Made by a program: the position numbers and the translations under genes
In this document: positions 1 through 9,450 of the stretch, piece after piece
How the letters are laid out: every line of letters starts with the position of its first letter
Position numbering within the stretch: position 1 is the stretch's first letter
Notes under the pieces: generated by a model
Database searches by the model: none
Told to the model about the DNA's origin: nothing
What the model saw: the letters and a program-made list of their open reading frames with translations, nothing else
Virus record (IMG/VR): IMGVR_UViG_2711768034_000006
Location: 1 to 9,450 of that record
Reading direction: 5' to 3' (one strand)
DNA: 9,450 bases
Origin: a virus
Lineage: Duplodnaviria > Heunggongvirae > Uroviricota > Caudoviricetes

Positions 1-3
1 ACG

Positions 4-228
4 TTACGGGCTGGCAAACGGCACGATTTCGGCTGATGCCACCTCCCTGGTGCGATAACTACACAGCAGGTTCCGCCCTAGCTTGACCAGTTCCTGCTGC
101 ACGCCTGGCAGCCGGTCGCGAGCATGGTCTACCGCTTCCTGTTCAGTGGCGAAACCCTCCATAATTTCGGTTTCGGTGTAGGTGCCGTGTTCCGGGTCAA
201 AAGCAATGATATATGCGCGATAACTCAT
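4..228 (-). CDS. Hypothetical small protein (74 aa), last gene of primase operon
   Basis: ATG at 228 preceded by GAGGG Shine-Dalgarno about 8 nt upstream; 10 nt after primase stop; followed (via wrap) by intrinsic terminator; no family recognised. Confidence 0.55.
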   Translation of the reverse strand: MSYRAYIIAFDPEHGTYTETEIMEGFATEQEAVDHARDRLPGVQQELVKLGRNLLCSYRTREVASAEIVPFASP

Positions 229-238
229 GGTTTAGCCC

Positions 239-2554
239 TCAGAACGGTTTATCTTCGCCGTCACCGGCTGTTTCTGTCATCACTTCCTGTGCGTCACACA
301 GGGGCGGCATACCTGCACGCGCCATCTGCGCTTCACGTGACTGCGATTTGCCGTCAGCGTTCAGCCATTTGGCCTTATTGCGCAGAATCCAGCAGCGGCT
401 TGCCTTGCCGTGAACCTTAATCGGCCCATCAATTTGCAGCGCGCCAGCTTCTTCCATTGCGCGGCGCATGGCAGGTGTGAAGCGGCTTTCTTCACCGTCT
501 GACAGCACATTTGCAATGTCACCTTGCGTGATAACGTCAACCGGCCATGACAGCACCAGGCGGTCAGCGTTCTTCTGCGTCATCGACTTCGCAGCGCCAA
601 TCACTGACTGTTTGGCCGCGTTCATCGGCGGGCGTTCGCCAGGGTTAAAGCTGCTTATGTCGCGCTCCGCCAGGAACACAGCCACAGCGTTGATAAACTC
701 GCGGTCGTTCAGCGCAGCATAGAGCGTGGCGTAAACTTCCTGCGGGCGCGGCTCTGCTTCGTGATGCACGATGCGCCAGCGGCGGTCTGTGTCGTCAATC
801 GGCAGCGCGTTAAGGTGGTTACTGAACACCAGCCAGCGCATGGCGTTGTGTTCACGGTGCTGGCGGCCATACTTCGGGTTCACGTCACGATATTCAGCCG
901 TAACGATGCTGCGCAGTTTGTTGGTGTGACTGTAGCGGTTTTCGCTCACCCCGGCCTGAATCTCGTCAACGATGGCCAGAACGCGCCCAGCTAACTGGCC
1001 GTTGAACTGGCTATCAAGCAGGTTAGGCAGGTCCACGTTCGGTGCCACATAGCCACGCCATACGCGCGCCAGGACGCTGGCCAGCCAGTTGCGGCCTGTG
1101 CCGGTTTTGTTGGCCACGTGCAGCCAGCCATAGTGCGGAAGTTCGCCTGGCTTCTGCTCCAGGTGTGCCAGCCAATCCAGGAATTTTTCGCGCTCTATGG
1201 CATCCGGGAATAGGTAGGCTACATGGTCCAGAAACAGGCTGATGCCTGTCGTGGCTTCTTTGCGTTCGAGCGGTCGCCAGGTGTTGATTGCAGGGCGTCC
1301 ATCCGGGTCACGGCAGAAGATGCCCGCGCCAGGGTGGAATGTCCGAGTGATAACCGTTTTGCGCTGCGGGTCTTGTTGCCACAGAACGGCGGTAGGCACC
1401 GGCTTTTTGCGCTCGTCGCTCAGTGTCATTGACGCTGACGTAAGCTGGCGGAATTCCTTCCAGGTCATAAACATTGTTGTGTCATTGACGCTGGCCACCA
1501 TTTCACCGCTTGCGATCCACACCATAGATTCCAGCATTTCTTCGCGGGACATCGACGGCGGCAGGATGCTGACTGTTTCCGGCTGTTGCAGGCGGGCGTT
1601 TTCTTCCTGCTGCAAACGGCGGCGGGTTTCTTCCGCCACGTCAACCACGCCACCAGCGCGCGCATTGTTAAGCGCAGCCAGGACCGCATCAGCACCTTGC
1701 TCCTGGTGCAAATCATTAACATCTTTGCCTTCTGCCAGGTCGGACGGCAGGGTGGCAACCGCAAAGCCAGTGCGGAAAGCGTCAGATTCTTTGCCACGGT
1801 CAGGGACTATGACCGGAACAGCACCAGCGGCCTTGATGATGTCGGCAGCCTTGCGGATGTTGCCAGCACCAAAGGAAACCACGGCAGCGCAGCCGGTGAC
1901 GGCGTTCACGCTCCAGGCGTGGCCGATACCTTCCACGATGTAGGCTTTCTGGCCTTTCTCCAGCTTTCCAGCCGTAAATGTGCCATCCATAGGGCAGCCA
2001 CTGGCGTTGCGCTTCTCTCCTTTGTTTGGCCCTACGAACTGTAAGGAAACCAGGTTTCCGCTTGATGACCAAACAGGGATTGCCAGCCAGCCTTTCAGGC
2101 TTTTGCTTCCGCTCCTGATGTCCTGCGTAACAACGCGCAGGCCGTCAGGCTTGCCCCACTTGCGCATGATGTACGGGTGTTCAGCGGTCGCAGGTTCTGA
2201 CGCAGCCCAAATGTCAATCGGGTTGTGTTTGGCTTTTGGCTTCTCAATAGGTGCCTTTTCCGCCCTGGCTGTTGGGTCATTCCACTGCGCCACGTTACGC
2301 GCCAGCCAGAACAGCGTGTTTTCAGTCACCGAACCGTCAATCTTAAAGCTACCCCAGGCGGAACGCACATCCGCTTCATTGCGGTAGTTGGTTGCGCCCT
2401 GGCTCCAGTTATGGAAGTCATCGAATGACAGGCCAGCAGCCTTTGCAGCGCAGCCAATGCGTGCCCAATCACGGCGTGAACAGTCGTTCGGCAGGGATTC
2501 CAGGGCGCTAAGTGCGCGCTCCATGTTGGTGATTTGGTCGTATGCCAGACTCAT
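239..2554 (-). CDS. Primase / SF3 helicase, phage P4 alpha-like replication initiator (771 aa)
   Basis: Long ORF; N-terminal Trp-rich region; DnaG/Toprim-like EGxxxA motif (IVEGIGHAW, aa 206-214); helicase-like region with Walker B-like LAIVDEIQ (aa 524-531) and SF3 motif C-like LVFSNH (aa 575-580); ATGA start/stop overlap with upstream orf77; GGGGG Shine-Dalgarno. Confidence 0.85.
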   Translation of the reverse strand: MSLAYDQITNMERALSALESLPNDCSRRDWARIGCAAKAAGLSFDDFHNWSQGATNYRNEADVRSAWGSFKIDGSVTENTLFWLARNVAQWNDPTARAEKAPIEKPKAKHNPIDIWAASEPATAEHPYIMRKWGKPDGLRVVTQDIRSGSKSLKGWLAIPVWSSSGNLVSLQFVGPNKGEKRNASGCPMDGTFTAGKLEKGQKAYIVEGIGHAWSVNAVTGCAAVVSFGAGNIRKAADIIKAAGAVPVIVPDRGKESDAFRTGFAVATLPSDLAEGKDVNDLHQEQGADAVLAALNNARAGGVVDVAEETRRRLQQEENARLQQPETVSILPPSMSREEMLESMVWIASGEMVASVNDTTMFMTWKEFRQLTSASMTLSDERKKPVPTAVLWQQDPQRKTVITRTFHPGAGIFCRDPDGRPAINTWRPLERKEATTGISLFLDHVAYLFPDAIEREKFLDWLAHLEQKPGELPHYGWLHVANKTGTGRNWLASVLARVWRGYVAPNVDLPNLLDSQFNGQLAGRVLAIVDEIQAGVSENRYSHTNKLRSIVTAEYRDVNPKYGRQHREHNAMRWLVFSNHLNALPIDDTDRRWRIVHHEAEPRPQEVYATLYAALNDREFINAVAVFLAERDISSFNPGERPPMNAAKQSVIGAAKSMTQKNADRLVLSWPVDVITQGDIANVLSDGEESRFTPAMRRAMEEAGALQIDGPIKVHGKASRCWILRNKAKWLNADGKSQSREAQMARAGMPPLCDAQEVMTETAGDGEDKPF

Positions 2555-2784
2555 GCCGCACCCCCTGCCTTGCGCTGCATATCCAGCGCCATTTGCCAGG
2601 CGTCCACGCGGTTGAACGGGAAGCGGGTGTTCTCTGCCAGGTGCCCCAGGTAGATGGAATATTGCAGCGGGCGGCCAGACTGGATGGCCTGCTTAATCAG
2701 TTCCTGCATGATGGCCACGCACTGTGCGTGCGTCTGGCTGGTAGCAGGTTCGCGCATAAGGCGATGCAGGGTGATGATGCTCAT
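2551..2784 (-). CDS. Hypothetical small protein (77 aa), tandem paralog of orf91
   Basis: ATGA overlaps at both ends (2781-2784 and 2551-2554); GGGGGTGCG motif just upstream of ATG; shares DAW motif and AGGA C-terminus with orf91. Confidence 0.55.
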   Translation of the reverse strand: MSIITLHRLMREPATSQTHAQCVAIMQELIKQAIQSGRPLQYSIYLGHLAENTRFPFNRVDAWQMALDMQRKAGGAA

Positions 2785-3056
2785 TTCGCACCCCCGGCAA
2801 TCTGCGCCAGGACGGTGGCCACTTCGCGTTCCGCCAGTTGTTCAGCGTAGGCGTGCGCAGTGATGCGCCAGGCGTCATCTTTGTTCAGGCGGTAGGCTTT
2901 GTTCCCGCGCATTACAATGCGGTAGGTTGCTTCCGCTGTGTCGGTGATGCTTGAACCGTTGCGCAGCATAGCGTCAGCGAATTTGAACGCAGCATCACAG
3001 CGAGTTTCAACGGTTCTGGTTTTCAGGATGGCGTCAGCCAGGTCGTGCAATTTCAT
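2781..3056 (-). CDS. Hypothetical small protein (91 aa), first gene of primase operon
   Basis: ATG at 3056 with GAGGAA Shine-Dalgarno about 8 nt upstream; translationally coupled to orf77; no family recognised. Confidence 0.55.
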   Translation of the reverse strand: MKLHDLADAILKTRTVETRCDAAFKFADAMLRNGSSITDTAEATYRIVMRGNKAYRLNKDDAWRITAHAYAEQLAEREVATVLAQIAGGAK

Positions 3057-3064
3057 TTCGCATT

Positions 3065-3083
3065 CCTCAATATTTCGTTGAGG
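3065..3083. promoter_or_regulatory. Perfect inverted repeat CCTCAA-N7-TTGAGG overlapping the orf91 ribosome-binding site
   Basis: Read directly; on the mRNA the GAGG Shine-Dalgarno lies inside the potential stem. Confidence 0.35.
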
Positions 3084-3122
3084 CTGCGCTAAAATCGGTG
3101 GCTCAATGAAGGGGGGTTTAAC

Positions 3123-3151
3123 TTGCTAAAGGTAAAGGTCTTTGCTAGTAT
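3123..3151 (+). promoter_or_regulatory. Candidate sigma70-like promoter on plus strand (TTGCTA-17-TAGTAT), antisense to operon leader
   Basis: Hexamers with 17-nt spacer read from sequence; 4/6 match each to consensus; lies about 40 nt upstream of a plus-strand terminator-like hairpin. Confidence 0.25.
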
Positions 3152-3188
3152 TTTTCCTAGTCAGGCCGCTAACCTAGACTTTCATTAA

Positions 3189-3229
3189 GCCCCCTGGATT
3201 GTTCGCGCAGTCCGGGGGTTTTCCTTTTT
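3189..3229 (+). terminator. Plus-strand intrinsic terminator-like hairpin (CCCCC..GGGGG stem) followed by TTTTCCTTTTT
   Basis: Five consecutive G-C pairs (3190-3194 with 3214-3218) then T-rich tract 3219-3229; no plus-strand CDS upstream, so it would end a short antisense RNA. Confidence 0.35.
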
Positions 3230-3252
3230 GTGGCGGTGTGCAAGCGCCACAA
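3228..3252. promoter_or_regulatory. Perfect 8-bp inverted repeat TTGTGGCG-N9-CGCCACAA at predicted transcription start of primase operon (operator candidate)
   Basis: Read directly; lies immediately downstream of the candidate -10 element; related ATTGTGGC motif recurs at 8163-8170 upstream of operon 2. Confidence 0.35.
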
Positions 3253-3257
3253 TTCGA

Positions 3258-3285
3258 ATGATACCCTGCAATCCGGTTTCTGCAA
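3258..3285 (-). promoter_or_regulatory. Candidate sigma70 promoter for orf91-orf77-primase-orf74 operon (TTGCAG-16-TATCAT on minus strand)
   Basis: -35 at 3285..3280, -10 at 3263..3258; about 200-nt leader to orf91 start. Confidence 0.35.
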
Positions 3286-3354
3286 GCTATTTTGCCAAAA
3301 TATAGGCCGAAAATTCATAAATAATTTCAGGCATTTAAAAAGGTAAATGTCGCT

Positions 3355-3384
3355 CATAATCCCACATAATCCGGCATAATCGGT
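3355..3384. repeat. Three direct repeats of CATAATC at exact 10-bp spacing (3355, 3365, 3375)
   Basis: CATAATCCCA / CATAATCCGG / CATAATCGGT read directly; helical phasing suggests a protein-binding array; near-identical array at 8220-8249. Confidence 0.5.
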
Positions 3385-3402
3385 TAATAAATGCTAACCA
3401 TA

Positions 3403-3431
3403 AAAAAAAGCCAGAGTTTTCACCCAGGCTT
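3403..3431 (-). terminator. Candidate intrinsic terminator downstream of tape-measure gene
   Basis: Minus-strand RNA forms an imperfect GC stem (3430..3411) followed by eight U (plus-strand A8 at 3403-3410), about 27 nt after TMP stop. Confidence 0.4.
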
Positions 3432-3457
3432 TGGTTGCAGTCATCAATTTCATTTCA

Positions 3458-5734
3458 TTACGGTGCTGCTAATCCGTCATTCATCATGCTACGATTTCGG
3501 ATTCCTTGCTGCTGTTTCAGCTTCTGCGCCACCTTATTTGCCAGCGCATCTTCATTCATGCCAGGCTCGGCCTTCACGTTGATGGTGTACTGGTCGTTCG
3601 TGTTCACCGTTGTGTTGCCGGTGCGGTTAGCCAGTGCCGGTGAAGGCAAGGACGCACCAGGGGCGGCGGTCGCTGCTGGCTGGCTGCTTTCGTCTTCACC
3701 GAACGGATTGCTAAAGAAATCTTTGGTTTTCTGCCACGCACCACCAGCAACATCAGACACGGCGTTTTTAAACTCCAGTGCCTTGTTGGTCAGGTTGCCG
3801 ATGTTGTCAGACACCCACAGAATCTTATCAATCAGGAACGTGATCGGTGCGGTCACAAGCTCGATGCCAGCCGCCAGGGTCTTACCGAACGTCATCCCCA
3901 TTTTACCGGCCTTATCCAGTTCCTCGCCGCTGTATTTGACCGGTTCGGTCAGTGACGTGAACCAGTTGAAAACCGTCTTAACCGCAGCACCCACACCATC
4001 AATGACAGGTTTCAGCGGCCCCATGCGTTCATAAAGGCGGCTCAGAGCTTCGCTAAGCGGTTCCAGCCCGGATTTGATGCCTTCACCCACTCCGCCAAAG
4101 AAAGCCTTCACACCGGCCCAATGGCGGTAAATCTGATAACCTGCCAGCGCCAGGCCAGCTACGGCAGCACCCACGCCAGTGGATATGAACGCCGCACCAA
4201 CGGCACGAATGCCGGTAGCCACCGCAGGCAGGCCACGGGTGCTGGCCAGAACGGCAGATGCGTTCATGCGGGCAAACAGGCTGGACATCTGCAACACGCC
4301 ACCTTTCAGGAACGTGAACGCAAAGCCAGCGGCGAACGTCGCCACACGTAGTGCCACCAGTGCACTGGAACCAATAACCACTGCTTTGGTCACGGTAGGG
4401 TATTCGCGCGCCAGTTCGGCAACCTTGCCGATAACCGGGCCAACGGTAGCCAGAACGCCGTTGAATGCTGGCAGCAGCACTGTGCCGATCGTGACGCCCA
4501 GGTTAGACACACGGTTGTTGAAAATCTTAAGCTGTGCCGACGTTTTGGCGGTGGCTGCCTCATATTCAGCCTGCATAGAACCGGCATATTTGGTCTTGTC
4601 TTTGACCATGTCCAGATTCTTTTGGTACGTATCAAGCTGTGTCAGCATTGGTGCGATAGCGCCAATCGATTCCTTACCAAACAGTTGCGAAAGCGTTGCC
4701 GCCTGCATGTGTTTTGGCAGCTTGCTGATCTTGGACAGGATGACGCGGATTGTTTCATCGGCGTTCAGTTGCATTGATTTTGCAACCTGCTTGGATGTGA
4801 AGCCAAGCTGTTTAAACGCTTCACGCTGTGACTTCGTGGCGGATGCGCCAGCGGTCAGGGATAGCAGCAGGTTTTTAATACCGGTGGCCGCAATCTCATT
4901 CTGCACGCCCATACCGCGCAGCGTTGCACCCATCGCAGCGATAGAACCGGAAGCTGCACCAGCGACGCTGCCAAGCGGCCCGATGCGCTGCGTGATTTCC
5001 AGGATGTCTTTGGCTGATGCGGCGGTGTTGTTGCCCAGGTAGTTGATCTTGTCAGCCAGAACGTTCATCTGGTCCTGCGTCATCCCGAAGGCGGCGCGCA
5101 TCTCTGCCATTGCCTGGCCTGCCTGGTCGGCGCTGACGTCAAAAGCCACACCCATTTTGATGGCCGATTCAGCAAACTTGGTTAGTTCGCTGGTGGCGAT
5201 GCCTGATTGAGCACCAGCGGCAACAATCTTGCCGATTTCGTTGGCTGCCATCGGCATTTTGGTTGACATATCCTGGATAGCCTGGCCCATCTTAACCAGG
5301 CCGTCAGGGGTTTCGAAGTTGGCAACCTTGCGGATATCTGCCAGCGTATCTTCAAAATCCATAGCCTGTTTGATCGGTACAGCTACCGTTGCGCCAAGTG
5401 CGACAGTCCCCAGGATTCCTTCTTTGTAGCCTTGACGCTTCGCCAGGTTGCGTTCGCGGGCATCCTCCACGCGTTTCAGGCGTTCGGTGGCAGAACGAAG
5501 GCGTTCAACCTGCCCGACAACCGTTTGATAGCGGTCCTTCATGCGGGAGAATATCGCGCTATCCTGGCCATAACGCTTCATTGCTTCATTTAACTGGCGC
5601 TGTTCGCGCGACAGCTTAGAGATTGCGCTACCAATCTCGACGGTATTTTTCTTTACAGTTCCAAATGCACCACGAAGGCTGCCGGAAACGGCCCCACCAA
5701 TCGTGATTTTTGCATTTAACTTCTTGTTGGCCAT
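3458..5734 (-). CDS. Phage tail tape-measure protein-like (758 aa)
   Basis: Coiled-coil, A/G/Q-rich N-terminal half typical of tape-measure core regions; long central hydrophobic Gly/Ala-rich segment (about aa 440-540); size typical of siphovirus tape-measure proteins; ATG at 5734. Confidence 0.75.
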   Translation of the reverse strand: MANKKLNAKITIGGAVSGSLRGAFGTVKKNTVEIGSAISKLSREQRQLNEAMKRYGQDSAIFSRMKDRYQTVVGQVERLRSATERLKRVEDARERNLAKRQGYKEGILGTVALGATVAVPIKQAMDFEDTLADIRKVANFETPDGLVKMGQAIQDMSTKMPMAANEIGKIVAAGAQSGIATSELTKFAESAIKMGVAFDVSADQAGQAMAEMRAAFGMTQDQMNVLADKINYLGNNTAASAKDILEITQRIGPLGSVAGAASGSIAAMGATLRGMGVQNEIAATGIKNLLLSLTAGASATKSQREAFKQLGFTSKQVAKSMQLNADETIRVILSKISKLPKHMQAATLSQLFGKESIGAIAPMLTQLDTYQKNLDMVKDKTKYAGSMQAEYEAATAKTSAQLKIFNNRVSNLGVTIGTVLLPAFNGVLATVGPVIGKVAELAREYPTVTKAVVIGSSALVALRVATFAAGFAFTFLKGGVLQMSSLFARMNASAVLASTRGLPAVATGIRAVGAAFISTGVGAAVAGLALAGYQIYRHWAGVKAFFGGVGEGIKSGLEPLSEALSRLYERMGPLKPVIDGVGAAVKTVFNWFTSLTEPVKYSGEELDKAGKMGMTFGKTLAAGIELVTAPITFLIDKILWVSDNIGNLTNKALEFKNAVSDVAGGAWQKTKDFFSNPFGEDESSQPAATAAPGASLPSPALANRTGNTTVNTNDQYTINVKAEPGMNEDALANKVAQKLKQQQGIRNRSMMNDGLAAP

Positions 5735-5755
5735 AATAATTGTGCTCTCAAGGAA

Positions 5756-5962
5756 TTAATTAAGTAAATTTTCTGCAAGGGTGTGTTCACCGATTGCCCG
5801 CAAGGCGGCAGCGGCCAGTTGCAGGGCGCATTCGGTGCGGTAGTCTCGCTGTTTCTGCATTCCCTCCGCTGTTTCGCAAACCATAACTTTGGGCAGGACC
5901 ATATCCACCAGTTCAGGCCAGGGGTTTGTTCCTTCCGGTTTTGTGTGAATACGGTCCAGCAT
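5756..5962 (-). CDS. Hypothetical small protein (68 aa)
   Basis: ATG with AAGGGGG Shine-Dalgarno 6-7 nt upstream; immediately upstream of tape-measure gene; no family recognised. Confidence 0.45.
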   Translation of the reverse strand: MLDRIHTKPEGTNPWPELVDMVLPKVMVCETAEGMQKQRDYRTECALQLAAAALRAIGEHTLAENLLN

Positions 5963-5971
5963 GGTGCCCCC

Positions 5972-6181
5972 TTATGCGGTTTTGCTTTCTGTTGGTTTGT
6001 CGTTGGCGGTGATGTCGCGCATCCCAAACGTGATACCTTTCCAGGACTTCATCGCGCCGCTAAGGTTCTTGATCGCCAACTTTTGTGCGTCGGTCAGTTG
6101 GCTTGCGTTGTTCTTCGTCATCTTGTCGGCTACGCCGATGACGTTCAGAACGGCTTCATAAATGTTGTTGTTGGTTGCCAT
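5972..6181 (-). CDS. Hypothetical small protein (69 aa)
   Basis: ATG at 6181, GGAG about 10 nt upstream; 9-nt gap to orf68; no family recognised. Confidence 0.45.
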   Translation of the reverse strand: MATNNNIYEAVLNVIGVADKMTKNNASQLTDAQKLAIKNLSGAMKSWKGITFGMRDITANDKPTESKTA

Positions 6182-6183
6182 TC

Positions 6184-6501
6184 TTATGCGCTCCGCACCA
6201 GGATAGCGCCGCGCTTCACTGCCTGGCGCTTGGCCCGTTCACCGGAACTGATGCGGCTGGATGGTTGCCACTTCTTGCGTTCCAGGGTCGATGCGTGGCT
6301 TTCCGCTTCGTTGCGCATGGCGCGACCGGCTTCATCGGTCATGTGTTCGAATGCGTTTAAACGGTTGCGAAGGCTGGCCAGCAGGTCGGCTGCTTCGTAG
6401 CTGATTGGGTTTTTCTCTGAAATGGTTTGGAAACGCTTTGTTTCGCTAAGGATCAAACGCGCTTCTTCTTTCATTGATTCGTACAGGTCATGGTTTTTCA
6501 T
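6184..6501 (-). CDS. Hypothetical protein (105 aa from internal ATG; ORF-track start at 6633 probably a spurious extension)
   Basis: N-terminal 44 codons of the long ORF are W/S/T/P/H-rich and not protein-like; MKNHDLYE start at 6501 gives a helical, basic-tailed protein; no clear Shine-Dalgarno at either start. Confidence 0.4.
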   Translation of the reverse strand: MKNHDLYESMKEEARLILSETKRFQTISEKNPISYEAADLLASLRNRLNAFEHMTDEAGRAMRNEAESHASTLERKKWQPSSRISSGERAKRQAVKRGAILVRSA

Positions 6502-6715
6502 AGTATTGGCCGCTAACAATAGTTGTTGATGATTAAGTGAGTGCGCGCTTTTAGGTGACAGGTGCGGCGCAACCGGTGTGGAATTAGTGGTGGTTTTGAC
6601 CGTCCAGGATGACCACCAACCTGGTTCCAGCATCCATCGTCTGAGGAACGATGAAGGTTAAATTTGGCCGGTTATTTTGGGCACAGGGAACCGGTGAAAC
6701 CTGTATTCTTGGCCA

Positions 6716-6880
6716 TTATTTGCCGTTCAGCCCGCTACTCAGAAACTTTTCAATCACCTGGCTGCGTGAAGGGCGGATGCCTGTTCTGCGTTCCAGTTTG
6801 GCTTGCTCTCTTTCGACCTGGCGCACCAGGTCAGGGGCGAGGCGTACCGTTACGTGCTGGCGTGTTTCTTGTCGTTTCAT
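6716..6880 (-). CDS. Ribbon-helix-helix (Arc/CopG-like) DNA-binding protein, 54 aa
   Basis: My own translation of the minus strand: MKRQETRQHVTVRLAPDLVRQVEREQAKLERRTGIRPSRSQVIEKFLSSGLNGK; beta-strand/helix/helix pattern resembling Arc; below the ORF-track size cutoff; ATG 3 nt after orf104 stop. Confidence 0.7.
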   Translation of the reverse strand: MKRQETRQHVTVRLAPDLVRQVEREQAKLERRTGIRPSRSQVIEKFLSSGLNGK

Positions 6881-6883
6881 GGC

Positions 6884-7198
6884 TTAATACCTGCTCATCC
6901 AGCTTTCGCGCTTCTGTTTCGGGCGCTGCTCGCGGTAGTGACTGCGCACCAGGGAGGCGAGGTAATTCACGGCGCGTTCAATCTGGTACTGCTTAAGCTC
7001 CGGGTAAGCCTTGCGAATCCATTTTTCAGCAGCGTCATCGCTGTAGATGAATCCTGACCAGCCAACCGGCTGCACTACGATGCGCGGTGTGTTTTCATCA
7101 CCGTGGCGCACATACATGGCCACACCTTCGATAGCTGCCAGGATTTCACCCGGCAGGGCAGCGCGCTCCGCTGCCGCTTTTTTGCTGCCCCACCACAT
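6884..7198 (-). CDS. Hypothetical protein (104 aa; ORF-track start at 7204 is TTG)
   Basis: ATG at 7198 sits 2 nt after the upstream TGA; AAGG Shine-Dalgarno about 7 nt upstream; no family recognised. Confidence 0.5.
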   Translation of the reverse strand: MWWGSKKAAAERAALPGEILAAIEGVAMYVRHGDENTPRIVVQPVGWSGFIYSDDAAEKWIRKAYPELKQYQIERAVNYLASLVRSHYREQRPKQKRESWMSRY

Positions 7199-7200
7199 GA

Positions 7201-8085
7201 TCAAGCCTTCCAGAACATAGTTGAGTCAGGCACCAGTGCGGATGCGTTCACCCACACAACGATTTCAACGGCACCATTCAGCACGCGGCGGGCGGTGACG
7301 CGGATTTCATCATCCAGGGCAACGGCTGCATTGCCGAAAGCGCCAATGATTGTGCTGGAAGTCTGGCCGCTGATTTCAGCGCGTACACCGTAGGCACGCA
7401 GAACGCCGTCTTGCAGTTCCAGGCCGGTGCAATCACCGCCAACAATGGCTTTAACTTCATCAAAGCGCAGGTTTTTGGCTGCAATCTTCTGCGCCACTGC
7501 GGTGAATGACGGGCTGGTAAGGGTTTCCGCTGCGCTTTCCAGGTGGTTCAGCAGCACGAAGTCAGCCAGATCGGCAATACCGCGTTCAATGGCGGTGTTG
7601 ACCGCTTCCAGCACTGTATCGTCAGCGAATTCGTGTTTCAGTTGCTGGCGGGTCAGGGTGTAGCCAACGCCGTAAGCCGGTGCGGTGTTGTGGTCGAATG
7701 CTGCAACCATGTACGGCTTGCCGCTCATGCTGATTTCTTCGCCGTCAGTAACTTTGGCGAACGCACCAGGGCGGATGACAACGAAGCGGTCAGCCACTTC
7801 GAGGCCAGTCGTTGCACCAGTCTGGCCAGTCGGCTGCGTGGTCATCGGGCCAGGAATGCGGATGATTTCAGCGCCTGCCTGTGCCACCAGCGAACGTTCA
7901 GCCAGAACAGCGTTGAAGGTGGTCTGCTTGCCACCTTTCGGGGTCAGCACGTCATTCATGGACAGGTAGCGAACTGCTGCCGGTTCCATAGGGATAAATT
8001 GAGTAATATCACCGTTGCCATCAGTGCGAACATGGCCGCCCTGGTGGTTCAACGCGTCGTTGATAAGTTGAGATAAAACGTTCAT
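7201..8085 (-). CDS. Beta-rich structural-like protein of unknown family (294 aa), first gene of operon 2
   Basis: ORF-track start at 8169 is TTG with a non-protein-like leader; ATG at 8085 has GGAG 8-9 nt upstream; A/G/T/V-rich composition like capsid or tail proteins; no motif recognised. Confidence 0.65.
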   Translation of the reverse strand: MNVLSQLINDALNHQGGHVRTDGNGDITQFIPMEPAAVRYLSMNDVLTPKGGKQTTFNAVLAERSLVAQAGAEIIRIPGPMTTQPTGQTGATTGLEVADRFVVIRPGAFAKVTDGEEISMSGKPYMVAAFDHNTAPAYGVGYTLTRQQLKHEFADDTVLEAVNTAIERGIADLADFVLLNHLESAAETLTSPSFTAVAQKIAAKNLRFDEVKAIVGGDCTGLELQDGVLRAYGVRAEISGQTSSTIIGAFGNAAVALDDEIRVTARRVLNGAVEIVVWVNASALVPDSTMFWKA

Positions 8086-8219
8086 TAAAAATGCTCCGGT
8101 TGTTGTGCAATAAATCGTCTGGAATGACTTAAAGATATACAGTAACCAGACCGAACACAATAGCCACAATGTGAGCTTTTTAATGTAAAATCAGTAACTT
8201 ATAACCCTGAATACTTGCA

Positions 8220-8249
8220 AATAACCAGGCATAATCCGGCGTAATCGAT
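8220..8249. repeat. Second copy of the phased 10-bp repeat array (AATAACCAGG / CATAATCCGG / CGTAATCGAT) upstream of operon 2
   Basis: Shares the 17-mer CATAATCCGGC[A/G]TAATCG with 3365-3381. Confidence 0.45.
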
Positions 8250-8379
8250 ATTTACACATCTTTACAATTCAGCATGTGTAAAACGTGTTCGCTTTATTTT
8301 GCAATCGCGCACGTATGGTGCCAGTGCTTTGATAAGGTTCACATAAATGATTGATTTACTTGACGTAATCATAAAGTGA

Positions 8380-8570
8380 GTTTTGGAGGGGCACGCACAA
8401 CGCGAATTACGCGGGACCAATGCCCCCGCCCTGTACTGCCGCCGAGGAGGACCCTTCGATTTTTGAGGCAGGCAGGCGGCCAGGCGGTGCGCGCAAGGTC
8501 CATTATGTTAAATCGCGGAGTTTGCAGGCAGAAAGAAGCACCAGGAAGGTGCTGGCAGGCGAACGGCGCA
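8380..8570. other. GC-rich non-coding island with nested short hairpins (candidate cos/pac site or structured RNA)
   Basis: Abrupt GC-rich stretch inside an AT-rich intergenic region; inverted repeats GGGGCA/TGCCCC (8388-8426), CGCG-aatta-CGCG (8401-8413), AGCACC-aggaa-GGTGCT (8537-8553); both overlapping ORFs translate to non-protein-like sequence. Confidence 0.3.
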
Positions 8571-9065
8571 TAATCTGACATATTCCGCGCGCTTTCAGCC
8601 CGTATTCACTCAGGCTTATTGTTGCGATATGTGCAACGTTCTGGCTGTTTACTGAACAGCTACTGTTTGAACGCAAAACAAGGCTGAAAGGCTCGTTTCC
8701 TGTAGTTACATCATACTTCTGTATGTTGTACCTATTCCGGCTGCTGCTTTGGTTAGACGTGAAAAAGCGTGGTTACGAATGAGCGGACCACCACCAGCAC
8801 CCATGCCGCCCAGGCACCCCATCCGGTTACAACGCTGAATTGAGTTGTAACCGTGTTATGTTTCTGAAAAATAACAAATTTCGTGCAATCGGTTACAACG
8901 GTTACGCCAAGTTCATAAAGTTTGGAAAAAGCACTATGGGTATATAGGAATATACGAATTTCTTTTTTTTACTAATCTGTTGTAACCATTGTAACCGGAA
9001 TGGGTAAAATCATTAATATTCAGTGGCTTGCGTGGTTACAACGCCGGTTACAACACCGATTTTGC

Positions 9066-9092
9066 GTTGTAACCGTTGTAACCGTTGTAACC
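9066..9092. repeat. Three perfect tandem copies of GTTGTAACC
   Basis: Read directly. Confidence 0.9.
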
Positions 9093-9103
9093 GTAGTAGG
9101 CAT

Positions 9104-9129
9104 AAAAAAGCCCCGGCAGATGCCAGGGC
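9104..9129 (-). terminator. Intrinsic terminator ending the primase operon
   Basis: Minus-strand RNA GCCCUGGC-AUCU-GCCGGGGC (8-bp stem with one G-U, 4-nt loop) followed by UUUUUU, 25 nt after orf74 stop. Confidence 0.55.
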
Positions 9130-9151
9130 GGTCAGAACAAAAATTGTTGTA

Positions 9152-9450
9152 ACGTTACGGGCTGGCAAACGGCACGATTTCGGCTGATGCCACCTCCCTG
9201 GTGCGATAACTACACAGCAGGTTCCGCCCTAGCTTGACCAGTTCCTGCTGCACGCCTGGCAGCCGGTCGCGAGCATGGTCTACCGCTTCCTGTTCAGTGG
9301 CGAAACCCTCCATAATTTCGGTTTCGGTGTAGGTGCCGTGTTCCGGGTCAAAAGCAATGATATATGCGCGATAACTCATGGTTTAGCCCTCAGAACGGTT
9401 TATCTTCGCCGTCACCGGCTGTTTCTGTCATCACTTCCTGTGCGTCACAC
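9152..9450. repeat. Wrap-around duplicate of window positions 1-299
   Basis: Identical sequence; the ORF track lists the same 74-aa protein at 4..228 and 9155..9379. Confidence 0.9.
9155..9379 (-). CDS. Second copy of the 74-aa hypothetical protein (same locus as 4..228 via wrap-around)
   Basis: Identical translation in ORF track. Confidence 0.55.
   Translation of the reverse strand: MSYRAYIIAFDPEHGTYTETEIMEGFATEQEAVDHARDRLPGVQQELVKLGRNLLCSYRTREVASAEIVPFASP

What the first reader, a model, noticed from the sequence alone, without database searches (positions are those of the whole stretch)
1..9450. Window is a 9,151-bp unit with a 299-bp wrap-around repeat
Positions 9152-9450 repeat 1-299 exactly, including the 74-aa ORF and the 3' end of the primase gene. 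This is what a circular replicon linearised with overlap looks like, or a head-to-tail concatemer such as a rolling-circle or packaging intermediate. It makes the element autonomous at about 9.15 kb rather than an arbitrary chromosomal slice.
Basis: seen in the sequence. Interest (0 to 1): 0.55.

Follow-up and report, generated by a model that had tools for sequence, protein, structure and literature searches.

The report
Circular plasmid that is a phage satellite
The window is a complete 9.15-kb circular E. coli plasmid whose repeated ends are only an assembly overlap; it has no integrase but carries the DNA-packaging (cos) site, a tail tape-measure gene and a capsid-protein gene tied to one group of small myoviruses, so it is most likely a plasmid-borne phage satellite, a kind of element hardly documented so far.

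Summary
Observation confirmed: 1-299 equals 9152-9450 exactly, giving a 9,151-bp unit. The window is an entire contig of an E. coli draft assembly. Fourteen of fifteen other complete-unit contigs of the family, from other assemblies, carry end overlaps that match usual assembler word sizes (30, 77, 95, 127). Their break points differ and they read through the window's junction with one copy of the 299 bp. Four closed circular plasmid records of 8.9-9.3 kb exist. The repeat is therefore a linearisation overlap, not an att site or a virion terminal repeat.

The element encodes a primase-helicase operon with a cognate 9-bp iteron origin. A second operon runs from an HK97-fold capsid protein to a 758-aa tape measure protein. 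It has no integrase. Its late operon is about 95% identical to that of PICIs integrated at fis.

It carries the cos site of Jilinvirus myophages (35/35 bp core at the phages' termini), and its tape measure is 57-60% identical to theirs. A Pseudomonas counterpart carries a Pseudomonas-phage-like cos.

Most likely it is a plasmid-form, cos-packaged satellite of Jilinvirus-type phages. Circularity is near certain; satellite function is inferred. Novelty: new variant of a known kind.

The parts
1..299 (.). First copy of the assembly overlap, identical to 9152-9450. It is single-copy in the real circle.
   Evidence: Exact identity. Relatives L001, L002 and L007 have one copy between the homologues of 8xxx-9151 and 300+.
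9152..9450 (.). Second copy of the assembly overlap (wrap-around).
   Evidence: In 14 of 15 other complete-unit contigs the overlap length matches usual assembler word sizes.
4..228 (-). 74-aa ORF at the end of the replication operon, function unknown. It lies between the primase gene and the origin in both the plasmid and the fis-island forms.
   Evidence: No family hit.
239..2554 (-). 771-aa primase-helicase (PriCT_2, weak Toprim_3, DUF5906/D5-like); the replication initiator.
   Evidence: Pfam and PHROGs DNA-primase hits. All listed cluster members lie on contigs of 8.95-9.45 kb.
2551..2784 (-). 77-aa ORF of the replication operon, function unknown.
   Evidence: No family hit.
2781..3056 (-). 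91-aa ORF, first gene of the replication operon, function unknown.
   Evidence: No family hit.
3355..3381 (-). Operator-like array GATTATGCCG GATTATGTGG GATTATG (10-bp phase), upstream of the replication operon.
   Evidence: The same array type lies upstream of the late operon.
3156..3228 (+). Candidate ~70-nt antisense RNA against the leader of the replication operon. Promoter-like TTGCTA-17-TAGTAT at 3123-3151; strong terminator hairpin at 3191-3218 followed by a T-run.
   Evidence: Terminator scan, sequence, fold -28.1 kcal/mol with z -3.4. Function is inferred only.
3458..5734 (-). 758-aa tail tape measure protein, last gene of the late operon.
   Evidence: PF10145 3.5e-39, phrog_28 1.5e-129, TIGR01760. 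It is 57-60% identical over its full length to Jilinvirus TMPs.
5756..5962 (-). 68-aa ORF directly upstream of the TMP gene, conserved across the family, function unknown.
5972..6181 (-). 69-aa accessory ORF, present in some family members only.
   Evidence: Missing from pW47-1. Present in L004 and L007.
6184..6633 (-). 149-aa ORF, annotated as 105 aa from an internal start at 6501 in most relatives. Function unknown.
   Evidence: Weak DUF7341 hit only.
6716..6880 (-). 54-aa ORF. It may be a ribbon-helix-helix regulator, judged only from its sequence pattern, and is a candidate binder of the GATTATG arrays.
   Evidence: Sequence. Only a weak YlcI/YnfO hit. Inference.
6884..7198 (-). 104-aa ORF immediately after the capsid gene, conserved, function unknown.
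7201..8085 (-). 294-aa HK97-fold capsid protein, first gene of the late operon.
8220..8246 (-). Operator-like array GATTACGCCG GATTATGCCT GGTTATT, upstream of the late operon.
   Evidence: Conserved in the fis island L003; absent from phage HeidiAbel.
8392..8470 (-). cos site of Jilinvirus type. The core GCGGGGGCATTGGTCCCGC (8429-8411) is an inverted repeat. The predicted 13-nt cohesive end GGGGCATTGGTCC is at 8426-8414. The cosB-like GTAATTCGCGTTGTGCGTG is at 8410-8392. A diverged left arm runs up to about 8470.
   Evidence: BLAST hits only to Jilinvirus phages, in the non-coding stretch 43-75 bp upstream of terS. Alignment. Phage record termini fall here. Present in 13 family members beside the window.
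8825..9154 (.). Replication origin: 11 copies of the 9-bp iteron GGTTACAAC in both orientations, flanking an AT-rich stretch at about 8905-8985.
   Evidence: 11 hits, all in this interval, against 1.8 expected for the whole window.. The iteron sequence changes with the replicase type in relatives.
9110..9129 (-). Terminator-like hairpin with T-run after the 74-aa ORF, at the end of the replication operon.
   Evidence: sequence.

Best explanation
The window is one complete copy of a 9,151-bp circular plasmid of E. coli. The assembler wrote it out with 299 bp of overlap, so the repeat has no biological meaning of its own.

The plasmid replicates by itself. It encodes a primase-helicase operon, and a cognate array of 9-bp iterons lies just downstream of that operon. 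It has no integrase.

Its second operon (capsid protein, four to five small proteins, tape measure protein) is the 'late zone' of PICIs that integrate at the end of fis. Upstream of that operon lies the cos site of Jilinvirus-type myophages.

Inferred mechanism: when such a phage multiplies in the cell, its terminase recognises and cuts the plasmid's cos. It then packages plasmid DNA either as 9-kb monomers, into small heads built with or redirected by the plasmid's own HK97-fold protein, or as multimers into phage-sized heads. These heads are joined to helper tails that may contain the plasmid's tape measure protein.

The sequence and comparisons show circularity, the replication module, the HK97 fold, the tape measure homology and the cos identity. 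Packaging, capsid size, use of the tape measure protein and regulation through the GATTATG arrays are inferred.
For: Circularity:
- Exact overlap, and the window is a whole contig.
- 14 of 15 other complete-unit contigs have overlaps of 30, 77, 95 or 127 bp, matching usual assembler word sizes, with different break points.
- Relatives carry a single copy of the 299 bp, and closed circular plasmid records exist.

Replicon:
- Primase-helicase domains.
- 11 iterons confined to 8825-9154.
- Four replicase types each have their own 9-bp iteron.
- The listed primase-cluster members all lie on ~9-kb contigs.

Satellite nature:
- The late operon is 94-96% identical to that of fis-yhdJ islands with integrase, AlpA and VapE primase. 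This is a published PICI class (PMC10111431).
- A 35-bp core is identical to a non-coding site just upstream of terS in Jilinvirus phages. Among phages, blastn found only members of this group: six named isolates (nine records) over 35-38 bp at 95-97% identity, and HeidiAbel and Alux-21 over 53-73 bp at 81-89%.
- The linear records of ECOO78 and PPpW-3 carry the same 13 nt at both ends, starting at this site, and Arya starts 5 nt upstream.
- The TMP is 57-60% identical to the TMPs of the same phages.
- A capsid-protein homologue (53% identical) sits in a PICI embedded in the head gene of a Jilinvirus-like prophage. There it is fused to a helper-like prohead protease domain.
- A Pseudomonas fluorescens 9.9-kb circular contig has the same architecture. 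Its cos resembles that of Pseudomonas phage PPpW-3 in the cosB-like part.
- Size is tightly held: plasmids 8.94-9.31 kb, and islands 9.35-9.54 kb apart from one of 10.5 kb that carries an IS1.
Against: - No experiment or virion sequence was available. The only IMG/VR hits to the cos core are two phage genomes and one island.
- The capsid protein has no detectable sequence similarity to the candidate helper's head protein. Co-assembly is therefore not obvious.
- In the E. coli PICI EcCICFT073, deleting the capsid gene did not restore phage plaquing, and PMC10111431 states that PICI capsid genes are not needed for transfer.
- The window has no terminase small subunit.
- I could not test whether the source strain carries or meets a Jilinvirus.
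- The 299-bp overlap is not a usual de Bruijn word size, so the assembler's behaviour is assumed rather than known.
Confidence: 0.72

Rival explanations
1. A cryptic small plasmid that merely picked up decaying fragments of a PICI or phage. The capsid, tape measure and cos sequences would be relics with no role in transfer.
For: - PLSDB types all five related plasmids as non-mobilizable.
- Most ORFs have no family.
- There is no virion-derived evidence.
Against: - All ORFs are intact in dozens of independent isolates of several genera, with 250-member 90% clusters.
- The length is held within about 4%.
- The cos core is 35/35 identical to the phage site while the flanks have diverged.
- cos changes together with the host-specific phage in Pseudomonas.
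- Replicase modules are swapped around an unchanged late operon.
All of these point to selection on the late operon and on cos.
Confidence: 0.12
2. An anti-phage defence plasmid. The capsid and tape-measure homologues would act as decoys that poison assembly of Jilinvirus-type phages, and transfer of the plasmid would be secondary or absent.
For: - PICIs commonly interfere with helpers, and assembly-interference defences are known.
- The TMP has two very divergent alleles in its N-terminal two thirds, which looks like an arms race.
Against: - There is no PADLOC hit.
- A conserved helper cos and a fixed unit length are not needed for defence alone.
Interference and satellite transfer are not mutually exclusive.
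Confidence: 0.1
3. The 299-bp repeat is a true terminal redundancy of a linear packaged genome, or the two att-like direct repeats of an integrated element.
For: The repeat is exact, and it is longer than typical word-size overlaps.
Against: - Other assemblies of the same element break at other places and read through this junction with one copy.
- Closed circular relatives have one copy.
- The contig has no flanks and no fis att block.
- The repeat cuts through two coding genes.
- The phage-type terminus lies elsewhere, at 8414-8426.
Confidence: 0.02
4. The excised circular form of a chromosomal PICI, caught in a draft assembly, rather than a stably maintained plasmid.
For: The late operon is nearly identical to that of fis PICIs, which excise and replicate.
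Against: - The window has no integrase, no AlpA and no attP block.
- Its replication module is different, and every listed member of the primase cluster lies on a ~9-kb contig.
- Complete genomes list such elements as separate plasmids.
Confidence: 0.04

Closest known systems
fis-integrating Gram-negative PICIs (Fillol-Salom et al. 2018, PMC6092414; 'fis PICIs' of PMC10111431)
   Same: - The late operon (capsid protein, 104-, 54-, 105- and 68-aa proteins, tape measure) is nearly identical: 94-96% nucleotide identity.
- The same cos core and the same operator array upstream of the late operon.
- The primase is followed by an iteron origin.
- Genes run in one direction, and the size is about 9-9.5 kb.
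   Different: - No integrase, no AlpA and no att site.
- A different primase-helicase with two different small upstream genes.
- A second copy of the operator array in front of the replication operon.
- Maintained as a free circle.
cos-type SaPIs such as SaPIbov5, with the capsid homologue Ccm (PMC8569155)
   Different: - Gram-positive, integrated, repressor-controlled.
- Ccm is a recognisable sequence homologue of the helper capsid protein, whereas the protein here is not.
- SaPIs have no tape measure gene.
Satellite phage P4 (helper P2)
   Same: - A primase-helicase acting on iterons.
- It can live as a plasmid.
- It carries the helper's cos.
- It is a small fraction of the size of a myovirus helper.
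   Different: - P4 has an integrase, Sid/Psu/Delta and an immunity RNA; no such families were found here.
- P4 has no capsid protein and no tape measure gene of its own.
Capsid-forming PICIs (cf-PICI, e.g. EcCI2, PDB 9gyi)
   Different: - cf-PICIs encode a full head and packaging module (portal, protease, adaptors, terminase) and are integrated. Here only the shell protein is present.
- cf-PICIs take tails from helpers and have no tape measure gene.
Helper-embedded PICIs (PMC10111431)
   Same: A homologue of the capsid protein lies in a PICI inserted in the head gene of a Jilinvirus-like prophage. This links the protein family to the same helper group.
   Different: That element is integrated inside its helper, has an integrase and an AAA_25 replicase, and its capsid gene is fused to a protease domain.

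Membership tests
Autonomous circular plasmid | Sequence closes on itself. Independent assemblies are circular permutations with one copy of the junction. | tested here: met
Autonomous circular plasmid | Own replication initiator with a cognate origin. | tested here: met
   Primase-helicase. Iterons confined to 8825-9154. The iteron sequence co-varies with replicase type. Activity itself was not tested.
Autonomous circular plasmid | Physically separate from the chromosome (copy number, junction-spanning reads). | not testable with these tools
   No reads are available. Indirect support: closed plasmid records in complete genomes, and all listed primase-cluster members lie on ~9-kb contigs.
PICI (phage-inducible chromosomal island) | Integrase and a specific chromosomal attachment site. 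| tested here: not met
   No integrase ORF or domain. No fis att block. The element is a free circle.
PICI (phage-inducible chromosomal island) | AlpA-type (Gram-negative) or Stl-type master regulator. | tested here: not met
   No Phage_AlpA or HTH_17 hit in any ORF of the window. The fis relatives do have AlpA.
PICI (phage-inducible chromosomal island) | Primase/replicase with the origin immediately downstream. | tested here: met
PICI (phage-inducible chromosomal island) | Helper packaging signal (cos or pac) or own TerS. Lacks most virion and lysis genes. | tested here: met
   Jilinvirus cos. Only a capsid protein and a TMP are present.
PICI (phage-inducible chromosomal island) | Induction, replication and high-frequency transfer by a helper phage. 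| not testable with these tools
   Needs experiments.
P4-like satellites | Core genes sid, psu, delta, epsilon, integrase and alpha. | tested here: not met
   No matches to those families in Pfam, PHROGs or NCBIfam. Only a primase-helicase is shared in kind.
cf-PICI | Complete capsid and packaging module (portal, protease, capsid protein, adaptors, terminase). | tested here: not met
   Only the HK97-fold protein is present.
Phage-plasmid | A full phage genome able to form virions, plus plasmid maintenance. | tested here: not met
   9.15 kb, 11 ORFs, with no terminase, portal, tail, baseplate or lysis genes.
HK97-fold major capsid proteins | HK97 fold. | tested here: met
Tail tape measure proteins | PhageMin_Tail/TP901 tape-measure domain, and length and position typical of a TMP. 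| tested here: met
   PF10145 3.5e-39, TIGR01760 5e-71, phrog_28 1.5e-129. Full-length alignment to myophage TMPs.

The most novel reading that the evidence does not exclude
This would be a family of tailed-phage satellites that have given up integration and live as autonomous ~9-kb plasmids. The family is found in E. coli, Salmonella, Proteus, Cronobacter and Pseudomonas. Each plasmid tracks the cos site of its local Iiscvirinae-type myophage.

On this reading the plasmids build hybrid particles. The shell would be a small one made from the plasmid's own HK97-fold protein and sized for 9 kb. By rough geometric scaling from a 41-kb T=7 head, that is about what a T=3 shell would hold. The tail would be a helper tail carrying the plasmid's own tape measure protein, which could change how the DNA enters cells or evade exclusion by resident helpers.

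This would give many 'non-mobilizable' small plasmids a transfer route. It would also be the first satellite known to replace a tail-internal protein.
Probability: 0.3. Interest if true: 0.8.

Novelty: new variant of a known kind. Interest (0 to 1): 0.6.

Why it matters
The wrap-around repeat itself is routine. What matters is the element it delimits.

[quoted passage not shown] It also says many small plasmids have no known transfer route (PMC12282955).

This family supplies a concrete, testable case:
- PLSDB types the plasmids as non-mobilizable.
- They carry the packaging site of a defined, cultivable phage group. HeidiAbel/Bas97 of that group is in the BASEL collection.
- They share a late operon with chromosomal PICIs, which shows a switch between integrated and plasmid lifestyles by swapping the integration and replication module.

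The family also points to unreported satellites of the poorly known Jilinvirus phages. It raises the question of why a satellite keeps a tape measure gene.

Tried and rejected
- Rfam (E up to 1) and tRNA scans of the window found nothing.
- A search for the fis attP identity block gave only a chance-level 3-mismatch hit inside a gene.
- A search for an XerCD cer/dif-like site found none.
- A PADLOC scan for defence proteins found none.
- tblastn of the capsid protein against 50,697 phage records gave no match. A profile comparison with the HeidiAbel head protein gave only a non-significant C-terminal similarity, probability 6%. The capsid protein is therefore not a close copy of the helper's.
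- The intergenic region 3057-3457 has no match in phages.
- The operator motif is not present in HeidiAbel. It is therefore not a shared late-promoter element of that phage.
- Scans of GTDB species-representative genomes for the cos core and for the capsid protein found nothing.
- Literature searches for plasmid satellites with tape measure genes, for these plasmids and for Jilinvirus satellites found no description.
- A 23-kb contig whose proteins are named Caudoviricetes turned out to be a chromosomal fis island, not a packaged concatemer.

Full report
**1. The observation.**
Positions 1-299 and 9152-9450 are identical base for base, and 299 is the longest prefix that equals a suffix. The overlap contains a 74-aa ORF (4-228, minus strand) and the last 20 codons of a 771-aa gene (239-2554, minus strand). 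That gene carries PriCT_2, a weak Toprim_3 match and DUF5906 domains, and it matches phage DNA-primase families.

An exact-protein look-up shows that the window is the reverse complement of a whole contig. The contig is CXWS01000064.1 (9,450 bp) of the E. coli draft assembly GCA_001268745.1. There is nothing beyond its ends.

**2. Why the repeat is an assembly overlap of a circle.**
- Contig L007 comes from another E. coli assembly and encodes the identical primase. It is 9,247 bp with a 77-bp prefix=suffix overlap, and its break point falls at window ~7023-7099. It runs without interruption through the window's 9151/1 junction with a single copy of the 299-bp segment.
- Thirteen further complete-unit contigs of the family all have end overlaps of 127 bp (contigs named k127_), 77 bp or 30 bp (Logan contigs). 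They come from isolates and metagenomes.
- Four samples gave contigs of identical length (9,092 bp) broken at four different places.
- A Pseudomonas contig has a 95-bp overlap. A Cronobacter contig of the same architecture has none.
- The closed records pW47-1 (Proteus mirabilis, 8,955 bp) and pECQ4552_IHU03 (E. coli) also have one copy of the segment, lying between the homologues of 8xxx-9151 and 300+.
- Further closed circular records are pM121-3 (8,933 bp), pR17.0904_9.3k (Salmonella, 9,316 bp) and CP054330 (9,138 bp).
- All 15 listed members of the primase's 90% cluster lie on contigs of 8.95-9.45 kb.

A length of 299 is not a usual de Bruijn word size, so I assume rather than know how that assembler produced it.

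**3. Anatomy.**
All credible genes are on the minus strand, in two operons separated by two low-GC intergenic regions.

*Replication operon.* It comprises a 91-aa ORF, a 77-aa ORF, the 771-aa primase-helicase and a 74-aa ORF, followed by a terminator-like hairpin at 9129-9110. The origin comes next. It holds 11 copies of GGTTACAAC in both orientations, all within 8825-9154 (1.8 expected for the whole window), around an AT-rich core.

Family members with other replicases have other 9-bp iterons at the same place:
- TGACACCTA with a Toprim/VapE protein;
- CATACGGAA with a 730-aa DUF5906 protein;
- CTGTTCCCC with a PriCT_2/VapE protein.

A member with the window's replicase type has the window's iteron. 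This co-variation is good evidence for a cognate initiator-origin pair.

*Late operon.* It comprises:
- a 294-aa protein (7201-8085);
- ORFs of 104, 54, 149 (105 in most relatives), 69 (accessory) and 68 aa;
- a 758-aa tape measure protein (PF10145 3.5e-39; phrog_28 1.5e-129; TIGR01760).

Longer homologues are repeatedly fused to an S78 prohead protease domain. The family has 275 clusters at 50% identity with E ≤ 0.001.

*Shared operator-like array.* A 10-bp-phased array, GATTAYGCCG GATTATG…, precedes both operons (3355-3381 and 8220-8246). It is conserved in relatives but absent from the candidate helper phage.

**4. Relatives and lifestyle.**
In 65 of 5,426 complete E. coli genomes the late operon lies in a chromosomal island between fis and yhdJ. 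It is 94-96% identical over the stretches aligned to two of these islands. The island reads: integrase, AlpA, a small ORF, VapE primase, the 74-aa ORF, then the late operon ending at fis.

These are the 'fis PICIs' catalogued by the thousand in PMC10111431, whose att identity block is TACGGCATGAACTAA. I found that block flanking the islands at spacings of 9,347-9,538 bp, and 10,527 bp in one island that carries an IS1. I did not find it in the window.

The window's plasmid equals such an island with the integration module removed and the replication module exchanged. PLSDB types the plasmids as non-mobilizable.

**5. The link to a helper phage.** Four independent lines point to Jilinvirus-type myoviruses, which have genomes of 41-42 kb.

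(a) *Tape measure.* The TMP is 57-60% identical over its whole length to those of ECOO78, ECO1230-10, ep3, HeidiAbel_Bas97, Alux-21 and Salmonella PT1.

(b) *cos site.*
- A blastn search of the 1-kb intergenic region against 50,697 phage records hit only this same phage group, plus one weak unrelated 30-bp match. The hit is a short non-coding segment, window 8392-8429. It matches six named isolates (nine records) over 35-38 bp at 95-97% identity, and HeidiAbel and Alux-21 over 53-73 bp at 81-89%.
- In the four phage records inspected the segment lies 43-75 bp upstream of the small terminase gene.
- The alignment shows an invariant core, GCGGGGGCATTGGTCCCGC (an inverted repeat), followed by GTAATTCGCGTTGTGCGTG.
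- The linear ECOO78 record carries GGGGCATTGGTCC at both ends. The Arya record starts 5 nt upstream of it.
- The PPpW-3 record carries GGGGCATAGACTC at both ends.
- This is what a 13-nt cohesive-end site looks like, so I call it cos. That assignment is an inference from the record termini.
- Beside the window, the core is present in 13 members of the family: 12 plasmid-type sequences and the fis island L003.

(c) *Capsid-protein family.* A 53%-identical homologue of the capsid protein lies in a PICI inserted in the head gene of a Salmonella prophage. That prophage's TerL, portal and head protein are 66-76% identical to HeidiAbel's. The homologue's N-terminal protease domain is 50% identical to the helper's head protein.

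(d) *A Pseudomonas counterpart.* A 9,919-bp circular contig from Pseudomonas fluorescens has the same architecture: primase, capsid protein, small ORFs, TMP and no integrase. Its cos-like site, GCGGGGGCATGGGTCCCGCGTAAACCCATATCTGCGTG, resembles the PPpW-3 site in the part that differs from the enterobacterial one.

Variants of the plasmids and islands that carry a 159-aa Nu1-like winged-helix 'terminase small subunit' have the same left half of cos but a different right half. This suggests that those variants redirect packaging with their own small subunit.

**6. How it most likely works.**

*Shown by the sequence and comparisons:*
- a self-replicating circle;
- a late operon shared with PICIs;
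- a helper-type cos;
- an HK97-fold protein;
- a helper-type TMP.

*Inferred:*
- On infection by, or induction of, a Jilinvirus-type phage, the helper terminase cuts the plasmid at cos and packages it in the direction of the late operon.
- The narrow length range (8.94-9.31 kb for the enterobacterial plasmids; 9.35-9.54 kb for the islands, apart from one IS1-bearing island of 10.5 kb) suggests a head-size constraint.
- By rough geometric scaling, a T=3 shell would hold about a fifth of what a 41-kb T=7 head holds. That is close to 9 kb, but this is my own estimate, not a result.
- Alternatively, four units (36.6 kb) would fill a helper head, as reported for EcCICFT073 in lambda heads (PMC6092414).
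- The role of the TMP is open. It might be incorporated into tails, alter DNA entry, or interfere with the helper.
- The TMP's N-terminal two thirds occurs as two alleles only 23-52% identical, on a 98-100% identical C-terminal third. This points to exchange and selection.
- The GATTATG arrays probably bind an element-encoded regulator. The 54-aa protein (possibly ribbon-helix-helix, from its sequence pattern alone) and the 104-aa protein are candidates.

**7. Comparison with known systems and novelty.**
- *PICI:* the element fails two defining features, integrase/att and AlpA. It is therefore not a PICI in the strict sense, although it shares a module and probably a mechanism with fis PICIs.
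- *P4-like:* it lacks sid, psu, delta and an integrase.
- *cf-PICI:* it lacks a full head module.
- *Phage-plasmid:* it lacks a full phage genome.
- *cos-type SaPIs:* it works most like SaPIbov5 (helper cos plus a capsid homologue). It is also like P4 in plasmid mode.

I found no paper describing these plasmids, TMP-bearing satellites, or satellites of Jilinvirus. [quoted passage not shown] I therefore rate it a new variant of a known kind.

**8. Verdict.**
The finding as written is correct but ordinary: a circular contig with an overlap. The element it delimits is more interesting: a probable plasmid-borne cos satellite of Jilinvirus-type phages that carries its own capsid and tape-measure genes.

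| Claim | Confidence |
|---|---|
| Circular plasmid | about 0.95 |
| Satellite function | about 0.7 |
| Small capsids and incorporation of the TMP | about 0.3 |

Noticed in passing
window 3123-3228 (+): A promoter-like TTGCTA-17-TAGTAT is followed by a two-hairpin ~70-nt transcript that ends in a strong terminator. The transcript is antisense to the leader of the replication operon, and it folds at -28.1 kcal/mol (z -3.4). It looks like a countertranscript for copy-number control.
   Followed up: partly
window 3355-3381 and 8220-8246 (-): The same 10-bp-phased GATTAYGCCG array precedes both operons. In the chromosomal fis island it precedes only the late operon. It is absent from phage HeidiAbel. 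The binding protein is unknown.
   Followed up: partly
L002 (CP077066.1, pECQ4552_IHU03, 17,382 bp): This record is a head-to-tail dimer of the element whose copies are 99.96-100% identical. One copy lacks 509 bp covering the capsid gene start, the operator and cos, so the dimer has a single cos. It may be a real heterodimer or a long-read assembly artefact.
   Followed up: partly
window 3458-5734 (TMP), compared with L001, L003 and L008: Residues about 60-480 of the tape measure protein exist as two alleles only 23-52% identical between plasmids. The window's allele equals that of a fis island and is the one closer to Jilinvirus. Residues 480-758 are 98-100% identical among the plasmids.
   Followed up: partly
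L004, L019-L021, L039-L041, L043: Some plasmids and islands carry an extra 159-aa Nu1-like winged-helix protein, annotated as terminase small subunit or AbiEi, plus a 73-aa ORF. These variants have a different right half of cos (GCGGGGCCATATGACCCGCAG...). This suggests packaging redirected by their own small subunit.
   Followed up: partly
L037/L038 (Salmonella, GCA_018535225.1): A PICI (integrase, AAA_25 replicase) is embedded in the fused protease-capsid gene of a Jilinvirus-like prophage. Its own capsid gene is a hybrid: a helper-like S78 protease domain joined to the satellite-type HK97 domain.
   Followed up: partly
L044 (Pseudomonas fluorescens, JBIBIF010000081.1): A 9,919-bp circular contig has the same plasmid-satellite architecture. 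It also carries an 89-aa HTH gene about 72-75% identical in nucleotide sequence to the Xis/MerR-like regulator of Iiscvirinae-type phages. The family is therefore not confined to Enterobacterales.
   Followed up: partly
window 7201-8085 (-): The capsid protein belongs to an HK97-fold family with no Pfam or PHROGs model. The family has 275 clusters at 50% identity, many of them fused to prohead protease.
   Followed up: partly
window 8472-8800: About 330 bp between the iterons and cos are conserved among plasmids with different replicases but are absent from the fis island. No function was found; there is no Xer site and no Rfam hit.
   Followed up: partly
window 6184-6633 (-): The start of this ORF is ambiguous. 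It is called as 149 aa here and in some chromosomes, but as 105 aa, from an internal ATG at 6501, in most relatives.
   Followed up: no

What the first reader, a model, noticed from the sequence alone, without database searches (positions are those of the whole stretch)
239..9151. Compact one-strand replicon pairing a P4-alpha-like primase-helicase with a tape-measure gene and no integrase
In about 9 kb, every gene is co-directional in two operons, with a P4-type replication module and iteron origin. I see no integrase, terminase, portal, capsid protease, tail tube or partition gene. P4-like satellites normally carry int, sid, psu and delta, and plasmids do not normally carry tape-measure genes, so the combination does not fit the architectures I know. 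A plausible reading is a new kind of plasmid-like phage satellite.
Basis: partly seen in the sequence, partly recalled or inferred. Interest (0 to 1): 0.8.

Follow-up and report, generated by a model that had tools for sequence, protein, structure and literature searches.

The report
Plasmid-borne phage satellite with capsid and tape-measure genes
This is a complete 9.15-kb circular plasmid of enteric bacteria that looks like a parasite of Jilinvirus-type phages: it carries the phage's DNA-packaging (cos) site plus its own capsid and tail tape-measure genes, but no integrase. That makes it an E. coli/Salmonella example of the recently recognised "satellite-plasmid" lifestyle.

Summary
The window is a closed 9,151-bp circle; bases 1-299 repeat at 9152-9450. 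All 11 genes lie on the minus strand. Confirmed:
- a PriCT-2/Toprim/SF3-helicase initiator beside eleven GGTTACAAC iterons;
- a genuine 758-aa tape measure protein (TMP);
- no integrase, terminase, portal, protease, tube or partition gene.

The 294-aa protein is an HK97-fold major capsid protein. Positions 8392-8466 are a cos site, 38/38 identical to phage HeidiAbel (Bas97) and matching both physical ends of phage ECOO78.

The TMP is full-length colinear (57-60% aa) with Jilinvirus TMPs. Some chromosomal relatives carry a ~350-nt TMP patch 97-99% identical to Bas97.

The cos-capsid-TMP module is 93-96% identical to ~9.5-kb "fis PICI" islands that do carry int and alpA. A Pseudomonas version has the same layout with a Pseudomonas-phage-like TMP and cos.

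Best reading: an integrase-less satellite-plasmid, packaged through the helper-type cos, probably contributing its own capsid shell and TMP to the particle.

Satellite-plasmids (Vibrio, 2026), satellite TMPs (PLE, EPIP, 2025) and fis PICIs (2023) are already published. This is therefore a new variant of a known kind, with an available helper phage for testing.

The parts
1..299 (.). Terminal overlap of the record (identical to 9152-9450); the unit is a 9,151-bp circle
   Evidence: direct repeat D1, 299 nt, 100%, spacing 9151. Complete circular plasmids of 8.9-9.3 kb are colinear with it.
4..228 (-). g74, a 74-aa protein of unknown function downstream of the primase (same gene as 9155-9379). 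Conserved in both plasmid and chromosomal relatives.
   Evidence: 87-89% aa identity to L004/L006 islands over 71 aa. dN/dS about 0.2. No family hit.
239..2554 (-). 771-aa replication initiator: PriCT-2 + Toprim primase + SF3 (DUF5906/D5-type) helicase
   Evidence: PF08707 8.5e-15, PF13362 1.3e-4, PF19263 2.3e-16; DNA primase PHROGs; primase chains 6k9c/6k9e, aligned to residues 451-680, 7e-14; P4 alpha: Toprim region only, 27%.
2551..2784 (-). g77, a 77-aa protein of unknown function; plasmid-specific and constant across both primase types
   Evidence: 97-99% in L001-L003; absent from chromosomal islands
2781..3056 (-). g91, a 91-aa protein of unknown function; first gene of the replication operon; plasmid-specific
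   Evidence: 100% in L001-L003
3110..3228 (+). Candidate antisense RNA opposite the leader of the replication operon, ending in a strong terminator (stem 3191-3218 followed by a T run)
   Evidence: 12-bp stem, 7 GC pairs; MFE -41.6 kcal/mol, z -2.58. Function is inferred.
3346..3382 (.). Three GATTATG heptads at 10-bp spacing upstream of the replication operon (candidate operator)
   Evidence: (family D2)
3458..5734 (-). 758-aa tail length tape measure protein, full-length colinear with Jilinvirus TMPs
   Evidence: HMM hits; 57-60% aa over 99-100% of length to ECOO78, ECO1230-10, Bas97, PT1, ep3; dN/dS 0.21-0.41; mosaic alleles
5756..5962 (-). g68, a 68-aa protein directly upstream of the TMP; conserved in the family; function unknown
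   Evidence: No family hit. dN/dS 0.35-0.94 on few substitutions.
5972..6181 (-). g69, a 69-aa accessory gene, present or absent among otherwise colinear relatives
   Evidence: present in L003, L005; absent in L001, L004, L016
6184..6633 (-). g149, a helical protein of unknown function (105 aa if started at the internal ATG, 6184-6501, as RefSeq annotates it on the relatives)
   Evidence: dN/dS about 0.2. Only sub-threshold DUF7341.
6716..6880 (-). g54, a 54-aa protein with a ribbon-helix-helix-like sequence pattern (candidate DNA-binding regulator)
   Evidence: Sequence pattern read directly, with its counterparts in L005 and L012. Only a weak YlcI/YnfO hit. The assignment is inferred.
6884..7204 (-). 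g106 (104 aa from the ATG at 7198), always next to the capsid gene; conserved as far as Pseudomonas (33%)
7201..8085 (-). 294-aa HK97-fold major capsid protein, without delta domain or protease
   Evidence: pLDDT 75.6, pTM 0.73; PDB top hits are phage/GTA capsids and encapsulins, E from 2.8e-9; BFVD capsid proteins, E from 3.8e-12; homologs fused to PF04586 prohead protease; one named major capsid protein; dN/dS 0.18-0.32
8211..8247 (.). GATTACG/GATTATG/GGTTATT heptads at 10-bp spacing upstream of the capsid-TMP operon
   Evidence: conserved in plasmids and chromosomal islands; absent from terS-type variants and from the phages
8392..8466 (.). cos site of Jilinvirus type. The 13-mer GGACCAATGCCCC at 8414-8426 is the sequence present at both ends of the linear ECOO78 record.
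   Evidence: 38/38 identical to Bas97 just upstream of terS, E 1.7e-15; matches ECOO78 41255-41289 and 1-53; same core at the end of the phage Arya contig and in the relatives; in 22 of 5,426 E. coli genomes, always once per genome; those cross-checked lie inside the island
8816..9154 (.). Iteron origin: 11 copies of GGTTACAAC in both orientations around an AT-rich stretch, directly downstream of g74
   Evidence: 11 found vs 1.8 expected. Swapped together with g74 and the primase between plasmids.
9110..9129 (-). Terminator-like hairpin ending the replication operon after g74

Best explanation
The window is an integrase-less phage satellite that lives as a small plasmid (a 'satellite-plasmid'). 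It most likely parasitises Jilinvirus-type (Iiscvirinae) myoviruses.

Shown:
- It is a closed 9,151-bp circle.
- It has its own primase-helicase and a cognate iteron array.
- It carries a cos site essentially identical to that of Jilinviruses, placed upstream of its late operon just as cos precedes terS in the phage.
- It carries an intact HK97-fold capsid gene and an intact full-length homolog of the Jilinvirus TMP, both under purifying selection.
- The same late module sits in int/alpA-bearing PICI islands at fis.

Inferred:
1. Between infections it replicates from the iterons using its initiator, possibly under antisense-RNA and heptad-operator control.
2. When a Jilinvirus infects the cell, the helper's lambda-type terminase cuts and packages the plasmid at cos.
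3. The satellite capsid protein builds, or takes part in, a shell suited to its genome size. The family is held at about 9-10 kb.
4. The satellite TMP replaces the helper TMP inside helper-made tails, giving chimeric tails as shown experimentally for Vibrio PLEs.
5. The particle injects the DNA into a new cell, where it recircularises at cos and resumes plasmid replication.

Interference with the helper is likely but untested.
For: Circle and plasmid relatives:
-.

Replication module:
- Domains and iterons.
- Iterons, g74 and the primase are exchanged as one cassette between plasmids.

cos site:
- 38/38 identity to Bas97 upstream of terS, and a match spanning both ends of the linear ECOO78 genome.
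- The same core lies at the end of the Arya contig.
- It is present in the relatives.
- It occurs in 22 of 5,426 E. coli genomes, once each; those cross-checked lie inside the island.
- terS-carrying variants have a hybrid cos that differs on the terS-proximal side.

TMP:
- HMM hits.
- 57-60% aa identity over the full length to Jilinvirus TMPs.
- A ~350-nt patch 97-99% identical to Bas97 inside the TMP of chromosomal relatives in five finished genomes.
- The Pseudomonas relative's TMP is closest to Pseudomonas phages (54-55%), not to the window's TMP (34%). That relative also has a cos-like sequence homologous to the region upstream of phage Persinger's terS.

Capsid protein:
-.
- One relative is fused to a helper-type prohead protease, inside a satellite embedded in the head gene of a Bas97-like prophage.

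Selection and family:
- dN/dS 0.14-0.41 for MCP, g106, TMP, g149 and g74.
- PICI kinship: and PMC10111431.

Precedents:
- Functional satellite TMP: PMC11838301.
- Satellite-plasmids: PMC13230959.
Against: - No experiment shows packaging, transfer or induction.
- No helper prophage is co-resident in the 22 cos-positive complete E. coli genomes, so dependence on an infecting phage is assumed.
- No regulator linking the late operon to helper infection was identified: there is no alpA and no recognisable repressor or antirepressor. The heptad boxes are not found in the phage genomes.
- A lone capsid protein without protease, scaffold or portal may be unable to form a capsid. Capsid genes of a model Gram-negative PICI are reported as not required for transfer (PMC10111431).
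- No tail assembly chaperone or hub protein was recognised next to the TMP, unlike in PLE.
- The window's own TMP is only about 60% identical to known phage TMPs.
- The element did not match any IMG/VR viral contig through the cos 30-mer.
Confidence: 0.7

Rival explanations
1. Anti-phage defence plasmid. The capsid-like protein and the TMP act mainly as dominant-negative decoys that poison head and tail assembly of Jilinviruses and protect the host population. The plasmid itself is transferred rarely or never.
For: Satellites commonly interfere with helpers, and tail-assembly interference is a known defence strategy (papers listed; PLE Rta). A lone MCP without protease, scaffold or portal is easier to picture as a poison than as a self-sufficient shell. 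A PICI capsid gene is reported as dispensable for transfer.
Against: A helper-identical cos site placed as in the phage has no role in a pure defence plasmid. The tight 8.9-10 kb size over deep divergence, and terS with a matching hybrid cos in variants, both point to packaging. No PADLOC hit. This reading is not exclusive of the main explanation.
Confidence: 0.12
2. Cryptic plasmid carrying inert leftovers of a phage or PICI late region; the structural genes and cos have no current function.
For: Plasmids are typed as non-mobilizable. Most small proteins have no recognisable function. Only five examples in PLSDB.
Against: All late genes are intact. dN/dS is 0.14-0.41. The MCP-g106-...-TMP order is kept from E. 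coli to Pseudomonas at 33-39% protein identity. The cos core is kept at 38/38. Recent recombination with phage TMP in relatives. About 34 of the 104 homologous protein clusters have a longest contig of 8.9-10 kb.
Confidence: 0.06
3. Member of the P4 family of satellites in its plasmid state.
For: Same general logic as P4: a cos shared with a myovirus helper, a Toprim + SF3-helicase initiator of about 775 aa, an iteron origin and a capacity for plasmid life.
Against: No int, sid, psu, delta, epsilon or cI homologs. The alpha match is limited to Toprim at 27%. P4 has no capsid or TMP gene. The late module is homologous to fis PICIs instead.
Confidence: 0.03
4. Fragment of an ordinary prophage cut by the window, or an assembly artefact.
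For: Two metagenome contigs join this late module to a Bas97-like phage.
Against: The window closes on itself with a 299-bp perfect overlap. Independent finished plasmids of 8.9-9.3 kb from E. coli, Proteus and Salmonella are colinear with it. The two phage-joined contigs are explained by a shared 97-99% identical patch that is also present in finished chromosomal islands.
Confidence: 0.02
5. Autonomous minimal virus, or an encapsulin-like compartment operon on a plasmid.
For: An HK97-fold shell protein with encapsulin structures among the structural hits. Portal-less mini HK97 elements have been proposed in metagenomes.
Against: No terminase, portal, tail or lysis genes and no cargo protein. 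The phage-type cos and TMP tie it to a tailed helper.
Confidence: 0.02

Closest known systems
fis-type Gram-negative PICIs (Tommasini, Mageeney & Williams 2023, PMC10111431)
   Same: The stretch cos - capsid gene - g106 - g54 - g149 - g68 - TMP, plus g74, is 87-96% nt identical to ~9.5-kb islands between fis and yhdJ in E. coli chromosomes. Same gene order, same one-strand layout, same size class.
   Different: The window has no integrase, no alpA and no fis attP core. It has a different initiator (PriCT-2/Toprim/DUF5906 instead of VapE-type), its own iterons, and two plasmid-only genes (g91, g77). It is a free plasmid. The TMP content of fis PICIs is not mentioned in that paper or its held supplements.
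Satellite-plasmids PISP / cf-PISP of Vibrio (PMC13230959, 2026)
   Same: Episomal, integrase-less (PISP) phage satellites that carry capsid gene(s) and are proposed to move in helper-dependent particles.
   Different: Those encode parA/repA, small terminase and protease (PISP) or a full head module (cf-PISP), and no TMP. They were reported only in Vibrio. The window has a primase-helicase, no partition gene, no terS, a single capsid gene and a TMP.
PLE satellites of Vibrio cholerae phage ICP1 (PMC11838301)
   Same: Satellites of a myovirus that encode their own TMP. In PLE the TMP is incorporated into chimeric tails and is needed for transduction. This is the best functional precedent for the 758-aa gene.
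   Different: PLEs are integrated, about 18 kb, and use the helper's capsid protein with an external scaffold. They pair the TMP with a chaperone and a hub protein, and their TMP is only about 20% identical to the helper's. Here the TMP is 57-60% identical to the helper's, no chaperone or hub was recognised, and the element has its own capsid protein.
Satellite phage P4
   Same: Plasmid-capable satellite of a cos myovirus; Toprim + SF3 helicase initiator with iteron origin; relies on a cos site like the helper's (P4 biology from established knowledge).
   Different: No sid, psu, delta, epsilon, cI or int. P4 remodels the helper's capsid protein and carries no capsid or TMP gene.
EPIP satellites of Mycolicibacterium (bioRxiv 10.64898/2025.12.02.691453)
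   Same: Satellites reported to carry both a major capsid protein and a TMP.
   Different: EPIPs also carry terS, scaffold, head-tail adaptor/stopper and a serine integrase. Actinobacterial host. No relationship was tested.
Capsid-forming PICIs (cf-PICI)
   Same: Satellites that use their own HK97-fold capsid protein rather than the helper's.
   Different: cf-PICIs encode a complete head and packaging set (portal, protease, adaptors, terS) and take only tails. The window has only the capsid protein and additionally a tail component.

Membership tests
Gram-negative PICI (fis subfamily) | Tyrosine integrase at one end and a specific att site (3' end of fis, core TACGGCATGAACTAA) | tested here: not met
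   No integrase domain in any ORF. No match to the att core even with 2 mismatches. Chromosomal relatives have both.
Gram-negative PICI (fis subfamily) | alpA regulator/excisionase next to int | tested here: not met
   No Phage_AlpA/HTH_17 hit in window proteins. Present in relatives L004-L006 and L012.
Gram-negative PICI (fis subfamily) | Replication zone: primase/DUF5906 protein with an origin downstream | tested here: met
   PriCT-2/Toprim/DUF5906 protein. Iteron array downstream of primase-g74.
Gram-negative PICI (fis subfamily) | Late zone with captured helper late genes; homology to known members | tested here: met
   Late module 94-96% nt identical to fis islands. Contains a capsid gene and a TMP.
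Gram-negative PICI (fis subfamily) | Helper-induced excision, replication and packaging | not testable with these tools
   Requires infection or induction experiments.
Satellite-plasmid (PISP sense: episomal phage-dependent satellite) | Extrachromosomal circular replicon with its own replication functions and no integrase | tested here: met
Satellite-plasmid (PISP sense: episomal phage-dependent satellite) | Satellite hallmark genes or sites tying it to a helper (capsid gene clustering with satellite capsids, packaging signal) | tested here: met
   HK97-fold MCP shared with PICI islands and not found in 50,697 phage records. Helper-type cos.
Satellite-plasmid (PISP sense: episomal phage-dependent satellite) | Sequence homology to the Vibrio PISP/cf-PISP elements | not tested
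Gene content differs (no parA/repA/terS/protease).
P4-like satellites | Hallmark set int, alpA, epsilon, delta, sid, psu and alpha | tested here: not met
   Only an alpha-like architecture is present: Toprim 27% over 183 aa, helicase E 0.019. No other P4 gene homolog.
cf-PICI | Complete head module: MCP, protease, portal, head-tail adaptor/connector, terS | tested here: not met
   Only the MCP was detected.
Tail length tape measure protein (758-aa gene) | Match to TMP profiles above the curated cut-off, and colinearity with TMPs of characterised phages | tested here: met
   PF10145 135 bits (cut-off 33.2); TIGR01760 239 bits (cut-off 28.8); phrog_28 1.5e-129; 57-60% identity over 99-100% of length to Jilinvirus TMPs.
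HK97-fold major capsid protein (294-aa gene) | HK97 fold | tested here: met
   AF2 pLDDT 75.6. Foldseek probability 1.00 to many phage capsids: PDB E from 2.8e-9, BFVD E from 3.8e-12, TM 0.4-0.5.
HK97-fold major capsid protein (294-aa gene) | Assembles into a capsid that holds DNA | not testable with these tools
   Supporting context only: homologs are fused to an S78 prohead protease. No sequence-level relation to the Bas97 head protein.
Phage-plasmid | Full set of virion, packaging and lysis genes on a plasmid replicon | tested here: not met
   No terminase, portal, tail tube/sheath, baseplate or lysis genes.

The most novel reading that the evidence does not exclude
A widespread but unrecognised lineage of ~9-kb satellites of Iiscvirinae myoviruses exists in two interchangeable life-styles (fis-integrated PICI and integrase-less plasmid). 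It hijacks the helper at two structural points with just two genes: a stand-alone HK97 capsid protein that builds a miniature shell on helper portal, protease and terminase, and a helper-matched TMP that turns helper tails into satellite-specific chimeric tails. The TMP is repeatedly re-matched to the local helper by recombination.
Probability: 0.3. Interest if true: 0.8.

Novelty: new variant of a known kind. Interest (0 to 1): 0.62.

Why it matters
- **Extends two recent findings to model organisms.** Episomal "satellite-plasmids" were reported only in Vibrio in 2026, and satellite-encoded TMPs that make chimeric tails were reported for PLE in 2025. If the reading holds, both apply to E. coli, Salmonella, Proteus and, through integrated relatives, Pseudomonas.
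- **The system looks easy to test.** The candidate helper HeidiAbel (Bas97) is part of the public BASEL collection and plaques on E. coli K-12 with restored O-antigen. The satellite is a 9-kb plasmid that can be marked and mutated.
- **It would assign a transfer route to "non-mobilizable" plasmids.** These small plasmids have no known means of moving between cells.
- **It links a plasmid form and a chromosomal-island form of one satellite.** The two differ by a swap of the integration/replication cassette.
- **It offers a natural experiment on TMP-tail compatibility.** The alleles are mosaic, and some relatives carry 97-99% identical patches from the phage.
- **A practical consequence for annotation.** Pipelines that treat TMP or capsid genes as prophage signatures, or that require an integrase to call a satellite, will misfile these elements.

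Tried and rejected
- **Small proteins.** Pfam, PHROGs, NCBIfam and PADLOC on g74, g77, g91, g68, g69, g149, g54 and g106 gave only sub-threshold hits.
- **Rfam.** No match on the whole window.
- **Helper control through the GATTATG heptads.** The motif pair is absent from the Bas97 and ECOO78 genomes. The binder remains unknown.
- **Replication module taken from the helper.** Rejected. The primase is only about 28% identical to the Bas97 primase over the N-terminal 345 aa, and g77/g91 have no phage counterpart.
- **Capsid gene derived from the helper's head gene.** No tblastn hit in 50,697 phage records. hhalign against the Bas97 head protein gave probability 5%.
- **Helper-embedded integration into the TMP gene.** I considered this for metagenome contigs L016 and L017. 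I rejected it as the simplest reading after finding the same phage-like patch inside the TMP of finished chromosomal islands. The contigs are most simply assembly chimeras through that shared patch.
- **Salmonella plasmid TMP as a chimera.** My first reading was wrong. It is simply allele B, identical to the Proteus and E. coli pSCU-121-2 allele.
- **Co-resident helper prophage.** None found. The cos core occurs once per genome, and the hits cross-checked lie inside the island.
- **Presence in IMG/VR.** The cos 30-mer hit only phage Arya and one island-bearing contig.
- **P4 membership.** Rejected.

Full report
**What is in the window.**
The first 299 bases are repeated exactly at 9152-9450. 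The sequence is therefore one closed unit of 9,151 bp. All credible genes are on the minus strand. They fall into two blocks.
- The replication block runs from 3056 down to 4: g91, g77, a 771-aa protein and g74, ending in a terminator-like hairpin at 9129-9110.
- The late block runs from 8085 down to 3458: a 294-aa protein, g106, g54, g149, g69, g68 and a 758-aa protein.

The 771-aa protein has PriCT-2, Toprim and DUF5906 (SF3 helicase) domains. It also matches primase PHROGs and PDB primase chains 6k9c/6k9e over residues 451-680. The 758-aa protein is a real tape measure protein (TMP): PF10145 3.5e-39, phrog_28 1.5e-129, TIGR01760 5.4e-71. Eleven copies of GGTTACAAC, against 1.8 expected, flank an AT-rich stretch at 8825-9154. 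No integrase, terminase, portal, protease, tube, sheath, lysis or partition protein was found in four HMM libraries.

The 294-aa protein had no Pfam or PHROG hit, but three lines of evidence identify it as a capsid protein.
- Its family includes two 463-465-aa proteins fused to an HK97-family prohead protease (PF04586), and one member that UniRef names a major capsid protein.
- An AlphaFold2 model built on 22 homologs (pLDDT 75.6, pTM 0.73) matches phage and GTA capsid proteins and encapsulins at probability 1.00. PDB E-values start at 2.8e-9 and BFVD E-values at 3.8e-12.
- It is therefore an HK97-fold major capsid protein (MCP) without a delta domain.

The second missed feature is a cos site. 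A short-word BLAST of the non-coding DNA against candidate helper genomes gave a 38/38 match of window 8392-8429 to phage HeidiAbel (Bas97), just upstream of its terS. It also matched both physical ends of the linear ECOO78 record: 8392-8426 to ECOO78 41255-41289, and 8414-8466 to ECOO78 1-53. The 13-mer GGACCAATGCCCC is present at both ends of that record, which is what one expects if the cohesive end was written twice (inference). The contig carrying phage Arya ends within 4 nt of the same spot. In gene orientation, cos precedes the capsid operon just as cos precedes terS in the phage.

**Who the helper is.**
The TMP is colinear over 99-100% of its length, at 57-60% aa identity, with the TMPs of ECOO78, ECO1230-10, HeidiAbel, PT1, ep3 and Alux-21, and at about 54% with Arya and KA2-1. 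ECOO78 is classified in Jilinvirus, subfamily Iiscvirinae. These are myoviruses of 41-44 kb with lambda-type terminase and portal and P2-type tails. [quoted passage not shown]

Recent physical contact between satellite and phage is shown by relatives. In five finished E. coli chromosomes the satellite TMP contains a ~350-nt patch 97-99% identical to HeidiAbel, flanked by satellite-type sequence.

Two SPAdes metagenome contigs (46.3 and 42.2 kb) run from the satellite late module into a HeidiAbel-like phage through exactly this patch. I first considered a helper-embedded integration. The simplest reading is assembly chimeras across the shared patch. Even so, they place both partners in the same two samples.

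No HeidiAbel-like prophage is co-resident with the satellite. The cos core occurs in 22 of 5,426 complete E. coli genomes, always once per genome, and the hits I cross-checked fall inside the satellite island. The helper is therefore presumably an infecting phage.

**Family.**
- *Plasmid relatives.* Five PLSDB plasmids are near-identical over most of their length and are typed non-mobilizable. They come from E. coli (three), Proteus and Salmonella; four are 8.9-9.3 kb and one is a 17.4-kb probable dimer. About 34 of the 104 homologous capsid-protein clusters have a longest contig of 8.9-10.0 kb.
- *Chromosomal relatives.* The stretch cos-MCP-...-TMP, plus g74, is 87-96% identical to ~9.5-kb islands between fis and yhdJ in 65 E. 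coli chromosomes. Those islands carry int, alpA and a VapE-type primase. They belong to the "fis PICI" subfamily catalogued by Tommasini et al. 2023. The window has no fis att core.
- *Exchange of the replication cassette.* Between plasmids, the iterons, g74 and the primase are exchanged as one cassette while g91 and g77 stay constant. This fits cognate origin-initiator pairs.
- *terS variants.* Variants that carry a small terminase (phrog_57, 4.4e-26) keep the helper-like half of cos but differ on the terS-proximal half. That is the pattern expected if they redirect packaging with their own terS.
- *Pseudomonas relative.* An island of 9.6 kb has the same order: int, alpA, VapE, 70 aa, MCP (39%), g106 (33%), further small genes, gpX, TMP. 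Its TMP is closest to Pseudomonas phages Persinger and PPpW-3 (54-55%) rather than to the window's TMP (34%). Its gpX and its cos-like sequence match Persinger.
- *Contrast between the two structural genes.* The TMP tracks the local helper, whereas the capsid protein has no counterpart in 50,697 phage records.
- *Helper-embedded relative.* One MCP relative fused to a helper-type protease sits in a satellite embedded in the head gene of a HeidiAbel-like Salmonella prophage.

**Are the structural genes functional?**
dN/dS is 0.18-0.32 for the MCP, 0.14-0.22 for g106, 0.21-0.41 for the TMP, and about 0.2 for g149 and g74. The TMP is mosaic. Allele A (window and chromosomal islands) and allele B (three plasmids) differ over the first ~1,450 nt (40-75% nt identity) but share the last ~800 nt at 95-100%.

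**Mechanism: shown versus inferred.**
Shown:
- a circular replicon with initiator and iterons;
- a helper-type cos;
- intact MCP and TMP genes under selection;
- kinship with PICIs;
- recombination with Jilinvirus TMP in relatives.

Inferred:
- Plasmid replication starts at the iterons. It may be tuned by a plus-strand antisense RNA ending at the 3191-3218 terminator. The GATTATG heptad arrays upstream of both operons may also act in control, with the RHH-like g54 as a candidate binder.
- On infection, the helper terminase packages the plasmid from cos.
- The satellite MCP forms or modifies the shell.
- The satellite TMP is built into helper tails, as shown experimentally for PLE (PMC11838301).

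By simple capsid-volume scaling (my own estimate, not a tool result), 9.15 kb would fit a T=3 shell as a monomer. A dimer would fit a T=4 shell. A tetramer of 36.6 kb would be 88% of a 41.3-kb helper genome. I cannot decide between these. The narrow 9-10 kb size range, kept from E. coli to Pseudomonas, argues for a size constraint.

**Comparison with what is known.**
- It works like a P4-type plasmid satellite but is not a P4 family member. Only the Toprim region matches alpha, at 27%, and there is no sid, psu, delta, epsilon or int.
- Its late zone is homologous to PICIs, but it fails the integrase, alpA and att criteria.
- It fits the recently coined satellite-plasmid concept, reported only in Vibrio (PMC13230959), with different gene content.
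- Satellite TMPs were first reported in 2025, for PLE and EPIP.
- The full-text searches I ran found no paper describing TMP-bearing PICIs or plasmids in Enterobacterales.

**Verdict.**
The element is a new variant of a known kind: an enterobacterial, integrase-less satellite-plasmid derived from or sister to fis PICIs, carrying a helper-type cos, its own capsid protein and a helper-matched TMP. Interest is moderate to high because it is directly testable with an available helper phage.

Noticed in passing
L020 (E. coli MY1-8 chromosome) TMP, alignment columns ~1650-2000; corresponds to window ~3750-4100: Five finished E. coli genomes carry, inside the satellite-type TMP of their fis island, a ~350-nt patch 97-99% identical to phage HeidiAbel (Bas97). 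This indicates recent gene conversion between satellite and phage.
   Followed up: yes
L016 (ERZ17860043, 46,282-bp contig) and L017 (ERZ8811409, 42,176-bp contig): Metagenome contigs run from the satellite cos-capsid-TMP module straight into gpU-gpX-gpD and the rest of a Bas97-like phage. The switch lies at or after the shared TMP patch. This is most simply an assembly chimera, but a real recombinant or co-integrate is not excluded.
   Followed up: partly
window 3346-3382 and 8211-8247: Arrays of GATTATG-like heptads at 10-bp spacing sit upstream of both operons. They are conserved in relatives but absent from the helper genomes and from terS-type variants upstream of the capsid gene. The binding protein is unknown, and the co-variation with g54 is inconsistent.
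   Followed up: partly
window 3110-3228 (+): A strong plus-strand terminator (12-bp stem) lies opposite the leader of the replication operon. The 119-nt RNA folds at -41.6 kcal/mol (z -2.58). It is a candidate copy-control antisense RNA; there was no Rfam match.
   Followed up: partly
window 5972-6181 (g69): A 69-aa gene that is present or absent among otherwise colinear relatives: present in L003 and L005, absent in L001, L004 and L016. It is an accessory slot between g149 and g68.
   Followed up: no
L002 (Salmonella plasmid pR17.0904_9.3k) and L005 (E. coli 98197 chromosome), upstream of the capsid gene: Variants that carry a small terminase (phrog_57) have a hybrid cos. The half distal to the capsid operon is identical to the phage, the proximal half is different, and the promoter region is replaced.
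   Followed up: partly
L010/L011 (Salmonella, 10001-11392): A 463-aa fusion of a helper-type prohead-protease domain with the satellite-type capsid domain. It lies in an int-bearing element inserted into the fused head gene of a Bas97-like prophage, i.e. a helper-embedded PICI geometry.
   Followed up: partly
L012/L013 (Pseudomonas chromosomes, 5444-15042): A 9.6-kb island with the same architecture as the E. coli fis islands, plus a P2 gpX-like LysM protein directly upstream of the TMP. Its cos-like sequence and gpX match phage Persinger.
   Followed up: partly
CP077066.1 (E. coli plasmid, 17,382 bp): This record holds the element twice (two places). It is probably a dimer or a duplicated assembly of a ~9-kb plasmid.
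   Followed up: no
window 3458-4270 vs 4270-5734 (TMP): The C-terminal third of the TMP is 95-100% conserved between satellite alleles A and B, whereas the N-terminal two thirds are 40-75% identical. The reason for this split is unknown.
   Followed up: partly

What the first reader, a model, noticed from the sequence alone, without database searches (positions are those of the whole stretch)
1085..1114. Helicase domain has a non-canonical P-loop (NKTGTGRN in place of GxxGxGK[ST])
Walker B-like and SF3 motif C-like sequences are present, but the expected Walker A lysine is Arg488 and the following Ser/Thr is Asn489 (codons GGC CGC AAC read from the sequence). Lys-to-Arg at this position usually abolishes ATP hydrolysis, so the helicase may be inactive or use an atypical nucleotide-binding mode.
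Basis: partly seen in the sequence, partly recalled or inferred. Interest (0 to 1): 0.5.

Follow-up and report, generated by a model that had tools for sequence, protein, structure and literature searches.

The report
Arginine-type P-loop in plasmid primase-helicase
The only recognisable replication protein of this 9-kb enterobacterial plasmid has an arginine where almost all ATP-driven motors have an essential lysine; this is an invariant trait of hundreds of related phage and plasmid helicases rather than a defect, so they probably bind and hydrolyse nucleotide in an unusual way that nobody has tested.

Summary
The 771-aa ORF at 239..2554 (-) is a PriCT-2/Toprim primase fused to a D5/NrS-1-like SF3 helicase (Pfam DUF5906). 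Its P-loop reads N482-K-T-G-T-G-R488-N489 (1088..1111, minus strand). Alignment to the solved NrS-1 helicase and a confident AlphaFold model place R488 on the Walker A lysine and N489 on the Ser/Thr position. No other P-loop exists in the domain.

The "inactive helicase" reading is poorly supported:
- Arg is present in all 241 alignable homologues. It is encoded by all six Arg codons.
- More distant plasmid and prophage relatives also carry it (GxGRG, GxGRT, GxGRS).
- Walker B Asp-Glu, sensor-1 Asn, the hairpin Lys and the double Arg finger are invariant.
- The protein is the only recognisable replication gene of a complete 9,151-bp circular plasmid. Sister plasmids carry a canonical GKT VapE primase-helicase in the same slot.
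- The closest solved relative, NrS-1, has Gly instead of Ser/Thr and is an active helicase.
- A natural Lys-to-Arg P-loop in Nostoc Get3d keeps ATPase activity.

Best reading: a functional, lineage-wide Arg-type P-loop, which I found described nowhere for SF3 helicases. Whether it hydrolyses NTP is untested. I class it as a new variant of a known kind, of moderate interest.

The parts
239..2554 (-). Primase-helicase gene (771 aa): PriCT-2 + Toprim_3 + DUF5906/SF3 helicase. It is the only recognisable replication gene of the element.
   Evidence: ORF list and translation. Pfam PF19263 at 60.9 bits, PF08707 at 55.3 bits, PF13362 at 22.8 bits, the last below its cut-off. PHROG DNA primase families.
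1088..1111 (-). P-loop N482-K-T-G-T-G-R488-N489, with Arg at the Walker A Lys position and Asn at the Ser/Thr position.
   Evidence: Codon table. Alignment to NrS-1 GTGKG. AF2 strand-loop-helix. Arg in 241/241 homologues.
455..1537 (-). Helicase domain as modelled (aa 340-700), with a D5/NrS-1-like SF3 fold.
   Evidence: AF2 pLDDT 91.7, pTM 0.86. Foldseek best match is NrS-1 CTR 6k9c (E 5e-18, TM 0.68), followed by SaPI5 Pri-Rep, PriRep1, MPXV E5, VACV D5 and ASFV PrimPol.
962..979 (-). Walker B L526-A-I-V-D530-E531.
   Evidence: Translation. D530 and E531 invariant in 113 homologues. The strand at 526-530 is in the model.
866..880 (-). Beta-hairpin N559-P-K561-Y-G. K561 aligns with NrS-1 K525, the 'KN' DNA-binding hairpin.
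   Evidence: K561 is invariant in both Arg-type and Lys-type relatives.
818..832 (-). Motif C / sensor 1: L575-V-F-S-N579.
779..787 (-). Arg finger D590-R591-R592, which aligns with NrS-1 R555/R556.
1688..1945 (-). Toprim primase domain (aa 204-289). It aligns with the P4 alpha Toprim; the DxD motif reads D252-R-G254.
   Evidence: BLASTP against P4 alpha, 27% identity, E 1e-10. Alignment of homologues.
2300..2512 (-). PriCT-2 domain (aa 15-85).
   Evidence: Pfam PF08707, E 8.5e-15.
8825..9154 (.). Cluster of 11 GTTGTAACC iterons in both orientations. This is the candidate origin on which the protein would act (inferred).
   Evidence: Pattern search: 11 matches against 1.7 expected, all inside this stretch. 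Repeat families D3, I1, I9 and I10.

Best explanation
The gene encodes the replicative primase-helicase of a 9,151-bp circular plasmid of Enterobacterales. Its layout resembles P4 alpha: a Toprim primase followed by a hexameric D5/NrS-1-type SF3 helicase.

Its nucleotide site is intact but built on a lineage-specific Arg-type P-loop, x-x-x-G-x-G-R-N. In this reading the guanidinium of R488 takes over the beta/gamma-phosphate contact of the Walker A lysine. N489 (Gly, Ser or Thr in sister clades) sits where the Mg-ligating Ser/Thr normally sits. E531, N579 and R591/R592 of the neighbouring subunit carry out hydrolysis as in other SF3 helicases. The site therefore binds NTP and most likely hydrolyses it to drive origin opening and unwinding at the adjacent GTTGTAACC iterons.

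Shown: the position of R488, its invariance, conservation of the rest of the catalytic set, the fold, and the plasmid context. Inferred: phosphate contact by Arg, Mg contact by Asn, hydrolysis, the hexamer, and use of the iterons.
For: - Position: NrS-1 alignment, AF2 topology, Foldseek.
- Invariance: Arg in 241/241 homologues, including 150 representatives of 50%-identity clusters. In 53 genome loci retrieved with patterns that do not contain the motif, 48 helicase P-loop matches all have Arg. The codons are CGC 26, CGT 9, CGG 7, CGA 2, AGA 3, AGG 1.
- The trait extends to 28-37%-identical plasmid and prophage proteins with GxGRG, GxGRT and GxGRS. It is present in 100 of 102 alignable relatives of those proteins. 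These include Prim-Pol+DUF5906 proteins of Salmonella and E. coli prophages, in clusters of 353 and 176 members.
- D530, E531, K561, N579, R591 and R592 are invariant. These match the residues shown by mutation to be needed in NrS-1: K525, R555 and R556.
- Function in context: the window is a complete circle. Near-identical records are deposited as plasmids of E. coli and Proteus. No other replication gene is recognisable.
- Sister plasmids share the backbone at 94-97% nt identity. In the same slot they carry a PriCT-2/Toprim/VapE protein with a canonical GEQSLGKTS.
- Precedents: NrS-1, with GKG and no Ser/Thr, is an active (d)NTPase and helicase. Nostoc Get3d naturally has Arg for the Walker A Lys and hydrolyses ATP only about 4-fold more slowly than the Lys-type Arabidopsis protein (PMC10248533).
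Against: - No member of the Arg-type clade has been studied biochemically, as far as my searches show.
- From my own knowledge of classical work (RecA K72R, Rad51 K-to-R): engineered Lys-to-Arg changes in P-loop motors usually keep binding but slow hydrolysis by orders of magnitude.
- The Get3d precedent is a slow SIMIBI ATPase, not a ring motor.
- Conservation of Walker B and the Arg finger is also expected for a protein that only needs ATP-dependent assembly.
- The host DnaB could do the unwinding.
- The AF2 model has no ligand and I had no coordinates, so the geometry of R488 and N489 was not examined.
Confidence: 0.6

Rival explanations
1. The site is an ATP-binding switch rather than a motor. 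The Arg-type site binds NTP tightly but turns it over very slowly. The domain would then work as an origin-binding, ATP-dependent assembly platform in the manner of DnaA, ORC or DnaC, which melts the origin, primes, and hands unwinding to host DnaB.
For: From my own knowledge, engineered Lys-to-Arg P-loop mutants typically bind but barely hydrolyse nucleotide. The natural Arg-type Get3d is slower than its Lys-type relative. Conservation of Walker B Asp and the Arg fingers fits nucleotide-dependent oligomerisation as well as catalysis. The hosts all have DnaB.
Against: Known switch-type AAA+ initiators keep the Walker A Lys (my own knowledge), so a switch role does not explain Lys-to-Arg. The catalytic Glu E531, sensor-1 N579 and the DNA-translocating hairpin K561 are invariant. 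In sister plasmids the slot is filled by a canonical GKT helicase. Related proteins NrS-1 and P4 alpha (the latter from my own knowledge) are true helicases.
Confidence: 0.27
2. The helicase domain is a dead pseudo-ATPase. It would be kept only as a hexameric scaffold or DNA-binding module for the primase, with no nucleotide binding.
For: Three of the canonical Walker A positions deviate: G1, K7 and S/T8.
Against: The G-x-G-R core, Walker B DE, sensor 1 and the Arg fingers are invariant over hundreds of clusters. Pseudo-ATPases normally lose these residues (my own knowledge). Arg keeps the positive charge needed for phosphate binding.
Confidence: 0.08
3. The motif is an artefact or has been mislocated. 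Either it is a sequencing error or pseudogene, or the real Walker A lies elsewhere in the protein.
For: A G735-K-S tripeptide exists in the C-terminal tail.
Against: An identical protein is found in a cluster of 54 sequences on 8 contigs and in deposited plasmids. The motif is conserved in 241 homologues. GKS 735-737 lies outside the modelled helicase domain (aa 340-700). The model has a complete beta1-loop-alpha1 at 476-498.
Confidence: 0.01

Closest known systems
[quoted passage not shown]
   Same: It is the best sequence match (E 7e-14) and best fold match (E 5e-18, TM 0.68). Shared elements: the beta1-P-loop-alpha1 core, the hairpin Lys (K525 to K561), sensor-1 Asn and the double Arg finger (R555/R556 to R591/R592). 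Both lack Ser/Thr after the basic residue, with Gly in NrS-1 and Asn here.
   Different: NrS-1 has the canonical Lys (447-GKQGTGKG-454). K453A abolishes dCTPase and unwinding. Its Walker B is N-E rather than D-E. It is fused to a Prim-Pol, not a Toprim primase. Identity is about 20%.
Satellite phage P4 alpha protein (primase-helicase-origin binding)
   Same: Both are a single multifunctional replication protein of a small (about 10 kb) element. Both have a Toprim_3 primase (27% identity, E 1e-10) followed by a DUF5906 SF3 helicase. Both elements have short iterons near the gene.
   Different: P4 alpha has a canonical GPGGSGKS. It also has Zn-ribbon, D5_N and Pox_D5 domains that Pfam does not detect in the query. 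The query has PriCT-2 instead. The helicase domains are barely alignable (hhalign E 0.036). The query matched no NCBIfam model at all, so no P4-family model either.
SaPI5 Pri-Rep / PriRep1, poxvirus D5/E5 and ASFV PrimPol helicases
   Same: They share the D5-like SF3 hexameric helicase fold (Foldseek E 1e-7 to 1e-5) and the fusion of primase and helicase.
   Different: Identity is 10-15%. I did not check the Walker A sequences of these proteins. They have different N-terminal and C-terminal domains.
VapE-type primase-helicase of sister plasmids pSCU-121-2 and pR17.0904_9.3k
   Same: It occupies the same slot in the same plasmid backbone (94-97% nt identity over window 2538-8787). It is of similar size (762 aa) and also has a PriCT-2/Toprim N-terminus.
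   Different: It belongs to a different helicase family (VapE/VirE) with a canonical GEQSLGKTS. It is only 28% identical to the query, and only in the N-terminal part.
Nostoc Get3d (SIMIBI ATPase) with a natural Walker A Lys-to-Arg
   Same: Arg naturally occupies the canonical Walker A Lys position, and ATP hydrolysis is retained: kcat 0.28 per min against 1.10 per min for the Lys-type AtGet3d, with the same KM (PMC10248533).
   Different: It belongs to an unrelated P-loop class, is a dimeric chaperone-type ATPase, and keeps Ser/Thr and a second 'deviant' Lys. The authors describe the Arg as drift in some cyanobacteria, not as a family-wide invariant.

Membership tests
D5/NrS-1-like SF3 helicase (Pfam DUF5906, PF19263) | Match to the family profile above the curated cut-off | tested here: met
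   60.9 bits against a cut-off of 27.6, residues 483-592.
D5/NrS-1-like SF3 helicase (Pfam DUF5906, PF19263) | ASCE core fold similar to solved members | tested here: met
   AF2 pLDDT 91.7. Foldseek match to NrS-1 CTR, E 5e-18, TM 0.68; D5, E5, Pri-Rep and ASFV PrimPol follow.
D5/NrS-1-like SF3 helicase (Pfam DUF5906, PF19263) | Walker A GxxxxGK[ST] (PROSITE PS00017 [AG]-x(4)-G-K-[ST]) | tested here: not met
   The motif is N-K-T-G-T-G-R-N. The first Gly, the Lys and the Ser/Thr are all replaced.
D5/NrS-1-like SF3 helicase (Pfam DUF5906, PF19263) | Walker B hhhhDE | tested here: met
   LAIVDE 526-531, invariant D and E.
D5/NrS-1-like SF3 helicase (Pfam DUF5906, PF19263) | Motif C with sensor-1 Asn, and an Arg finger after it | tested here: met
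   S578-N579 and R591-R592. They align with NrS-1 R555/R556.
D5/NrS-1-like SF3 helicase (Pfam DUF5906, PF19263) | B' beta-hairpin with a DNA-contacting Lys | tested here: met
   K561 aligns with NrS-1 K525. It is invariant in both Arg-type and Lys-type relatives.
D5/NrS-1-like SF3 helicase (Pfam DUF5906, PF19263) | Hexameric ring, DNA-stimulated NTPase, 3'-5' unwinding | not testable with these tools
   This needs purified protein. Only a monomer could be modelled.
P4-alpha-type phage/plasmid primase | Match to curated NCBIfam primase/helicase models | tested here: not met
   No NCBIfam family at E <= 0.1.
P4-alpha-type phage/plasmid primase | Zn-ribbon + Toprim + D5_N + DUF5906 + Pox_D5 architecture | tested here: not met
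   P4 alpha has all five domains. The query has only Toprim_3 (below its cut-off) and DUF5906, plus PriCT-2.
P4-alpha-type phage/plasmid primase | Toprim catalytic Glu and DxD | tested here: inconclusive
   E208 is present. DxD reads D252-R-G254, against DRD in P4 alpha and DND in most relatives.
Arg-type P-loop clade of DUF5906 helicases (proposed here) | G-x-G-R at the end of the P-loop, with intact Walker B, sensor 1 and Arg finger | tested here: met
   241/241 close homologues and 100/102 alignable relatives of outlying members. All-Arg monophyly was found in only 28 of 100 NJ bootstraps, so a single origin is unresolved.

The most novel reading that the evidence does not exclude
A large radiation of phage, prophage and plasmid SF3 replicative helicases would be true NTP-driven ring motors that work without the Walker A lysine. 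They would use Arg (GxGR[N/G/S/T]) as the phosphate clamp, and this would be the first natural lysine-less P-loop helicase clade. A further, speculative step is that the Arg was selected because it cannot be acylated or otherwise modified as a Lys can, for example by acetyl-phosphate-dependent acetylation of the kind I recall for DnaA K178. I recall that case from memory and did not check it here.
Probability: 0.5. Interest if true: 0.7.

Novelty: new variant of a known kind. Interest (0 to 1): 0.55.

Why it matters
The Walker A lysine is treated as the near-universal signature of P-loop NTPases, and Lys-to-Arg is the standard way to make an "ATPase-dead" mutant. Here Arg is fixed in a whole clade of replication proteins: at least 150 clusters at 50% identity among the best matches, and probably several hundred. 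They occur in Alpha-, Beta- and Gammaproteobacteria, their prophages and small plasmids, and they evidently still do their job.

If these proteins hydrolyse NTP and unwind DNA, they give a natural system for asking what the lysine is really needed for. They would also show how a motor active site can be re-wired.

There is a practical point too. Motif-based annotation, such as PROSITE PS00017 or "GK[ST]" filters, will miss or mislabel these helicases as degenerate.

Tried and rejected
- Another Walker A elsewhere: the only candidate is G735-K-S in the C-terminal tail, outside the modelled helicase domain. Rejected.
- A compensating residue specific to Arg-type proteins. His479, nine residues upstream, is common but is replaced by Met or Leu in some Arg-type members. 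E568 is Glu in 22 of 24 Arg-type and 0 of 10 Lys-type sequences.
- K483 inside the loop as a substitute lysine: that column is variable (N/H/K/R/S/Q). Rejected.
- Single origin of the Arg type: an NJ tree with the two motif columns masked groups most Arg-type sequences, but all-Arg monophyly appears in only 28 of 100 bootstraps. Unresolved.
- Word-indexed search with the pC277_3 protein gave only 2 hits and was uninformative.
- Searches for a characterised member. The deposited-phage collection holds only four induced E. coli temperate phages of the vB_EcoM-683R1 group with an Arg-type helicase. RefSeq complete E. coli genomes hold no full copy of this gene.
- Eight literature searches found no paper on this motif in SF3/DUF5906 helicases. 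The library lacks most subscription journals, so this is not proof of absence.
- Pfam, PHROG, PADLOC and PDB sequence searches of the other ORFs found nothing apart from the tape measure protein.
Full report
**1. What is at the coordinates.**
The longest ORF of the window runs from 2554 down to 239 on the minus strand and encodes 771 aa.

Pfam finds three domains:
- PriCT-2 at aa 15-85.
- A weak Toprim_3 at aa 204-289.
- DUF5906 at aa 483-592, 60.9 bits against a cut-off of 27.6.

PHROGs calls the protein a DNA primase. NCBIfam has no match.

**2. Is it the Walker A position?**
Four lines of evidence agree.
- The best solved relative is the helicase domain of phage NrS-1 polymerase (6K9C/6K9E, E 7e-14). 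The alignment puts query G-T-G-R-N on NrS-1 G-T-G-K-G.
- The NrS-1 paper defines 447-GKQGTGKG-454 as its Walker A. Lys453 binds a phosphate in the crystal, and K453A, K525A, R555A and R556A impair dCTPase and unwinding (PMC7102993). In the same alignment, query K561 matches K525 and R591/R592 match R555/R556.
- An AlphaFold2 model of aa 340-700, built on 60 homologues (pLDDT 91.7, pTM 0.86), has a strand at 476-481, a loop at 482-487 and a helix starting at R488. The Walker B strand is at 526-530 and the sensor-1 strand at 573-578.
- Foldseek returns NrS-1 CTR first (E 5e-18, TM 0.68). SaPI5 Pri-Rep, PriRep1, MPXV E5, vaccinia D5 and ASFV PrimPol follow.

The only other GK[ST]-like string, G735-K-S, lies in the C-terminal tail outside the modelled helicase domain.

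**3. It is a clade-wide trait, not a lesion.**
- Every one of 111 DUF5906-containing hits of the word-indexed search carries G-x-G-R-N-W.
- The exhaustive HMMER search of 1.84 billion cluster representatives found 9,513 proteins at E <= 1e-3, 3,206 at <= 1e-10 and 476 at <= 1e-30.
- All 150 listed representatives have E < 1e-80. Pooled with the earlier hits, 241 of 241 alignable sequences have Arg in this column. The next residue is Asn in 238, Gly in 2 and Ser in 1.
- 53 loci from GTDB species genomes were retrieved with peptide patterns that do not include the motif. They come from Beta-, Gamma- and Alphaproteobacteria, and all 48 helicase P-loop matches in them have Arg. The codons are CGC 26, CGT 9, CGG 7, CGA 2, AGA 3 and AGG 1. 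The amino acid has therefore been held through synonymous turnover, including codons one transition away from Lys.
- Twenty IMG/VR viral contigs, many of 45-48 kb, carry it too. One retrieval pattern there contained the motif, so that set is not independent.

**4. The Arg type reaches much further than the query's clade.**
More distant relatives at 28-37% identity also have Arg, with a different following residue:

| Protein | P-loop end |
|---|---|
| E. coli phage vB_EcoM-683R1 | GTGRGW |
| Plasmid pRHB04-C06_4 | GVGRTT |
| K. pneumoniae pC277_3 | GSGRSK |
| P0251 | GTGRGT |

A profile of these four found 107 proteins. Of 102 alignable at the motif, 100 have Arg: GTGRGW 65, GTGRNW 18, GVGRTT 12, others 5. 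Only the two weakest hits have GTGKG or NTGKS. The hits include 751-aa Prim-Pol+DUF5906 prophage proteins of Salmonella, E. coli, Citrobacter, Klebsiella, Xenorhabdus and Arsenophonus, in clusters of 353 and 176 member sequences.

Lys-type relatives at similar distance include NrS-1 (GTGKGL) and plasmid pKP-2683-1-6.5 (GTGKGF). They also include phages RDJL3, JS26, PW916, SAP012, RSP and OLIVR4 with G-x-G-K-[S/T/G].

An NJ tree with the two motif columns masked groups most Arg-type sequences together. All-Arg monophyly is recovered in only 28 of 100 bootstraps, so one origin is plausible but not shown.

Arg-type helicase domains are found fused to several primase modules: PriCT-2/Toprim, Prim-Pol, zf-CHC2, Zn-ribbon or PF22763. 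They also occur with no primase module at all.

**5. The rest of the active site is intact.**
In 113 homologues the following are invariant or nearly so:
- D530 and E531 (Walker B).
- K561 (hairpin).
- S578 and N579 (motif C).
- D590, R591 and R592.

These residues are also shared with the Lys-type relatives. The only columns that separate the Arg type from the Lys type in my 34-sequence sample are the Arg itself, E568, F620 and G639. His479 is frequent but not universal. I could not inspect model coordinates, so a possible R488-E568 contact is untested.

**6. Context.**
Window 1-299 equals 9152-9450 exactly. The window is therefore a complete 9,151-bp circle with an assembly overlap.

Near-identical records are deposited as non-mobilizable plasmids:
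- Proteus mirabilis pW47-1, 8,955 bp.
- E. coli pECQ4552_IHU03, 17,382 bp, whose annotation shows nearly every gene twice (a head-to-tail dimer).

Apart from a phage tail tape measure gene (3458..5734, PF10145, phrog_28 E 1.5e-129), no other ORF has a recognisable function. The primase-helicase is thus the only recognisable replication gene. A cluster of 11 GTTGTAACC repeats at 8825-9154 (1.7 expected by chance, none elsewhere) lies just beyond the rep operon and is a plausible origin.

Three sister plasmids share window 2538-8787 at 94-97% nt identity. In two of them, pSCU-121-2 and pR17.0904_9.3k, the same slot holds a 762-aa PriCT-2/Toprim/VapE protein with a canonical GEQSLGKTS. The Arg-type protein thus does the job that a canonical primase-helicase does in an otherwise near-identical replicon.

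In phage vB_EcoM-683R1, the Arg-type gene sits directly after the repressor and cro genes.

**7. Mechanism.**
The best-supported reading is a functional nucleotide site in which Arg replaces Lys as the phosphate ligand.

The Ser/Thr-to-Asn change is a lesser issue for two reasons. The position is Gly in NrS-1, which hydrolyses ATP and dNTPs and unwinds DNA. It also varies among Arg-type clades (N, G, T, S).

A natural precedent exists outside helicases. Nostoc Get3d has Arg at the canonical Walker A Lys and still hydrolyses ATP, with kcat 0.28 per min against 1.10 per min for the Lys-type Arabidopsis protein and the same KM (PMC10248533).

Against full activity stands the classical experience that engineered Lys-to-Arg mutants are hydrolysis-poor (my own knowledge). 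The main rival is therefore an ATP-binding, slow-turnover initiator that leaves unwinding to host DnaB. A dead domain is unlikely given paragraphs 3 to 6. None of this has been tested biochemically in any member I could find.

**8. Comparison and novelty.**
- By profile and fold, the protein belongs to the D5/NrS-1-like SF3 helicases (DUF5906). It fails the canonical Walker A criterion.
- It works like P4 alpha: one protein with a Toprim primase and an SF3 helicase, on an iteron-bearing small replicon. It lacks the Zn-ribbon, D5_N and Pox_D5 domains of alpha and matches no NCBIfam model. I do not file it as a P4-alpha family member.
- Databases already name such proteins "DUF5906 domain-containing" or "primase-helicase family protein", so the gene family is known.
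- The Arg-type P-loop as a lineage-wide feature was not found in eight full-text searches. That library omits most subscription journals.
- I rate it a new variant of a known kind, interest 0.55.

Noticed in passing
window 1-299 and 9152-9450: The two ends are 100% identical over 299 bp. The window is therefore a complete circular element of 9,151 bp with an assembly overlap. The small ORF at 4..228 is the same as the one at 9155..9379.
   Followed up: yes
window 8825-9154: There are eleven copies of GTTGTAACC in both orientations, some in tandem at 9-bp spacing, and none elsewhere in the window (1.7 expected). This iteron cluster next to the rep operon is a likely origin of replication, reminiscent of the P4 type-1 repeats.
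   Followed up: partly
window 3458-5734 (-): A full-length phage tail tape measure protein (758 aa; PF10145; phrog_28 E 1.5e-129; about 78% nt identity to Klebsiella phage KA2-1 and Escherichia phage ECO1230-10) sits on a 9-kb plasmid. No capsid, terminase or other tail gene is recognisable. Why a small plasmid family keeps a tape measure gene is unexplained; a satellite-like or tail-hijacking role is one possibility.
   Followed up: partly
window 2538-8787 versus L069 (CP054330.1), L070 (NZ_CP100673.1), L071 (NZ_CP083588.1): Sister plasmids of about 9 kb share the backbone at 94-97% nt identity but have a different replication cassette. In CP054330.1 and NZ_CP100673.1 it is a 762-aa PriCT-2/Toprim/VapE protein with a canonical GEQSLGKTS. 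This is a case of replicon module exchange.
   Followed up: yes
window 1793-1801 (-), aa 252-254: The Toprim DxD metal-binding motif reads D-R-G (VIVPDRGKE) in the query and its nearest relatives. P4 alpha has DRD and most other homologues have DND. The primase active site is therefore also non-canonical in this subclade. The same N-terminal module is found fused to VirE-type and other ATPase domains (P0112-P0120).
   Followed up: partly
L003 (CP077066.1, 17,382 bp): The deposited E. coli plasmid pECQ4552_IHU03 lists nearly every gene twice in the same order. It is a head-to-tail dimer of the roughly 9-kb element, or an assembly duplication.
   Followed up: no
window 3346-3382 and 8211-8247: There are two clusters of 10-bp-spaced CATAATCC-like repeats, 4.9 kb apart, each in an intergenic stretch upstream of a minus-strand gene block. 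They could be operator or second cis-replication sites, as with ori and crr of P4. The statistics are weak: 10 matches against 4.9 expected.
   Followed up: no
aa 568 (window 851-853, -): Glu568, in the strand after the DNA-binding hairpin, is Glu in 22 of 24 Arg-type helicases and never in 10 Lys-type relatives, which have Ile, Val or Ala. It may co-vary with the Arg-type P-loop. Contact with R488 could not be checked.
   Followed up: partly
L001 (ON470593.1) 1966-4227; proteins P0254, P0263: Widespread 751-753-aa Prim-Pol+DUF5906 proteins of Salmonella, E. coli, Citrobacter and Xenorhabdus prophages carry GTGRGW. Their clusters have 353 and 176 members, and they are annotated as 'DNA primase' or 'bifunctional DNA primase/polymerase'. 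The gene sits directly after the repressor and cro genes in phage vB_EcoM-683R1.
   Followed up: partly

What the first reader, a model, noticed from the sequence alone, without database searches (positions are those of the whole stretch)
2551..3056. Two leader genes of the primase operon are diverged tandem paralogs
orf91 and orf77 share a DAW motif encoded by the identical 10-mer gccaggcgtc (2595-2604 and 2867-2876), an AGGA C-terminus, and the same junction GGGGGTGCGnnATGA with ATGA start/stop overlap. This indicates an ancient tandem duplication, perhaps a regulator and anti-regulator pair gating primase expression.
Basis: seen in the sequence. Interest (0 to 1): 0.4.

Follow-up and report, generated by a model that had tools for sequence, protein, structure and literature searches.

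The report
Two possibly paralogous primase-operon leader genes
Two small uncharacterised genes translated just ahead of the primase of a 9-kb plasmid-like phage satellite are probably very old duplicates of each other, but part of their resemblance is only the shared ribosome-binding signal, and nothing shows that they form a regulator/anti-regulator pair.

Summary
They are not equal as evidence.

**Translation signals, not duplication relics.** The AGGA C-termini and the GGGGGTGCGnnATGA junctions are a Shine-Dalgarno site plus an ATGA stop/start overlap. The same context precedes orf91 itself, orf74, and the unrelated alpA of relatives.

**The DAW motif is more telling.** N58, D61, A62 and W63 are invariant in both families, at identical residue numbers. 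They cap helix 4 of two AlphaFold models that share one four-helix layout.
- Profile-profile comparison gives a collinear alignment of 61-64 columns, P about 0.001-0.002.
- That score beats 400 column shuffles and 184 comparisons with unrelated small-ORF families.
- BLASTP finds nothing, HH probability is only 13-39%, and outside the motif the signal is marginal.

I put remote paralogy at about 0.6.

**Synteny.** The orf77 family always sits directly before the primase, in both plasmid-like and integrated forms. The orf91/orf84 family occurs only in forms lacking integrase and AlpA, in AlpA's slot.

**Specificity.** Identical leaders accompany primases only 25% identical, with different iterons. 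The leaders are therefore not specific to one primase or origin.

**Function.** Unknown; both are orphan families. The regulator/anti-regulator idea has no support. A conserved candidate antisense RNA in the operon leader is a better candidate for gating.

The parts
2781..3056 (-). orf91, 'leader 1': a 91-aa all-alpha protein and first cistron of the replication operon. It belongs to one family with the 84-aa leader-1 proteins of related plasmids.
   Evidence: ORF call. Annotated as WP_001536341.1 in five plasmids. AlphaFold pLDDT 90.6, helices 3-11, 16-32, 37-48 and 59-89. P0016 bridges the orf84 and orf91 types. dN/dS is 0.28-0.33 within the orf84 branch.
2551..2784 (-). orf77, 'leader 2': a 77-aa all-alpha protein. 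Its start overlaps the orf91 stop and its stop overlaps the primase start. This family lies directly before the primase in every relative examined.
   Evidence: AlphaFold pLDDT 82.1, helices 3-10, 16-36, 39-51 and 59-72. Synteny in L003, L004, L008, L094, L096, L098 and L099. HMM hit to the 93-aa protein of the integrated islands, E=2.8e-5. pN 0.23 against pS 0.81 versus L004.
2868..2876 (-). D61-A62-W63 codons of orf91, within the conserved block Y55-W63 at the N-terminal cap of helix 4.
   Evidence: Invariant columns in alignment A1. Helix 4 starts at residue 59. Same offset from the start codon as in orf77.
2596..2604 (-). D61-A62-W63 codons of orf77, within the conserved block F55-W63 at the N-terminal cap of helix 4.
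   Evidence: Invariant columns in alignment A2. Helix 4 starts at residue 59.
2781..2795 (-). Junction orf91/orf77: GGGGGTGCGAAATGA. This is the Shine-Dalgarno site GGGGGT for orf77, embedded in the last codons of orf91 (G-G-A-K), plus the ATGA stop/start overlap.
2551..2565 (-). Junction orf77/primase: GGGGGTGCGGCATGA. This is the Shine-Dalgarno site for the primase, embedded in the last codons of orf77 (G-G-A-A), plus the ATGA overlap.
   Evidence: Megablast matches to plasmids that carry a different primase begin at window position 2538.
3053..3069 (-). orf91's own start context, TGAGGAATGCGAAATGA. It is a third copy of the 'G-rich SD - TGCG - nn - ATGA' pattern, and no ORF lies upstream of it.
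239..2554 (-). Primase-helicase of 771 aa (PriCT-2, Toprim, DUF5906), third cistron of the operon.
   Evidence: Pfam and PHROG hits.
4..228 (-). orf74, fourth cistron of the operon. It is repeated at 9155-9379 because the window wraps around the circle.
8825..9092 (.). Nine copies of the iteron GTTGTAACC in both orientations, downstream of orf74. This is the presumed replication origin.
   Evidence: Relatives with other primase types carry other iterons at the same place.
3258..3285 (-). Candidate promoter of the operon: TTGCAG, 16-nt spacer, TATCAT.
   Evidence: Read from the sequence. The -35 hexamer and the spacing are conserved in diverged relatives. The consensus scan did not call it.
3123..3228 (+). 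Candidate antisense small RNA inside the operon leader: -35 TTGCTA (3123-3128), -10 TAGTAT (3146-3151), two hairpins, and a terminator at 3191-3228.
   Evidence: Terminator scan. Folding z-score -3.6. Promoter hexamers and hairpins are conserved in L008, L094 and L096, with changes in the stems. No Rfam match.

Best explanation
**What the genes are.** orf91 and orf77 are real protein-coding genes. They are the first two cistrons of a four-gene replication operon, orf91 > orf77 > primase-helicase > orf74, on a 9,151-bp circular plasmid-like satellite.

**How they are translated.** The first three cistrons are coupled. Each stop codon overlaps the next start (ATGA). The next gene's Shine-Dalgarno site (GGGGGU) lies in the last codons of the gene before it. 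This is why both proteins end in A-G-G-A. The sequence arrangement is shown; the coupling itself is inferred.

**What the proteins look like.** Both are predicted four-helix proteins with the same layout. In both, the most conserved segment is hydrophobic-x-hydrophobic-N-(K/R)-x-D-A-W, capping helix 4 at identical residue numbers.

**Most likely origin (inferred).** They are remote paralogs.
- The primase-proximal gene (orf77 family) is universal in this element family.
- It was duplicated in tandem.
- The upstream copy (orf91/orf84 family) was kept only in forms without integrase and AlpA, where it occupies AlpA's position.

**Most likely function (weak inference).**
- They are accessory or modulator proteins made together with the primase.
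- They may act as a homodimer or heterodimer through the shared helix-4 motif.
- Their role is generic to the element, for example control of the operon or contact with a host or helper-phage factor. It is not tied to one primase or one origin.
For: **Gene reality**
- Annotated as coding sequences in five plasmid records.
- Purifying selection: pN 0.23 against pS 0.81 for orf77 versus L004; dN/dS 0.28-0.33 in the orf84 branch.

**Coupling signals**
- The 'GAGG/GGGG + 5-7 nt + ATGAG' context precedes orf91, orf77, the primase and orf74.
- It also precedes alpA and the primase of L003, where the upstream gene overlaps in another frame.

**Homology**
- N58, D61, A62 and W63 are invariant in both families, at the same numbers.
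- Helices are 3-11/16-32/37-48/59-89 in orf91 and 3-10/16-36/39-51/59-72 in orf77.
- Secondary-structure agreement is 77% and peaks at offset 0.
- hhalign gives P=0.0017, 0.0007 and 0.0022 over 62-64 collinear columns.
- None of 400 column shuffles reaches the observed score: 23.6 against a shuffle maximum of 17.1.
- None of 184 comparisons with 92 unrelated small-ORF family profiles reaches 21.1. Their maxima are 17.2 and 13.3, with at most 32 columns among the listed top hits.
- The N-terminal halves alone, without the motif, give P=0.004 and 0.019, with 0/300 and 1/300 shuffles reaching them.
- An identical run of 10 nt at the same offset has P=0.0012, and zero-offset nucleotide identity has P=0.0006.

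**Synteny**
- Integrated forms read int-alpA-(orf77-like)-primase.
- Circular forms read (orf91 or orf84)-(orf77-like)-primase.

**Not primase- or origin-specific**
- L002 has leader 1 at 100% and leader 2 at 99% identity to the window, but its primase is 25% identical.
- Its iterons are TAGGTGTCA instead of GTTGTAACC.
Against: - BLASTP finds no alignment at E<=100.
- The Smith-Waterman score is only at P=0.03 and the semi-global score at P=0.095.
- HH probability is 13-39%, below the level usually trusted. It did not rise when the families were enlarged.
- Scored as a single sequence against the orf91-family profile, orf77 sits only at about the 98th-99th percentile of 700 small ORFs.
- Outside the motif, the ungapped similarity is marginal: P=0.05 for nucleotides and 0.065 for BLOSUM.
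- The AlphaFold models rest on alignments of only 3 and 5 sequences.
- The functional part has no direct evidence at all.
Confidence: 0.55

Rival explanations
1. The two proteins are unrelated small helical orphans. Their resemblance comes from three sources: shared translation signals at the gene ends, generic amphipathic-helix composition, and a chance DAW tripeptide.
For: - BLASTP finds nothing.
- A shared 10-mer anywhere has P=0.13.
- The junction and C-terminal features are explained by Shine-Dalgarno sites.
- HH probability is below 40%.
- Outside the motif, similarity has P about 0.05.
Against: - The motif is the most conserved block of both families and sits at identical residue numbers in the same helix cap.
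- The hhalign match is collinear over 62-64 columns and exceeds every one of 400 shuffles and 184 comparisons with real families.
- The N-terminal halves alone also score above their nulls.
- Offset 0 is the unique optimum among 31 in-frame offsets.
Confidence: 0.3
2. One reading: the pair is a regulator and an anti-regulator that gate primase expression.
For: - Both genes lie at the head of the primase operon.
- orf91 sits where the transcriptional regulator AlpA sits in integrated relatives.
- GATTAYG repeats in 10-bp phase lie upstream of both operons and could be operators.
Against: - Neither protein matches a helix-turn-helix, ribbon-helix-helix or any regulator family in Pfam, PHROGs, NCBIfam, PADLOC or PDB sequences.
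- Integrated elements have only the orf77-type gene, so the pair is not an obligate couple.
- The GATTAYG repeats also occur in integrated elements that lack orf91.
- ATGA coupling favours co-production of the two proteins, not antagonistic expression.
- A conserved candidate antisense RNA in the leader offers a more conventional gate.
Confidence: 0.1
3. They are replication accessory proteins that act directly on the primase. Either they are stand-alone helix-bundle subunits like archaeal PriX or PriCT domains, or they are copy-number modulators analogous to P4 Cnr, which is encoded immediately upstream of the P4 alpha primase gene.
For: - The orf77 family is always adjacent to a PriCT-2/Toprim primase and mostly coupled to it by an ATGA overlap.
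- P4 ORF106 (cnr, DUF5375) holds the equivalent position before the alpha gene. Its role in copy-number control is from my own knowledge of the P4 literature, not from a paper read here.
Against: - hhalign scores against P4 Cnr (9.5-10.1) and against the primase's own PriCT-2 region (7.8-9.7) are at background.
- No Pfam PriCT or DUF5375 hit appears even at E<=10.
- Identical leaders go with primases only 25% identical and with different iterons. This argues against a specific partnership.
Confidence: 0.2
4. The pair is a type II toxin-antitoxin maintenance module: two small genes with a 4-nt ATGA overlap on a small plasmid.
For: Gene sizes, the ATGA overlap and the plasmid context.
Against: - No match to any toxin, antitoxin or defence family.
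- Both proteins are predicted all-helical and similar to each other.
- The same overlap continues into the primase.
- Integrated relatives carry only one of the two genes.
Confidence: 0.02

Closest known systems
P4 ORF106 (cnr, Pfam DUF5375), the gene immediately upstream of the alpha primase-helicase gene of satellite phage P4
   Same: A small protein encoded directly before a satellite's primase-helicase in the same operon, with an iteron-type origin region downstream of the replicase gene (window iterons).
   Different: No sequence relationship: no Pfam DUF5375 hit and hhalign at background, 9.5-10.1. P4 has one such gene, not a pair. In P4 the gene does not overlap the alpha start (6984 against 6969). 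This is a positional analogy only.
AlpA (Pfam PF05930 / HTH_17), the first gene of the replication operon in PICI-type and P4-type satellites
   Same: orf91/orf84 occupies the position that AlpA holds in integrated relatives of the same element family: int-alpA-(orf77-like)-primase.
   Different: No helix-turn-helix and no PF05930 or HTH_17 match. tblastn with AlpA sequences finds nothing in the window. The predicted fold is a four-helix protein with long helices.
Translationally coupled leader cistrons of plasmid rep genes under antisense-RNA control (R1 tap-repA with CopA; ColIb-P9 repY-repZ with Inc RNA). This comparison is from my own knowledge.
   Same: Upstream cistrons whose stop overlaps the start of the replication gene, with the replication gene's ribosome-binding site inside the upstream cistron. 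A candidate countertranscript also lies in the operon leader.
   Different: Here the leader cistrons encode conserved, structured proteins of 77-97 aa under purifying selection, not short peptides. The candidate antisense RNA maps about 100-170 nt upstream of the orf91 start and does not overlap its ribosome-binding site. None of this has been shown experimentally.
PriX / PriCT helix-bundle modules of primases (PDB 5of3 chain C; Pfam PriCT_1 and PriCT_2)

Membership tests
orf91 and orf77 belong to one protein family (tandem paralogs) | Statistically significant sequence similarity | tested here: inconclusive
   BLASTP finds nothing at E<=100. hhalign gives P=0.0007-0.0022 but probability of only 13-39%. 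The score exceeds 400 shuffles and 184 real-family comparisons. Outside the motif, P is about 0.05.
orf91 and orf77 belong to one protein family (tandem paralogs) | Same fold and helix connectivity | tested here: inconclusive
orf91 and orf77 belong to one protein family (tandem paralogs) | Equivalent conserved motif at an equivalent position | tested here: met
   N58, D61, A62 and W63 are invariant in both close-homolog alignments, at the same residue numbers. W63 remains invariant in the enlarged families. An identical run of 10 nt at the same offset has P=0.0012.
orf91 and orf77 belong to one protein family (tandem paralogs) | Duplication scars at the DNA level (junction repeat) | tested here: not met
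   The repeated junction is the Shine-Dalgarno/ATGAG start context. The same context precedes non-homologous genes (alpA, orf74) and a primase whose upstream gene overlaps in another frame. It cannot be read as a duplication scar.
P4 Cnr (DUF5375) | Sequence match to DUF5375 / P4 ORF106 | tested here: not met
   No Pfam hit. hhalign scores 9.5-10.1, at background.
P4 Cnr (DUF5375) | Binding to the primase and control of copy number | not testable with these tools
   This needs interaction and copy-number assays.
AlpA / HTH_17 regulators | Helix-turn-helix domain PF05930 or PF12728 | tested here: not met
   No hit for either family at E<=10. tblastn with AlpA sequences finds nothing in the window.
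PriX / PriCT helix-bundle primase modules | Profile match to PriCT_1/PriCT_2, or a specific structural match to PriX | tested here: inconclusive
Type II toxin-antitoxin pair | Match to a toxin or antitoxin family | tested here: not met
   No Pfam, NCBIfam or PADLOC hit. Only one of the two genes is present in integrated relatives.

The most novel reading that the evidence does not exclude
When this satellite family moved from an integrated, AlpA-controlled lifestyle to an autonomous plasmid lifestyle, it duplicated its primase-proximal accessory gene. The upstream copy then took over AlpA's slot as a new kind of non-HTH controller or partner. The two paralogs would form a pseudo-symmetric heterodimer through the N-x-x-D-A-W helix cap. 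That heterodimer would serve as a generic adaptor that works with interchangeable primase/iteron cassettes.
Probability: 0.15. Interest if true: 0.5.

Novelty: new member of a known kind. Interest (0 to 1): 0.3.

Why it matters
The result itself is small. It assigns two orphan genes to one probable family, and it shows which of their shared features are translation signals rather than ancestry.

It matters mainly as an entry point into an apparently undescribed element family:
- About 9-kb enterobacterial replicons, with integrated cousins at the E. coli fis-yhdJ site.
- They carry a tail tape measure gene.
- They exchange primase/iteron cassettes.
- They keep a conserved leader region with a candidate antisense RNA.

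If the two leader proteins are generic partners of interchangeable primases, they would be a handle on how such satellites control replication. The four literature searches I ran found no description of this family, but the searches were not exhaustive.

Tried and rejected
**Searches for relatives**
- The 5.8-billion-protein database gave only 3 clusters for orf91, 4 for orf77 and 7 for orf84.
- An exhaustive HMM search of 1.84 billion representatives with the orf77 profile gave 3 hits. One of them, P0009, is a low-complexity artefact.
- The primase and the orf77 alignment found nothing in genome contigs.
- Alignments A1 and A2 found nothing in viral contigs.
- The one metagenome scan returned a single near-identical locus.
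- tblastn against plasmids returned only the five known records.
- The 80 viral loci fetched with the primase alignment are distant Toprim primases, without leader homologs. I used them only as null material.

**Family and structure libraries**
- Pfam, PHROGs, NCBIfam, PADLOC and PDB-sequence profile searches gave no credible family for either protein.
- Foldseek against BFVD gave nothing with E below 0.7.
- The afdb50 library was not available.

**Specific ideas tested and rejected**
- P4 Cnr and the primase's own PriCT-2 domain as relatives: hhalign at background.
- An AlpA-like gene elsewhere in the window: none.
- Rfam: no match anywhere in the window.

**Literature**
- Four searches found no description of this element family.

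- Co-folding and 3D superposition of the two models.
Full report
**Setting**

The window is a complete circular replicon of 9,151 bp read with a 299-bp overlap: positions 1-299 repeat at 9152-9450. All substantial genes are on the minus strand, in two blocks.
- **Replication operon:** orf91 (2781-3056), orf77 (2551-2784), a 771-aa PriCT-2/Toprim/DUF5906 primase-helicase (239-2554) and orf74 (4-228).
- **Second block:** a 758-aa tail tape measure protein (3458-5734) and several small genes up to 8169.

Near-identical 9-kb 'non-mobilizable plasmids' exist in E. coli, Proteus mirabilis and Salmonella. The tape measure block also has chromosomal matches in 65 E. coli genomes. In the four I inspected, it lies between fis and yhdJ together with an integrase, AlpA and a VapE primase. 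The element therefore looks like a phage satellite that exists in both integrated and plasmid-like forms.

**Checking the observation**

- the 10-mer at 2595-2604 and 2867-2876;
- DAW in both proteins;
- C-termini AGGAK and AGGAA;
- GGGGGTGCG-nn-ATGA at both junctions, with stop/start overlap.

Taken as k-mers, these are not beyond chance. Codon-shuffled versions of the two genes share a 10-mer with P=0.13, and two 9-mers or longer with P=0.08.

DAW is therefore residues 61-63 in both proteins.
- An identical run of at least 10 nt at equal offset has P=0.0012.
- An identical tripeptide at the same index has P=0.02.
- Among 31 in-frame offsets, offset 0 is the unique optimum. Nucleotide identity is 0.377 against 0.21-0.34 elsewhere, and the BLOSUM sum is +12 against -28 to -94.

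**The junction and the AGGA ends are translation signals**

I printed the 24 nt upstream of every start codon in the window and in four relatives. The genes of the replication operon share one context: a G-rich Shine-Dalgarno site (GAGG or GGGG, often followed by GT), 5-7 nt, then ATGAG.

This context precedes:
- orf91 itself (TGAGGAATGCGAAATGA), where no ORF lies upstream;
- orf74;
- the non-homologous alpA of integrated elements;
- the primase of L003 (CGGGGTGCGATATGAG), where the upstream gene overlaps by 17 nt in another frame.

The 'GG' near the C-terminus follows the Shine-Dalgarno site in distant family members as well: RAGGVV, RNGGAV, KKGGAA and SGVAQ. It is absent in L003's 93-aa protein, whose junction is built differently.

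The AGGA ends and the junction motif therefore reflect ribosome-binding sites embedded in the preceding cistron, plus ATGA coupling. They cannot be counted as relics of duplication.

**Are the proteins homologous?**

*Against:*
- BLASTP gives nothing at E<=100.
- Smith-Waterman gives only the 14-residue motif, with shuffle P=0.03.

*For:*
- **Motif.** In both families the most conserved block is the same motif at the same residue numbers: Y55-R-L-N58-K-D-D61-A62-W63 in orf91 and F55-x-F-N58-R-V-D61-A62-W63 in orf77.
- **Structure.** AlphaFold gives confident all-helical models, with pLDDT 90.6 and 82.1. Helix boundaries nearly coincide: 3-11/16-32/37-48/59-89 and 3-10/16-36/39-51/59-72. The motif caps helix 4 in both. 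Secondary-structure agreement is 77% and peaks at offset 0.
- **Profile comparison.** Three versions of the families give the same collinear alignment of 62-64 columns, with P=0.0017, 0.0007 and 0.0022.

*Calibration of the hhalign score:*
- Column-shuffled profiles reach at most 17.1, against the observed 23.6 (0 of 400). The reversed profile scores 10.2.
- 92 profiles of unrelated small-ORF families reach at most 17.2 against the orf91 family and 13.3 against the orf77 family. The largest-family alignment scores 21.1.

*Caveats:*
- HH probability is only 13-39%, even with secondary structure added.
- It did not improve as the families grew.
- As a single sequence, orf77 is only at about the 98th-99th percentile of 700 small ORFs.
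- Without the motif, the ungapped similarity is marginal, P about 0.05-0.065.
- I could not superpose the two models.

I conclude that remote paralogy is the better explanation, at about 0.6, but it is not demonstrated.

**Family structure and synteny**

The orf91 family turned out to include the 84-aa first cistron of other plasmids. P0016 (94 aa) has an orf84-type N-terminal part and an orf91-type C-terminal helix, and it links the two.

The orf77 family includes 83-, 93- and 97-aa members.

The orf77-type gene lies immediately before the primase in every relative:
- circular forms L008, L094 and L096;
- integrated forms L003, L004, L098 and L099.

The orf91/orf84-type gene occurs only in circular forms that lack integrase and AlpA. 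There it sits exactly where alpA sits in integrated forms. This fits a duplication of the primase-proximal gene whose upstream copy was retained in the plasmid lifestyle. It does not prove that scenario.

Both families are under purifying selection and are extremely narrow in distribution.

**What they do not do**

The leaders are not tied to one primase or one origin.
- L002 carries leader 1 at 100% and leader 2 at 99% identity to the window, but a primase only 25% identical. Megablast matches to plasmids carrying a different primase begin at window position 2538, just inside the primase start.
- The window and L001 have nine (window) or eight (L001) GTTGTAACC iterons downstream of orf74.
- Relatives with VapE-type primases have TAGGTGTCA iterons at the same place, and L096 has ATACGGAAC.

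Initiator and iterons thus co-vary with each other and are independent of the leaders.

**Most likely mechanism**

*Shown:*
- The first three cistrons overlap stop-to-start (ATGA), each with the downstream Shine-Dalgarno site inside the upstream reading frame. orf74 starts 10 nt after the primase stop, behind its own Shine-Dalgarno site.
- Both proteins are conserved and predicted to be structured.

*Inferred:*
- Ribosomes finishing orf91 reinitiate on orf77, and those finishing orf77 reinitiate on the primase. Leader translation would then set primase translation, and the three proteins would be made in linked amounts.
- The leaders act as generic accessory or modulator proteins, possibly as a dimer through the shared helix-4 cap.

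*Not supported:* a regulator/anti-regulator relationship.

**A more conventional gate**

A better candidate for gating lies in the operon leader (all of this is unverified).
- **Sense promoter:** TTGCAG, 16 nt, TATCAT at 3285-3258 (minus strand).
- **Opposing plus-strand promoter:** TTGCTA, 17 nt, TAGTAT at 3123-3151. It is followed by two hairpins and a terminator at 3191-3228. Folding z-score is -3.6.
- **Conservation:** the promoter hexamers, the first hairpin's loop sequence (CCGCTAA in the window and L094/L095, with one or two changes in L008 and L096/L097) and both hairpins are kept in diverged relatives, with changes in the stems.

This looks like a countertranscript of the kind used for plasmid copy-number control.

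**Novelty and verdict**

Paralogy is probable, but two of the three arguments for it were translation signals, and the functional guess is unsupported.
- The finding is a new instance of a familiar pattern: tandemly duplicated, translationally coupled accessory genes in a replication operon, here involving orphan protein families.
- Interest is modest at 0.3. The surrounding element may deserve more attention than the pair itself, because of its tape measure gene, exchangeable primase/iteron cassettes and candidate antisense RNA.

Noticed in passing
window 1-299 = 9152-9450: The window is a whole circular 9,151-bp replicon read with a 299-bp wrap-around. orf74 therefore appears twice, at 4-228 and at 9155-9379.
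   Followed up: yes
window 3458-5734 (-); L003 7913-10186: A 758-aa tail tape measure protein (PF10145, phrog_28) is carried by a 9-kb primase replicon. The block also has matches in 65 E. coli chromosomes; in the four I inspected it lies between fis and yhdJ with integrase, AlpA and a VapE primase. Its DNA is 78% identical to the tape measure genes of myoviruses KA2-1 and vB_EcoM_ECO1230-10. A 2025 preprint (PMC12822802) states that tape measure genes are otherwise not found in satellites. My four literature searches found no description of this element family.
   Followed up: partly
window 8825-9092: Nine copies of the 9-bp iteron GTTGTAACC lie in both orientations just downstream of orf74; this is the presumed origin. 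Relatives with other primase types carry other iterons at the same place: TAGGTGTCA in L002, L003, L008 and L094, and ATACGGAAC in L096.
   Followed up: yes
window about 8787-9151 and 1-2538, compared with L002/L091: Primase/iteron cassettes are exchanged between otherwise 94-97% identical plasmids. The breakpoint lies at the primase start codon. Leaders are 99-100% identical while the primases are 25% identical. orf74 does not always travel with the primase: it is 82-85% identical in L008 and L003 despite primases at 24-25%.
   Followed up: partly
window 3123-3228 (+): Candidate antisense small RNA inside the leader of the replication operon. It has -35 TTGCTA and -10 TAGTAT hexamers, two hairpins and a terminator. 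Folding z-score is -3.6. The promoter hexamers, the first hairpin's loop (CCGCTAA, with one or two changes in some relatives) and the hairpins are kept in diverged relatives. There is no Rfam match.
   Followed up: partly
window 3355-3381; 8230-8246, 8364, 8569: The heptamer GATTAYG, read on the minus strand, occurs three times in 10-bp phase upstream of the replication operon. It occurs again upstream of the structural operon. That makes 7 copies against about 2 expected. It is also present upstream of the structural operon in the integrated L003, so it may be a shared operator for an unidentified regulator.
   Followed up: partly
window 7201-8169 (-): This 322-aa ORF is annotated as about 294 aa in relatives, so the TTG start is probably too far upstream. 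It has no hit in Pfam, PHROGs, NCBIfam or PADLOC, although it is conserved in all forms of the element. Its function is unknown.
   Followed up: no
window 3398-3432 (-): A hairpin followed by a T-run lies directly after the tape measure stop codon on the minus strand (AAAGCCTGGGTGAAAACTCTGGCTTTTTTTT). It probably terminates the structural operon and separates it from the replication operon. The consensus scan did not report it.
   Followed up: no
P0016 (94 aa, from a 2,854-bp contig): A natural chimera or intermediate: the N-terminal 70 residues are of the orf84 type and the C-terminal helix is of the orf91 type (…ILAQIAGGAK). It shows that the 84-aa and 91-aa first cistrons belong to one family.
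   Followed up: yes
L008 6932-7129; L094 3805-4002: Some circular relatives carry a 65-aa protein with a weak HTH_17 (AlpA/excisionase-like) match between orf74 and the structural operon. The window has no counterpart.
   Followed up: partly

What the first reader, a model, noticed from the sequence alone, without database searches (positions are those of the whole stretch)
3065..3083. Inverted repeat sequestering the orf91 Shine-Dalgarno
CCTCAA-N7-TTGAGG is a perfect 6-bp inverted repeat whose mRNA stem would contain the GAGG of the orf91 ribosome-binding site, 8 nt before the ATG. This could gate translation of the whole replication operon, or serve as a repressor operator.
Basis: seen in the sequence. 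Interest (0 to 1): 0.4.

Follow-up and report, generated by a model that had tools for sequence, protein, structure and literature searches.

The report
Ribosome-site hairpin in plasmid replication leader
The 6-bp inverted repeat is real and would fold the ribosome-binding site of the first replication gene into a small hairpin, but on its own it is statistically ordinary and only partly conserved, and the better-supported regulator nearby is a predicted, undescribed antisense RNA about 100 nt upstream.

Summary
The repeat CCTCAA-N7-TTGAGG sits exactly at 3065-3083. On the minus-strand mRNA its 3' arm holds GAGG, 8 nt before the ATG of a real 91-aa gene.

It is not a statistical outlier. The 9151-bp circular element has 35 such repeats, against 22±5.6 in shuffles. 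The repeat is the tip (P3) of a three-part hairpin (3097-3048, -12.7 kcal/mol) that also pairs the AUG.

Comparative support is weak:
- the repeat is invariant only in near-identical plasmids;
- one 70%-identity relative (L002) loses 2 of the 6 pairs with no compensating change;
- there is one compensatory pair, in the outer stem;
- opening the ribosome site costs no more than for other genes of the element (p≈0.1 against shuffled flanks).

Even so, every lineage, including one with an unrelated ribosome-site sequence, keeps the site in a local hairpin of -12.5 to -16.6 kcal/mol.

I found no support for a repressor operator.

The strongly conserved feature lies upstream (3115-3253): a structured leader and a predicted ~68-nt antisense RNA with its own promoter and terminator. 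It has three compensatory pairs and no Rfam match.

Best reading: the hairpin is a constitutive damper on translation of a coupled replication operon, and the antisense RNA supplies the copy-number control.

The parts
3065..3083 (-). The reported inverted repeat. On the mRNA it reads CCUCAA(3083-3078)-CGAAAUA-UUGAGG(3070-3065). It forms the apical helix P3 of the ribosome-site hairpin.
   Evidence: sequence.: -4.9 kcal/mol when folded alone; pairs 23-33 and 24-32 are broken in L002, and there is no compensatory change.
3048..3097 (-). Three-part ribosome-site hairpin. P1 = CGAUUUUA(3097-3090):UGAAAUUG(3055-3048), which covers U and G of the AUG and codons 2-3. P2 = CGCA(3088-3085):UGCG(3062-3059). 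P3 = the inverted repeat.
   Evidence: -12.7 kcal/mol, z -2.8; the hairpin is present in the full-leader MFE and in the RNAalifold consensus; 94% of cells paired, 1 compensatory pair (A3095-U3050 becomes G-C in L003), and 112/500 shuffles do as well.
3065..3068 (-). Shine-Dalgarno GAGG of orf91, 8 nt upstream of the AUG.
   Evidence: Invariant in the window, L002 and L003.
2781..3056 (-). orf91, the first cistron of the replication operon. It is a 4-helix protein of unknown function.
   Evidence: AlphaFold pLDDT 90.6. No PDB fold match below E 0.6. No Pfam or PHROG hit.
2551..2784 (-). orf77, the second cistron. Its ATG overlaps the orf91 stop (ATGA).
   Evidence: 34% identical to orf97 of the L005 lineage.
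239..2554 (-). Primase-helicase (PriCT_2 + Toprim + DUF5906), the third cistron. Its ATG overlaps the orf77 stop (ATGA).
3258..3285 (-). Predicted leader promoter TTGCAG-N16-TATCAT. The inferred start is near A3253, which gives a 197-nt leader.
   Evidence: Hexamers read. They are conserved in L002, L003 and L005. Leader length is 195-198 nt in all lineages. The site falls below the scan tool's threshold. No transcript data.
3228..3252 (-). H1, a stem-loop at the 5' end of the leader (UUGUGGCG...CGCCACAA).
   Evidence: In L005 the apical part is replaced by AGGG-GAAA-CCCU while the hairpin is kept.
3159..3229 (+). Predicted ~68-71-nt antisense RNA. It has a 5' stem-loop (3159-3180, loop CCGCUAA 3166-3172), a spacer, then an intrinsic terminator hairpin (3190-3218) with a U-tract (3219-3229).
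   Evidence: Terminator scan. Folds. The covariance model finds the L005 copy at E 1.6e-6 to 5.2e-6 on the expected strand. 98.6% of cells paired, 3 compensatory pairs, 9/500 shuffles as good. The terminator hairpin is 5-7 kcal/mol more stable on the + strand in all 4 lineages. No Rfam match.
3123..3151 (+). Predicted promoter of the antisense RNA: TTGCTA (3123-3128), 17 nt, then the extended -10 TGcTAGTAT (3143-3151).
   Evidence: Sequence. Kept in all lineages, with TTGCGG-17-TGCTAGTAT in L005. The block is 91-93% identical in L002/L003 and 73% in L005, the highest of any segment in the L005 comparison.
3181..3191 (-). 5' strand (GGCUUAAUGAA) of a predicted long-range helix. It lies inside the antisense RNA target.
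   Evidence: Column pairs 74-158 and 78-154 change A-U to G-C in L002 and/or L003.
3100..3110 (-). 3' strand (UUCAUUGAGCC) of the long-range helix, ending 3 nt upstream of the ribosome-site hairpin.
3401..3430 (-). Intrinsic terminator after the tape-measure gene. It separates that operon from the replication operon.
   Evidence: a hairpin plus U7-8 in the window, L002 and L003, and a different hairpin plus U-rich tail in L005.

Best explanation
The inverted repeat is the apical helix (P3) of a local three-part hairpin (3097-3048, minus strand). The hairpin lies at the 3' end of a ~197-nt structured leader of the orf91-orf77-primase mRNA. The host is a 9.15-kb circular plasmid that looks like a phage satellite.

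An anti-SD (CCUC) pairs with the SD (GAGG). P1 and P2 pair U and G of the AUG and codons 2-3.

The hairpin most likely acts as a constitutive damper of translation initiation at orf91. Because the three cistrons overlap by ATGA, it should also hold primase-helicase synthesis low.

The variable, copy-number-sensing input is probably not the repeat. It is more likely a ~68-nt antisense RNA (3159-3229, plus strand) that pairs with the leader 100-170 nt upstream of the AUG.

Shown by computation: the sequence, the predicted folds, and the conservation and covariation patterns. Inferred: both promoters and transcripts, that the hairpin forms in vivo, translational coupling, and any regulatory effect.
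For: - The stem contains the SD, and the extended hairpin contains the AUG: -12.7 kcal/mol, z -2.8. It appears in the full-leader MFE and centroid, with P(SD unpaired) = 0.01.
- The property persists where the sequence differs. Local ribosome-site hairpins are -12.5 (L002), -12.6 (L003) and -15.5 (L107) kcal/mol. The unrelated ribosome-site sequence of L005 gives -16.6. Z-scores range from -1.85 to -4.6.
- In L003 one P1 pair changes A-U to G-C through a synonymous UUG-to-CUG change, and there are two one-sided conservative changes.
- The 5' arm plus loop start, CCUCAACGAAA, is invariant in the window, L002 and L003, while its flanks vary.
- The ATGA overlaps orf91/orf77 and orf77/primase are confirmed.
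- Context fits a separate, regulated replication operon. There is a terminator after the upstream gene, conserved promoter-like hexamers, and a conserved antisense RNA architecture with covariation.
Against: - A 6-bp inverted repeat is common here: 35 copies in the element.
- P3 shows no covariation. L002 has UU changed to CC, which breaks 2 of 6 pairs without compensation.
- The whole-hairpin covariation test is not significant: 112/500 shuffles reach the observed score.
- Opening -14..+3 costs 9.95 kcal/mol, against 7.25±2.1 with shuffled flanks (p≈0.10). That is within the range of the other genes of the element, 3.8-13.0.
- In the full-leader fold L002 needs only 3.0 kcal/mol, against 8.0 for the window.
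- The 41-nt ribosome-site block diverges as fast as orf91 (71-76%, and 41% in L005), unlike the upstream core.
- There are no transcript, probing or reporter data.
Confidence: 0.45

Rival explanations
1. Chance palindrome. The SD GAGG happens to have a complementary hexamer 7 nt upstream. Any hairpin that forms is incidental, is not selected, and has no regulatory role.
For: The element has 35 comparable repeats, against 22±5.6 expected. The isolated stem is only -4.9 kcal/mol. L002 loses 2 pairs without compensation. Ribosome-site occlusion is not significantly above shuffled flanks: p 0.10, 0.27, 0.08 and 0.06 in four lineages. The block evolves as fast as the adjacent gene.
Against: All four lineages keep a local ribosome-site hairpin about 2 SD or more below shuffles, despite different pairings and, in L005, an unrelated sequence. 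There is one compensatory change in P1 through a synonymous codon change. The 11-nt stretch CCUCAACGAAA is invariant within a variable block.
Confidence: 0.3
2. The hairpin is the output domain of an antisense-RNA-responsive switch. Antisense binding at 3159-3229 strips the 5' strand of the long-range helix (3191-3181). The released 3' strand (3110-3100) sits next to the hairpin and re-pairs so that the SD and AUG become less accessible. The repeat is then part of dynamic copy-number control, in the manner of the structure that holds the rep SD in IncIalpha/IncB plasmids.
For: The long-range helix is predicted, with A-U to G-C compensatory changes in L002 and L003. Its 5' strand lies inside the antisense target, and its 3' strand ends 3 nt from P1. 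Simulated antisense binding lowers P(AUG unpaired) in all five sequences tested: 0.59 to 0.39, 0.86 to 0.42, 0.76 to 0.64, 0.70 to 0.53 and 0.52 to 0.43. In L002 the SD falls from 0.56 to 0.00.
Against: The predicted effects are small and rest on thermodynamics alone. In the window the SD is already fully paired in both states. No equivalent long-range helix could be aligned in L005. There is no leader peptide or pseudoknot of the IncI/IncB type (see the membership tests). In window-type sequences the antisense RNA shows no above-chance complementarity to the ribosome site (p 0.31-0.46).
Confidence: 0.15
3. DNA operator. The palindrome binds a dimeric repressor, encoded by the plasmid or a helper phage, that blocks transcription into the replication operon.
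For: The site is a perfect palindrome, 6-N7-6, just upstream of the first replication gene. Plasmids such as R1 (CopB) and pMV158 (CopG) do use repressors for rep genes (abstract of PMC5717011, listed).
Against: It is a single copy. No promoter-like site lies within about 190 bp (the conserved hexamers are at 3258-3285). The element has no recognisable DNA-binding protein. The orf91 model has no match to DNA-binding folds. L002 destroys the symmetry (CCTCAA...CCGAGG). The L005 lineage encodes an HTH_17 protein but lacks the palindrome.
Confidence: 0.04

Closest known systems
ColE2-type replicons (antisense RNA I against the 5' UTR of rep mRNA) and the related portable REx-C control modules of Pseudomonas plasmids (PMC5304414)
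   Same: A small antisense RNA is encoded in the untranslated leader of the initiator gene and is said to act post-transcriptionally. The conserved core is about 175-195 nt and holds three stem-loops, one of which serves as the antisense terminator and is flanked by A/T tracts. The module is found joined to different downstream replication genes. Here the leader is about 197 nt and carries H1-H3. H2 is the plus-strand terminator. The same leader is joined to orf91 or orf84, and to DUF5906-type or VapE-type primase-helicases.
   Different: I detected no sequence or Rfam relationship. The downstream genes are two small ORFs plus a P4-alpha-like primase-helicase, not a ColE2 Rep. The element also has GTTGTAACC iterons. 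Function is untested.
R1 (IncFII) CopA/CopT with the tap leader peptide, and the IncI2 antisense RNA with RepR
   Same: An antisense RNA binds the leader well upstream of the rep start. The rep ribosome site is poorly accessible, and expression depends on translational coupling. Here orf91, orf77 and the primase are coupled by ATGA overlaps.
   Different: No leader peptide overlaps or ends at the orf91 ribosome site. The only AUG mini-ORF (AUG AAA GUC UAG, 3185-3174) ends 118 nt upstream and is absent in L005.
IncIalpha/IncB (ColIb-P9, pMU720) Inc RNA/RNAI with the repY leader peptide, the stem-loop that sequesters the repZ SD, and an activating pseudoknot
   Same: The initiator's SD lies in a stem-loop downstream of an antisense RNA target loop (from my own knowledge; one search supports only the antisense RNA, the leader peptide and the pseudoknot). 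The target loop UUAGCGG resembles the UUGGCG-type hexanucleotide loops of that group (also from my own knowledge).
   Different: I found no pseudoknot complementarity between the target loop and the ribosome-site flank, and no leader peptide. Membership is therefore not met.
Generic SD-sequestering hairpins (translational operators; the de Smit and van Duin relation between hairpin stability and initiation rate)
   Same: An anti-SD pairs with the SD within a local hairpin of about -12 kcal/mol that also includes the start codon.
   Different: No ligand, protein or temperature input is evident. The stability is not distinguishable from that of other genes of the same element.
Satellite phage P4 (alpha primase-helicase; plasmid or integrated lifestyle)
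   Same: The primase-helicase is of the P4-alpha type, with PriCT_2, Toprim and a helicase domain. Relatives carry an integrase plus AlpA. The element is about 9-10 kb.
   Different: The element carries a full-length tape measure gene 59-60% identical to those of ~42-kb myoviruses. There is no match to the C4/CI RNA family or any other Rfam family. The leader is a different control region from P4's.

Membership tests
SD-sequestering translational hairpin | The stem includes the SD and/or the start codon of the regulated gene. | tested here: met
   GAGG lies in the 3' arm of P3, and U and G of the AUG lie in P1.
SD-sequestering translational hairpin | The element lies within the transcribed 5' UTR. 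| tested here: inconclusive
   Conserved promoter-like hexamers at 3258-3285 and a terminator after the upstream gene imply this. The scan tool found no promoter at its threshold, and there are no transcript data.
SD-sequestering translational hairpin | Stability or occlusion beyond what the local composition gives. | tested here: inconclusive
   Local MFE z-scores are -2.8 (window), -2.2, -1.85, -1.9 and -4.6. Opening energy against shuffled flanks gives p = 0.10, 0.27, 0.08 and 0.06, within the range of other genes.
SD-sequestering translational hairpin | Base pairs maintained in evolution (covariation). | tested here: inconclusive
   There is 1 compensatory pair in P1 and none in P3, and L002 breaks 2 P3 pairs. 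112/500 shuffles reach the observed score, from only 4 distinct sequences.
Plasmid antisense-RNA (countertranscript) control of rep expression | A small RNA gene on the strand opposite the rep leader, with its own promoter and intrinsic terminator. | tested here: met
   Met by prediction only. The promoter is TTGCTA-17-TGcTAGTAT and the terminator is 3190-3218 plus a U-tract. The terminator is more stable on the + strand in all lineages.
Plasmid antisense-RNA (countertranscript) control of rep expression | Stem-loop(s) with a conserved 5-8-nt recognition loop, often carrying a YUNR motif, and covarying stems. | tested here: met
   The 7-nt loop CCGCUAA (target UUAGCGG; CUAA and UUAG both fit YUNR) is invariant while the stems differ. 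There are 3 compensatory pairs, 98.6% of cells are paired, and 9/500 shuffles do as well. The alignment was fitted to the model, which favours the structure.
Plasmid antisense-RNA (countertranscript) control of rep expression | The antisense RNA lowers Rep synthesis or copy number and determines incompatibility. | not testable with these tools
   This needs Northern blots or RNA-seq, reporter fusions, and copy-number and incompatibility assays.
IncIalpha/IncB-type control (leader peptide + pseudoknot + SD stem-loop) | A leader-peptide ORF whose translation ends at or overlaps the rep ribosome-site hairpin. | tested here: not met
   The only AUG ORF in the leader has 3 codons (3185-3174) and ends 118 nt upstream. 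It is absent in L005. orf62 is not conserved as a coding sequence.
IncIalpha/IncB-type control (leader peptide + pseudoknot + SD stem-loop) | Complementarity between the antisense-target loop and sequence adjacent to the rep SD (the activating pseudoknot). | tested here: not met
   No complement of UUAGCGG lies near the ribosome site in window-type leaders (inspection). In L005 the ribosome site repeats the loop sequence rather than complementing it.
Palindromic repressor operator | The site overlaps or closely follows a promoter, a cognate DNA-binding protein is present, and half-sites are conserved or repeated. | tested here: not met
   No nearby promoter. No DNA-binding domain in the element. 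A single copy. The symmetry is lost in L002.
Any Rfam family | A covariance-model match. | tested here: not met
   There were 0 matches at E≤1 over the whole window, on both strands.

The most novel reading that the evidence does not exclude
The 400-nt intergenic region holds an undescribed, portable antisense-RNA copy-control module. It consists of a ~68-nt countertranscript and a ~197-nt leader with three hairpins and a long-range helix. The module lets a P4-like phage satellite that carries a tape measure gene live as an autonomous plasmid in E. coli, Salmonella and Proteus. On this reading, the ribosome-site hairpin containing the reported repeat is the output domain through which antisense binding is turned into translational repression of the coupled orf91-orf77-primase operon.
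Probability: 0.25. Interest if true: 0.55.

Novelty: new member of a known kind. Interest (0 to 1): 0.3.

Why it matters
On its own, a small hairpin at a ribosome-binding site is routine. Checking it showed that the ribosome site ends a conserved, unannotated control region in a little-studied family of ~9-kb plasmids found in enteric bacteria.

These plasmids look like episomal phage satellites. They carry a P4-type primase-helicase and a tape measure gene borrowed from ~42-kb myoviruses. Integrated relatives have an integrase plus AlpA where the plasmid has the leader and antisense module.

If the predicted antisense RNA and leader control copy number, they would explain how this satellite family switches between an integrated and a plasmid lifestyle. 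They would also add a new antisense control module, possibly to Rfam. The hairpin itself would then be the handle for testing how that control reaches translation.

Tried and rejected
1. Searches for relatives that found nothing useful.
- Megablast and blastn against the phage collection gave no match.
- Protein-seeded scans of genome and viral contigs with orf91 found nothing.
- A 16-nt motif scan of viral and genome contigs returned only chance hits, L010-L105 (confirmed by nhmmer).
- A 24-nt gapped motif scan of metagenome contigs found only one more close relative, L107.
- Comparative depth therefore stayed at four lineages.

2. orf62 (3169-3357, minus strand) as a real gene in the intergenic region. 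Rejected: most substitutions change the amino acid, and the ORF is absent in L005 and in RefSeq annotations.

3. orf91 as an autoregulatory DNA-binding protein. No Pfam or PHROG hit, and a confident 4-helix model has no PDB match.

4. A leader peptide or pseudoknot of the IncI/IncB kind. Not found.

5. Direct antisense pairing to the orf91 ribosome site. Not above chance in window-type sequences (p 0.31-0.46), although it is significant in L005 (p≈0.002).

6. An alternative anti-sequestor pairing of UUGAG (3106-3102) with CUCAA (3082-3078). Not conserved in L002 or L003, by inspection.

7. A transcription attenuator in the leader. No hairpin followed by a U-tract lies on the minus strand between 3150 and 3057.

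8. Literature on the named plasmids. Nine papers held one of the search terms. The three I opened all refer to pECQ4552_IHU08, a different plasmid of the same E. coli strain, and not to this element.

9. Strand assignment of H1 from wobble pairs. Ambiguous.

Full report
THE OBSERVATION

The plus strand at 3065-3083 reads CCTCAATATTTCGTTGAGG. This is a perfect 6-bp inverted repeat with a 7-nt spacer. All substantial ORFs of the window are on the minus strand, where the mRNA would read CCUCAACGAAAUAUUGAGGAAUGCGAAAUG. GAGG lies 8 nt before the ATG (3056-3054) of a 91-aa ORF (2781-3056).

The repeat is not unusual. The unique 9151 bp contain 35 perfect 6-bp inverted repeats with 3-10-nt loops, against 22.3±5.6 in dinucleotide shuffles. 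The repeat has no second copy, even allowing two mismatches. Folded alone, it is worth -4.9 kcal/mol.

WHAT THE WINDOW IS

Positions 1-299 repeat at 9152-9450, so the window is a circular 9151-bp element. Near-identical 8.9-9.3-kb "non-mobilizable" plasmids exist in E. coli, Salmonella and Proteus, and the element appears on hundreds of assembled contigs.

Read on the minus strand, the gene order is:
- a set of small ORFs with no family match;
- a 758-aa tape measure protein (3458-5734);
- a 400-nt intergenic region;
- orf91, orf77, and a 771-aa PriCT_2/Toprim/DUF5906 primase-helicase.

orf91/orf77 and orf77/primase overlap by ATGA, the usual layout for translational coupling.

The tape measure protein is 59-60% identical over its full length to those of ~42-kb myoviruses such as Escherichia phage vB_EcoM_ECO1230-10 and Salmonella phage PT1. 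L124, a 9.5-kb contig whose tape measure protein clusters with Klebsiella-annotated ones, has the same structural module. In place of the intergenic module it carries an integrase, AlpA and a VapE-type helicase. The window is therefore best read as the plasmid form of a P4-like satellite family.

THE HAIRPIN AROUND THE REPEAT

Folding shows the repeat as the tip of a larger hairpin:
- P1 = CGAUUUUA(3097-3090):UGAAAUUG(3055-3048);
- P2 = CGCA(3088-3085):UGCG(3062-3059);
- P3 = the repeat.

The hairpin has a free energy of -12.7 kcal/mol, with z = -2.8 against shuffles. It holds the SD, U and G of the AUG, and codons 2-3. In the full 197-nt leader the SD is predicted unpaired with probability 0.01.

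COMPARATIVE TEST

Only four lineages could be recovered.

- Window type: more than 15 nearly identical sequences. The repeat is invariant, and the only change is a C indel in the P2/P3 bulge.
- L003 (orf91 75% identical): keeps P3. Its P1 has one compensatory change, A-U to G-C through a synonymous UUG-to-CUG change, plus two conservative one-sided changes. One P2 pair is lost, and a shifted 4-bp P2 is possible.
- L002 (orf91 70% identical): UU changes to CC in the 3' arm. This breaks two of the six P3 pairs with no compensation. It also loses one P1 pair.
- L005 group (primase 87% identical; first gene orf84, barely similar to orf91): an unrelated ribosome-site sequence.

Formally, 94% of cells pair, one pair covaries, and 112 of 500 column shuffles do as well. 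That is no statistical support.

The energetic test is also weak. Opening -14..+3 costs 9.95 kcal/mol, against 7.25±2.1 when only the flanks are shuffled (p≈0.10). Other genes of the element range from 3.8 to 13.0.

Even so, every lineage places its ribosome site in a local hairpin of -12.5 to -16.6 kcal/mol, with z from -1.85 to -4.6. This includes L002, through a rearranged lower stem, and L005, through AGCCGC...GCGGCU. The 11 nt CCUCAACGAAA are invariant within an otherwise variable block. I read this as suggestive evidence that a structured ribosome site is maintained, but not as evidence for the particular 6-bp stem.

WHERE THE CONSERVATION REALLY IS

Segment identities show that the ribosome-site block (3057-3097) diverges like orf91: 71-76% in L002 and L003, and 41% in L005. 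By contrast, 3115-3253 is 91-99% identical in L002 and L003 and 63-73% in L005. The promoter block at 3115-3158 scores higher than any other segment in the L005 comparison, protein-coding ones included.

Within and around this conserved region I see the following features.

(a) An intrinsic terminator follows the tape measure gene in all lineages.

(b) Conserved promoter-like hexamers TTGCAG-16-TATCAT (3285-3258) give a leader of 195-198 nt in every lineage.

(c) There are three hairpins, H1-H3. Their stems differ between lineages while the H3 loop UUAGCGG stays invariant.

(d) The plus strand carries a conserved extended -10 promoter: TTGCTA, 17 nt, then TGcTAGTAT (3123-3151). It is followed by a 5' stem-loop (loop CCGCUAA), a spacer, and a hairpin with a U-tract that the terminator scan also finds.

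(e) This defines a ~68-71-nt antisense RNA (3159-3229). A covariance model built from the three window-type sequences finds the L005 copy on the expected strand at E≈1.6e-6 to 5.2e-6. On that alignment 98.6% of cells pair, three pairs covary, and only 9 of 500 shuffles match this. The alignment was fitted to the model, which favours the structure.

(f) The terminator hairpin is 5-7 kcal/mol more stable on the plus strand in all four lineages, because G·U pairs there become C·A mismatches on the other strand.

(g) Rfam has no match anywhere in the window.

(h) orf62, which gene callers place in this region, is probably spurious.

HOW THE PARTS MAY CONNECT

A long-range helix, 3191-3181 with 3110-3100, is predicted, with A-U to G-C compensations in L002 and L003. 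Its 5' strand lies within the antisense target. Its 3' strand ends 3 nt from P1.

I simulated antisense binding by forcing the target to stay unpaired. This lowers the predicted accessibility of the AUG in all five sequences tested, but only modestly. In the window the SD is already paired in both states.

I found no leader peptide ending at the hairpin and no pseudoknot partner, so the IncIalpha/IncB scheme does not apply. In window-type leaders the antisense RNA has no above-chance complementarity to the ribosome site (p 0.31-0.46). In L005 it does: -30.5 against -17.8±3.2 kcal/mol, p≈0.002, with a 9-nt GUUAGCGGC repeated between the SD and the AUG. The lineages may therefore differ in how the signal reaches the ribosome site.

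THE OPERATOR ALTERNATIVE

Nothing supports it.
- The palindrome is a single copy.
- No promoter lies nearby.
- The element has no recognisable DNA-binding protein.
- The orf91 model (pLDDT 90.6) is a 4-helix protein with no significant PDB match.
- L002 loses the symmetry.
- The lineage that does encode an HTH_17 protein lacks the palindrome.

COMPARISON WITH KNOWN SYSTEMS

The layout works like the antisense control of plasmid initiator genes.
- ColE2-type replicons have an antisense RNA complementary to the 5' UTR of rep mRNA that acts post-transcriptionally.
- The Pseudomonas REx-C modules have a conserved core of 175-194 nt with three stem-loops, one of which terminates the antisense RNA. 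They are exchanged among unrelated rep genes (PMC5304414).
- R1 and IncI2 use an antisense RNA plus leader-peptide coupling. IncI1 and IncB add a pseudoknot (PMC8053102).

Here too the same leader is joined to different first genes and to two helicase types.

Membership in any specific family is not established. There is no sequence or Rfam similarity, and the IncI/IncB hallmarks were tested and not met.

VERDICT

The 6-bp repeat itself is statistically ordinary and evolutionarily soft, and it is not an operator. The likely regulatory input lies upstream, in a predicted antisense RNA and leader module that has not been described.

Interest in the repeat itself is low to moderate (0.3). The surrounding module deserves follow-up.

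Noticed in passing
window 3115-3253, both strands (antisense RNA 3159-3229 +; promoter 3123-3151 +): This is a strongly conserved non-coding block. It encodes a predicted ~68-71-nt antisense RNA with an extended -10 promoter, a 5' stem-loop (loop CCGCUAA) and an intrinsic terminator, lying opposite the leader of the replication operon. It has three compensatory pairs across lineages and no Rfam match.
   Followed up: yes
window 1-299 = 9152-9450; whole window: The window is a circular 9151-bp element. Near-identical 8.9-9.3-kb plasmids occur in E. coli, Salmonella and Proteus. All substantial ORFs lie on one strand.
   Followed up: yes
window 3458-5734 (-); loci L121, L123, L124: The element carries a full-length tape measure gene 59-60% identical to those of ~42-kb myoviruses (ECO1230-10, Salmonella phage PT1). 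L124, whose tape measure protein clusters with Klebsiella-annotated ones, has the same structural module with an integrase, AlpA and a VapE helicase instead of the leader module. This suggests a family of P4-like satellites that supply their own tape measure.
   Followed up: partly
window 3355-3381 (-) and 8211-8247: GATTATG is repeated three times at 10-bp spacing upstream of the leader promoter, and four times in L116. A similar cluster lies 40-80 nt upstream of the 322-aa ORF. These may be regulator-binding sites in front of both operons.
   Followed up: no
window 8816-9105: There are multiple direct and inverted GTTGTAACC/GGTTACAAC repeats (iterons) in the gap between orf74 and the structural genes. 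This is a candidate replication origin.
   Followed up: no
L005:2412-2466 and L005:2292-2358: In the L005 lineage the 9-nt GUUAGCGGC of the antisense-target loop recurs between the SD and the AUG of the first gene. The antisense RNA is strongly complementary to that ribosome site (-30.5 against -17.8±3.2 kcal/mol, p≈0.002). Window-type leaders lack this.
   Followed up: partly
window 3181-3191 with 3100-3110 (-): A long-range helix is predicted that encloses H3 and the antisense promoter region. It has A-U to G-C compensatory changes in L002 and L003. Its 3' strand nearly copies the antisense RNA spacer.
   Followed up: partly
window 3169-3357 (-): Gene callers call a 62-aa ORF here in L002 and L003. 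It is probably spurious: most substitutions change the amino acid, it is absent in L005, and it overlaps the conserved RNA hairpins.
   Followed up: yes
loci L111-L120: The identical orf91, orf77 and leader are joined to two different primase-helicase types: 771 aa with DUF5906, and 762 aa with a VapE-like domain. L002 is a mosaic, with its tape measure end and orf77 98% identical to the window but orf91 only 77% (nucleotide identities). The replication region seems to exchange modules.
   Followed up: partly
window 3174-3185 (-): A three-codon mini-ORF, AUG AAA GUC UAG, is preceded by GGGGG and lies inside the antisense target. It is kept in L002 and L003 but absent in L005.
   Followed up: partly

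What the first reader, a model, noticed from the sequence alone, without database searches (positions are those of the whole stretch)
3123..3229. Possible cis-antisense RNA against the primase operon leader
A plus-strand promoter-like TTGCTA-17-TAGTAT (3123-3151) is followed about 40 nt later by a GC-stem plus T-tract terminator (3189-3229), with no plus-strand CDS between. The roughly 70-nt product would be fully complementary to the leader of the orf91-primase mRNA. That is the classic layout of plasmid copy-number countertranscripts.
Basis: inference. Interest (0 to 1): 0.55.

Follow-up and report, generated by a model that had tools for sequence, protein, structure and literature searches.

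The report
Antisense RNA gene facing primase operon
A small plasmid-like phage satellite appears to encode a roughly 70-base RNA, read backwards across the start of its replication-gene transcript, laid out like the antisense RNAs that plasmids use to limit their copy number; this is a new example of a well-known kind of regulator, supported here by sequence comparison only.

Summary
TTGCTA-17-TAGTAT (3123-3151, with an extended -10 TG) is the best sigma-70-like site on either strand of this 9151-bp circle. The hairpin plus T-tract at 3191-3229 is the best terminator-like site. Both lie on the strand that carries no genes, 40 nt apart.

Relatives keep the invariant -10, the 17-nt spacer, a first hairpin (SL1) with the invariant loop CCGCUAA, and the terminator hairpin (SL2). 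This holds even where the two genes downstream of the leader are only about 30% identical in protein. The terminator hairpin changes by compensated events. It has G.U pairs that work only on the plus strand, which is 7.6-8.1 kcal/mol more stable than its complement.

A conserved minus-strand promoter (3285-3258) implies a 195-nt leader. The RNA would pair with leader positions +23 to +93.

Integrated cousins with int-alpA have the same layout upstream of their primase operon. No Rfam family matches.

Best reading: a cis-antisense countertranscript that represses the translationally coupled orf91-orf77-primase operon. It is a new member of a known kind. Expression and the effect on copy number are untested, and formal covariation statistics are weak because only about four lineages exist.

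One further point: the invariant loop is also complementary to the ribosome-binding region of a 105-aa gene elsewhere in the element.

The parts
3123..3128 (+). -35 hexamer TTGCTA of the candidate sRNA promoter
   Evidence: Read directly. TTGC is conserved in all lineages; the L005 type has TTGCGG.
3143..3151 (+). Extended -10 (TGc) plus -10 hexamer TAGTAT
   Evidence: CTTTGCTAGTAT is invariant in the window, L002, L003, L005 and L032, and the spacer is always 17 nt. Rank 1 in the position-weight scan of both strands.
3159..3229 (+). Predicted sRNA of about 68-71 nt. The start is inferred at A3159 or G3160 and the end lies within the T-tract.
   Evidence: Two-hairpin fold of -27.7 to -28.1 kcal/mol, z = -3.6. 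The covariance model finds it in every relative with the same layout, at 61-99 bits. No Rfam family matches.
3159..3180 (+). SL1: stem AGUCAGG/CCU(A)GACU with 7-nt loop CCGCUAA (3166-3172, which contains the YUNR motif CUAA)
   Evidence: The loop is invariant across lineages, while the stem is rebuilt in the L005 type as AGGU..GGUG/CACC..GCCU.
3187..3229 (+). SL2: terminator hairpin (3187-3221, core 3191-3218) and T-tract TTTTCCTTTTT (3219-3229)
   Evidence: Heads the terminator table. The plus strand folds at -22.1 kcal/mol against -14.5 for the minus strand; in L005 the values are -19.5 against -11.4. The L003 changes fall only in the loop and the bulge.
3258..3285 (-). Candidate promoter of the orf91-orf77-primase mRNA: TTGCAG-16-TATCAT
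   Evidence: Conserved as TTGCAG or TTGCGT at -35 and TATCAT or TAATCT at -10. Integrated relatives have TTGCAT or TTGCAA, a 17-nt spacer and TATCTT at the equivalent place. Fourth best on the minus strand.
3228..3252 (-). Inverted repeat TTGTGGCG-N9-CGCCACAA. It would be the 5'-terminal hairpin of the mRNA, or an operator over the transcription start.
   Evidence: Folds in every leader. L005 (GUGGCAGGG/CCCUACCAC) and the integrated relatives (UGUGC/GCACA) have a different sequence with the same position and shape.
3057..3251 (-). 195-nt leader of the primase-operon mRNA. The sRNA is complementary to about +23 to +93.
   Evidence: Leader length is 195, 194, 194 and 193 nt in the four lineages. 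Synonymous-site divergence here is 0.11, against 0.36-0.49 in orf91.
3179..3191 (-). Arm X (GGCUUAAUGAAAG) of a long-range helix in the leader. It lies inside the sRNA target, opposite the sRNA linker.
   Evidence: Pairs with 3100-3112 in the minimum-energy folds of the window, L002 and L003. Two of 13 pairs change on both sides, A-U to G-C. Not recognisable in L005.
3100..3112 (-). Arm Y (CCUUCAUUGAGCC) of the long-range leader helix
3065..3083 (-). Hairpin CCUCAA-N7-UUGAGG that encloses the Shine-Dalgarno sequence of orf91
   Evidence: Present in the folds of the window and L002, and weaker in L003.
2781..3056 (-). orf91, first gene of the operon
   Evidence: ORF list. Only three protein clusters are known. 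pN/pS is 0.28-0.52. Its stop overlaps the orf77 start as ATGA.
2551..2784 (-). orf77, second gene, joined by ATGA overlaps on both sides
239..2554 (-). Primase-helicase (PriCT_2, Toprim_3, DUF5906), the presumed replication initiator
6508..6517 (-). GUUAGCGGCC, a perfect complement of the sRNA SL1 loop plus closing pairs. It lies 6 nt upstream of the likely start codon (6501) of a 105-aa gene.
   Evidence: Best of 13 translation-initiation regions in the cofold gain, -15.0 against -7.7 kcal/mol for the next.
3402..3429 (-). Terminator of the upstream tape-measure operon: hairpin 3429-3410, then U8
   Evidence: Read directly. Conserved with changed stems in L002, L003 and L005. Appears as the terminator part of a weak MicX match.

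Best explanation
The plus strand at 3159-3229 encodes a cis-antisense RNA (countertranscript) of about 70 nt.

**What it is.** It is made from a strong constitutive promoter (3123-3151) and ended by an intrinsic terminator (3187-3229). It has a 5' recognition hairpin with loop CCGCUAA, an A/U-rich linker, and the terminator hairpin.

**What it pairs with.** It is fully complementary to positions about +23 to +93 of the 195-nt leader of the orf91-orf77-primase mRNA. That mRNA starts at about 3251 from the convergent promoter at 3285-3258.

**How it would work (inferred).**
- Pairing starts as a loop-loop kiss between SL1 and its complement in the leader.
- Pairing then spreads to a full duplex.
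- The duplex lowers expression of orf91. The likely routes are RNase III cleavage with loss of the protective 5' hairpin, disruption of the leader's X:Y fold, or both. Collision between the convergent promoters may also contribute.
- The ATGA overlaps couple translation, so orf77 and the primase-helicase fall with orf91.
- The amount of sRNA follows gene dosage. The loop is therefore negative feedback on replication of an element that has no integrase and lives as a plasmid.

**Shown and inferred.** Shown: the sequence features, their conservation and the strand asymmetry. Inferred: transcription, pairing, the step that is repressed, and the effect on copy number.
For: 1. **Signals.** The best promoter-like and the best terminator-like sites of the whole circle lie 40 nt apart on the gene-free strand.
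2. **Fold.** The RNA fold has z = -3.6.
3. **Conservation.** The 404-bp intergenic region is 98.8-100% identical in five PLSDB plasmids from E. coli, Salmonella and Proteus. Its core is nearly invariant in L002 and L003, whose orf91 is only 70-75% identical in protein. It is still recognisable in the L005 and L032 type, where the two small ORFs are only weakly similar to the window's (34% for orf97 against orf77, and a marginal local match for orf84 against orf91).
4. **Where the changes fall.** L003 changes lie in the SL2 loop and bulge, the linker, the T-tract and the discriminator. In L005 the SL2 stem differs by one U.G to A-U double change, one removed base pair together with the bulge, and one C to U change that makes a G.U pair.
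5. **Strand asymmetry.** SL2 folds at -22.1 kcal/mol on the plus strand against -14.5 on the minus strand. In L005 the values are -19.5 against -11.4.
6. **Promoter details.** The -10 and extended -10 are invariant and the spacer is fixed at 17 nt.
7. **Target mRNA.** The convergent mRNA promoter is conserved and the leader length is held at 193-195 nt.
8. **Integrated cousins.** These int-alpA-primase elements have the same layout: mRNA promoter, 5' hairpin, then the complement of a strong antisense-strand terminator. That terminator folds at -20.4 and -20.0 kcal/mol on the antisense strand against -12.0 and -15.9 on the sense strand. An antisense promoter TGGAAA or TGGATA, 17 nt, TATAGT is present. 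In the antisense-strand consensus fold, 8 of 39 pairs change on both sides.
9. **Overlapping ORF is not coding.** ORF62 has pN/pS of 1.2-1.35 and is broken in L005.
Against: - **No expression data.** None exists, and none could be searched here.
- **Few lineages.** Only about four are known, so formal covariation is not significant. The sRNA shows 1 pair with a double change, reached by 103 of 500 shuffles. RNAalifold on the MAFFT alignment shows no compensatory pair, because L005 is out of register.
- **Weak consensus match.** The promoter matches 8/12 positions.
- **Weak terminator tail in L005.** Its T-tract is interrupted (UUUCGUCGUUUCU).
- **No predicted effect on the ribosome-binding site.** Folding the leader with the target masked changes predicted accessibility of the orf91 site very little, and not consistently (0.34 to 0.31, 0.43 to 0.31, 0.58 to 0.45, 0.41 to 0.40). 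No attenuator terminator is visible in the leader, so the step that is repressed is unknown.
- **The invariant loop is unexplained by cis pairing alone.** A cis target co-varies automatically, so something else must hold the loop sequence.
Confidence: 0.6

Rival explanations
1. The RNA is real, but its main role is in trans, as an Hfq-type regulator. Its invariant SL1 loop pairs with the ribosome-binding region of the 105-aa gene (6508-6517), and in L005-type elements with that of orf84. The overlap with the primase leader would be secondary.
For: - GUUAGCGGCC lies 6 nt before the start codon at 6501 and is a perfect 10-nt complement of the loop plus closing pairs.
- It gives the best cofold gain of 13 initiation regions, -15.0 against -7.7 kcal/mol.
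- L005-type elements carry a second copy, GGUUAGCGGC, between the SD and the AUG of orf84.
- The loop is invariant although a cis target would co-vary with it for free.
- The A/U-rich linker followed by a terminator with a U-tail is the usual Hfq-binding layout (established knowledge).
Against: - The motif CAACAAnnATTGTTAGCGG upstream of the 105-aa gene is equally conserved in integrated relatives that have no SL1-like loop. Its conservation therefore does not depend on this RNA.
- It may be a DNA operator half-site or part of the SD.
- No covariation is available to test the pairing.
- The chance of such a match is roughly 0.001-0.015 per lineage (my estimate).
Confidence: 0.22
2. The conserved block is a cis-acting structure of the mRNA leader on the sense strand, for example a protein-binding or stability element. 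Under this reading the plus-strand promoter-like site is not used, and no functional antisense RNA exists.
For: - The long-range helix X:Y (3179-3191 with 3100-3112) can only belong to the minus-strand transcript, and it shows two A-U to G-C double changes.
- The 5' hairpin and the leader length are conserved.
- The leader fold has z = -2.7.
Against: - The SL2 wobble pairs become C.A mismatches on the sense strand, at a cost of 7.6-8.1 kcal/mol in both divergent lineages. The equivalent terminator of the integrated relatives loses 4.1-8.4 kcal/mol in the same way.
- A T-tract follows the hairpin only on the plus strand.
- The plus-strand promoter is the best-scoring site in the element and its -10 is invariant.
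- A structured target is expected for a countertranscript, so the X:Y helix is compatible with the main explanation.
Confidence: 0.12
3. The hairpin and T-tract act only as an insulator. They stop stray antisense transcription before it runs into the primase-operon promoter, and the promoter-like site upstream is fortuitous.
For: The terminator ends about 30 nt before the mRNA promoter's -10. All genes are on the other strand, so any plus-strand transcription is noise.
Against: This does not explain the invariant -10 and extended -10 with the fixed 17-nt spacer, the conserved SL1 with its invariant loop, or the conserved distance from promoter to terminator. Integrated relatives also pair an antisense promoter with the terminator.
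Confidence: 0.08
4. The block works at the DNA level, as a single-strand initiation site, part of the origin, or a packaging signal. The hairpins would form in single-stranded DNA.
For: - The replicon depends on a primase.
- G.T pairs are also tolerated in DNA hairpins.
- Phased CATAATC repeats lie 120-160 bp away.
- The satellite must carry a packaging site somewhere.
Against: - The hexamers, their spacing and the T-tract are transcription signals.
- The clearer candidate origin is the GTTGTAACC iteron field at 8816-9105.
- The block sits exactly between a conserved promoter and the first gene of the operon, and integrated relatives keep it upstream of alpA.
Confidence: 0.07
5. The conservation reflects a 62-codon gene on the minus strand (3169-3357), which gene callers predict in L002 and L003.
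For: The ORF is open in the window, L002 and L003, with no indels.
Against: - pN/pS is 1.24-1.35, against 0.20-0.52 in orf91 and orf77.
- Synonymous divergence is only 0.11, so the constraint is on the nucleotides themselves.
- The frame is interrupted in L005 and no gene is called there.
- The predicted mRNA start at about 3251 lies downstream of its AUG.
Confidence: 0.02

Closest known systems
CopA/CopT of plasmid R1 (IncFII) and related FII-type countertranscripts
   Same: - A short, constitutively made RNA from the opposite strand.
- It lies inside the leader of the replication-initiator mRNA, about 100 nt upstream of the first ORF.
- It has a recognition hairpin with a small loop, followed by a terminator hairpin.
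- Control would pass to the initiator through translational coupling: tap to repA in R1, and here orf91 to orf77 to primase through ATGA overlaps.
   Different: - No sequence or covariance-model similarity; no Rfam family reaches its threshold or comes near.
- The initiator is a primase-helicase, not a RepA protein.
- The host element is a phage-satellite-like plasmid.
- The repressed step is unknown.
Inc RNA / RNAI of the IncI-alpha, IncB and IncL/M plasmids (ColIb-P9, pMU720)
   Same: - An antisense RNA of about 70 nt to the rep leader.
- A loop whose sequence is itself constrained, because the target loop has a second partner.
- In L005-type elements the target loop (UUAGCGGC) and the start region of orf84 (UUAGCGGCUAUG) could both pair with an intervening GCCGC. 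That would resemble activator-pseudoknot logic (read by eye).
   Different: - No such second partner is visible in the window lineage.
- There is no leader peptide such as repY.
- No sequence similarity.
Immunity RNAs of satellite P4 (CI RNA) and of phages P1/P7 (C4), and the sar RNA of P22
   Same: A small structured RNA that controls the early or replication operon of a satellite or phage. Its loop sequences pair near ribosome-binding sites.
   Different: - CI and C4 are processed from the same strand as their targets. This RNA has its own promoter on the opposite strand.
- Nothing from these families appears even among sub-threshold Rfam hits.
- To my knowledge P4 controls its plasmid copy number through the Cnr protein (from memory).
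Attenuation-type countertranscripts of pT181, pIP501 and pAMbeta1
   Same: An antisense RNA to the rep leader, made from a convergent promoter.
   Different: Those systems need an intrinsic terminator in the sense leader downstream of the target. None is visible here: there is no hairpin followed directly by a U-run on the minus strand between 3158 and 3057.

Membership tests
Plasmid replication countertranscripts (generic kind) | Own promoter on the strand opposite the rep mRNA, inside its leader | tested here: met
   TTGCTA-17-TAGTAT with an extended -10 ranks first in the position-weight scan. The -10 and the spacing are conserved. This is in silico only.
Plasmid replication countertranscripts (generic kind) | Intrinsic terminator that gives a short RNA of 50-150 nt | tested here: met
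   It heads the terminator table, is conserved with plus-strand-only wobble pairs, and gives a product of about 70 nt.
Plasmid replication countertranscripts (generic kind) | Stem-loop with a 5-8-nt recognition loop, often with a YUNR motif | tested here: met
   The SL1 loop is CCGCUAA (7 nt, containing CUAA) and is invariant in all lineages.
Plasmid replication countertranscripts (generic kind) | The rep mRNA starts upstream of the RNA, so that it contains the full complement | tested here: inconclusive
   A conserved promoter TTGCAG-16-TATCAT at 3285-3258 predicts a start at about 3251. No 5'-end mapping exists.
Plasmid replication countertranscripts (generic kind) | The RNA is expressed, lowers initiator expression, and sets copy number and incompatibility | not testable with these tools
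   This needs RNA detection, fusions, and copy-number and incompatibility assays.
Rfam antisense and countertranscript families (CopA, RNAI, the ctRNA_* families, C4, sar, FinP and others) | Match to the family covariance model at its gathering score | tested here: not met
   No hit at gathering score in the window or in L003, L005, L031 and L033. On the plus strand the only sub-threshold hits are generic terminator-like matches: NsiR1 at 19.7 against 39 bits and trpB at 20.1 against 59 bits.
Attenuation-type countertranscript systems (pT181 / pIP501) | Intrinsic terminator in the sense leader downstream of the target | tested here: not met
   No minus-strand terminator-like site between 3158 and 3057. 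None appears in the leader folds.
Type I toxin-antitoxin (hok/sok-like) | Small hydrophobic toxin ORF overlapped or preceded by the antisense RNA | tested here: not met
   ORF62 is not under protein-level selection and is broken in L005. By inspection of its sequence, orf91 is 91 aa and hydrophilic.

The most novel reading that the evidence does not exclude
The countertranscript may do two jobs. Besides pairing in cis with the primase-operon leader, its invariant loop (GGCCGCUAAC) may pair in trans with the ribosome-binding region of the 105-aa gene in the structural-gene block that ends with the tape-measure gene. In L005-type elements it may also pair directly with the start region of the first replication-operon gene. 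Replicon dosage would then be wired to expression of a conserved satellite gene. This would also explain why the loop never changes. The same antisense module may be a general, undescribed control layer upstream of the alpA-primase operons of a family of integrated satellite-like islands in Enterobacterales.
Probability: 0.22. Interest if true: 0.65.

Novelty: new member of a known kind. Interest (0 to 1): 0.5.

Why it matters
**A concrete, testable control element.** If real, this gives a poorly known class of about 9-kb plasmids in E. coli, Salmonella, Proteus and Cronobacter a defined copy-number control element. These plasmids have no integrase, are phage-satellite-like and carry a tape-measure gene.

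**Wider reach.** The chromosomally integrated cousins (int-alpA-primase islands next to fis/dusB) appear to carry an equivalent antisense RNA over the leader of their induction and replication operon. In the literature I could search, control of such islands is discussed in terms of proteins such as AlpA and repressors. The only RNA regulator I can name is P4's CI, from memory.

**Practical uses.**
- It predicts incompatibility determinants for these replicons.
- It flags a spurious 62-codon gene call.
- It defines an RNA family that is absent from Rfam.

The mechanism class itself is textbook, so a specialist would find this moderately rather than highly surprising.

Tried and rejected
- **Rfam.** Scans at gathering score and at E up to 10 gave nothing beyond generic terminator-like matches.
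- **tRNA or tmRNA, or an att-site remnant.** None found.
- **ORF62 as a gene.** Rejected on pN/pS and on the broken frame in L005.
- **Searches for more relatives.**
  - orf91 protein against viral contigs gave nothing.
  - Exact DNA patterns against viral contigs gave nothing.
  - The pattern GTTAGCGG-N(8-24)-TACTAGCAAAG gave 7 matches in unrelated taxa, taken as chance, in genome contigs.
  - In metagenome contigs it gave 5 such matches plus one near-identical copy, L026.
  - Phage records had no match to the intergenic DNA.
  - More distant primase homologues (L008, L009, L017, L018) and other small plasmids of about 8.7-9.3 kb (L019-L022) have different layouts, and the model found nothing convincing in them.
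- **Formal covariation on the sRNA.** It is not significant with so few lineages, and MAFFT and the covariance model put the L005 upper stem out of register. The compensated events were therefore read from the separate folds of each lineage.
- **Masking the target in the leader folds.** No consistent change in accessibility of the ribosome-binding site.
- **Arm Y pairing with the orf91 start codon or with the anti-SD.** Considered by eye and dropped, because the partner does not co-vary in L002 or L003.
- **Plain RNAduplex scan of the whole coding strand.** Uninformative because of long GC-rich pseudo-duplexes. Replaced by the cofold gain on initiation regions.
- **CRP-like reading of the TGTG...CACA repeat.** Dropped because the spacing is wrong.
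- **Literature.** Searches found no description of these plasmids or of an antisense RNA in alpA-primase islands.
Full report
**What the window is.** Bases 1-299 repeat at 9152-9450, so the window is a 9151-bp circle read past its start.
- All convincing genes lie on the minus strand.
- They include a primase-helicase at 239-2554 (PriCT_2, Toprim_3, DUF5906).
- Two small ORFs, orf77 (2551-2784) and orf91 (2781-3056), are joined to each other and to the primase by ATGA stop/start overlaps.
- Upstream of a 400-bp intergenic region lies a strong tape-measure-protein homologue at 3458-5734 (PhageMin_Tail; phrog_28, E = 1.5e-129).
- The intergenic region is 98.8-100% identical in five non-mobilizable plasmids of 8.9-9.3 kb (one of them 17.4 kb) from E. 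coli, Salmonella and Proteus.

**Checking the observation.** A TG at 3143-3144 adds an extended -10.
- The site matches only 8 of 12 consensus positions, so the tool's scan did not list it.
- In my position-weight scan of every position on both strands it is the top site, at 12.3 bits against 10.6 for the next.
- The hairpin CCCCTGGATTGTTCGCGCAGTCCGGGGG plus TTTTCCTTTT (3191-3218, tail to 3229) heads the terminator table, although the number of terminator-like sites overall is no more than chance.
- The 73-nt stretch folds into two hairpins at -28.1 kcal/mol, z = -3.6.
- No credible plus-strand ORF lies between them.
- No Rfam family and no tRNA matches.

The best promoter-like and best terminator-like sites of the element sit 40 nt apart on the strand that carries no genes.

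**Relatives.** orf91 is rare, with three protein clusters in 5.8 billion.
- L002 and L003 have orf91 at 75% and 70% identity.
- L004, L005, L006 and L032 have a primase 87% identical to the window's. Their small ORFs are only weakly similar to the window's: orf97 is 34% identical to orf77, and orf84 gives only a marginal local match to orf91.
- All keep the layout: tape measure, terminator, intergenic region of about 400 bp, two small ORFs, primase.
- Pattern scans of the genome, metagenome and viral collections added only one near-identical copy, L026.
- That leaves four lineages: the window group, L002, L003 and the L005 group.

**What the comparison shows.**
- *Conservation.* The core of the intergenic region (window about 3085-3260) is nearly invariant in L002 and L003, although the flanking gene has diverged strongly. 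Synonymous-site divergence is 0.11 here against 0.36-0.49 in orf91.
- *ORF62.* The 62-codon minus-strand ORF that gene callers predict here (3169-3357) has pN/pS of 1.24-1.35 and is interrupted in L005. It does not explain the conservation.
- *L003 changes.* Within the candidate RNA they fall in the SL2 loop (UCGC to UGCC), the SL2 bulge (U to A), the linker, the T-tract (still U/C-rich) and the 2 nt just after the -10. The stems are untouched.
- *L005 changes.*
  - CTTTGCTAGTAT (the extended -10 and the -10) is invariant.
  - The spacer stays at 17 nt.
  - The -35 keeps TTGC.
  - The 7-nt SL1 loop CCGCUAA is invariant, while the SL1 stem is rebuilt (AGUCAGG/CCU(A)GACU becomes AGGU..GGUG/CACC..GCCU).
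  - The SL2 stem differs by one double change (U.G to A-U), removal of a G-C pair together with the bulged U, and one C to U change that makes a G.U pair.
- *Strand asymmetry.* The wobble pairs exist only on the plus strand. SL2 folds at -22.1 kcal/mol on the plus strand against -14.5 on the minus strand in the window and L003, and at -19.5 against -11.4 in L005.
- *Formal statistics.* These are weak, because there are so few lineages and automatic alignment puts the L005 stem out of register. I rely on the separate folds of each lineage and say so.

**The target mRNA.** On the minus strand, TTGCAG-16-TATCAT (3285-3258) is conserved. L002 has TTGCGT at the -35 and L005 has TAATCT at the -10. 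It is the fourth best minus-strand site.
- It predicts a start near 3251 and a leader of 195 nt. The other lineages give 194, 194 and 193 nt.
- The leader begins with a hairpin (inverted repeat 3228-3252). In L005 that hairpin has a different sequence but the same shape.
- The candidate RNA ends in the T-tract at 3219-3229, just short of that start. It is therefore complementary to about +23 to +93 of the leader.
- The upstream tape-measure operon has its own terminator at 3429-3402.
- Within the leader, 3179-3191 pairs with 3100-3112 in the minimum-energy folds of the window, L002 and L003. Two of the 13 pairs change on both sides, A-U to G-C. One arm lies inside the target, so binding of the RNA would break this helix. 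I could not find the helix in L005.
- The Shine-Dalgarno sequence of orf91 sits in a small hairpin at 3065-3083.
- Masking the target in silico did not change predicted accessibility of the ribosome-binding site consistently. No sense-strand attenuator terminator is present. How pairing represses is therefore unresolved.

**Integrated cousins.** The 74-aa gene next to the primase led to chromosomal islands in Klebsiella, Cronobacter and E. coli, beside fis/dusB/yhdJ.
- Their order is int, alpA, orf93, VapE-type primase, orf74, several small genes, then tape measure.
- They are the same kind of element, but with an integrase and AlpA where the window has the leader, orf91 and orf77.
- Their int-alpA spacer has the same architecture, with unalignable sequence:
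  - a sense promoter TTGCAT or TTGCAA, 17 nt, TATCTT;
  - a 5' hairpin;
  - an A-tract;
  - the complement of a strong antisense-strand terminator.
- That terminator is AGAGCCCTCGGTACTGCTGGGGGCTCT+T5 in L033 and AGAGCCATCGGTATTTCCGGTGGCTCT+T7 in L031. It folds at -20.4 and -20.0 kcal/mol on the antisense strand against -12.0 and -15.9 on the sense strand.
- An antisense promoter TGGAAA or TGGATA, 17 nt, TATAGT lies about 130 nt upstream of it.
- The antisense-strand consensus fold of four such islands has four hairpins, and 8 of 39 pairs change on both sides. One E. coli island lacks the terminal hairpin.
- This is independent support that an antisense transcription unit over the leader of the replication operon is a family trait.

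**Mosaicism.** The same intergenic region, at 99-100% identity, is joined to two different primase-helicases, with a DUF5906 or a VapE C-terminal part. The control module travels as a unit with orf91 and orf77.

**The loop.** A cis-antisense loop and its target co-vary automatically, so an invariant loop needs another reason.
- The complement of the loop plus its closing pairs, GUUAGCGGCC, occurs once more on the coding strand at 6517-6508.
- That copy lies 6 nt before the ATG at 6501, the start used for the 105-aa gene in pM121-3 and its relatives.
- This start region gives by far the best cofold gain of 13 start regions, -15.0 against -7.7 kcal/mol.
- L005-type elements have a second copy, GGUUAGCGGC, between the SD and the AUG of orf84.
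- Against a trans role: the motif CAACAAnnATTGTTAGCGG is just as conserved upstream of the 105-aa gene in the integrated islands, which have no SL1-like loop. It may be an operator or an SD in its own right.
- I keep a trans role as the most novel reading that the evidence does not exclude.

**Verdict.** The feature is most likely a countertranscript-type antisense RNA of about 70 nt against the leader of the orf91-orf77-primase operon.
- It would give dosage-dependent negative feedback on replication of a plasmid-like phage satellite.
- It works like CopA of R1 or the Inc RNAs of I-complex plasmids, but belongs to no curated family.
- It is a new member of a known kind.
- Confidence is about 0.6. 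The missing pieces are expression, the mapped mRNA start, and a functional test.

Noticed in passing
window 1-299 and 9152-9450: The window is a 9151-bp circular element read with a 299-bp overlap. It is near-identical to small non-mobilizable plasmids of E. coli, Salmonella and Proteus (pM121-3 and others) that have no published description I could find.
   Followed up: yes
window 3458-5734 (-): A 758-aa protein that is a strong tail tape-measure homologue (phrog_28, E = 1.5e-129) is carried by a 9-kb integrase-less replicon. No other gene product scanned gave a recognisable structural-protein match; the 322-aa product had no hit. A satellite that brings its own tape measure would be unusual.
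   Followed up: partly
L029, L031, L033-L036, L039, L040 (Klebsiella, Cronobacter and E. coli chromosomes beside fis/dusB/yhdJ): These are integrated cousins of the element: int, alpA, orf93, VapE primase, orf74, several small genes, tape measure. The window's form has swapped int-alpA for the leader, orf91 and orf77, which suggests a switch from an integrating to a plasmid lifestyle.
   Followed up: partly
L033:3650-3790 (-), L031:3656-3795 (-), L040:2493-2631 (-): The int-alpA spacer of the integrated cousins carries an antisense-strand promoter, four hairpins and a strong terminator, which would give an RNA of about 135 nt. In the consensus fold 8 of 39 pairs change on both sides. No Rfam family matches. 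E. coli L039 has a 31-nt deletion that removes the terminal hairpin.
   Followed up: partly
window 6499-6530 (-), and the same place in L001, L003, L026, L029, L031, L033-L035: The motif CAACAAnnATTGTTAGCGG(C/A)C lies directly upstream of the start codon of a gene of 105-112 aa in every relative. It contains a 6-2-6 inverted repeat and the complement of the sRNA loop. The mechanical ORF 6184-6633 is 44 codons too long; the start is probably the ATG at 6501.
   Followed up: partly
window 8816-9105: A field of GTTGTAACC repeats in both orientations (direct family D3; inverted pairs I1, I9, I10, I19, I20) lies between the 74-aa gene and the next operon. It is the most origin-like sequence in the element.
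   Followed up: no
window 3346-3382 and 8211-8247: Triplets of CATAATC(C/G) spaced 10 bp apart occur twice, each upstream of an operon (the primase operon and the 322-aa gene operon). They are conserved in L002, L003 and L005, and may be shared binding sites for a regulator.
   Followed up: no
window 239-2554 compared with NZ_CP083588.1, CP054330.1 and NZ_CP100673.1: Plasmids with a 99-100% identical 404-bp intergenic region carry a different primase-helicase. Theirs has a VapE-type C-terminal half, with only 28-48% identity over part of the N-terminal part. The replication gene is mosaic while the control region is fixed.
   Followed up: partly
window 2551-3056 (-): orf91 and orf77 look like weak tandem paralogues: both contain a DAW motif and both end in ...GGAA or ...GGAK. 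They have no family match. L005-type elements have very diverged versions (orf84, orf97).
   Followed up: partly
window 3169-3357 (-): A 62-codon ORF that gene callers predict in two relatives is not under protein-level selection (pN/pS 1.24-1.35) and is broken in L005. It is probably an annotation artefact caused by conserved non-coding DNA.
   Followed up: yes
L019-L022 (plasmids of 8.7-9.3 kb from Moellerella, E. coli, Klebsiella and Citrobacter): Other circular plasmids of about 9 kb have nearly all genes on one strand, a DUF5906-type or primase-helicase gene, a recombinase and, in one case, a major capsid protein. They hint at a wider, little-studied world of phage-derived mini-replicons.
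   Followed up: no

What the first reader, a model, noticed from the sequence alone, without database searches (positions are those of the whole stretch)
3355..3384. Same helically phased repeat array upstream of both operons
Three CATAATC repeats at exact 10-bp spacing lie upstream of the primase operon promoter, and a near-identical array lies at 8220-8249 upstream of operon 2. Both are followed by an ATTGTGGC motif (3246-3253 and 8163-8170). Shared upstream sites on both promoters imply one regulator coordinating replication and structural operons, possibly the RHH protein or a helper-encoded activator.
Basis: seen in the sequence. Interest (0 to 1): 0.6.

Follow-up and report, generated by a model that had tools for sequence, protein, structure and literature searches.

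The report
Phased regulator sites before two satellite operons
Two arrays of a 7-bp repeat, one copy per DNA helix turn, sit at a fixed distance upstream of both promoters of a 9-kb plasmid-type phage satellite, and the same repeats occur in its likely helper phages, so they are probably docking sites for an excisionase-like regulator that this plasmid no longer encodes and may get from the helper.

Summary
The repeats are real and far beyond chance. On the transcribed (minus) strand they read GATTATG x3 (3381-3355) and GATTACG/GATTATG/GGTTATT (8246-8220), at an exact 10-bp period. The window is a circular 9,151-bp plasmid-type phage satellite encoding a primase, its own capsid protein and a tape measure protein, and carrying a Jilinvirus cos site.

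Both arrays recur in relatives with only 41-73% capsid identity, including a Pseudomonas element. Repeat unit 3 starts 66 bp before the -35 hexamer in eight of nine lineage-by-region cases. The window's primase region has 76 bp, from an exact 10-bp insertion.

The same word family (RRTKAH, 10-bp period only) occurs 4-5 times in each of three Jilinvirus-type phages, at orthologous non-coding sites (expected 0.01). These phages and several satellite relatives encode a small HTH_17 protein that folds like the excisionase RdfS. In the window that gene is deleted. The probable RHH protein does not track the arrays and is absent from the phages.

Best reading, by analogy with P2 Cox and P4: docking sites for this excisionase-like protein. 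Binding, the sign of regulation and the protein's source are all inferred.

The ATTGTGGC motif is not a shared site. It is near chance, and it occupies an mRNA 5' hairpin in one region and about -40/-45 in the other.

The parts
3355..3381 (-). Array A: three GATTATG units (3381-3375, 3371-3365, 3361-3355) at an exact 10-bp period, just downstream of the tape-measure terminator and about 100-130 bp upstream of the primase-operon start
   Evidence: Conserved as AATTATG/RATTATG/GATGAAT in L010 and L012, GATGAAT/AGTTATT/GATGAAA in L018, and GATTAAG/GATTATC/GGTTATA in L121
3258..3285 (-). Predicted sigma-70 promoter of the primase operon: TTGCAG (3285-3280), 16-nt spacer, TATCAT (3263-3258). Unit 3 start to -35 start is 76 bp
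   Evidence: Read. TTGCAG is conserved in L010, L012 and L018, where the offset is 66 bp; the window carries an exact 10-bp insertion. No transcript data
3229..3253 (-). Hairpin at the predicted 5' end of the primase mRNA (UUGUGGCG...CGCCACAA).
   Evidence: Fold. L010 and L012 keep a hairpin with a different sequence (GTGGCAGGG/CCCTACCAC; ATGGCC/GGCCAT), so the structure is conserved and the sequence is not
8200..8246 (-). Array B: GATTACG (8246-8240), GATTATG (8236-8230), GGTTATT (8226-8220), then two further 10-bp frames, AAGTATT (8216-8210) and GGTTATA (8206-8200)
   Evidence: Conserved in L102, L006, L008, L010 and L012, with a variant in L017
8187..8199 (+). IHF-consensus-like site (AATCAGTAACTTA, WATCAR-N4-TTR) between array B and its promoter
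   Evidence: Pattern match at the same offset (25 nt from unit 3) in window, L102, L006, L010 (perfect: TATCAAAGACTTA) and L012 (alignment). This is a consensus match only
8132..8160 (-). Predicted sigma-70 promoter of the capsid-to-tape-measure operon: TTGTGT (8160-8155), 17-nt spacer, TATCTT (8137-8132). Unit 3 start to -35 start is 66 bp
   Evidence: Read. Conserved as TTGTGT-17-TATCAT (L010), TTGTAT-16-TATTCT (L012) and TTGTGT-16-TATTCT (L017). Offset of 66 bp in five loci. No transcript data
8163..8170 (-). It lies just upstream of the -35 hexamer, which is itself a second ATTGTG copy
   Evidence: Conserved in L010, L017 and partly L011, but not in L012
8732..8750 (-). Remnant (last ~19 nt with the stop codon) of the deleted HTH_17 / RdfS-like regulator gene
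   Evidence: Alignment with the intact gene of L010 and the 5'-truncated copy of L102. tblastn finds no HTH_17 in the window
6716..6880 (-). 54-aa probable ribbon-helix-helix protein (MKRQETRQHVTVRLAPDL...), third gene of the capsid operon. This is the rival candidate binder
   Evidence: Sequence. The model has strand-helix-helix topology. The Foldseek search is not significant.
8392..8429 (+). cos-site homology to Jilinvirus phages, which identifies the helper type
   Evidence: 38 bp at 97% identity to ECO1230-10, ep3 and PT1 just upstream of terS, and at the record ends of Arya and ECOO78 (sequence)

Best explanation
The two arrays are cis-regulatory docking sites for a small excisionase-like winged-helix protein: Pfam HTH_17, RdfS/Xis/BldC fold, invariant GTLANWRS recognition motif. 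Proteins of this class bind head-to-tail, one protomer per helical turn.

The proposed mechanism is as follows. Three protomers load on the phased GRTTAYG units about 100-120 bp upstream of each transcription start. With the AT-rich, IHF-like spacer they form a bent nucleoprotein complex on one face of the helix. That complex modulates both sigma-70 promoters together: primase/replication, and capsid plus tape measure.

This plasmid has lost its own copy of the regulator gene. The protein would therefore have to come in trans. The most likely source is the early-operon homologue of an infecting Jilinvirus-type helper (Orf54 of ECO1230-10); a co-resident satellite is the alternative. I favour activation on helper infection, a logic like P2 Cox turning on P4 PLL.

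Shown here: the arrays, their conservation, their fixed phased spacing, their presence in helper-type phages, and the distribution and fold of the proteins. Inferred: who binds, the source of the protein, and the sign of regulation.
For: 1. The arrays are far beyond chance, and the relaxed word RRTKAH x3 occurs only at period 10 among periods 6-17, with single stray hits at other periods.

2. Both arrays are kept in lineages with 41-73% capsid identity, while the spacer bases vary.

3. Unit 3 to -35 is 66 bp in region B of five loci and in region A of L010, L012 and L018. It is 76 bp in the window's region A through an exact 10-bp insertion. Helical phase is kept without sequence similarity between the two spacers.

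4. ECO1230-10 has 4 phased arrays against 0.01 expected. ep3 has 5 and KA2-1 has 4, at orthologous non-coding sites with conserved units and variable spacers.

5. These phages and the satellites L010, L012-14, L018 and L121 share an HTH_17 protein at 49-62% identity. GTLANWRS is invariant among nine database homologues and present as GTLANWRS/N in the locus and phage copies. The best sequence and fold match is the excisionase RdfS, followed by BldC and the GIsul2 excisionase.

6. Every locus carrying this gene has array A. In L102 the gene is 5'-truncated, and in the window it is almost entirely deleted.

7. Integrated relatives carry the same words in a 6-unit phased array next to the fis att core and in the alpA promoter (GGGTTATGAGATAACCC). 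Both are classical excisionase targets.

8. Class behaviour from the literature: RDF sites are direct repeats one helix turn apart (PMC7498355). Cox boxes are spaced 10-11 bp, and helper Cox activates P4 PLL (PMC3936717). RdfS binds attP and promoters as filaments (PMC11963761).
Against: - No binding data exist, so the link between protein and site is guilt by association.
- The window encodes no such protein, so the arrays could be orphaned in this lineage. Its members are more than 94% identical, which leaves too little time for decay to show.
- Array B also occurs in integrated islands (L006, L008). These have AlpA but not the L010-type HTH_17, so two different winged-helix proteins, or another factor, would have to read the same sites.
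- L011 has a 90%-identical AlpA but no array B.
- In the phages the arrays lie within about 20-80 bp of gene starts, not 100-120 bp upstream. That geometry fits repression there, as with Cox at Pc or D29 Gp36 (PMC12266134), so activation in the satellite is uncertain.
- The relaxed word was chosen after seeing the satellite arrays. It was, however, tested independently on the phage genomes.
Confidence: 0.55

Rival explanations
1. The satellite's own 54-aa ribbon-helix-helix protein (6716-6880) binds the arrays, one dimer per turn as ParR or omega do. It would autoregulate the capsid operon and cross-regulate the primase operon.
For: It is the only recognisable small DNA-binding protein encoded in the window. 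It lies inside the operon headed by array B. The units are near-palindromic (GATTATC in L121), which suits a symmetric dimer. RHH proteins are known to bind tandem repeats (general knowledge of ParR, ParG and omega).
Against: - RHH presence does not track the arrays. L011 has the same beta-strand (RQHVTLRL) but no promoter arrays. L009 and L015 carry divergent homologues (33-40% identity) and also lack the arrays.
- L004 keeps an identical array A with an RHH only 40% identical.
- The helper-type phages have 4-5 arrays each but no RHH homologue.
- The RHH fold itself is only probable, since the Foldseek search is not significant.
Confidence: 0.15
2. A conserved host protein reads the arrays and ties satellite expression to host physiology. 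Candidates are a response regulator that binds tandem direct repeats (the CpxR or OmpR/PhoB type), or a nucleoid protein.
For: The plasmid persists without any regulator gene of its own. The 10-bp direct repeats loosely resemble CpxR-type GTAAA-N5-GTAAA sites (own knowledge). An IHF-like site lies beside array B. The architecture is kept from Enterobacteria to Pseudomonas.
Against: - No known host consensus matches; DnaA, IHF, Fis, CRP, PhoB, PhoP, ArcA and MraZ were checked by eye.
- The 18.7 kb of E. coli chromosome flanking the island in L006 has no such array, whereas the island has three places.
- The words recur specifically in helper-type phages and at att and alpA sites of related islands. 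That points to a mobile-element factor.
Confidence: 0.12
3. The arrays have no present function in this plasmid. They would be relics of attP-arm or excisionase sites, or of a regulatory circuit that died when the HTH_17 gene was lost.
For: The regulator gene is deleted here and truncated in L102. Similar phased words flank the att core in integrated relatives. All array-bearing plasmids without the gene are close relatives.
Against: The arrays and their 66-bp phased spacing are conserved across deep lineages in both regions. In the window lineage the only spacing change is an exact 10-bp insertion, which preserves phase. Helper phages supply a homologue of the lost protein.
Confidence: 0.1

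Closest known systems
P2 Cox boxes upstream of the satellite P4 late promoter PLL (helper excisionase-type protein activating a satellite)
   Same: Small winged-helix RDF-type protein. Multiple short boxes spaced 10-11 bp, one protomer per helical turn. A helper-encoded protein acts on a promoter that drives the satellite's replication operon. The same protein also acts on the helper's own promoters (PMC3936717).
   Different: - The box sequence differs (TTAAAG/CNCA against GRTTAYG).
- Cox belongs to its own family rather than HTH_17.
- Cox sites hold six or more boxes in mixed orientation and protect about 70 bp; here there are three to five co-oriented units.
- Here two operons carry the array at the same 66-bp offset.
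- Some satellites carry their own copy of the regulator.
- Binding here is untested.
Phage 186 Apl and ICEMlSymR7A RdfS: RDFs that double as transcription regulators
   Same: Direct repeats one helix turn apart at both att and promoter regions (PMC7498355). RdfS is the best sequence and fold match of the satellite/helper HTH_17 protein, and it binds attP and promoters as an oligomer (PMC11963761).
   Different: RdfS sites show no clear consensus, whereas here a clear 6-7 bp word is kept. The plasmid form has no integrase or att site, so the protein would act purely as a transcription or architecture factor. ECO1230-10 and ep3, which retain the protein, have no annotated integrase, whereas KA2-1 does.
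BldC (Streptomyces) and mycobacteriophage D29 Gp36: minimal MerR-like proteins that bind direct repeats as cooperative multimers
   Same: Same fold class (BldC is rank 4). Head-to-tail binding to direct repeats (PMC5859096). D29 Gp36 is an excisionase-type protein kept by a lytic phage as a transcription regulator (PMC12266134).
   Different: Different hosts and different repeat sequences. D29 Gp36 is a repressor. Neither system involves a satellite and its helper.
fis-integrating Gram-negative PICIs regulated by AlpA
   Same: Integrated twins of this plasmid sit at the fis att site with int-alpA-primase and the same capsid operon and array B (PMC10111431). AlpA is also a small winged-helix, excisionase-like regulator.
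   Different: The window is an autonomous plasmid with no int or alpA. It has antisense-RNA-type copy control and carries a tape measure gene. Array A is found only in the plasmid forms.

Membership tests
RDF / Xis-type winged-helix operator array (Cox boxes, Apl sites) | Three or more short repeats in direct orientation, spaced one helical turn (10-11 bp) | tested here: met
   Exact 10-bp period in both arrays. No enrichment at any other period
RDF / Xis-type winged-helix operator array (Cox boxes, Apl sites) | A cognate small winged-helix (Xis/HTH_17/MerR-like) protein is encoded by the element itself | tested here: not met
   No HTH_17 or AlpA in the window by tblastn. The gene is deleted, leaving a remnant at 8732-8750
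RDF / Xis-type winged-helix operator array (Cox boxes, Apl sites) | A cognate protein is available from relatives or the helper, with the RDF fold | tested here: met
   HTH_17 is present in L010, L012-14, L018, L121 and in phages ECO1230-10, ep3 and KA2-1. Match to RdfS 8DGL: E 0.0012 by sequence, TM 0.70 and probability 1.0 by fold
RDF / Xis-type winged-helix operator array (Cox boxes, Apl sites) | The same repeats occur at att sites or the regulator's own promoter (dual use) | tested here: inconclusive
   Phased AATTAT/GATGAA units lie beside the fis att core, and GGTTAT inverted repeats lie in the alpA promoter of L006 and L011. Which protein binds there is unknown
RDF / Xis-type winged-helix operator array (Cox boxes, Apl sites) | Demonstrated cooperative binding and footprint | not testable with these tools
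   Needs EMSA or DNase I footprinting
Ribbon-helix-helix operator array (ParR / omega / Arc type) | An RHH protein is encoded next to tandem subsites that it autoregulates | tested here: inconclusive
   The 54-aa protein has strand-helix-helix topology. There is no significant fold or Pfam match
Ribbon-helix-helix operator array (ParR / omega / Arc type) | Protein and sites co-occur and co-vary across relatives | tested here: not met
   The same beta-strand occurs in L011, which has no promoter arrays. Array A is identical in L004 with a 40%-identical RHH. The phages have arrays but no RHH
Replication-origin iterons | Repeats lie in the origin and co-vary with the initiator protein | tested here: not met
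   Array A is identical in L004, which has a different (VapE-type, 28% identical) primase. A separate iteron set, GGTTACAAC at 8816-9105, changes to TGACACCT there
Sigma-54 enhancer (UAS - IHF - -24/-12 promoter) | TGGCAC-N5-TTGC promoter element downstream of the upstream sites | tested here: not met
   Region A has TGGCAA-N6-TTGCA, one base too long. Region B has none. Both were read

The most novel reading that the evidence does not exclude
The arrays are a helper-sensing switch in an undescribed class of extrachromosomal satellites of Jilinvirus-type myophages that make their own capsid and tape measure proteins. Having discarded its own excisionase-like regulator, the plasmid stays quiet under antisense-RNA copy control. 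An infecting helper then expresses its early HTH_17 protein, which loads on both arrays and switches on replication and capsid/tape-measure synthesis together. The helper's own regulatory code is used against it.
Probability: 0.35. Interest if true: 0.75.

Novelty: new member of a known kind. Interest (0 to 1): 0.55.

Why it matters
If the reading is right, this gives a simple, testable wiring diagram for how a plasmid-borne satellite detects its helper: a 27-bp array, a fixed 66-bp phased spacer and one small helper protein.

It would extend the P2 Cox / P4 logic to an unrelated helper group (Jilinvirus) and an unrelated satellite family. That family exists both as fis-integrated islands and as free 9-kb plasmids in E. 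coli, Salmonella, Proteus, Cronobacter and Pseudomonas.

It also flags these small "cryptic, non-mobilizable" plasmids as phage satellites. They carry their own capsid and tape measure genes, which matters for phage therapy with Jilinvirus-type phages and for plasmid annotation.

Tried and rejected
- **Arrays copied from a helper promoter.** No BLAST-detectable similarity of either regulatory region to any of 50,697 phage records apart from cos. Strict GRTTAYG triplets are absent from ECO1230-10. Only the relaxed word RRTKAH revealed the phage arrays.
- **IMG/VR scan for triple GRTTAYG.** It returned 59 loci, all unrelated perfect 10-bp tandem iterons.
- **Species-representative genomes.** No relative of the capsid protein was found. 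The metagenome pattern scan gave one true relative, L102, among 43 chance hits.
- **Unit 3 as a surrogate -35** (unit 3 hexamer, 17 bp, then TATAAG or TTAAAT). This is geometrically consistent in seven enteric cases. I ranked it below the conserved downstream sigma-70 promoters at +66 because the would-be -10 overlaps the IHF-like site, lacks the -7 T and fails in L018.
- **ATTGTGGC as an operator.** Rejected.
- **Primase as the binder.** Rejected, because array A is identical in plasmids with different primases.
- **Mor/C-like late activator of the helper.** Considered, but that family binds dyad sites (own knowledge) and the satellites carry no homologue.
- **Known RNA families.** None in the window.
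- **Pfam, PHROGs and NCBIfam.** They give nothing for the 91-, 77-, 74-, 68- and 69-aa proteins. For the 106-aa protein there is only a sub-threshold P22_Cro hit.

Full report
**1. What the window is**

Bases 1-299 repeat exactly at 9152-9450, so the sequence is a circular 9,151-bp molecule. All convincing genes are on the minus strand.

- One operon runs 91 aa, 77 aa, a 771-aa primase (PriCT_2, Toprim, DUF5906) and 74 aa.
- A second operon runs from a 294-aa protein through 106 aa, 54 aa, 149 aa, 69 aa and 68 aa to a 758-aa tape measure protein (PF10145).
- The 294-aa protein belongs to a major-capsid family. One source names a homologue as a capsid protein, and some homologues are fused to an HK97 prohead protease.

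Near-identical molecules are small "non-mobilizable" plasmids of E. coli, Proteus and Salmonella. The same capsid-to-tape-measure operon also sits in E. coli chromosomes between fis and yhdJ, behind int-alpA-VapE. That is a fis-type PICI as described in PMC10111431.

Window 8392-8429 is 97% identical to a 38-bp non-coding stretch of Jilinvirus phages. In those phages it lies just upstream of terS, and in some records at the genome ends, so it is their cos site. Part of the tape measure gene is about 78% identical in DNA to theirs.

The element is therefore a plasmid-type satellite of Jilinvirus-like myophages.

**2. The observation**

CATAATC occurs three times at an exact 10-bp spacing at 3355-3381. 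The window has 5 copies against 0.71 expected, and no shuffle out of 200 reaches 5.

The three-unit pattern finds only this place and 8221-8246, against 0.01 expected. The second array is 81% identical to the first and is degenerate.

On the transcribed strand:
- Array A reads GATTATG, GATTATG, GATTATG.
- Array B reads GATTACG, GATTATG, GGTTATT, followed in register by AAGTATT and GGTTATA.

ATTGTGGC is present at both stated coordinates. However, two copies is what 12% of shuffles give.

**3. Conservation and geometry**

I fetched divergent relatives through the capsid protein and a DNA pattern.

| Feature | Loci that carry it | Source |
|---|---|---|
| Array B | L102, L006, L008, L010 (capsid 73% identical), L012-14 (68%); variant in L017 | |
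| Array A | L004, L102, L010, L012-14, L121, L018 | |
| Both arrays | window group, L010, L012-14, L018 | |

- In arrays A and B, the TTA and TTAT cores are invariant while the spacer bases change.
- L018 is a Pseudomonas element with 41% capsid identity. It has an array in both regions, each followed by the palindrome GTTTAC-N4-GTAAAC.

Downstream of each array is a conserved sigma-70-like promoter.
- Primase operon: TTGCAG-16-TATCAT.
- Capsid operon: TTGTGT-17-TATCTT in the window, TTGTGT-17-TATCAT in L010, TTGTAT-16-TATTCT in L012.

The distance from the start of unit 3 to the start of the -35 hexamer is 66 bp in region B of five loci and in region A of L010, L012 and L018. It is 76 bp in the window's region A, because of one exact 10-bp insertion. 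L121 has 34 bp, which is still in phase at 10.5 bp per turn, provided TTGCAA is its -35.

The two spacers share no sequence similarity. The conserved property is therefore distance and helical face.

Region B also keeps an IHF-consensus-like site 25 nt after unit 3. The promoters and the IHF site are consensus readings, not transcript data.

**4. The ATTGTGGC motif**

In region A it is the 5' arm of a hairpin at the predicted mRNA start. L010 and L012 keep a hairpin there with different sequences.

In region B it lies just upstream of the -35 hexamer, which is itself a second ATTGTG copy. That block is conserved in some relatives but not in L012.

The two copies are not equivalent, and I do not regard them as a shared site.

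**5. Who binds the arrays**

*The primase is excluded.* L004 has an identical array A with a primase only 28% identical. A separate iteron set (GGTTACAAC, 8816-9105) changes along with the primase.

*The 54-aa protein is a probable ribbon-helix-helix protein*, although Foldseek gives no significant match. It is present in every family member that carries the capsid-to-tape-measure operon.
- L011 has the same beta-strand residues but no promoter arrays.
- L004 has an RHH only 40% identical but an identical array A.
- So the RHH does not track the arrays.

*A better candidate appeared in the relatives.* L010, L012-14, L018 and L121 encode a 65-89-aa HTH_17 protein between the origin and cos.
- All of these loci have array A.
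- The gene is 5'-truncated in L102, which is 97% identical to the window. In the window it is reduced to its last ~19 nt.
- Its closest solved relative, by sequence and by predicted fold, is the excisionase RdfS. BldC and a transposon excisionase follow.
- These proteins bind direct repeats head-to-tail, one per helical turn (PMC7498355, PMC3936717, PMC5859096, PMC11963761).
- The helper-type phage ECO1230-10 encodes a homologue, Orf54, at 49-62% identity.
- The temperate relative KA2-1 has the same gene, annotated as excisionase/transcriptional regulator.
- The motif GTLANWRS is invariant among nine database homologues. It is present as GTLANWRS in the L010, L012 and L018 copies and as GTLANWRN in phage Orf54.

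**6. The phages speak the same language**

I derived a relaxed word from the satellite arrays: RRTKAH three times at a 10-bp period. I then tested it on the phage genomes.

| Phage | Phased arrays found | Source |
|---|---|---|
| ECO1230-10 | 4 (0.01 expected; no shuffle of 100 reaches 4) | |
| ep3 | 5 | |
| KA2-1 | 4 | |

- Hits are concentrated at period 10: among periods 6-17, ECO1230-10 gives four hits at period 10, one at period 9 and none elsewhere; ep3 and KA2-1, scanned over periods 7-15, give one and two off-period hits respectively.
- Within-piece shuffles of the ECO1230-10 intergenic DNA give a mean of 0.002.
- The hits fall at orthologous non-coding places:
  - upstream of the leftward helicase gene, where the units are AATGAT / GATGAA / AATTAT and the spacers differ between phages;
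  - at the start of the late-activator gene;
  - between two tail-region genes;
  - just after the SSB stop codon.
- GATGAAT and AATTATG are also units of array A in L010 and L012.
- The phages have no homologue of the RHH protein.

Integrated relatives carry a six-unit phased array of the same words beside the fis att core. They also have a GGTTAT inverted repeat in the alpA promoter. The 18.7 kb of flanking chromosome has none.

**7. Mechanism proposed**

Three protomers of the excisionase-like protein would load on each array and bend the AT-rich spacer, possibly with IHF. They would then act on both promoters from the same helical face. This would couple the replication operon and the capsid/tape-measure operon.

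Because this plasmid lacks the gene, the protein would come from the helper's early operon. This parallels P2 Cox acting on P4 PLL (PMC3936717).

I favour activation, for three reasons:
- The sites are far upstream of the promoters.
- Losing an activator gives a quiet plasmid that still responds to its helper.
- Losing a repressor of capsid and tape measure synthesis should be costly.

Repression cannot be excluded. In the phages the arrays overlap gene starts, and D29 Gp36 and Cox at Pc are repressors (PMC12266134, PMC3936717).

**8. Limits**

- There are no binding data and no transcript data.
- The association rests on about six independent lineages.
- Array B also occurs in islands whose only winged-helix protein is AlpA.
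- The window-type plasmids are too closely related for their retention of the arrays to prove function.

Noticed in passing
window 1-299 and 9152-9450: An exact 299-bp terminal overlap shows the window is a circular 9,151-bp molecule. PLSDB holds near-identical 'non-mobilizable' plasmids from E. coli, Proteus and Salmonella, one of them a head-to-tail dimer of 17.4 kb (CP077066).
   Followed up: yes
window 3458-5734 (-) and 7201-8085 (-): The satellite encodes its own tape measure protein and major capsid protein. The tape measure is mosaic: only 63% identical between plasmids that are otherwise about 97% identical, and about 78% identical in DNA to Jilinvirus tape measures. I found no description of a satellite carrying a tape measure gene in the papers searched.
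   Followed up: partly
window 8392-8429: A 38-bp match (97%) to the cos region of Jilinvirus phages (ECO1230-10, ep3, PT1, Arya, ECOO78). This points to the helper group.
   Followed up: yes
window 3123-3229 (+): Candidate countertranscript against the primase leader. It has the promoter TTGCTA-17-TAGTAT (3123-3151), a ~73-nt RNA with two stem-loops (z = -3.6) and an intrinsic terminator at 3191-3228. The -10 is kept as far as the Pseudomonas relative. It looks like antisense copy-number control.
   Followed up: partly
window 6588-6624 (-); also L010, L011, L012 (two copies), L017: A hairpin CCAGG-loop-CCTGG whose loop (GGTGGT) is complementary to a stretch about 10 nt downstream (ACCACC). Loop and partner change together in five relatives, suggesting an RNA pseudoknot between the RHH gene and the next ORF. 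No Rfam match. The 149-aa ORF call in the window probably starts too early and runs over it.
   Followed up: partly
window 8816-9105: GGTTACAAC iterons in direct and inverted copies around an AT-rich stretch, probably the replication origin. The Salmonella plasmid L004, which has a VapE-type primase, carries TGACACCT iterons at the same place instead.
   Followed up: partly
window ~8430-8730: A non-coding block of about 300 bp, highly conserved with L010, L004 and L102 despite divergence elsewhere. It holds the lone fifth CATAATC (8569-8575; GGTTATG in L010). Its function is unknown; an accessory packaging site or an RNA are possibilities.
   Followed up: no
window 8250-8283: A perfect inverted repeat TTTACACAT-N15-ATGTGTAAA abuts array B. 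It is present in the window, L006 and L008 but absent from the close relative L102. L010, L012 and L017 have a different palindrome (TAGGA-ATAA-TCCTA) nearby.
   Followed up: partly
L004, L009, L011, L015, L121 (upstream of the capsid gene): An alternative 'type-2' capsid-operon upstream region without array B. It carries GACAAMCCCCAMGAAGAA and GCGTTTCCARTTTCCAA motifs, so the promoter module is exchanged between otherwise similar elements.
   Followed up: partly
L006 18773-18830 (+); L011 98-40 (-): Integrated fis-site relatives have a six-unit, 10-bp-phased array alternating AATTAT and GATGAA/AGTGAT, directly beside the att core TACGGCATGAACTAA. These are probably excisionase or integrase-arm sites, and they use the same words as the promoter arrays.
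   Followed up: partly

What the first reader, a model, noticed from the sequence alone, without database searches (positions are those of the whole stretch)
3458..5734. Tape-measure-like protein encoded without any other recognisable tail genes
Tape-measure proteins set siphovirus and myovirus tail length and take part in DNA ejection. A satellite-encoded copy could in principle swap into a helper's tail, changing tail length, ejection or superinfection properties, analogous to capsid-size redirection by satellites. Alternatively the tape-measure domain has been co-opted for another role. The 758-aa size would predict a tail roughly in the 110-nm range if used as a ruler.
Basis: inference. 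Interest (0 to 1): 0.75.

Follow-up and report, generated by a model that had tools for sequence, protein, structure and literature searches.

The report
Plasmid phage satellite carrying its own tape-measure
The gene is a genuine, intact phage tail tape-measure gene on a 9.15-kb plasmid that looks like a parasite ("satellite") of Jilinvirus phages of E. coli. That makes it a new, lab-tractable example of the recently discovered habit of satellites putting their own ruler protein into stolen phage tails.

Summary
Window 3458-5734 (minus strand) is an intact 758-aa tape-measure protein (TMP): PF10145 E=3.5e-39, TIGR01760 E=5e-71, PHROG_28 E=1.5e-129. No other tail gene is present.

The window is a circular 9,151-bp plasmid. 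It carries:
- a primase-helicase replicon with iterons;
- a ~74-bp copy of the cos site of Jilinvirus myophages (ECOO78, ECO1230-10, ep3, HeidiAbel, Arya), centred on their deposited genome ends;
- an HK97-fold capsid-like gene;
- the TMP, which matches Jilinvirus TMPs end to end (57-60% identity, up to 86% in the core).

Relatives are ~9-kb non-mobilizable plasmids and int/alpA islands at the 3' end of fis in Enterobacterales. A 9.9-kb Pseudomonas plasmid has the same layout. One related island sits inside a Jilinvirus-type prophage's major head gene.

Satellite TMPs are always intact, 757-773 aa, mosaic with helper alleles, and under the same purifying selection as helper TMPs (dN/dS about 0.2).

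Most likely the satellite TMP replaces the helper's TMP in tails, as shown for Vibrio PLEs (Nature 2026). Tail length would change by at most about 3 nm. Incorporation into virions is inferred, not shown. I could not find this family described in the literature. I rate it a new variant of a known kind.

The parts
3458..5734 (-). Tape-measure protein gene, 758 aa, the last gene of the morphogenesis operon.
   Evidence: PF10145, TIGR01760 and PHROG_28 hits. Full-length 57-60% identity to Jilinvirus TMPs. dN/dS 0.19-0.26. Mosaic of a chromosomal-island allele (aa 1-450) and a plasmid allele (aa 450-758).
7201..8085 (-). HK97-fold major-capsid-like protein, 294 aa, the first gene of the morphogenesis operon.
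6884..7198 (-). 104-aa protein conserved next to the capsid-like gene; function unknown.
6716..6880 (-). 54-aa basic protein, a possible small DNA-binding regulator (my guess from its sequence pattern only).
   Evidence: Conserved in the Pseudomonas element (E=8e-4). No Pfam support.
6184..6501 (-). 105-aa helical protein of unknown function, in the variable part of the operon.
   Evidence: Only a sub-threshold DUF7341 hit.
5972..6181 (-). 69-aa protein of unknown function, variable among relatives.
   Evidence: No hits.
5756..5962 (-). 68-aa acidic protein immediately upstream of the TMP, where a tail assembly chaperone would be expected; function unknown.
   Evidence: No hits. No slippery or frameshift site seen.
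8392..8466 (.). cos site copied from Jilinvirus helper phages, including the 13-nt GGACCAATGCCCC that forms the terminal repeat of the linear ECOO78 record.
   Evidence: 97% identity over 38 nt to ECO1230-10 just upstream of terS, and to both ends of ECOO78. In 50,697 phage records only Jilinvirus-group phages match. Arya's deposited ends fall at the same site.
8211..8247 (-). Three GATTAYG direct repeats at 10-bp spacing upstream of the morphogenesis operon; a putative operator or promoter element.
   Evidence: Repeat family D2. The same 18-mer occurs at 3346-3382 and in all relatives, but not in the helper phages.
3346..3382 (-). Second copy of the GATTAYG triple repeat, upstream of the replication operon.
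8825..9154 (.). Eleven GGTTACAAC iterons on both strands, the putative replication origin.
   Evidence: 11 matches against 1.8 expected; 0 of 200 shuffles reach 11.
239..2554 (-). Primase-helicase, 771 aa (PriCT_2, Toprim_3 and DUF5906 domains); the replication gene.
   Evidence: Pfam and PHROG primase hits. This module is swapped for Toprim or VapE versions in sister plasmids.
2551..3056 (-). Two small ORFs (91 aa and 77 aa) that lead the replication operon.
   Evidence: Conserved in all sister plasmids.
1..299 (.). Terminal redundancy (identical to 9152-9450) showing the window is a circular 9,151-bp molecule. It includes orf74 (4-228, minus strand).
   Evidence: 100% identical 299-nt direct repeat at a spacing of 9,151.

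Best explanation
The ORF is a functional tail tape-measure gene carried by a 9.15-kb plasmid-form phage satellite that parasitises Jilinvirus (Iiscvirinae) myophages.

Proposed life cycle:
- The plasmid replicates with its own primase-helicase and iterons.
- When a Jilinvirus infects the cell, its lambda-gpA-type terminase recognises the satellite's copy of the phage cos site and packages satellite DNA. The DNA goes either as one unit into small capsids shaped by the satellite's HK97-fold protein, or as a ~4-mer (36.6 kb) into normal heads.
- The satellite TMP keeps the helper-like N- and C-termini and near-helper length. It is built into helper-encoded tails in place of the helper TMP, giving chimeric tails that deliver the satellite, as shown for Vibrio PLE satellites.

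Shown here: TMP identity, integrity and purifying selection; cos mimicry; the identity of the helper lineage; the capsid fold; and conservation of the capsid-like + TMP pair across genera.

Inferred: helper-dependent packaging, TMP incorporation into virions, and the benefit of that incorporation.
For: TMP identity. It is a full-length homologue of Jilinvirus TMPs (57-60% identity, 80-86% in residues 170-295), and those TMPs sit in P2-like tail modules.

Termini: the first 27 residues are 24-25/27 identical to the helper's, even in the pW47 allele whose overall identity is only 45%. The C-terminal RSMM(N)DG..AP motif is kept.

Integrity and selection: the TMP is intact in every well-assembled relative examined, at 757-763 aa in Enterobacterales and 773 aa in Pseudomonas. 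dN/dS is 0.19-0.26, the same as helper versus helper (0.20). Mosaicism with helper alleles points to ongoing recombination.

cos: a ~74-bp island of 94-99% identity to the Jilinvirus cos, with unrelated flanks, centred on the deposited ends of ECOO78 and Arya. In 5,426 complete E. coli genomes that 73-bp piece is the only part of a terL-terS-cos query that is found. It occurs in 49 genomes, and the hits checked fall at satellite positions.

Wider conservation: the Pseudomonas counterpart has a cos resembling that of Pseudomonas phage PPpW-3 and the same gene order. A related island is inserted in the head gene of a Jilinvirus-type prophage.

Host range: the plasmids are typed non-mobilizable yet occur in E. 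coli, Salmonella and Proteus, and homologues of the capsid-like protein lie on ~9-kb contigs in Enterobacter and Cronobacter.

Precedent: PLE TMPs are selectively incorporated, and deleting them costs 96-99.9% of transduction.
Against: There are no virion proteomics, transduction data or expression data for this family.

No satellite-encoded tail assembly chaperone or baseplate hub was found, whereas PLEs have both.

The window's own cos differs from the E. coli Jilinvirus consensus in its distal arm and resembles Enterobacter phage Arya instead, so the cognate helper of this particular plasmid is not pinned down.

The 21-aa deletion that separates enterobacterial satellite TMPs from their helpers is not a general satellite mark. 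PPpW-3 lacks the segment and the Pseudomonas satellite has it.

How a 9.15-kb unit satisfies a cos/headful terminase is unknown.
Confidence: 0.6

Rival explanations
1. Interference weapon. The satellite TMP acts as a poison or competitor subunit that enters helper tail assembly and yields defective or mismatched tails. This lowers helper progeny (a population-level defence) and is not needed for satellite transfer.
For: Satellites commonly sabotage helper assembly, and tail assembly is a known target (Tai systems; PLE11 Rta). Enterobacterial satellite TMPs all differ from their helpers by a 21-aa segment and have a strongly divergent core in one allele.
Against: Length is kept within 757-763 aa, both termini are conserved, and selection is as strong as on helper TMPs along the whole protein. 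That is what a working ruler requires, not what a decoy requires. PLE TMPs are needed for transfer and are found in virions. The two roles are not mutually exclusive.
Confidence: 0.2
2. Co-option for a non-virion role. The TMP-like membrane-active protein would work in the plasmid-bearing cell, for example by blocking DNA entry of superinfecting phages or by some plasmid maintenance function.
For: TMPs have hydrophobic segments and act at the inner membrane during ejection (HK97 literature cited).
Against: The gene is the last cistron of an operon that begins with a capsid-fold gene and lies next to a helper cos site. The full-length ruler architecture is retained. There are no hits to known defence families. 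The same capsid-like + TMP pairing is kept in islands and plasmids across genera.
Confidence: 0.08
3. Decaying remnant. The plasmid is a deletion derivative of a Jilinvirus-type phage, and the TMP is a leftover passenger with no current role.
For: The TMP, cos and weakly the primase N-terminus (27% identity) are the only parts that resemble the phage.
Against: The ORF is intact in dozens of plasmids and 65 chromosomal copies. dN/dS is about 0.2. The architecture is conserved down to 40% identity in Pseudomonas. The capsid-like gene is not derived from the helper's capsid gene (hhalign probability only 9.6%). Unit size is tightly constrained at about 8.9-9.6 kb despite replicon swaps.
Confidence: 0.04

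Closest known systems
Vibrio cholerae PLE satellites, which encode their own TMP to build chimeric tails with phage ICP1 (Mathur, Boyd et al., Nature 2026; PMC12987554)
   Same: A satellite of a (mostly) virulent myophage encodes a full-length TMP homologous to the helper's while lacking tube, sheath and fibre genes. The helper is not resident in the host genome.
   Different: There is no sequence relationship to PLE. This family has no recognisable tail assembly chaperone or baseplate hub gene. Its TMP is much closer to the helper's (about 60% identity against about 20%) and of nearly the same length (PLE's is 95 aa shorter and gives a 10-nm shorter tail). It uses a cos copy rather than PLE's packaging system. 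It exists as a plasmid as well as an island. Nothing has been tested experimentally.
Gram-negative PICIs, such as the E. coli EcCI elements with int-alpA-pri and cos/Rpp
   Same: Chromosomal relatives have the int - alpA - primase/VapE - morphogenesis layout, are about 9.2-9.6 kb, and carry either a helper cos site or a TerS-like gene.
   Different: The window has no integrase and no AlpA, and replicates as an iteron plasmid. The helper is a P2-tailed myophage rather than a lambdoid siphophage. It carries a capsid-fold gene and a TMP, which are not part of the classical PICI set.
Capsid-forming PICIs (cf-PICIs; some carry putative tmp genes according to Extended Data Fig. 10 of PMC12987554)
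   Different: It has no portal, no large terminase and no head-tail connector genes. At only 9 kb it cannot build a capsid on its own.
SaPIbov5 Ccm and P4 Sid capsid-size redirection; P4 as a plasmid-capable satellite of P2
   Different: PHROG, Pfam and NCBIfam scans gave no hit of any kind to the small ORFs, so no Sid, Psu or Delta equivalent was recognised. Capsid-size redirection here is only a hypothesis. P4 has no TMP.
Mycolicibacterium EPIP satellites (bioRxiv 10.64898/2025.12.02.691453)
   Same: These satellites are also reported to encode a TMP and a capsid protein.
   Different: They have actinobacterial hosts and siphophage helpers, use a serine integrase, and make tails much longer than the helper's. 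They are unrelated in sequence.

Membership tests
Phage tail tape-measure protein (PF10145 / TIGR01760) | Profile match above the curated cut-off. | tested here: met
   PF10145 scores 135.2 bits against a cut-off of 33.2. TIGR01760 scores 239.4 bits against a cut-off of 28.8.
Phage tail tape-measure protein (PF10145 / TIGR01760) | End-to-end collinear homology to TMPs located in bona fide tail modules. | tested here: met
   99-100% coverage of the query and 57-60% identity to the TMPs of ECOO78, ECO1230-10, ep3 and HeidiAbel, which lie between the chaperone gene and the gpU/gpX/gpD-like genes.
Phage tail tape-measure protein (PF10145 / TIGR01760) | Preceded by a tail assembly chaperone gene with a programmed frameshift. 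| tested here: not met
   The upstream ORFs (68, 69 and 105 aa) have no similarity to helper chaperones. No slippery site was seen, and orf69 and orf68 lie in the same reading frame, separated by a stop codon.
Phage tail tape-measure protein (PF10145 / TIGR01760) | Present inside the tail tube and sets tail length. | not testable with these tools
   This needs virion mass spectrometry and electron microscopy.
Phage satellite (general) | Lacks most virion and lysis genes but has its own replication module. | tested here: met
   The only structural genes are the capsid-like gene and the TMP. A primase-helicase and iterons are present.
Phage satellite (general) | Carries the helper's packaging signal or a packaging-redirection gene. 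| tested here: met
   A 74-bp copy of the Jilinvirus cos site. Relatives without cos carry a TerS-like winged-helix gene instead.
Phage satellite (general) | Helper-dependent packaging and transfer. | not testable with these tools
   Only indirect support: the plasmids are typed non-mobilizable yet are found in several genera.
PICI (phage-inducible chromosomal island) | An integrase and an AlpA-type regulator at one end, integrated in the chromosome. | tested here: not met
   The circular 9,151-bp window has no integrase or AlpA. Relatives at fis-yhdJ do have them.
cf-PICI | A full capsid and packaging set (terS, terL, portal, protease, MCP, connectors). | tested here: not met
   Only a capsid-fold protein is present. 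No portal, terminase or protease hits.
PLE | Vibrio island with PLE-specific genes (TcaP, RepA, the TAC-TMP-BhuB cluster) and ICP1 as helper. | not tested
   No PLE sequence was compared. The host and helper lineages differ, and no chaperone or hub gene was found.

The most novel reading that the evidence does not exclude
The TMP could be the satellite's private 'entry key'. The TMP is the virion part that meets periplasmic and inner-membrane host factors, and it is the target of superinfection exclusion and of TMP-directed inhibitors such as Rta in PLE11. A satellite with its own recombining TMP core could therefore do two things. First, it could keep making functional tails while one of its small unknown proteins shuts down the helper's TMP. 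Second, it could deliver its DNA into cells that exclude the helper. If so, this family would be a conjugation-independent plasmid lineage. It would spread across Enterobacterales and Pseudomonas in mini-capsids nucleated by its own HK97-fold protein and attached to chimeric tails. Some members even insert into the helper's capsid gene.
Probability: 0.2. Interest if true: 0.85.

Novelty: new variant of a known kind. Interest (0 to 1): 0.62.

Why it matters
Satellite-encoded tape measures were first demonstrated only in 2025-26, in Vibrio PLEs. Why satellites carry them, and how the satellite's copy is chosen over the helper's, remain open questions.

This family offers the same phenomenon in E. 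coli. A candidate helper from the public BASEL collection (HeidiAbel, Bas97) is available, the 9-kb plasmid is easy to manipulate, and natural TMP allele swaps already exist, so the question becomes directly testable.

It would also add a clear case of a plasmid that is a phage satellite. A 2025 review stated that only about one such case was known. It would explain how a class of 'non-mobilizable' ~9-kb plasmids moves between genera.

Tried and rejected
- **Frameshifted chaperone upstream of the TMP.** I looked for a G/GT-type tail assembly chaperone. The reading frames and sequence show simple TAA..ATG junctions with no slippery site, and there is no similarity to helper chaperones.
- **Defence and RNA families.** PADLOC gave no hits and Rfam gave no hits.
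- **The 54-aa ORF as a ribbon-helix-helix regulator.** Pfam gave no support; this remains only my guess from the sequence pattern.
- **Shared late promoters with the helper.** The GATTAYG triple repeat is absent from the helper phages, and blastn with a word size of 7 found nothing beyond the TMP and cos.
- **Co-resident helper prophages.** None of 5,426 E. coli genomes matched the Jilinvirus terminase genes at megablast level; only the cos segment matched. Co-occurrence therefore could not be scored, and the helper appears to arrive by infection.
- **Evidence of encapsidation from IMG/VR.** Only two loci were found, both uninformative.
- **Is the capsid-like gene a recent copy of the helper's capsid gene?** No: hhalign gave only a distant C-terminal match (probability 9.6%).
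- **The 21-aa deletion as a satellite signature.** Rejected as a general rule after the Pseudomonas comparison.
- **Published tail lengths for Jilinvirus.** None found in the ECOO78 paper.
Full report
**1. What is in the window.**

The first 299 bases are identical to the last 299 (spacing 9,151), so the window is a circular 9,151-bp molecule. All credible genes lie on the minus strand. The ORF at 3458-5734 encodes 758 aa and is a tape-measure protein (TMP) by three libraries:
- PF10145, E=3.5e-39;
- TIGR01760, E=5.4e-71;
- PHROG_28, E=1.5e-129 over residues 20-749.

None of the other ORFs hits a tail family.

**2. Layout of the element.**

There are two operons.

The replication operon contains two small ORFs (2551-3056), a 771-aa primase-helicase with PriCT_2, Toprim and DUF5906 domains (239-2554), and orf74. 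Downstream are eleven GGTTACAAC iterons at 8825-9154 (1.8 expected by chance; 0 of 200 shuffles reach 11).

The second operon starts at 8085 and runs to the TMP stop codon. Its genes, in order, are a 294-aa protein, then proteins of 104, 54, 105, 69 and 68 aa, and finally the TMP.

Both operons are preceded by the same triple GATTAYG direct repeat at 10-bp spacing.

**3. The helper.**

The TMP aligns end to end with the TMPs of Jilinvirus myophages (ECOO78, ECO1230-10, ep3, HeidiAbel Bas97, PT1, Alux-21) at 57-60% identity. Identity is lower with other Iiscvirinae-type phages. In those phages the TMP sits in a P2-like tail module.

Apart from the TMP, the only DNA shared with these phages is a ~74-bp segment at window 8392-8466. 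This segment has three properties that mark it as cos:
- It lies immediately upstream of terS in ECO1230-10.
- It spans the two ends of the linear ECOO78 record, whose ends repeat the 13-mer GGACCAATGCCCC.
- The deposited ends of Enterobacter phage Arya fall within a few bases of the same point.

In 50,697 phage records only Jilinvirus-group phages match it. The flanks are unrelated between satellites and phages. The large terminase of a Jilinvirus-type prophage (77% identical to ECOO78 terL) is of the lambda gpA family (PF05876/PF20454), and that family makes cohesive ends. I conclude that the plasmid carries the helper's cos site.

One caveat applies. The distal arm of the window's own cos differs from the E. 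coli Jilinvirus consensus and is closer to Arya and PPpW-3. Its sister plasmids match ECO1230-10 almost perfectly.

**4. The family.**

Five PLSDB plasmids are close relatives. They are 8.9-9.3 kb (one record is a ~1.9-mer), come from E. coli, Proteus and Salmonella, and are all typed non-mobilizable. They share the segment 2538-8787 but have swapped primase modules.

Sixty-five of 5,426 complete E. coli chromosomes carry integrated relatives. The integrated copies examined lie between fis and yhdJ. Their layout is int - alpA - primase/VapE, followed by the same capsid-like-to-TMP operon. The att core TTAGTTCATGCCGTATT is the 3' end of fis.

I queried the same genomes with 2.7 kb of Jilinvirus terL-terS-cos. 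Only the 73-bp cos piece was found, in 49 genomes, and the hits I checked fall at satellite positions. No terminase gene matched. The helper is therefore not resident, which mirrors the PLE-ICP1 relationship.

Members that lack this cos carry a 159-aa TerS-like winged-helix gene instead.

Homologues of the capsid-like protein occur on contigs of about 8.7-10 kb in Salmonella, Enterobacter, Cronobacter and Pseudomonas, and on larger contigs in Raoultella, Atlantibacter, Serratia and Klebsiella.

A circular 9.9-kb Pseudomonas fluorescens contig has the same order (primase, capsid-like protein, 102 aa, 53 aa, further small ORFs, TMP of 773 aa). It also has a cos-like site resembling the ends of Pseudomonas phage PPpW-3.

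The conserved core of the family is therefore the capsid-like protein, the 104-aa protein, the 54-aa protein and the TMP.

**5. An independent link to the helper.**

A more distant relative in Salmonella is a 9.17-kb island. It carries an integrase, an AAA_25 helicase, a protease-capsid fusion, a 155-aa homologue of the window's 104-aa protein, and a 521-aa protein with weak, roughly collinear similarity to the TMP.

The island is inserted in the major head gene of a Jilinvirus-type prophage and is flanked by a 16-bp direct repeat. Removing the island and one copy of the repeat restores an intact 698-aa head ORF.

**6. Is the TMP functional?**

All well-assembled copies examined are intact (one long-read plasmid record, CP077066, shows frameshifts that are probably assembly errors). 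Lengths are 757-763 aa in Enterobacterales, against 781-785 aa in the helpers.

dN/dS among satellite TMPs is 0.19-0.26, the same as between two helper TMPs (0.20).

The first 27 residues are 24-25/27 identical to the helper's, even in the pW47 allele whose core is only 20-35% identical to the window's allele. The C-terminal motif is also retained.

The window's TMP is a mosaic. Residues 1-450 equal the chromosomal-island allele, and residues 450-758 equal the plasmid allele. One island allele carries a C-terminal stretch identical to ECOO78's. This shows recombination among satellites and with helpers.

The main length difference is a 21-aa Ala/Gly-rich segment missing from enterobacterial satellites. 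It corresponds to about 3 nm. It is not a universal satellite mark, because PPpW-3 also lacks it and the Pseudomonas satellite has it.

**7. Mechanism.**

The most economical reading has three steps:
- the helper terminase packages the plasmid through the copied cos site;
- the capsid-fold protein either redirects or builds small heads (9.15 kb is 22% of the helper genome), or alternatively a 4-mer (36.6 kb, 89% of ECOO78) fills a normal head;
- the satellite TMP is assembled into helper tails.

This third step is what was shown experimentally for Vibrio PLEs. All PLEs encode a TMP, it is selectively incorporated, the helper's TMP is excluded, and deleting it costs 96-99.9% of transduction. 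That paper also notes putative tmp genes in some cf-PICIs. A preprint reports TMPs in mycobacterial EPIP satellites.

I found no paper describing the present family or any Jilinvirus satellite. A 2025 review states that only about one satellite is known to be a plasmid.

**8. Rivals.**

- A poison-subunit (interference) role cannot be excluded and may coexist with the main model. However, the conserved length, the conserved termini and helper-like selective constraint fit a working ruler better.
- A non-virion role is disfavoured by the operon context and the adjacent cos site.
- A decaying remnant is disfavoured by integrity, purifying selection, and conservation down to 40% identity in another genus.

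**9. Verdict.**

The element is a previously undescribed (as far as I could search) plasmid and island family of Jilinvirus satellites. I rate it a new variant of the now-known 'satellite with its own tape measure' theme.

Noticed in passing
L015:4688-13853 (Salmonella GCA_018535225.1, contig ABAQCL010000006.1): A related 9.17-kb island is inserted inside the major head gene of a Jilinvirus-type prophage. It carries an integrase, an AAA_25 helicase, a protease-capsid fusion, a 155-aa homologue of the window's 104-aa protein, and a 521-aa TMP-like protein. It is flanked by the 16-bp repeat ATCCCCAAACAAACAG, and removing it restores a 698-aa head ORF. This looks like a satellite that integrates into its own helper's capsid gene.
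   Followed up: yes
window 8392-8466: A ~74-bp copy of the Jilinvirus cos site. The window's distal arm is of the Arya/PPpW-3 type, whereas sister plasmids have the ECO1230-10 type. This suggests a modular nick-site plus binding-site arrangement and helper-specific variants.
   Followed up: yes
window 3346-3382 and 8211-8247: The same triple direct repeat (GATTAYG at 10-bp spacing) sits upstream of both operons. It is conserved in all relatives and absent from the helper phages. It is probably an operator for an unidentified regulator; the 54-aa protein at 6716-6880 is a candidate.
   Followed up: partly
window 3191-3218 (+ strand): A strong terminator-like hairpin (12 pairs followed by a T-run) lies on the strand opposite the genes, within the leader of the replication operon. 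This could mark an antisense RNA for copy-number control.
   Followed up: no
window 239-2554, compared with L003, L004 and L010: The replication module is exchanged between otherwise near-identical elements (DUF5906, Toprim and VapE versions), while total size stays at 8.9-9.6 kb. This suggests a packaging-size constraint.
   Followed up: partly
L009, L010, L017, L019 (E. coli fis-yhdJ locus): Integrated relatives use the 3' end of fis as their attachment site (core TTAGTTCATGCCGTATT). They occur in 65 of 5,426 complete E. coli chromosomes. Some replace the cos copy with a 159-aa TerS-like winged-helix gene.
   Followed up: partly
L023 (Pseudomonas fluorescens, 10,014-nt contig with a 95-nt terminal overlap): A circular ~9.9-kb Pseudomonas element has the same gene order, a 773-aa TMP, and a cos-like site resembling the ends of phage PPpW-3. 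The design therefore spans at least two bacterial orders.
   Followed up: partly
L002 (CP077066.1, 17,382 bp): This plasmid record is a head-to-tail ~1.9-mer of an 8,944-bp unit, and its TMP reading frame is broken by frameshifts. This is probably a long-read assembly artefact, but multimers would matter for cos packaging.
   Followed up: partly
window 3458-5734: The TMP is a recombinant. Residues 1-450 are identical to the chromosomal-island allele and residues 450-758 are nearly identical to the pW47/pSCU-121 plasmid allele. The alternative core allele is only 20-35% identical and is closest to the Pseudomonas phages PPpW-3 and Persinger.
   Followed up: yes

What the first reader, a model, noticed from the sequence alone, without database searches (positions are those of the whole stretch)
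6716..6880. Unlisted 54-aa ribbon-helix-helix regulator embedded in the structural-like operon
This gene falls below the ORF-track cutoff but has a clear Arc/CopG-like pattern (VTVRLAPDLVRQVEREQ...GIRPSRSQVIEKF). It starts 3 nt after the orf104 stop and is followed by a 214-bp gap before the next gene. It is a natural candidate to bind the inverted repeats and repeat arrays in the two promoter regions, or to act as an antitoxin-like partner.
Basis: partly seen in the sequence, partly recalled or inferred. Interest (0 to 1): 0.5.

Follow-up and report, generated by a model that had tools for sequence, protein, structure and literature searches.

The report
Small ribbon-helix-helix gene in phage satellite
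The 54-codon reading frame is a real, conserved gene for a small ribbon-helix-helix DNA-binding protein that always sits third in the capsid-gene cluster of a family of 9-kb phage-satellite elements; it is an ordinary kind of protein whose target is still unknown, and it is probably not the binder of the repeat arrays or an antitoxin.

Summary

The window protein passes no Pfam model. Relatives give weak RHH_1 hits and PHROG "Arc-like/transcriptional repressor" hits.

The window is a complete 9151-bp circular element. It is a plasmid-form relative of the "fis PICI" satellites and carries a capsid-protein homologue and a tape measure gene.

The RHH fold is well supported. A regulator role is plausible but unproven. 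The CATAATC/GATTATG arrays do not co-vary with the RHH: identical RHH proteins occur with different arrays, and some elements have an RHH and no arrays. The antitoxin idea is disfavoured: there is no toxin-binding tail, no toxin-like partner, and one relative has the partner with no RHH gene after it.

The 214-bp "gap" is not empty. It holds conserved hairpin and pseudoknot RNA-like structures with compensatory changes.

Verdict: a new small subfamily of a very common fold. Interest is modest; the context is more interesting than the gene.

The parts
6716..6880 (-). 54-aa RHH gene, stop codon included. Predicted extended strand at about residues 8-15 (HVTVRLA), helix A at 16-33, loop G34-IRP-S38, helix B at 39-51. 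pI 11.5.
6884..7198 (-). 104-aa gene of unknown function. It is always immediately upstream of the RHH gene, separated by 3 nt or less or overlapping it by 4-14 nt in relatives, which indicates translational coupling. Conserved motifs are ALPxE..AIE, YPEL and R..W(M/V).
7201..8085 (-). 294-aa major-capsid-protein homologue, the first gene of the triad. It is 51-53% identical to the C-terminal part of prohead-protease/MCP fusion proteins, and those fusions hit PHROG 'major head protein'.
6668..6704 (-). PK1, a pseudoknot-like pair of helices (ACAGG/CCTGT and CCGGTT/AACCGG) directly after the RHH stop codon. It is present only with the RHH-A cassette. Both helices change in a compensatory way in relatives.
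6635..6653 (-). Hairpin HP2 (CATCGT/ACGATG) with a conserved CCUC-containing loop. The stem sequence is fully replaced in relatives while pairing is kept.
6589..6624 (-). PK2, H-type pseudoknot topology (CCAGG/CCTGG and GGTGGT/ACCACC, with an A-rich third loop), upstream of the 105-aa gene.
   Evidence: (94.8% of cells paired, 5 of 11 pairs with changes on both sides, 0/500 shuffles)
6515..6527 (.). Palindrome AACAACTATTGTT (AACAATNATTGTT in relatives), just 5' of the start region of the 105-aa gene. It is conserved in sequence from E. coli to Serratia and Klebsiella. It is a candidate protein-binding site and one possible RHH operator; this is inference only.
6184..6501 (-). 105-aa gene downstream of the spacer. 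It has a helical N-terminal part and a conserved basic C-terminus (GERAKRQAVKRGAILVR). Reading it as scaffold-like is inference.
8151..8173 (-). Motif CACATTGTGGCTATTGTGTTCGG upstream of the capsid gene. It is kept in loci with the RHH-A type (inverted in L012) and is absent from the loci examined with RHH-B and from the Serratia, Klebsiella and Pseudomonas loci. It is a second candidate operator, with weak support.

Best explanation
The ORF is a real gene for a very basic (pI 11.5) 54-residue ribbon-helix-helix protein. By analogy with every characterised member of the fold, it should form a dimer that inserts a two-stranded beta-ribbon into the DNA major groove. The outward-facing ribbon residues would be H9, T11 and R13.

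It is the third gene of a conserved triad: capsid-protein homologue, 104-aa protein, RHH. The triad forms the core of the late (morphogenesis) zone of a family of small phage-satellite elements. These occur as 'fis PICIs' in chromosomes and, as here, as 9-kb integrase-less circular plasmid forms. The RHH is made together with the capsid proteins, through translational coupling to the 104-aa gene.

The most likely role is a sequence-specific DNA-binding regulator expressed late, which feeds back on satellite late transcription and/or acts on helper-phage genes. The delta regulator embedded in the sid-delta-psu operon of satellite P4 is a functional analogue.

Shown: the gene is real, the fold is RHH, the synteny and coupling are conserved, and the gene is independent of the CATAATC arrays. 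Inferred: dimerisation, DNA binding, the regulatory role and the targets. Candidate operators are the conserved palindrome at 6515-6527 and the ATTGTG-containing motif at 8151-8173.
For: Fold:
- The AF2 model has pLDDT 83, with an extended N-terminal segment and two helices.
- The sequence has alternating polar and hydrophobic strand residues, a nearly invariant G34 in the inter-helix loop and S38 at the cap of helix B.
- Family members hit Pfam RHH_1 (best 4.7e-4; the Serratia orthologue 0.0082 across the whole model) and PHROG 4738/876 'transcriptional repressor' (6e-6, 7e-6) and 3431 'Arc-like repressor'.

Real gene:
- pN/pS is 0.27-0.30.

Core component:
- The RHH directly follows the 104-aa homologue in E. 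coli (two cassette types), Cronobacter, Atlantibacter, Enterobacter, Serratia, Klebsiella, Pseudomonas and two freshwater metagenome lineages.

Context:
- The neighbours are a capsid-protein homologue and a tape measure protein.
- The integrated relatives are fis PICIs (PMC10111431).

Charge: net about +7.
Against: - No DNA target has been identified.
- The window protein itself passes no Pfam or NCBIfam threshold, and Foldseek against PDB was not significant.
- Dimerisation could not be modelled.
- No sigma-70-like promoter was found next to the gene. The one universally conserved palindrome lies inside a transcribed, structured spacer, which is an odd place for a classical operator.
- RHH proteins also act in DNA processing, partition and packaging (for example TraM, the best structural match), so a non-transcriptional role remains open.
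- In one cassette type the RHH gene is swapped together with, and overlaps, a small-terminase-like gene.
Confidence: 0.55

Rival explanations
1. Packaging-specificity or DNA-processing factor. The RHH binds a site on satellite DNA and works with a small terminase (the satellite's own or the helper's) to direct packaging, as RHH accessory proteins such as TraM and TraY mark oriT for relaxases.
For: - In E. coli L011, Salmonella plasmid L013 and metagenome locus L025, the segment 6894-6665 (RHH-A plus 51 bp) is replaced as one cassette by a 38%-identical RHH-B, a 159-aa small-terminase-like gene and orf73. The RHH-B stop codon overlaps the terS-like start codon.
- There are weak hits (E 0.005-0.025) to the YlcI/YnfO family. 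From my own knowledge, ylcI and ynfO lie next to the Nu1-like nohD and nohA genes in lambdoid prophages.
Against: - Most family members, including the window, have no terS-like gene.
- In Klebsiella L020 the terS-like gene is separated from the RHH by another gene.
- No pac- or cos-like site has been identified.
- The terS-like protein has its own HTH domain (AbiEi_4/HTH_17 hits).
Confidence: 0.2
2. One reading: the RHH binds the 10-bp-phased CATAATC/GATTATG arrays (8220-8247 and 3355-3382) and the inverted repeats in the two promoter regions, and so co-regulates both operons.
For: - The arrays are real. They are phased at 10 bp and lie upstream of both operons.
- RHH proteins often bind tandem repeats cooperatively (established knowledge for omega, MetJ and CopG).
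- The outward strand residues ([H/A/T]-x-[T/S]-x-R) are similar in the RHH-A, RHH-B, Serratia and Klebsiella types, so a shared site is not excluded.
Against: - L007 and L008 have identical RHH proteins but different arrays.
- L011 and L012 have an RHH and no array.
- L001 has the capsid-side array only.
- L013 has the divergent RHH-B with an identical GATTATG x3 array.
- Overall, the replication-side array follows the plasmid-type replication module and not the RHH.
Confidence: 0.12
3. Antitoxin of a two-gene toxin-antitoxin pair with the 104-aa protein as toxin.
For: - The two genes are tightly coupled, and one of them is an RHH protein.
Against: - The RHH domain fills the whole 54 residues, which leaves no toxin-neutralising tail.
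- The 104-aa protein matches no toxin or defence family in Pfam, NCBIfam, PHROGs or PADLOC.
- The pair is never found as an autonomous module. It always follows a capsid gene.
- Salmonella L024 keeps a 155-aa homologue of the 'toxin' with no RHH gene after it.
Confidence: 0.05
4. Not a gene: a chance ORF in a spacer between structural genes.
For: The ORF is short, and the window protein hits no curated family.
Against: Purifying selection, conserved synteny down to 36-45% identity, and a confident RHH model.
Confidence: 0.02

Closest known systems
CopG / Arc / Mnt-type ribbon-helix-helix repressors (Pfam RHH_1, clan MetJ/Arc)
   Different: Helix A is about 6 residues longer (16-33) and the inter-helix loop is 2 residues longer (G-IRP-S). 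The window protein does not reach the RHH_1 gathering score (no hit; relatives 15-17 bits against a cutoff of 20.5). Dimerisation and DNA binding were not tested.
TraM / TraY / NikA-type RHH DNA-processing accessory proteins of plasmids
   Different: The element has no relaxase, oriT or conjugation genes and is typed non-mobilizable. The gene sits in a capsid operon.
Delta of satellite phage P4 (functional analogy only; my own knowledge of the P4 sid-delta-psu operon)
   Same: A small regulator encoded inside the satellite's late morphogenesis operon, next to the capsid-determining gene.
   Different: Delta is an Ogr-type zinc-finger activator, not an RHH protein, and there is no sequence or fold relation. 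A regulatory role for this RHH is inferred, not shown.
YlcI/YnfO family (NCBIfam NF041551) of lambdoid prophages
   Same: Weak sequence similarity over the strand and helix A (E 0.005-0.025 for 4 of 17 family members). Both are small phage-borne proteins.
   Different: The scores are far below the curated cutoff (14.6 against 30 bits). The function of that family is itself unknown.
Gram-negative PICIs integrated at fis ('fis PICIs', PMC10111431), as the host element
   Same: Integrated relatives (L001, L007, L011, L012, L016, L020, L022, L023) lie next to fis, in E. coli between fis and yhdJ. They carry int, alpA and a VapE/primase gene, followed by a late zone with a capsid gene. They share the late zone of the window at 70-98% nucleotide identity.
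   Different: The window element is a 9151-bp circle with no integrase and no alpA, and with a PriCT_2/Toprim/DUF5906 primase-helicase and iterons. Its late zone includes a tape measure gene, which a 2025 preprint says is otherwise not found in satellites (PMC12822802).

Membership tests
Ribbon-helix-helix (MetJ/Arc/CopG) superfamily | Beta-strand, helix, helix topology in about 45 residues | tested here: met
Ribbon-helix-helix (MetJ/Arc/CopG) superfamily | N-terminal strand with alternating outward polar and inward hydrophobic residues; glycine-containing turn between the helices; Ser/Thr/Asn cap at helix B | tested here: met
   H9-V-T-V-R13-L. G34 and S38 are nearly invariant and V42 is invariant across a 17-sequence alignment reaching 36% identity.
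Ribbon-helix-helix (MetJ/Arc/CopG) superfamily | Significant match to a curated RHH sequence model (for example Pfam RHH_1, gathering score 20.5 bits) | tested here: not met
   The window protein has no Pfam hit at E<=1. Relatives hit RHH_1 at E 4.7e-4 to 0.02; the two with reported scores (15.3 and 16.5 bits) are below the cutoff. 7 of 17 relatives hit PHROG 4738 'transcriptional repressor', best 6e-6. hhalign against single CopG and Arc sequences gave probability below 5%.
Ribbon-helix-helix (MetJ/Arc/CopG) superfamily | Obligate dimer forming a two-stranded antiparallel ribbon | not testable with these tools
Ribbon-helix-helix (MetJ/Arc/CopG) superfamily | Sequence-specific DNA binding | not testable with these tools
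   Only indirect evidence: pI 11.5 and candidate sites.
Type II antitoxin (RHH class: ParD, CcdA, RelB, FitA, VapB) | C-terminal extension beyond the RHH domain that binds and neutralises the toxin | tested here: not met
   The RHH elements span residues about 8-51 of 54.
Type II antitoxin (RHH class) | Adjacent gene encodes a recognisable toxin, and the pair occurs as an autonomous two-gene module | tested here: not met
Gram-negative PICI (host element of the gene) | Integrase plus AlpA at one end; site-specific integration with att repeats | tested here: not met
   The window is a closed 9151-bp circle (1-299 = 9152-9450) with no integrase or AlpA/HTH_17 homologue. Integrated relatives next to fis do have them.
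Gram-negative PICI (host element of the gene) | Primase/replication module followed by a late zone with phage-morphogenesis genes, size about 9-20 kb | tested here: met
   PriCT_2/Toprim/DUF5906 primase-helicase at 239-2554; GTTGTAACC iterons at 8816-9105; a capsid-protein homologue and a tape measure protein.
Gram-negative PICI (host element of the gene) | Induction and packaging by a helper phage | not testable with these tools
   No helper was identified. The RHH and the capsid protein have no tblastn match in 50,697 phage records.

The most novel reading that the evidence does not exclude
The RHH is the specificity switch of a so far uncharacterised satellite type. This would be a minimal, plasmid-or-chromosome-borne PICI relative that brings its own capsid protein and tape measure. 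In this reading, the RHH, made together with the satellite capsid protein, shuts off or redirects helper-phage morphogenesis or packaging genes, or marks satellite DNA for the helper terminase. It would act together with the pseudoknotted RNA that follows its stop codon to set the ratio of capsid-side to tail-side gene expression.
Probability: 0.12. Interest if true: 0.65.

Novelty: new member of a known kind. Interest (0 to 1): 0.3.

Why it matters
On its own the gene adds one more small, unclassified subfamily to the very large RHH superfamily. It matters mainly as a handle on its host element. That element belongs to a widespread family of about 9-kb satellites, found in 66 of 5426 complete E. 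coli genomes and also in Salmonella, Enterobacter, Cronobacter, Klebsiella, Serratia and Pseudomonas. The family exists both as fis-integrated PICIs and as integrase-less plasmids. Its invariant late-zone core is capsid homologue, 104-aa protein, RHH. The RHH is the only recognisable DNA-binding protein in the late zone of the window, so it is the obvious first target for working out how these elements are switched on and how they interfere with their unknown helper phage.

Tried and rejected
- phmmer of the RHH against PDB sequences gave only polyubiquitin 'hits'. They are built from nine repeats of 2.8 bits each and are an artefact. A profile search of PDB found nothing relevant.
- Megablast and tblastn against 50,697 phage records found no match for the region, the RHH or the capsid homologue.
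- A genome-contig scan with the capsid protein found nothing.
- Rfam gave no family for the whole window or for the spacer at E<=10, apart from noise.
- The simple promoter and terminator scan of 6100-7300 found nothing on the gene strand.
- The MFE z-score of the spacer is only -1.3; pseudoknots are not modelled there. The case for structure rests on covariation.
- The exact 8-mer ATTGTGGC is shared by the two promoter regions. With one mismatch allowed it is not above chance (9 matches against 12.8 expected), and by my own estimate two regions of this size would share some exact 8-mer by chance. The looser ATTGTK enrichment in non-coding DNA (7 against 2.2 expected, 6/1000 shuffles) is post hoc.
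- PADLOC gave no defence-system match for the RHH or its immediate neighbours. The only hit was a weak one (PD-T4-6, E 0.021) for the 68-aa ORF at 5756-5962.
- No homologue of the HTH_17 gene of the Cronobacter plasmids was found in the window.

Full report
**The observation**

The minus-strand ORF 6880->6716 encodes MKRQETRQHVTVRLAPDLVRQVEREQAKLERRTGIRPSRSQVIEKFLSSGLNGK. The upstream 104-aa gene ends with TAA at 6886-6884, three bases before the ATG. The next gene on that strand starts at ATG 6501, so the spacer is 214 nt.

RefSeq's PGAP annotation of one relative calls a longer 149-aa form of the downstream gene. Relatives differ in that stretch by a 58-nt indel that breaks the frame, so the short form is the conserved one.

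The window contains 72 ORFs of 40 aa or more, so length alone means nothing. Other evidence shows the reading frame is under selection. Against E. coli and Cronobacter relatives, pN/pS is 0.27-0.30 at pS about 0.45, with 19-20 third-position changes against 7-8 at the other positions. RefSeq already annotates the gene as a hypothetical protein (WP_000828579.1). It was 'unlisted' only because of an ORF-length cutoff.

**What the window is**

Bases 1-299 are identical to 9152-9450, so the window is a closed 9151-bp circle. All genes are on the minus strand:
- a PriCT_2/Toprim/DUF5906 primase-helicase (239-2554) preceded by two small genes
- a 758-aa tape measure protein (3458-5734; PF10145 3.5e-39, phrog_28 1.5e-129)
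- small genes of 68, 69 and 105 aa
- the RHH gene, the 104-aa gene and a 294-aa protein (7201-8085)

GTTGTAACC iterons at 8816-9105 look like an origin of replication.

The 294-aa protein is a major-capsid-protein homologue. One source names a relative 'phage major capsid protein'. Relatives with 51-53% identity over 99% of the query are fused to an HK97-type prohead protease (PF04586), and these fusions hit PHROG 'major head protein' at 2.8e-52.

Near-identical elements occur in 66 of 5426 complete E. coli genomes. They also occur as about 9-kb 'non-mobilizable' plasmids of E. coli, Salmonella and Proteus.

In chromosomes the same late genes lie between fis and yhdJ, behind an integrase, an AlpA-type HTH gene and a VapE primase. 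These are the 'fis PICIs' catalogued bioinformatically in PMC10111431. The window is therefore an integrase-less plasmid form of a Gram-negative PICI-like satellite.

**The fold**

Only 18 clusters of close homologues exist among 5.8 billion proteins. A profile search of 1.84 billion representatives found just 11 hits, so this is a tiny family.

The AlphaFold model built on the family alignment has pLDDT 83. It shows an extended N-terminal segment followed by helices 16-33 and 39-51, which is the shape of an RHH monomer.

The sequence shows the RHH hallmarks:
- a strand of alternating outward and inward residues (H-V-T-V-R-L)
- a nearly invariant glycine (G34) in the inter-helix turn
- a nearly invariant serine (S38) capping helix B

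The window protein itself hits no Pfam model and only marginal PHROG and NCBIfam models. Relatives give more. Three of 17 hit RHH_1 (best 4.7e-4). The Serratia orthologue hits it over the full model at 0.0082. Seven of 17 hit PHROG 4738 'transcriptional repressor' (6e-6), four hit the 'Arc-like repressor' PHROG and one hits a CopG-like PHROG.

I take the fold as established at about 0.9. Dimerisation and DNA binding follow from what is known of the superfamily and from the pI of 11.5. Neither was tested.

**Conserved context**

Wherever I could find a homologue of the capsid protein or of the RHH on a long enough contig, the order was the same: capsid homologue, then a 93-126-aa homologue of the 104-aa protein, then a 53-59-aa RHH. 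The RHH start is within 3 nt of the preceding stop codon or overlaps it by 4-14 nt.

This holds in Cronobacter (L007-L010), Atlantibacter (L022), Enterobacter (L023), Serratia (L016, L017), Klebsiella (L020), Pseudomonas (L018, L019), metagenome contig L025 and two freshwater metagenome lineages (L003-L006 and L028, L029).

The one exception is Salmonella L024. There a 155-aa homologue of the partner is followed by no RHH, although an 82-aa ORF with a weak RHH_1 hit lies upstream of the capsid gene.

The tape measure gene is not universal. It is missing in Serratia L016 and Klebsiella L020. The triad, not the tape measure, is the invariant core.

**A cassette swap**

In E. coli L011, Salmonella plasmid L013 and L025, homology to the window stops about 10 nt before the stop codon of the 104-aa gene and resumes at window position 6664. 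In between, the window's RHH plus 51 bp is replaced by three genes:
- a 38%-identical RHH (MSKEKKQHFSMRIS...)
- a 159-aa small-terminase-like gene, annotated as terminase small subunit by RefSeq, with AbiEi_4, DUF1441 and HTH_17 hits
- a 73-aa gene

The RHH stop codon overlaps the terS-like start codon.

This is the main argument for a link to packaging. It is weakened by Klebsiella, where the terS-like gene sits one gene further downstream, and by the absence of terS in most elements.

**The repeat arrays**

The arrays are real. Read on the gene strand, they are CGATTATGCCGGATTATGTGGGATTATG (3382-3355) and CGATTACGCCGGATTATGCCTGGTTATT (8247-8220), each phased at 10 bp and upstream of an operon.

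They do not follow the RHH:
- L007 and L008 encode identical RHH proteins, but upstream of the capsid gene L007 has (TTATTCATAG)x2-TGTTTCATAA and L008 has GATTATG-type repeats.
- L012 (RHH-A type) and L011 (RHH-B type) have no arrays.
- L001 has only the capsid-side array.
- L013 has the divergent RHH-B with an identical GATTATG x3 array in front of the plasmid-type replication operon.

A caveat applies. The outward strand residues are similar in several types ([H/A/T]-x-[T/S]-x-R), so the RHH-B case alone is not decisive. The cases with an identical protein and a different array, or with an RHH and no array, are stronger.

I conclude the arrays are more likely bound by something else. That could be a product of the replication module, a host factor or a helper factor.

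**The antitoxin idea**

**The 'gap'**

The spacer after the RHH is conserved, and it is conserved as structure. An alignment of the spacers, extended with further lineages, shows three elements.

- PK1 (6704-6668) consists of helix ACAGG/CCTGT enclosing CCGGTT, which pairs with AACCGG downstream. Relatives have AAGGG/CCCTT, ATAGG/CCTAT, GGGG/CCCC with GCCTGTC/GACAGGC, and CGGG/CCCG with TGGTCGC/GCGACCA.
- HP2 (6653-6635) has a stem that is completely replaced in relatives (CATCGT, CTGCA, GGCGCG, CTTCC), while a CCUC-containing loop is kept.
- PK2 (6624-6589) consists of CCAGG/CCTGG enclosing GGTGGT, which pairs with ACCACC after an A-rich loop.

All the registers I wrote down pair.

For PK2, a 7-sequence MAFFT alignment gave the following:
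- 94.8% of cells paired
- 5 of 11 pairs with changes on both sides
- a covariation score of 0.364 against 0.147 in shuffles (0 of 500 reached it)
- 24-56% of cells paired when the partner strand was slid

Klebsiella and Serratia keep the same topology with unrelated helix sequences. Rfam has nothing matching.

PK1 travels with the RHH-A cassette. HP2 and PK2 are also present after orf73 in the RHH-B elements.

Between PK2 and the start of the 105-aa gene lies a palindrome that is conserved in sequence: AACAATNATTGTT, which is AACAACTATTGTT at 6515-6527 in the window.

The structures imply that the capsid-side and tail-side genes are co-transcribed, with an intercistronic regulatory or processing RNA between them. 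A promoter in the gap is therefore unlikely, which agrees.

**Candidate operators (inference only)**

Two non-coding sequences could be RHH targets.
- The first is the palindrome above. It has the size and symmetry of a single RHH-dimer site. It is conserved across lineages whose RHH keeps T/S and R on the outward face of the strand, and it is absent in Pseudomonas, where that R is L.
- The second is CACATTGTGGCTATTGTGTTCGG (8173-8151) upstream of the capsid gene. It is kept in all RHH-A loci examined, is inverted in L012, and is absent from the RHH-B loci.

ATTGTK hexamers are enriched in the non-coding parts of the element (7 against 2.2 expected; 6 of 1000 shuffles). That test is post hoc, and the shared 8-mer ATTGTGGC is not above chance. 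These are leads for EMSA and nothing more.

**Most likely mechanism**

The RHH is a dimeric DNA-binding protein made late, in step with the satellite's capsid protein. It most likely acts as a transcription regulator: feedback on the satellite late operon and/or interference with helper genes. Satellite P4's delta, encoded within sid-delta-psu, is a functional precedent for a regulator embedded in a morphogenesis operon; that comparison rests on my own knowledge. Confidence is about 0.55.

The main rival is a packaging or DNA-marking role (0.2). Binding to the arrays gets 0.12, the antitoxin reading 0.05, and 'not a gene' 0.02.

**Novelty and score**

RHH proteins are ubiquitous, and a new unclassified subfamily is a new member of a known kind. 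Neither the literature library nor the phage collection shows this protein described.

The surrounding element is more unusual:
- it combines a capsid-protein homologue with a tape measure gene, a combination a 2025 preprint regards as exceptional in satellites (PMC12822802)
- it has both a plasmid and a chromosomal lifestyle
- it carries the pseudoknotted spacer RNA

Interest for the finding as given is 0.3.

Noticed in passing
window 1-299 and 9152-9450: The two ends of the window are 100% identical, so the window is a complete 9151-bp circular molecule. About 9-kb relatives are deposited as non-mobilizable plasmids of E. coli, Salmonella and Proteus (for example CP054330.1, NZ_CP083588.1, NZ_CP100673.1, NZ_CP104987.1). 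The same late genes occur in chromosomes between fis and yhdJ with an integrase, as 'fis PICIs'.
   Followed up: yes
window 6589-6704 (minus strand): The 214-nt spacer after the RHH gene holds two pseudoknot-like elements and a hairpin with a conserved CCUC loop. All three show compensatory changes across E. coli, Cronobacter, Atlantibacter, Enterobacter, Klebsiella and Serratia. There is no Rfam match, so this may be a new cis-regulatory or processing RNA motif.
   Followed up: partly
window 6515-6527: Palindrome AACAATNATTGTT, conserved in sequence and lying 6-15 nt before the start codon of the 105-aa gene in all enterobacterial lineages examined. A similar ACAACAATTTTTGT follows the stop codon of the 74-aa gene at 9137-9150.
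   Followed up: partly
window 6665-6894, compared with L011 7166-8021 and L013: Cassette exchange: in some E. coli and Salmonella elements, the RHH plus 51 bp is replaced by a 38%-identical RHH, a small-terminase-like gene and a 73-aa gene. The breakpoints lie just inside the end of the 104-aa gene and at window position 6664.
   Followed up: yes
window 3458-5734 and 7201-8085: The element encodes both a tape measure protein and a divergent major-capsid-protein homologue, but no portal, terminase or tail tube. Neither the capsid protein nor the RHH has a tblastn match in 50,697 phage genomes. The tape measure gene is absent from the Serratia and Klebsiella relatives.
   Followed up: partly
window 8392-8454 (minus strand): A GC-rich non-coding block (GGGTCCTCC...GCGGGGGCATTGGTCCCGCGTAAT...TGCGTG), about 300 nt upstream of the capsid gene, is recognisably conserved in E. 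coli, Salmonella, Serratia, Klebsiella and even Pseudomonas relatives, whose proteins are only about 40% identical. It contains a GCGGG/CCCGC hairpin. There is no Rfam hit and the function is unknown (an ncRNA, a packaging site or a regulatory site).
   Followed up: no
window 8220-8247 and 3355-3382; L007 about 6640-6680: 10-bp-phased GATTATG arrays lie upstream of both operons in the plasmid forms. The integrated Cronobacter relative has a differently sequenced 10-bp array (TTATTCATAG) at the same place, and some E. coli relatives have none. The binding factor is unknown.
   Followed up: partly
window 8816-9105: Multiple direct and inverted GTTGTAACC(G) iterons lie between the 74-aa gene and the capsid operon. 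This is the likely replication origin for the PriCT_2/DUF5906 primase-helicase.
   Followed up: no
window 5756-6181: Two small genes (69 and 68 aa) lie directly upstream of the tape measure gene, in the position of tail assembly chaperones. No family hit and no frameshift signal was examined.
   Followed up: no
protein P0019: An 89-aa protein in the database fuses the first 33 residues of the RHH to the last roughly 55 residues of the tape measure protein. This is a deletion derivative of the element that has lost everything in between.
   Followed up: no
window 3228-3253 and about 3190-3225 (minus strand): Two consecutive stem-loops (TTGTGGCG/CGCCACAA, then CCCCCGGA/TCCAGGGGG) lie in the leader of the replication operon, about 150 nt before the 91-aa gene. 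They may form an attenuator or an sRNA.
   Followed up: no
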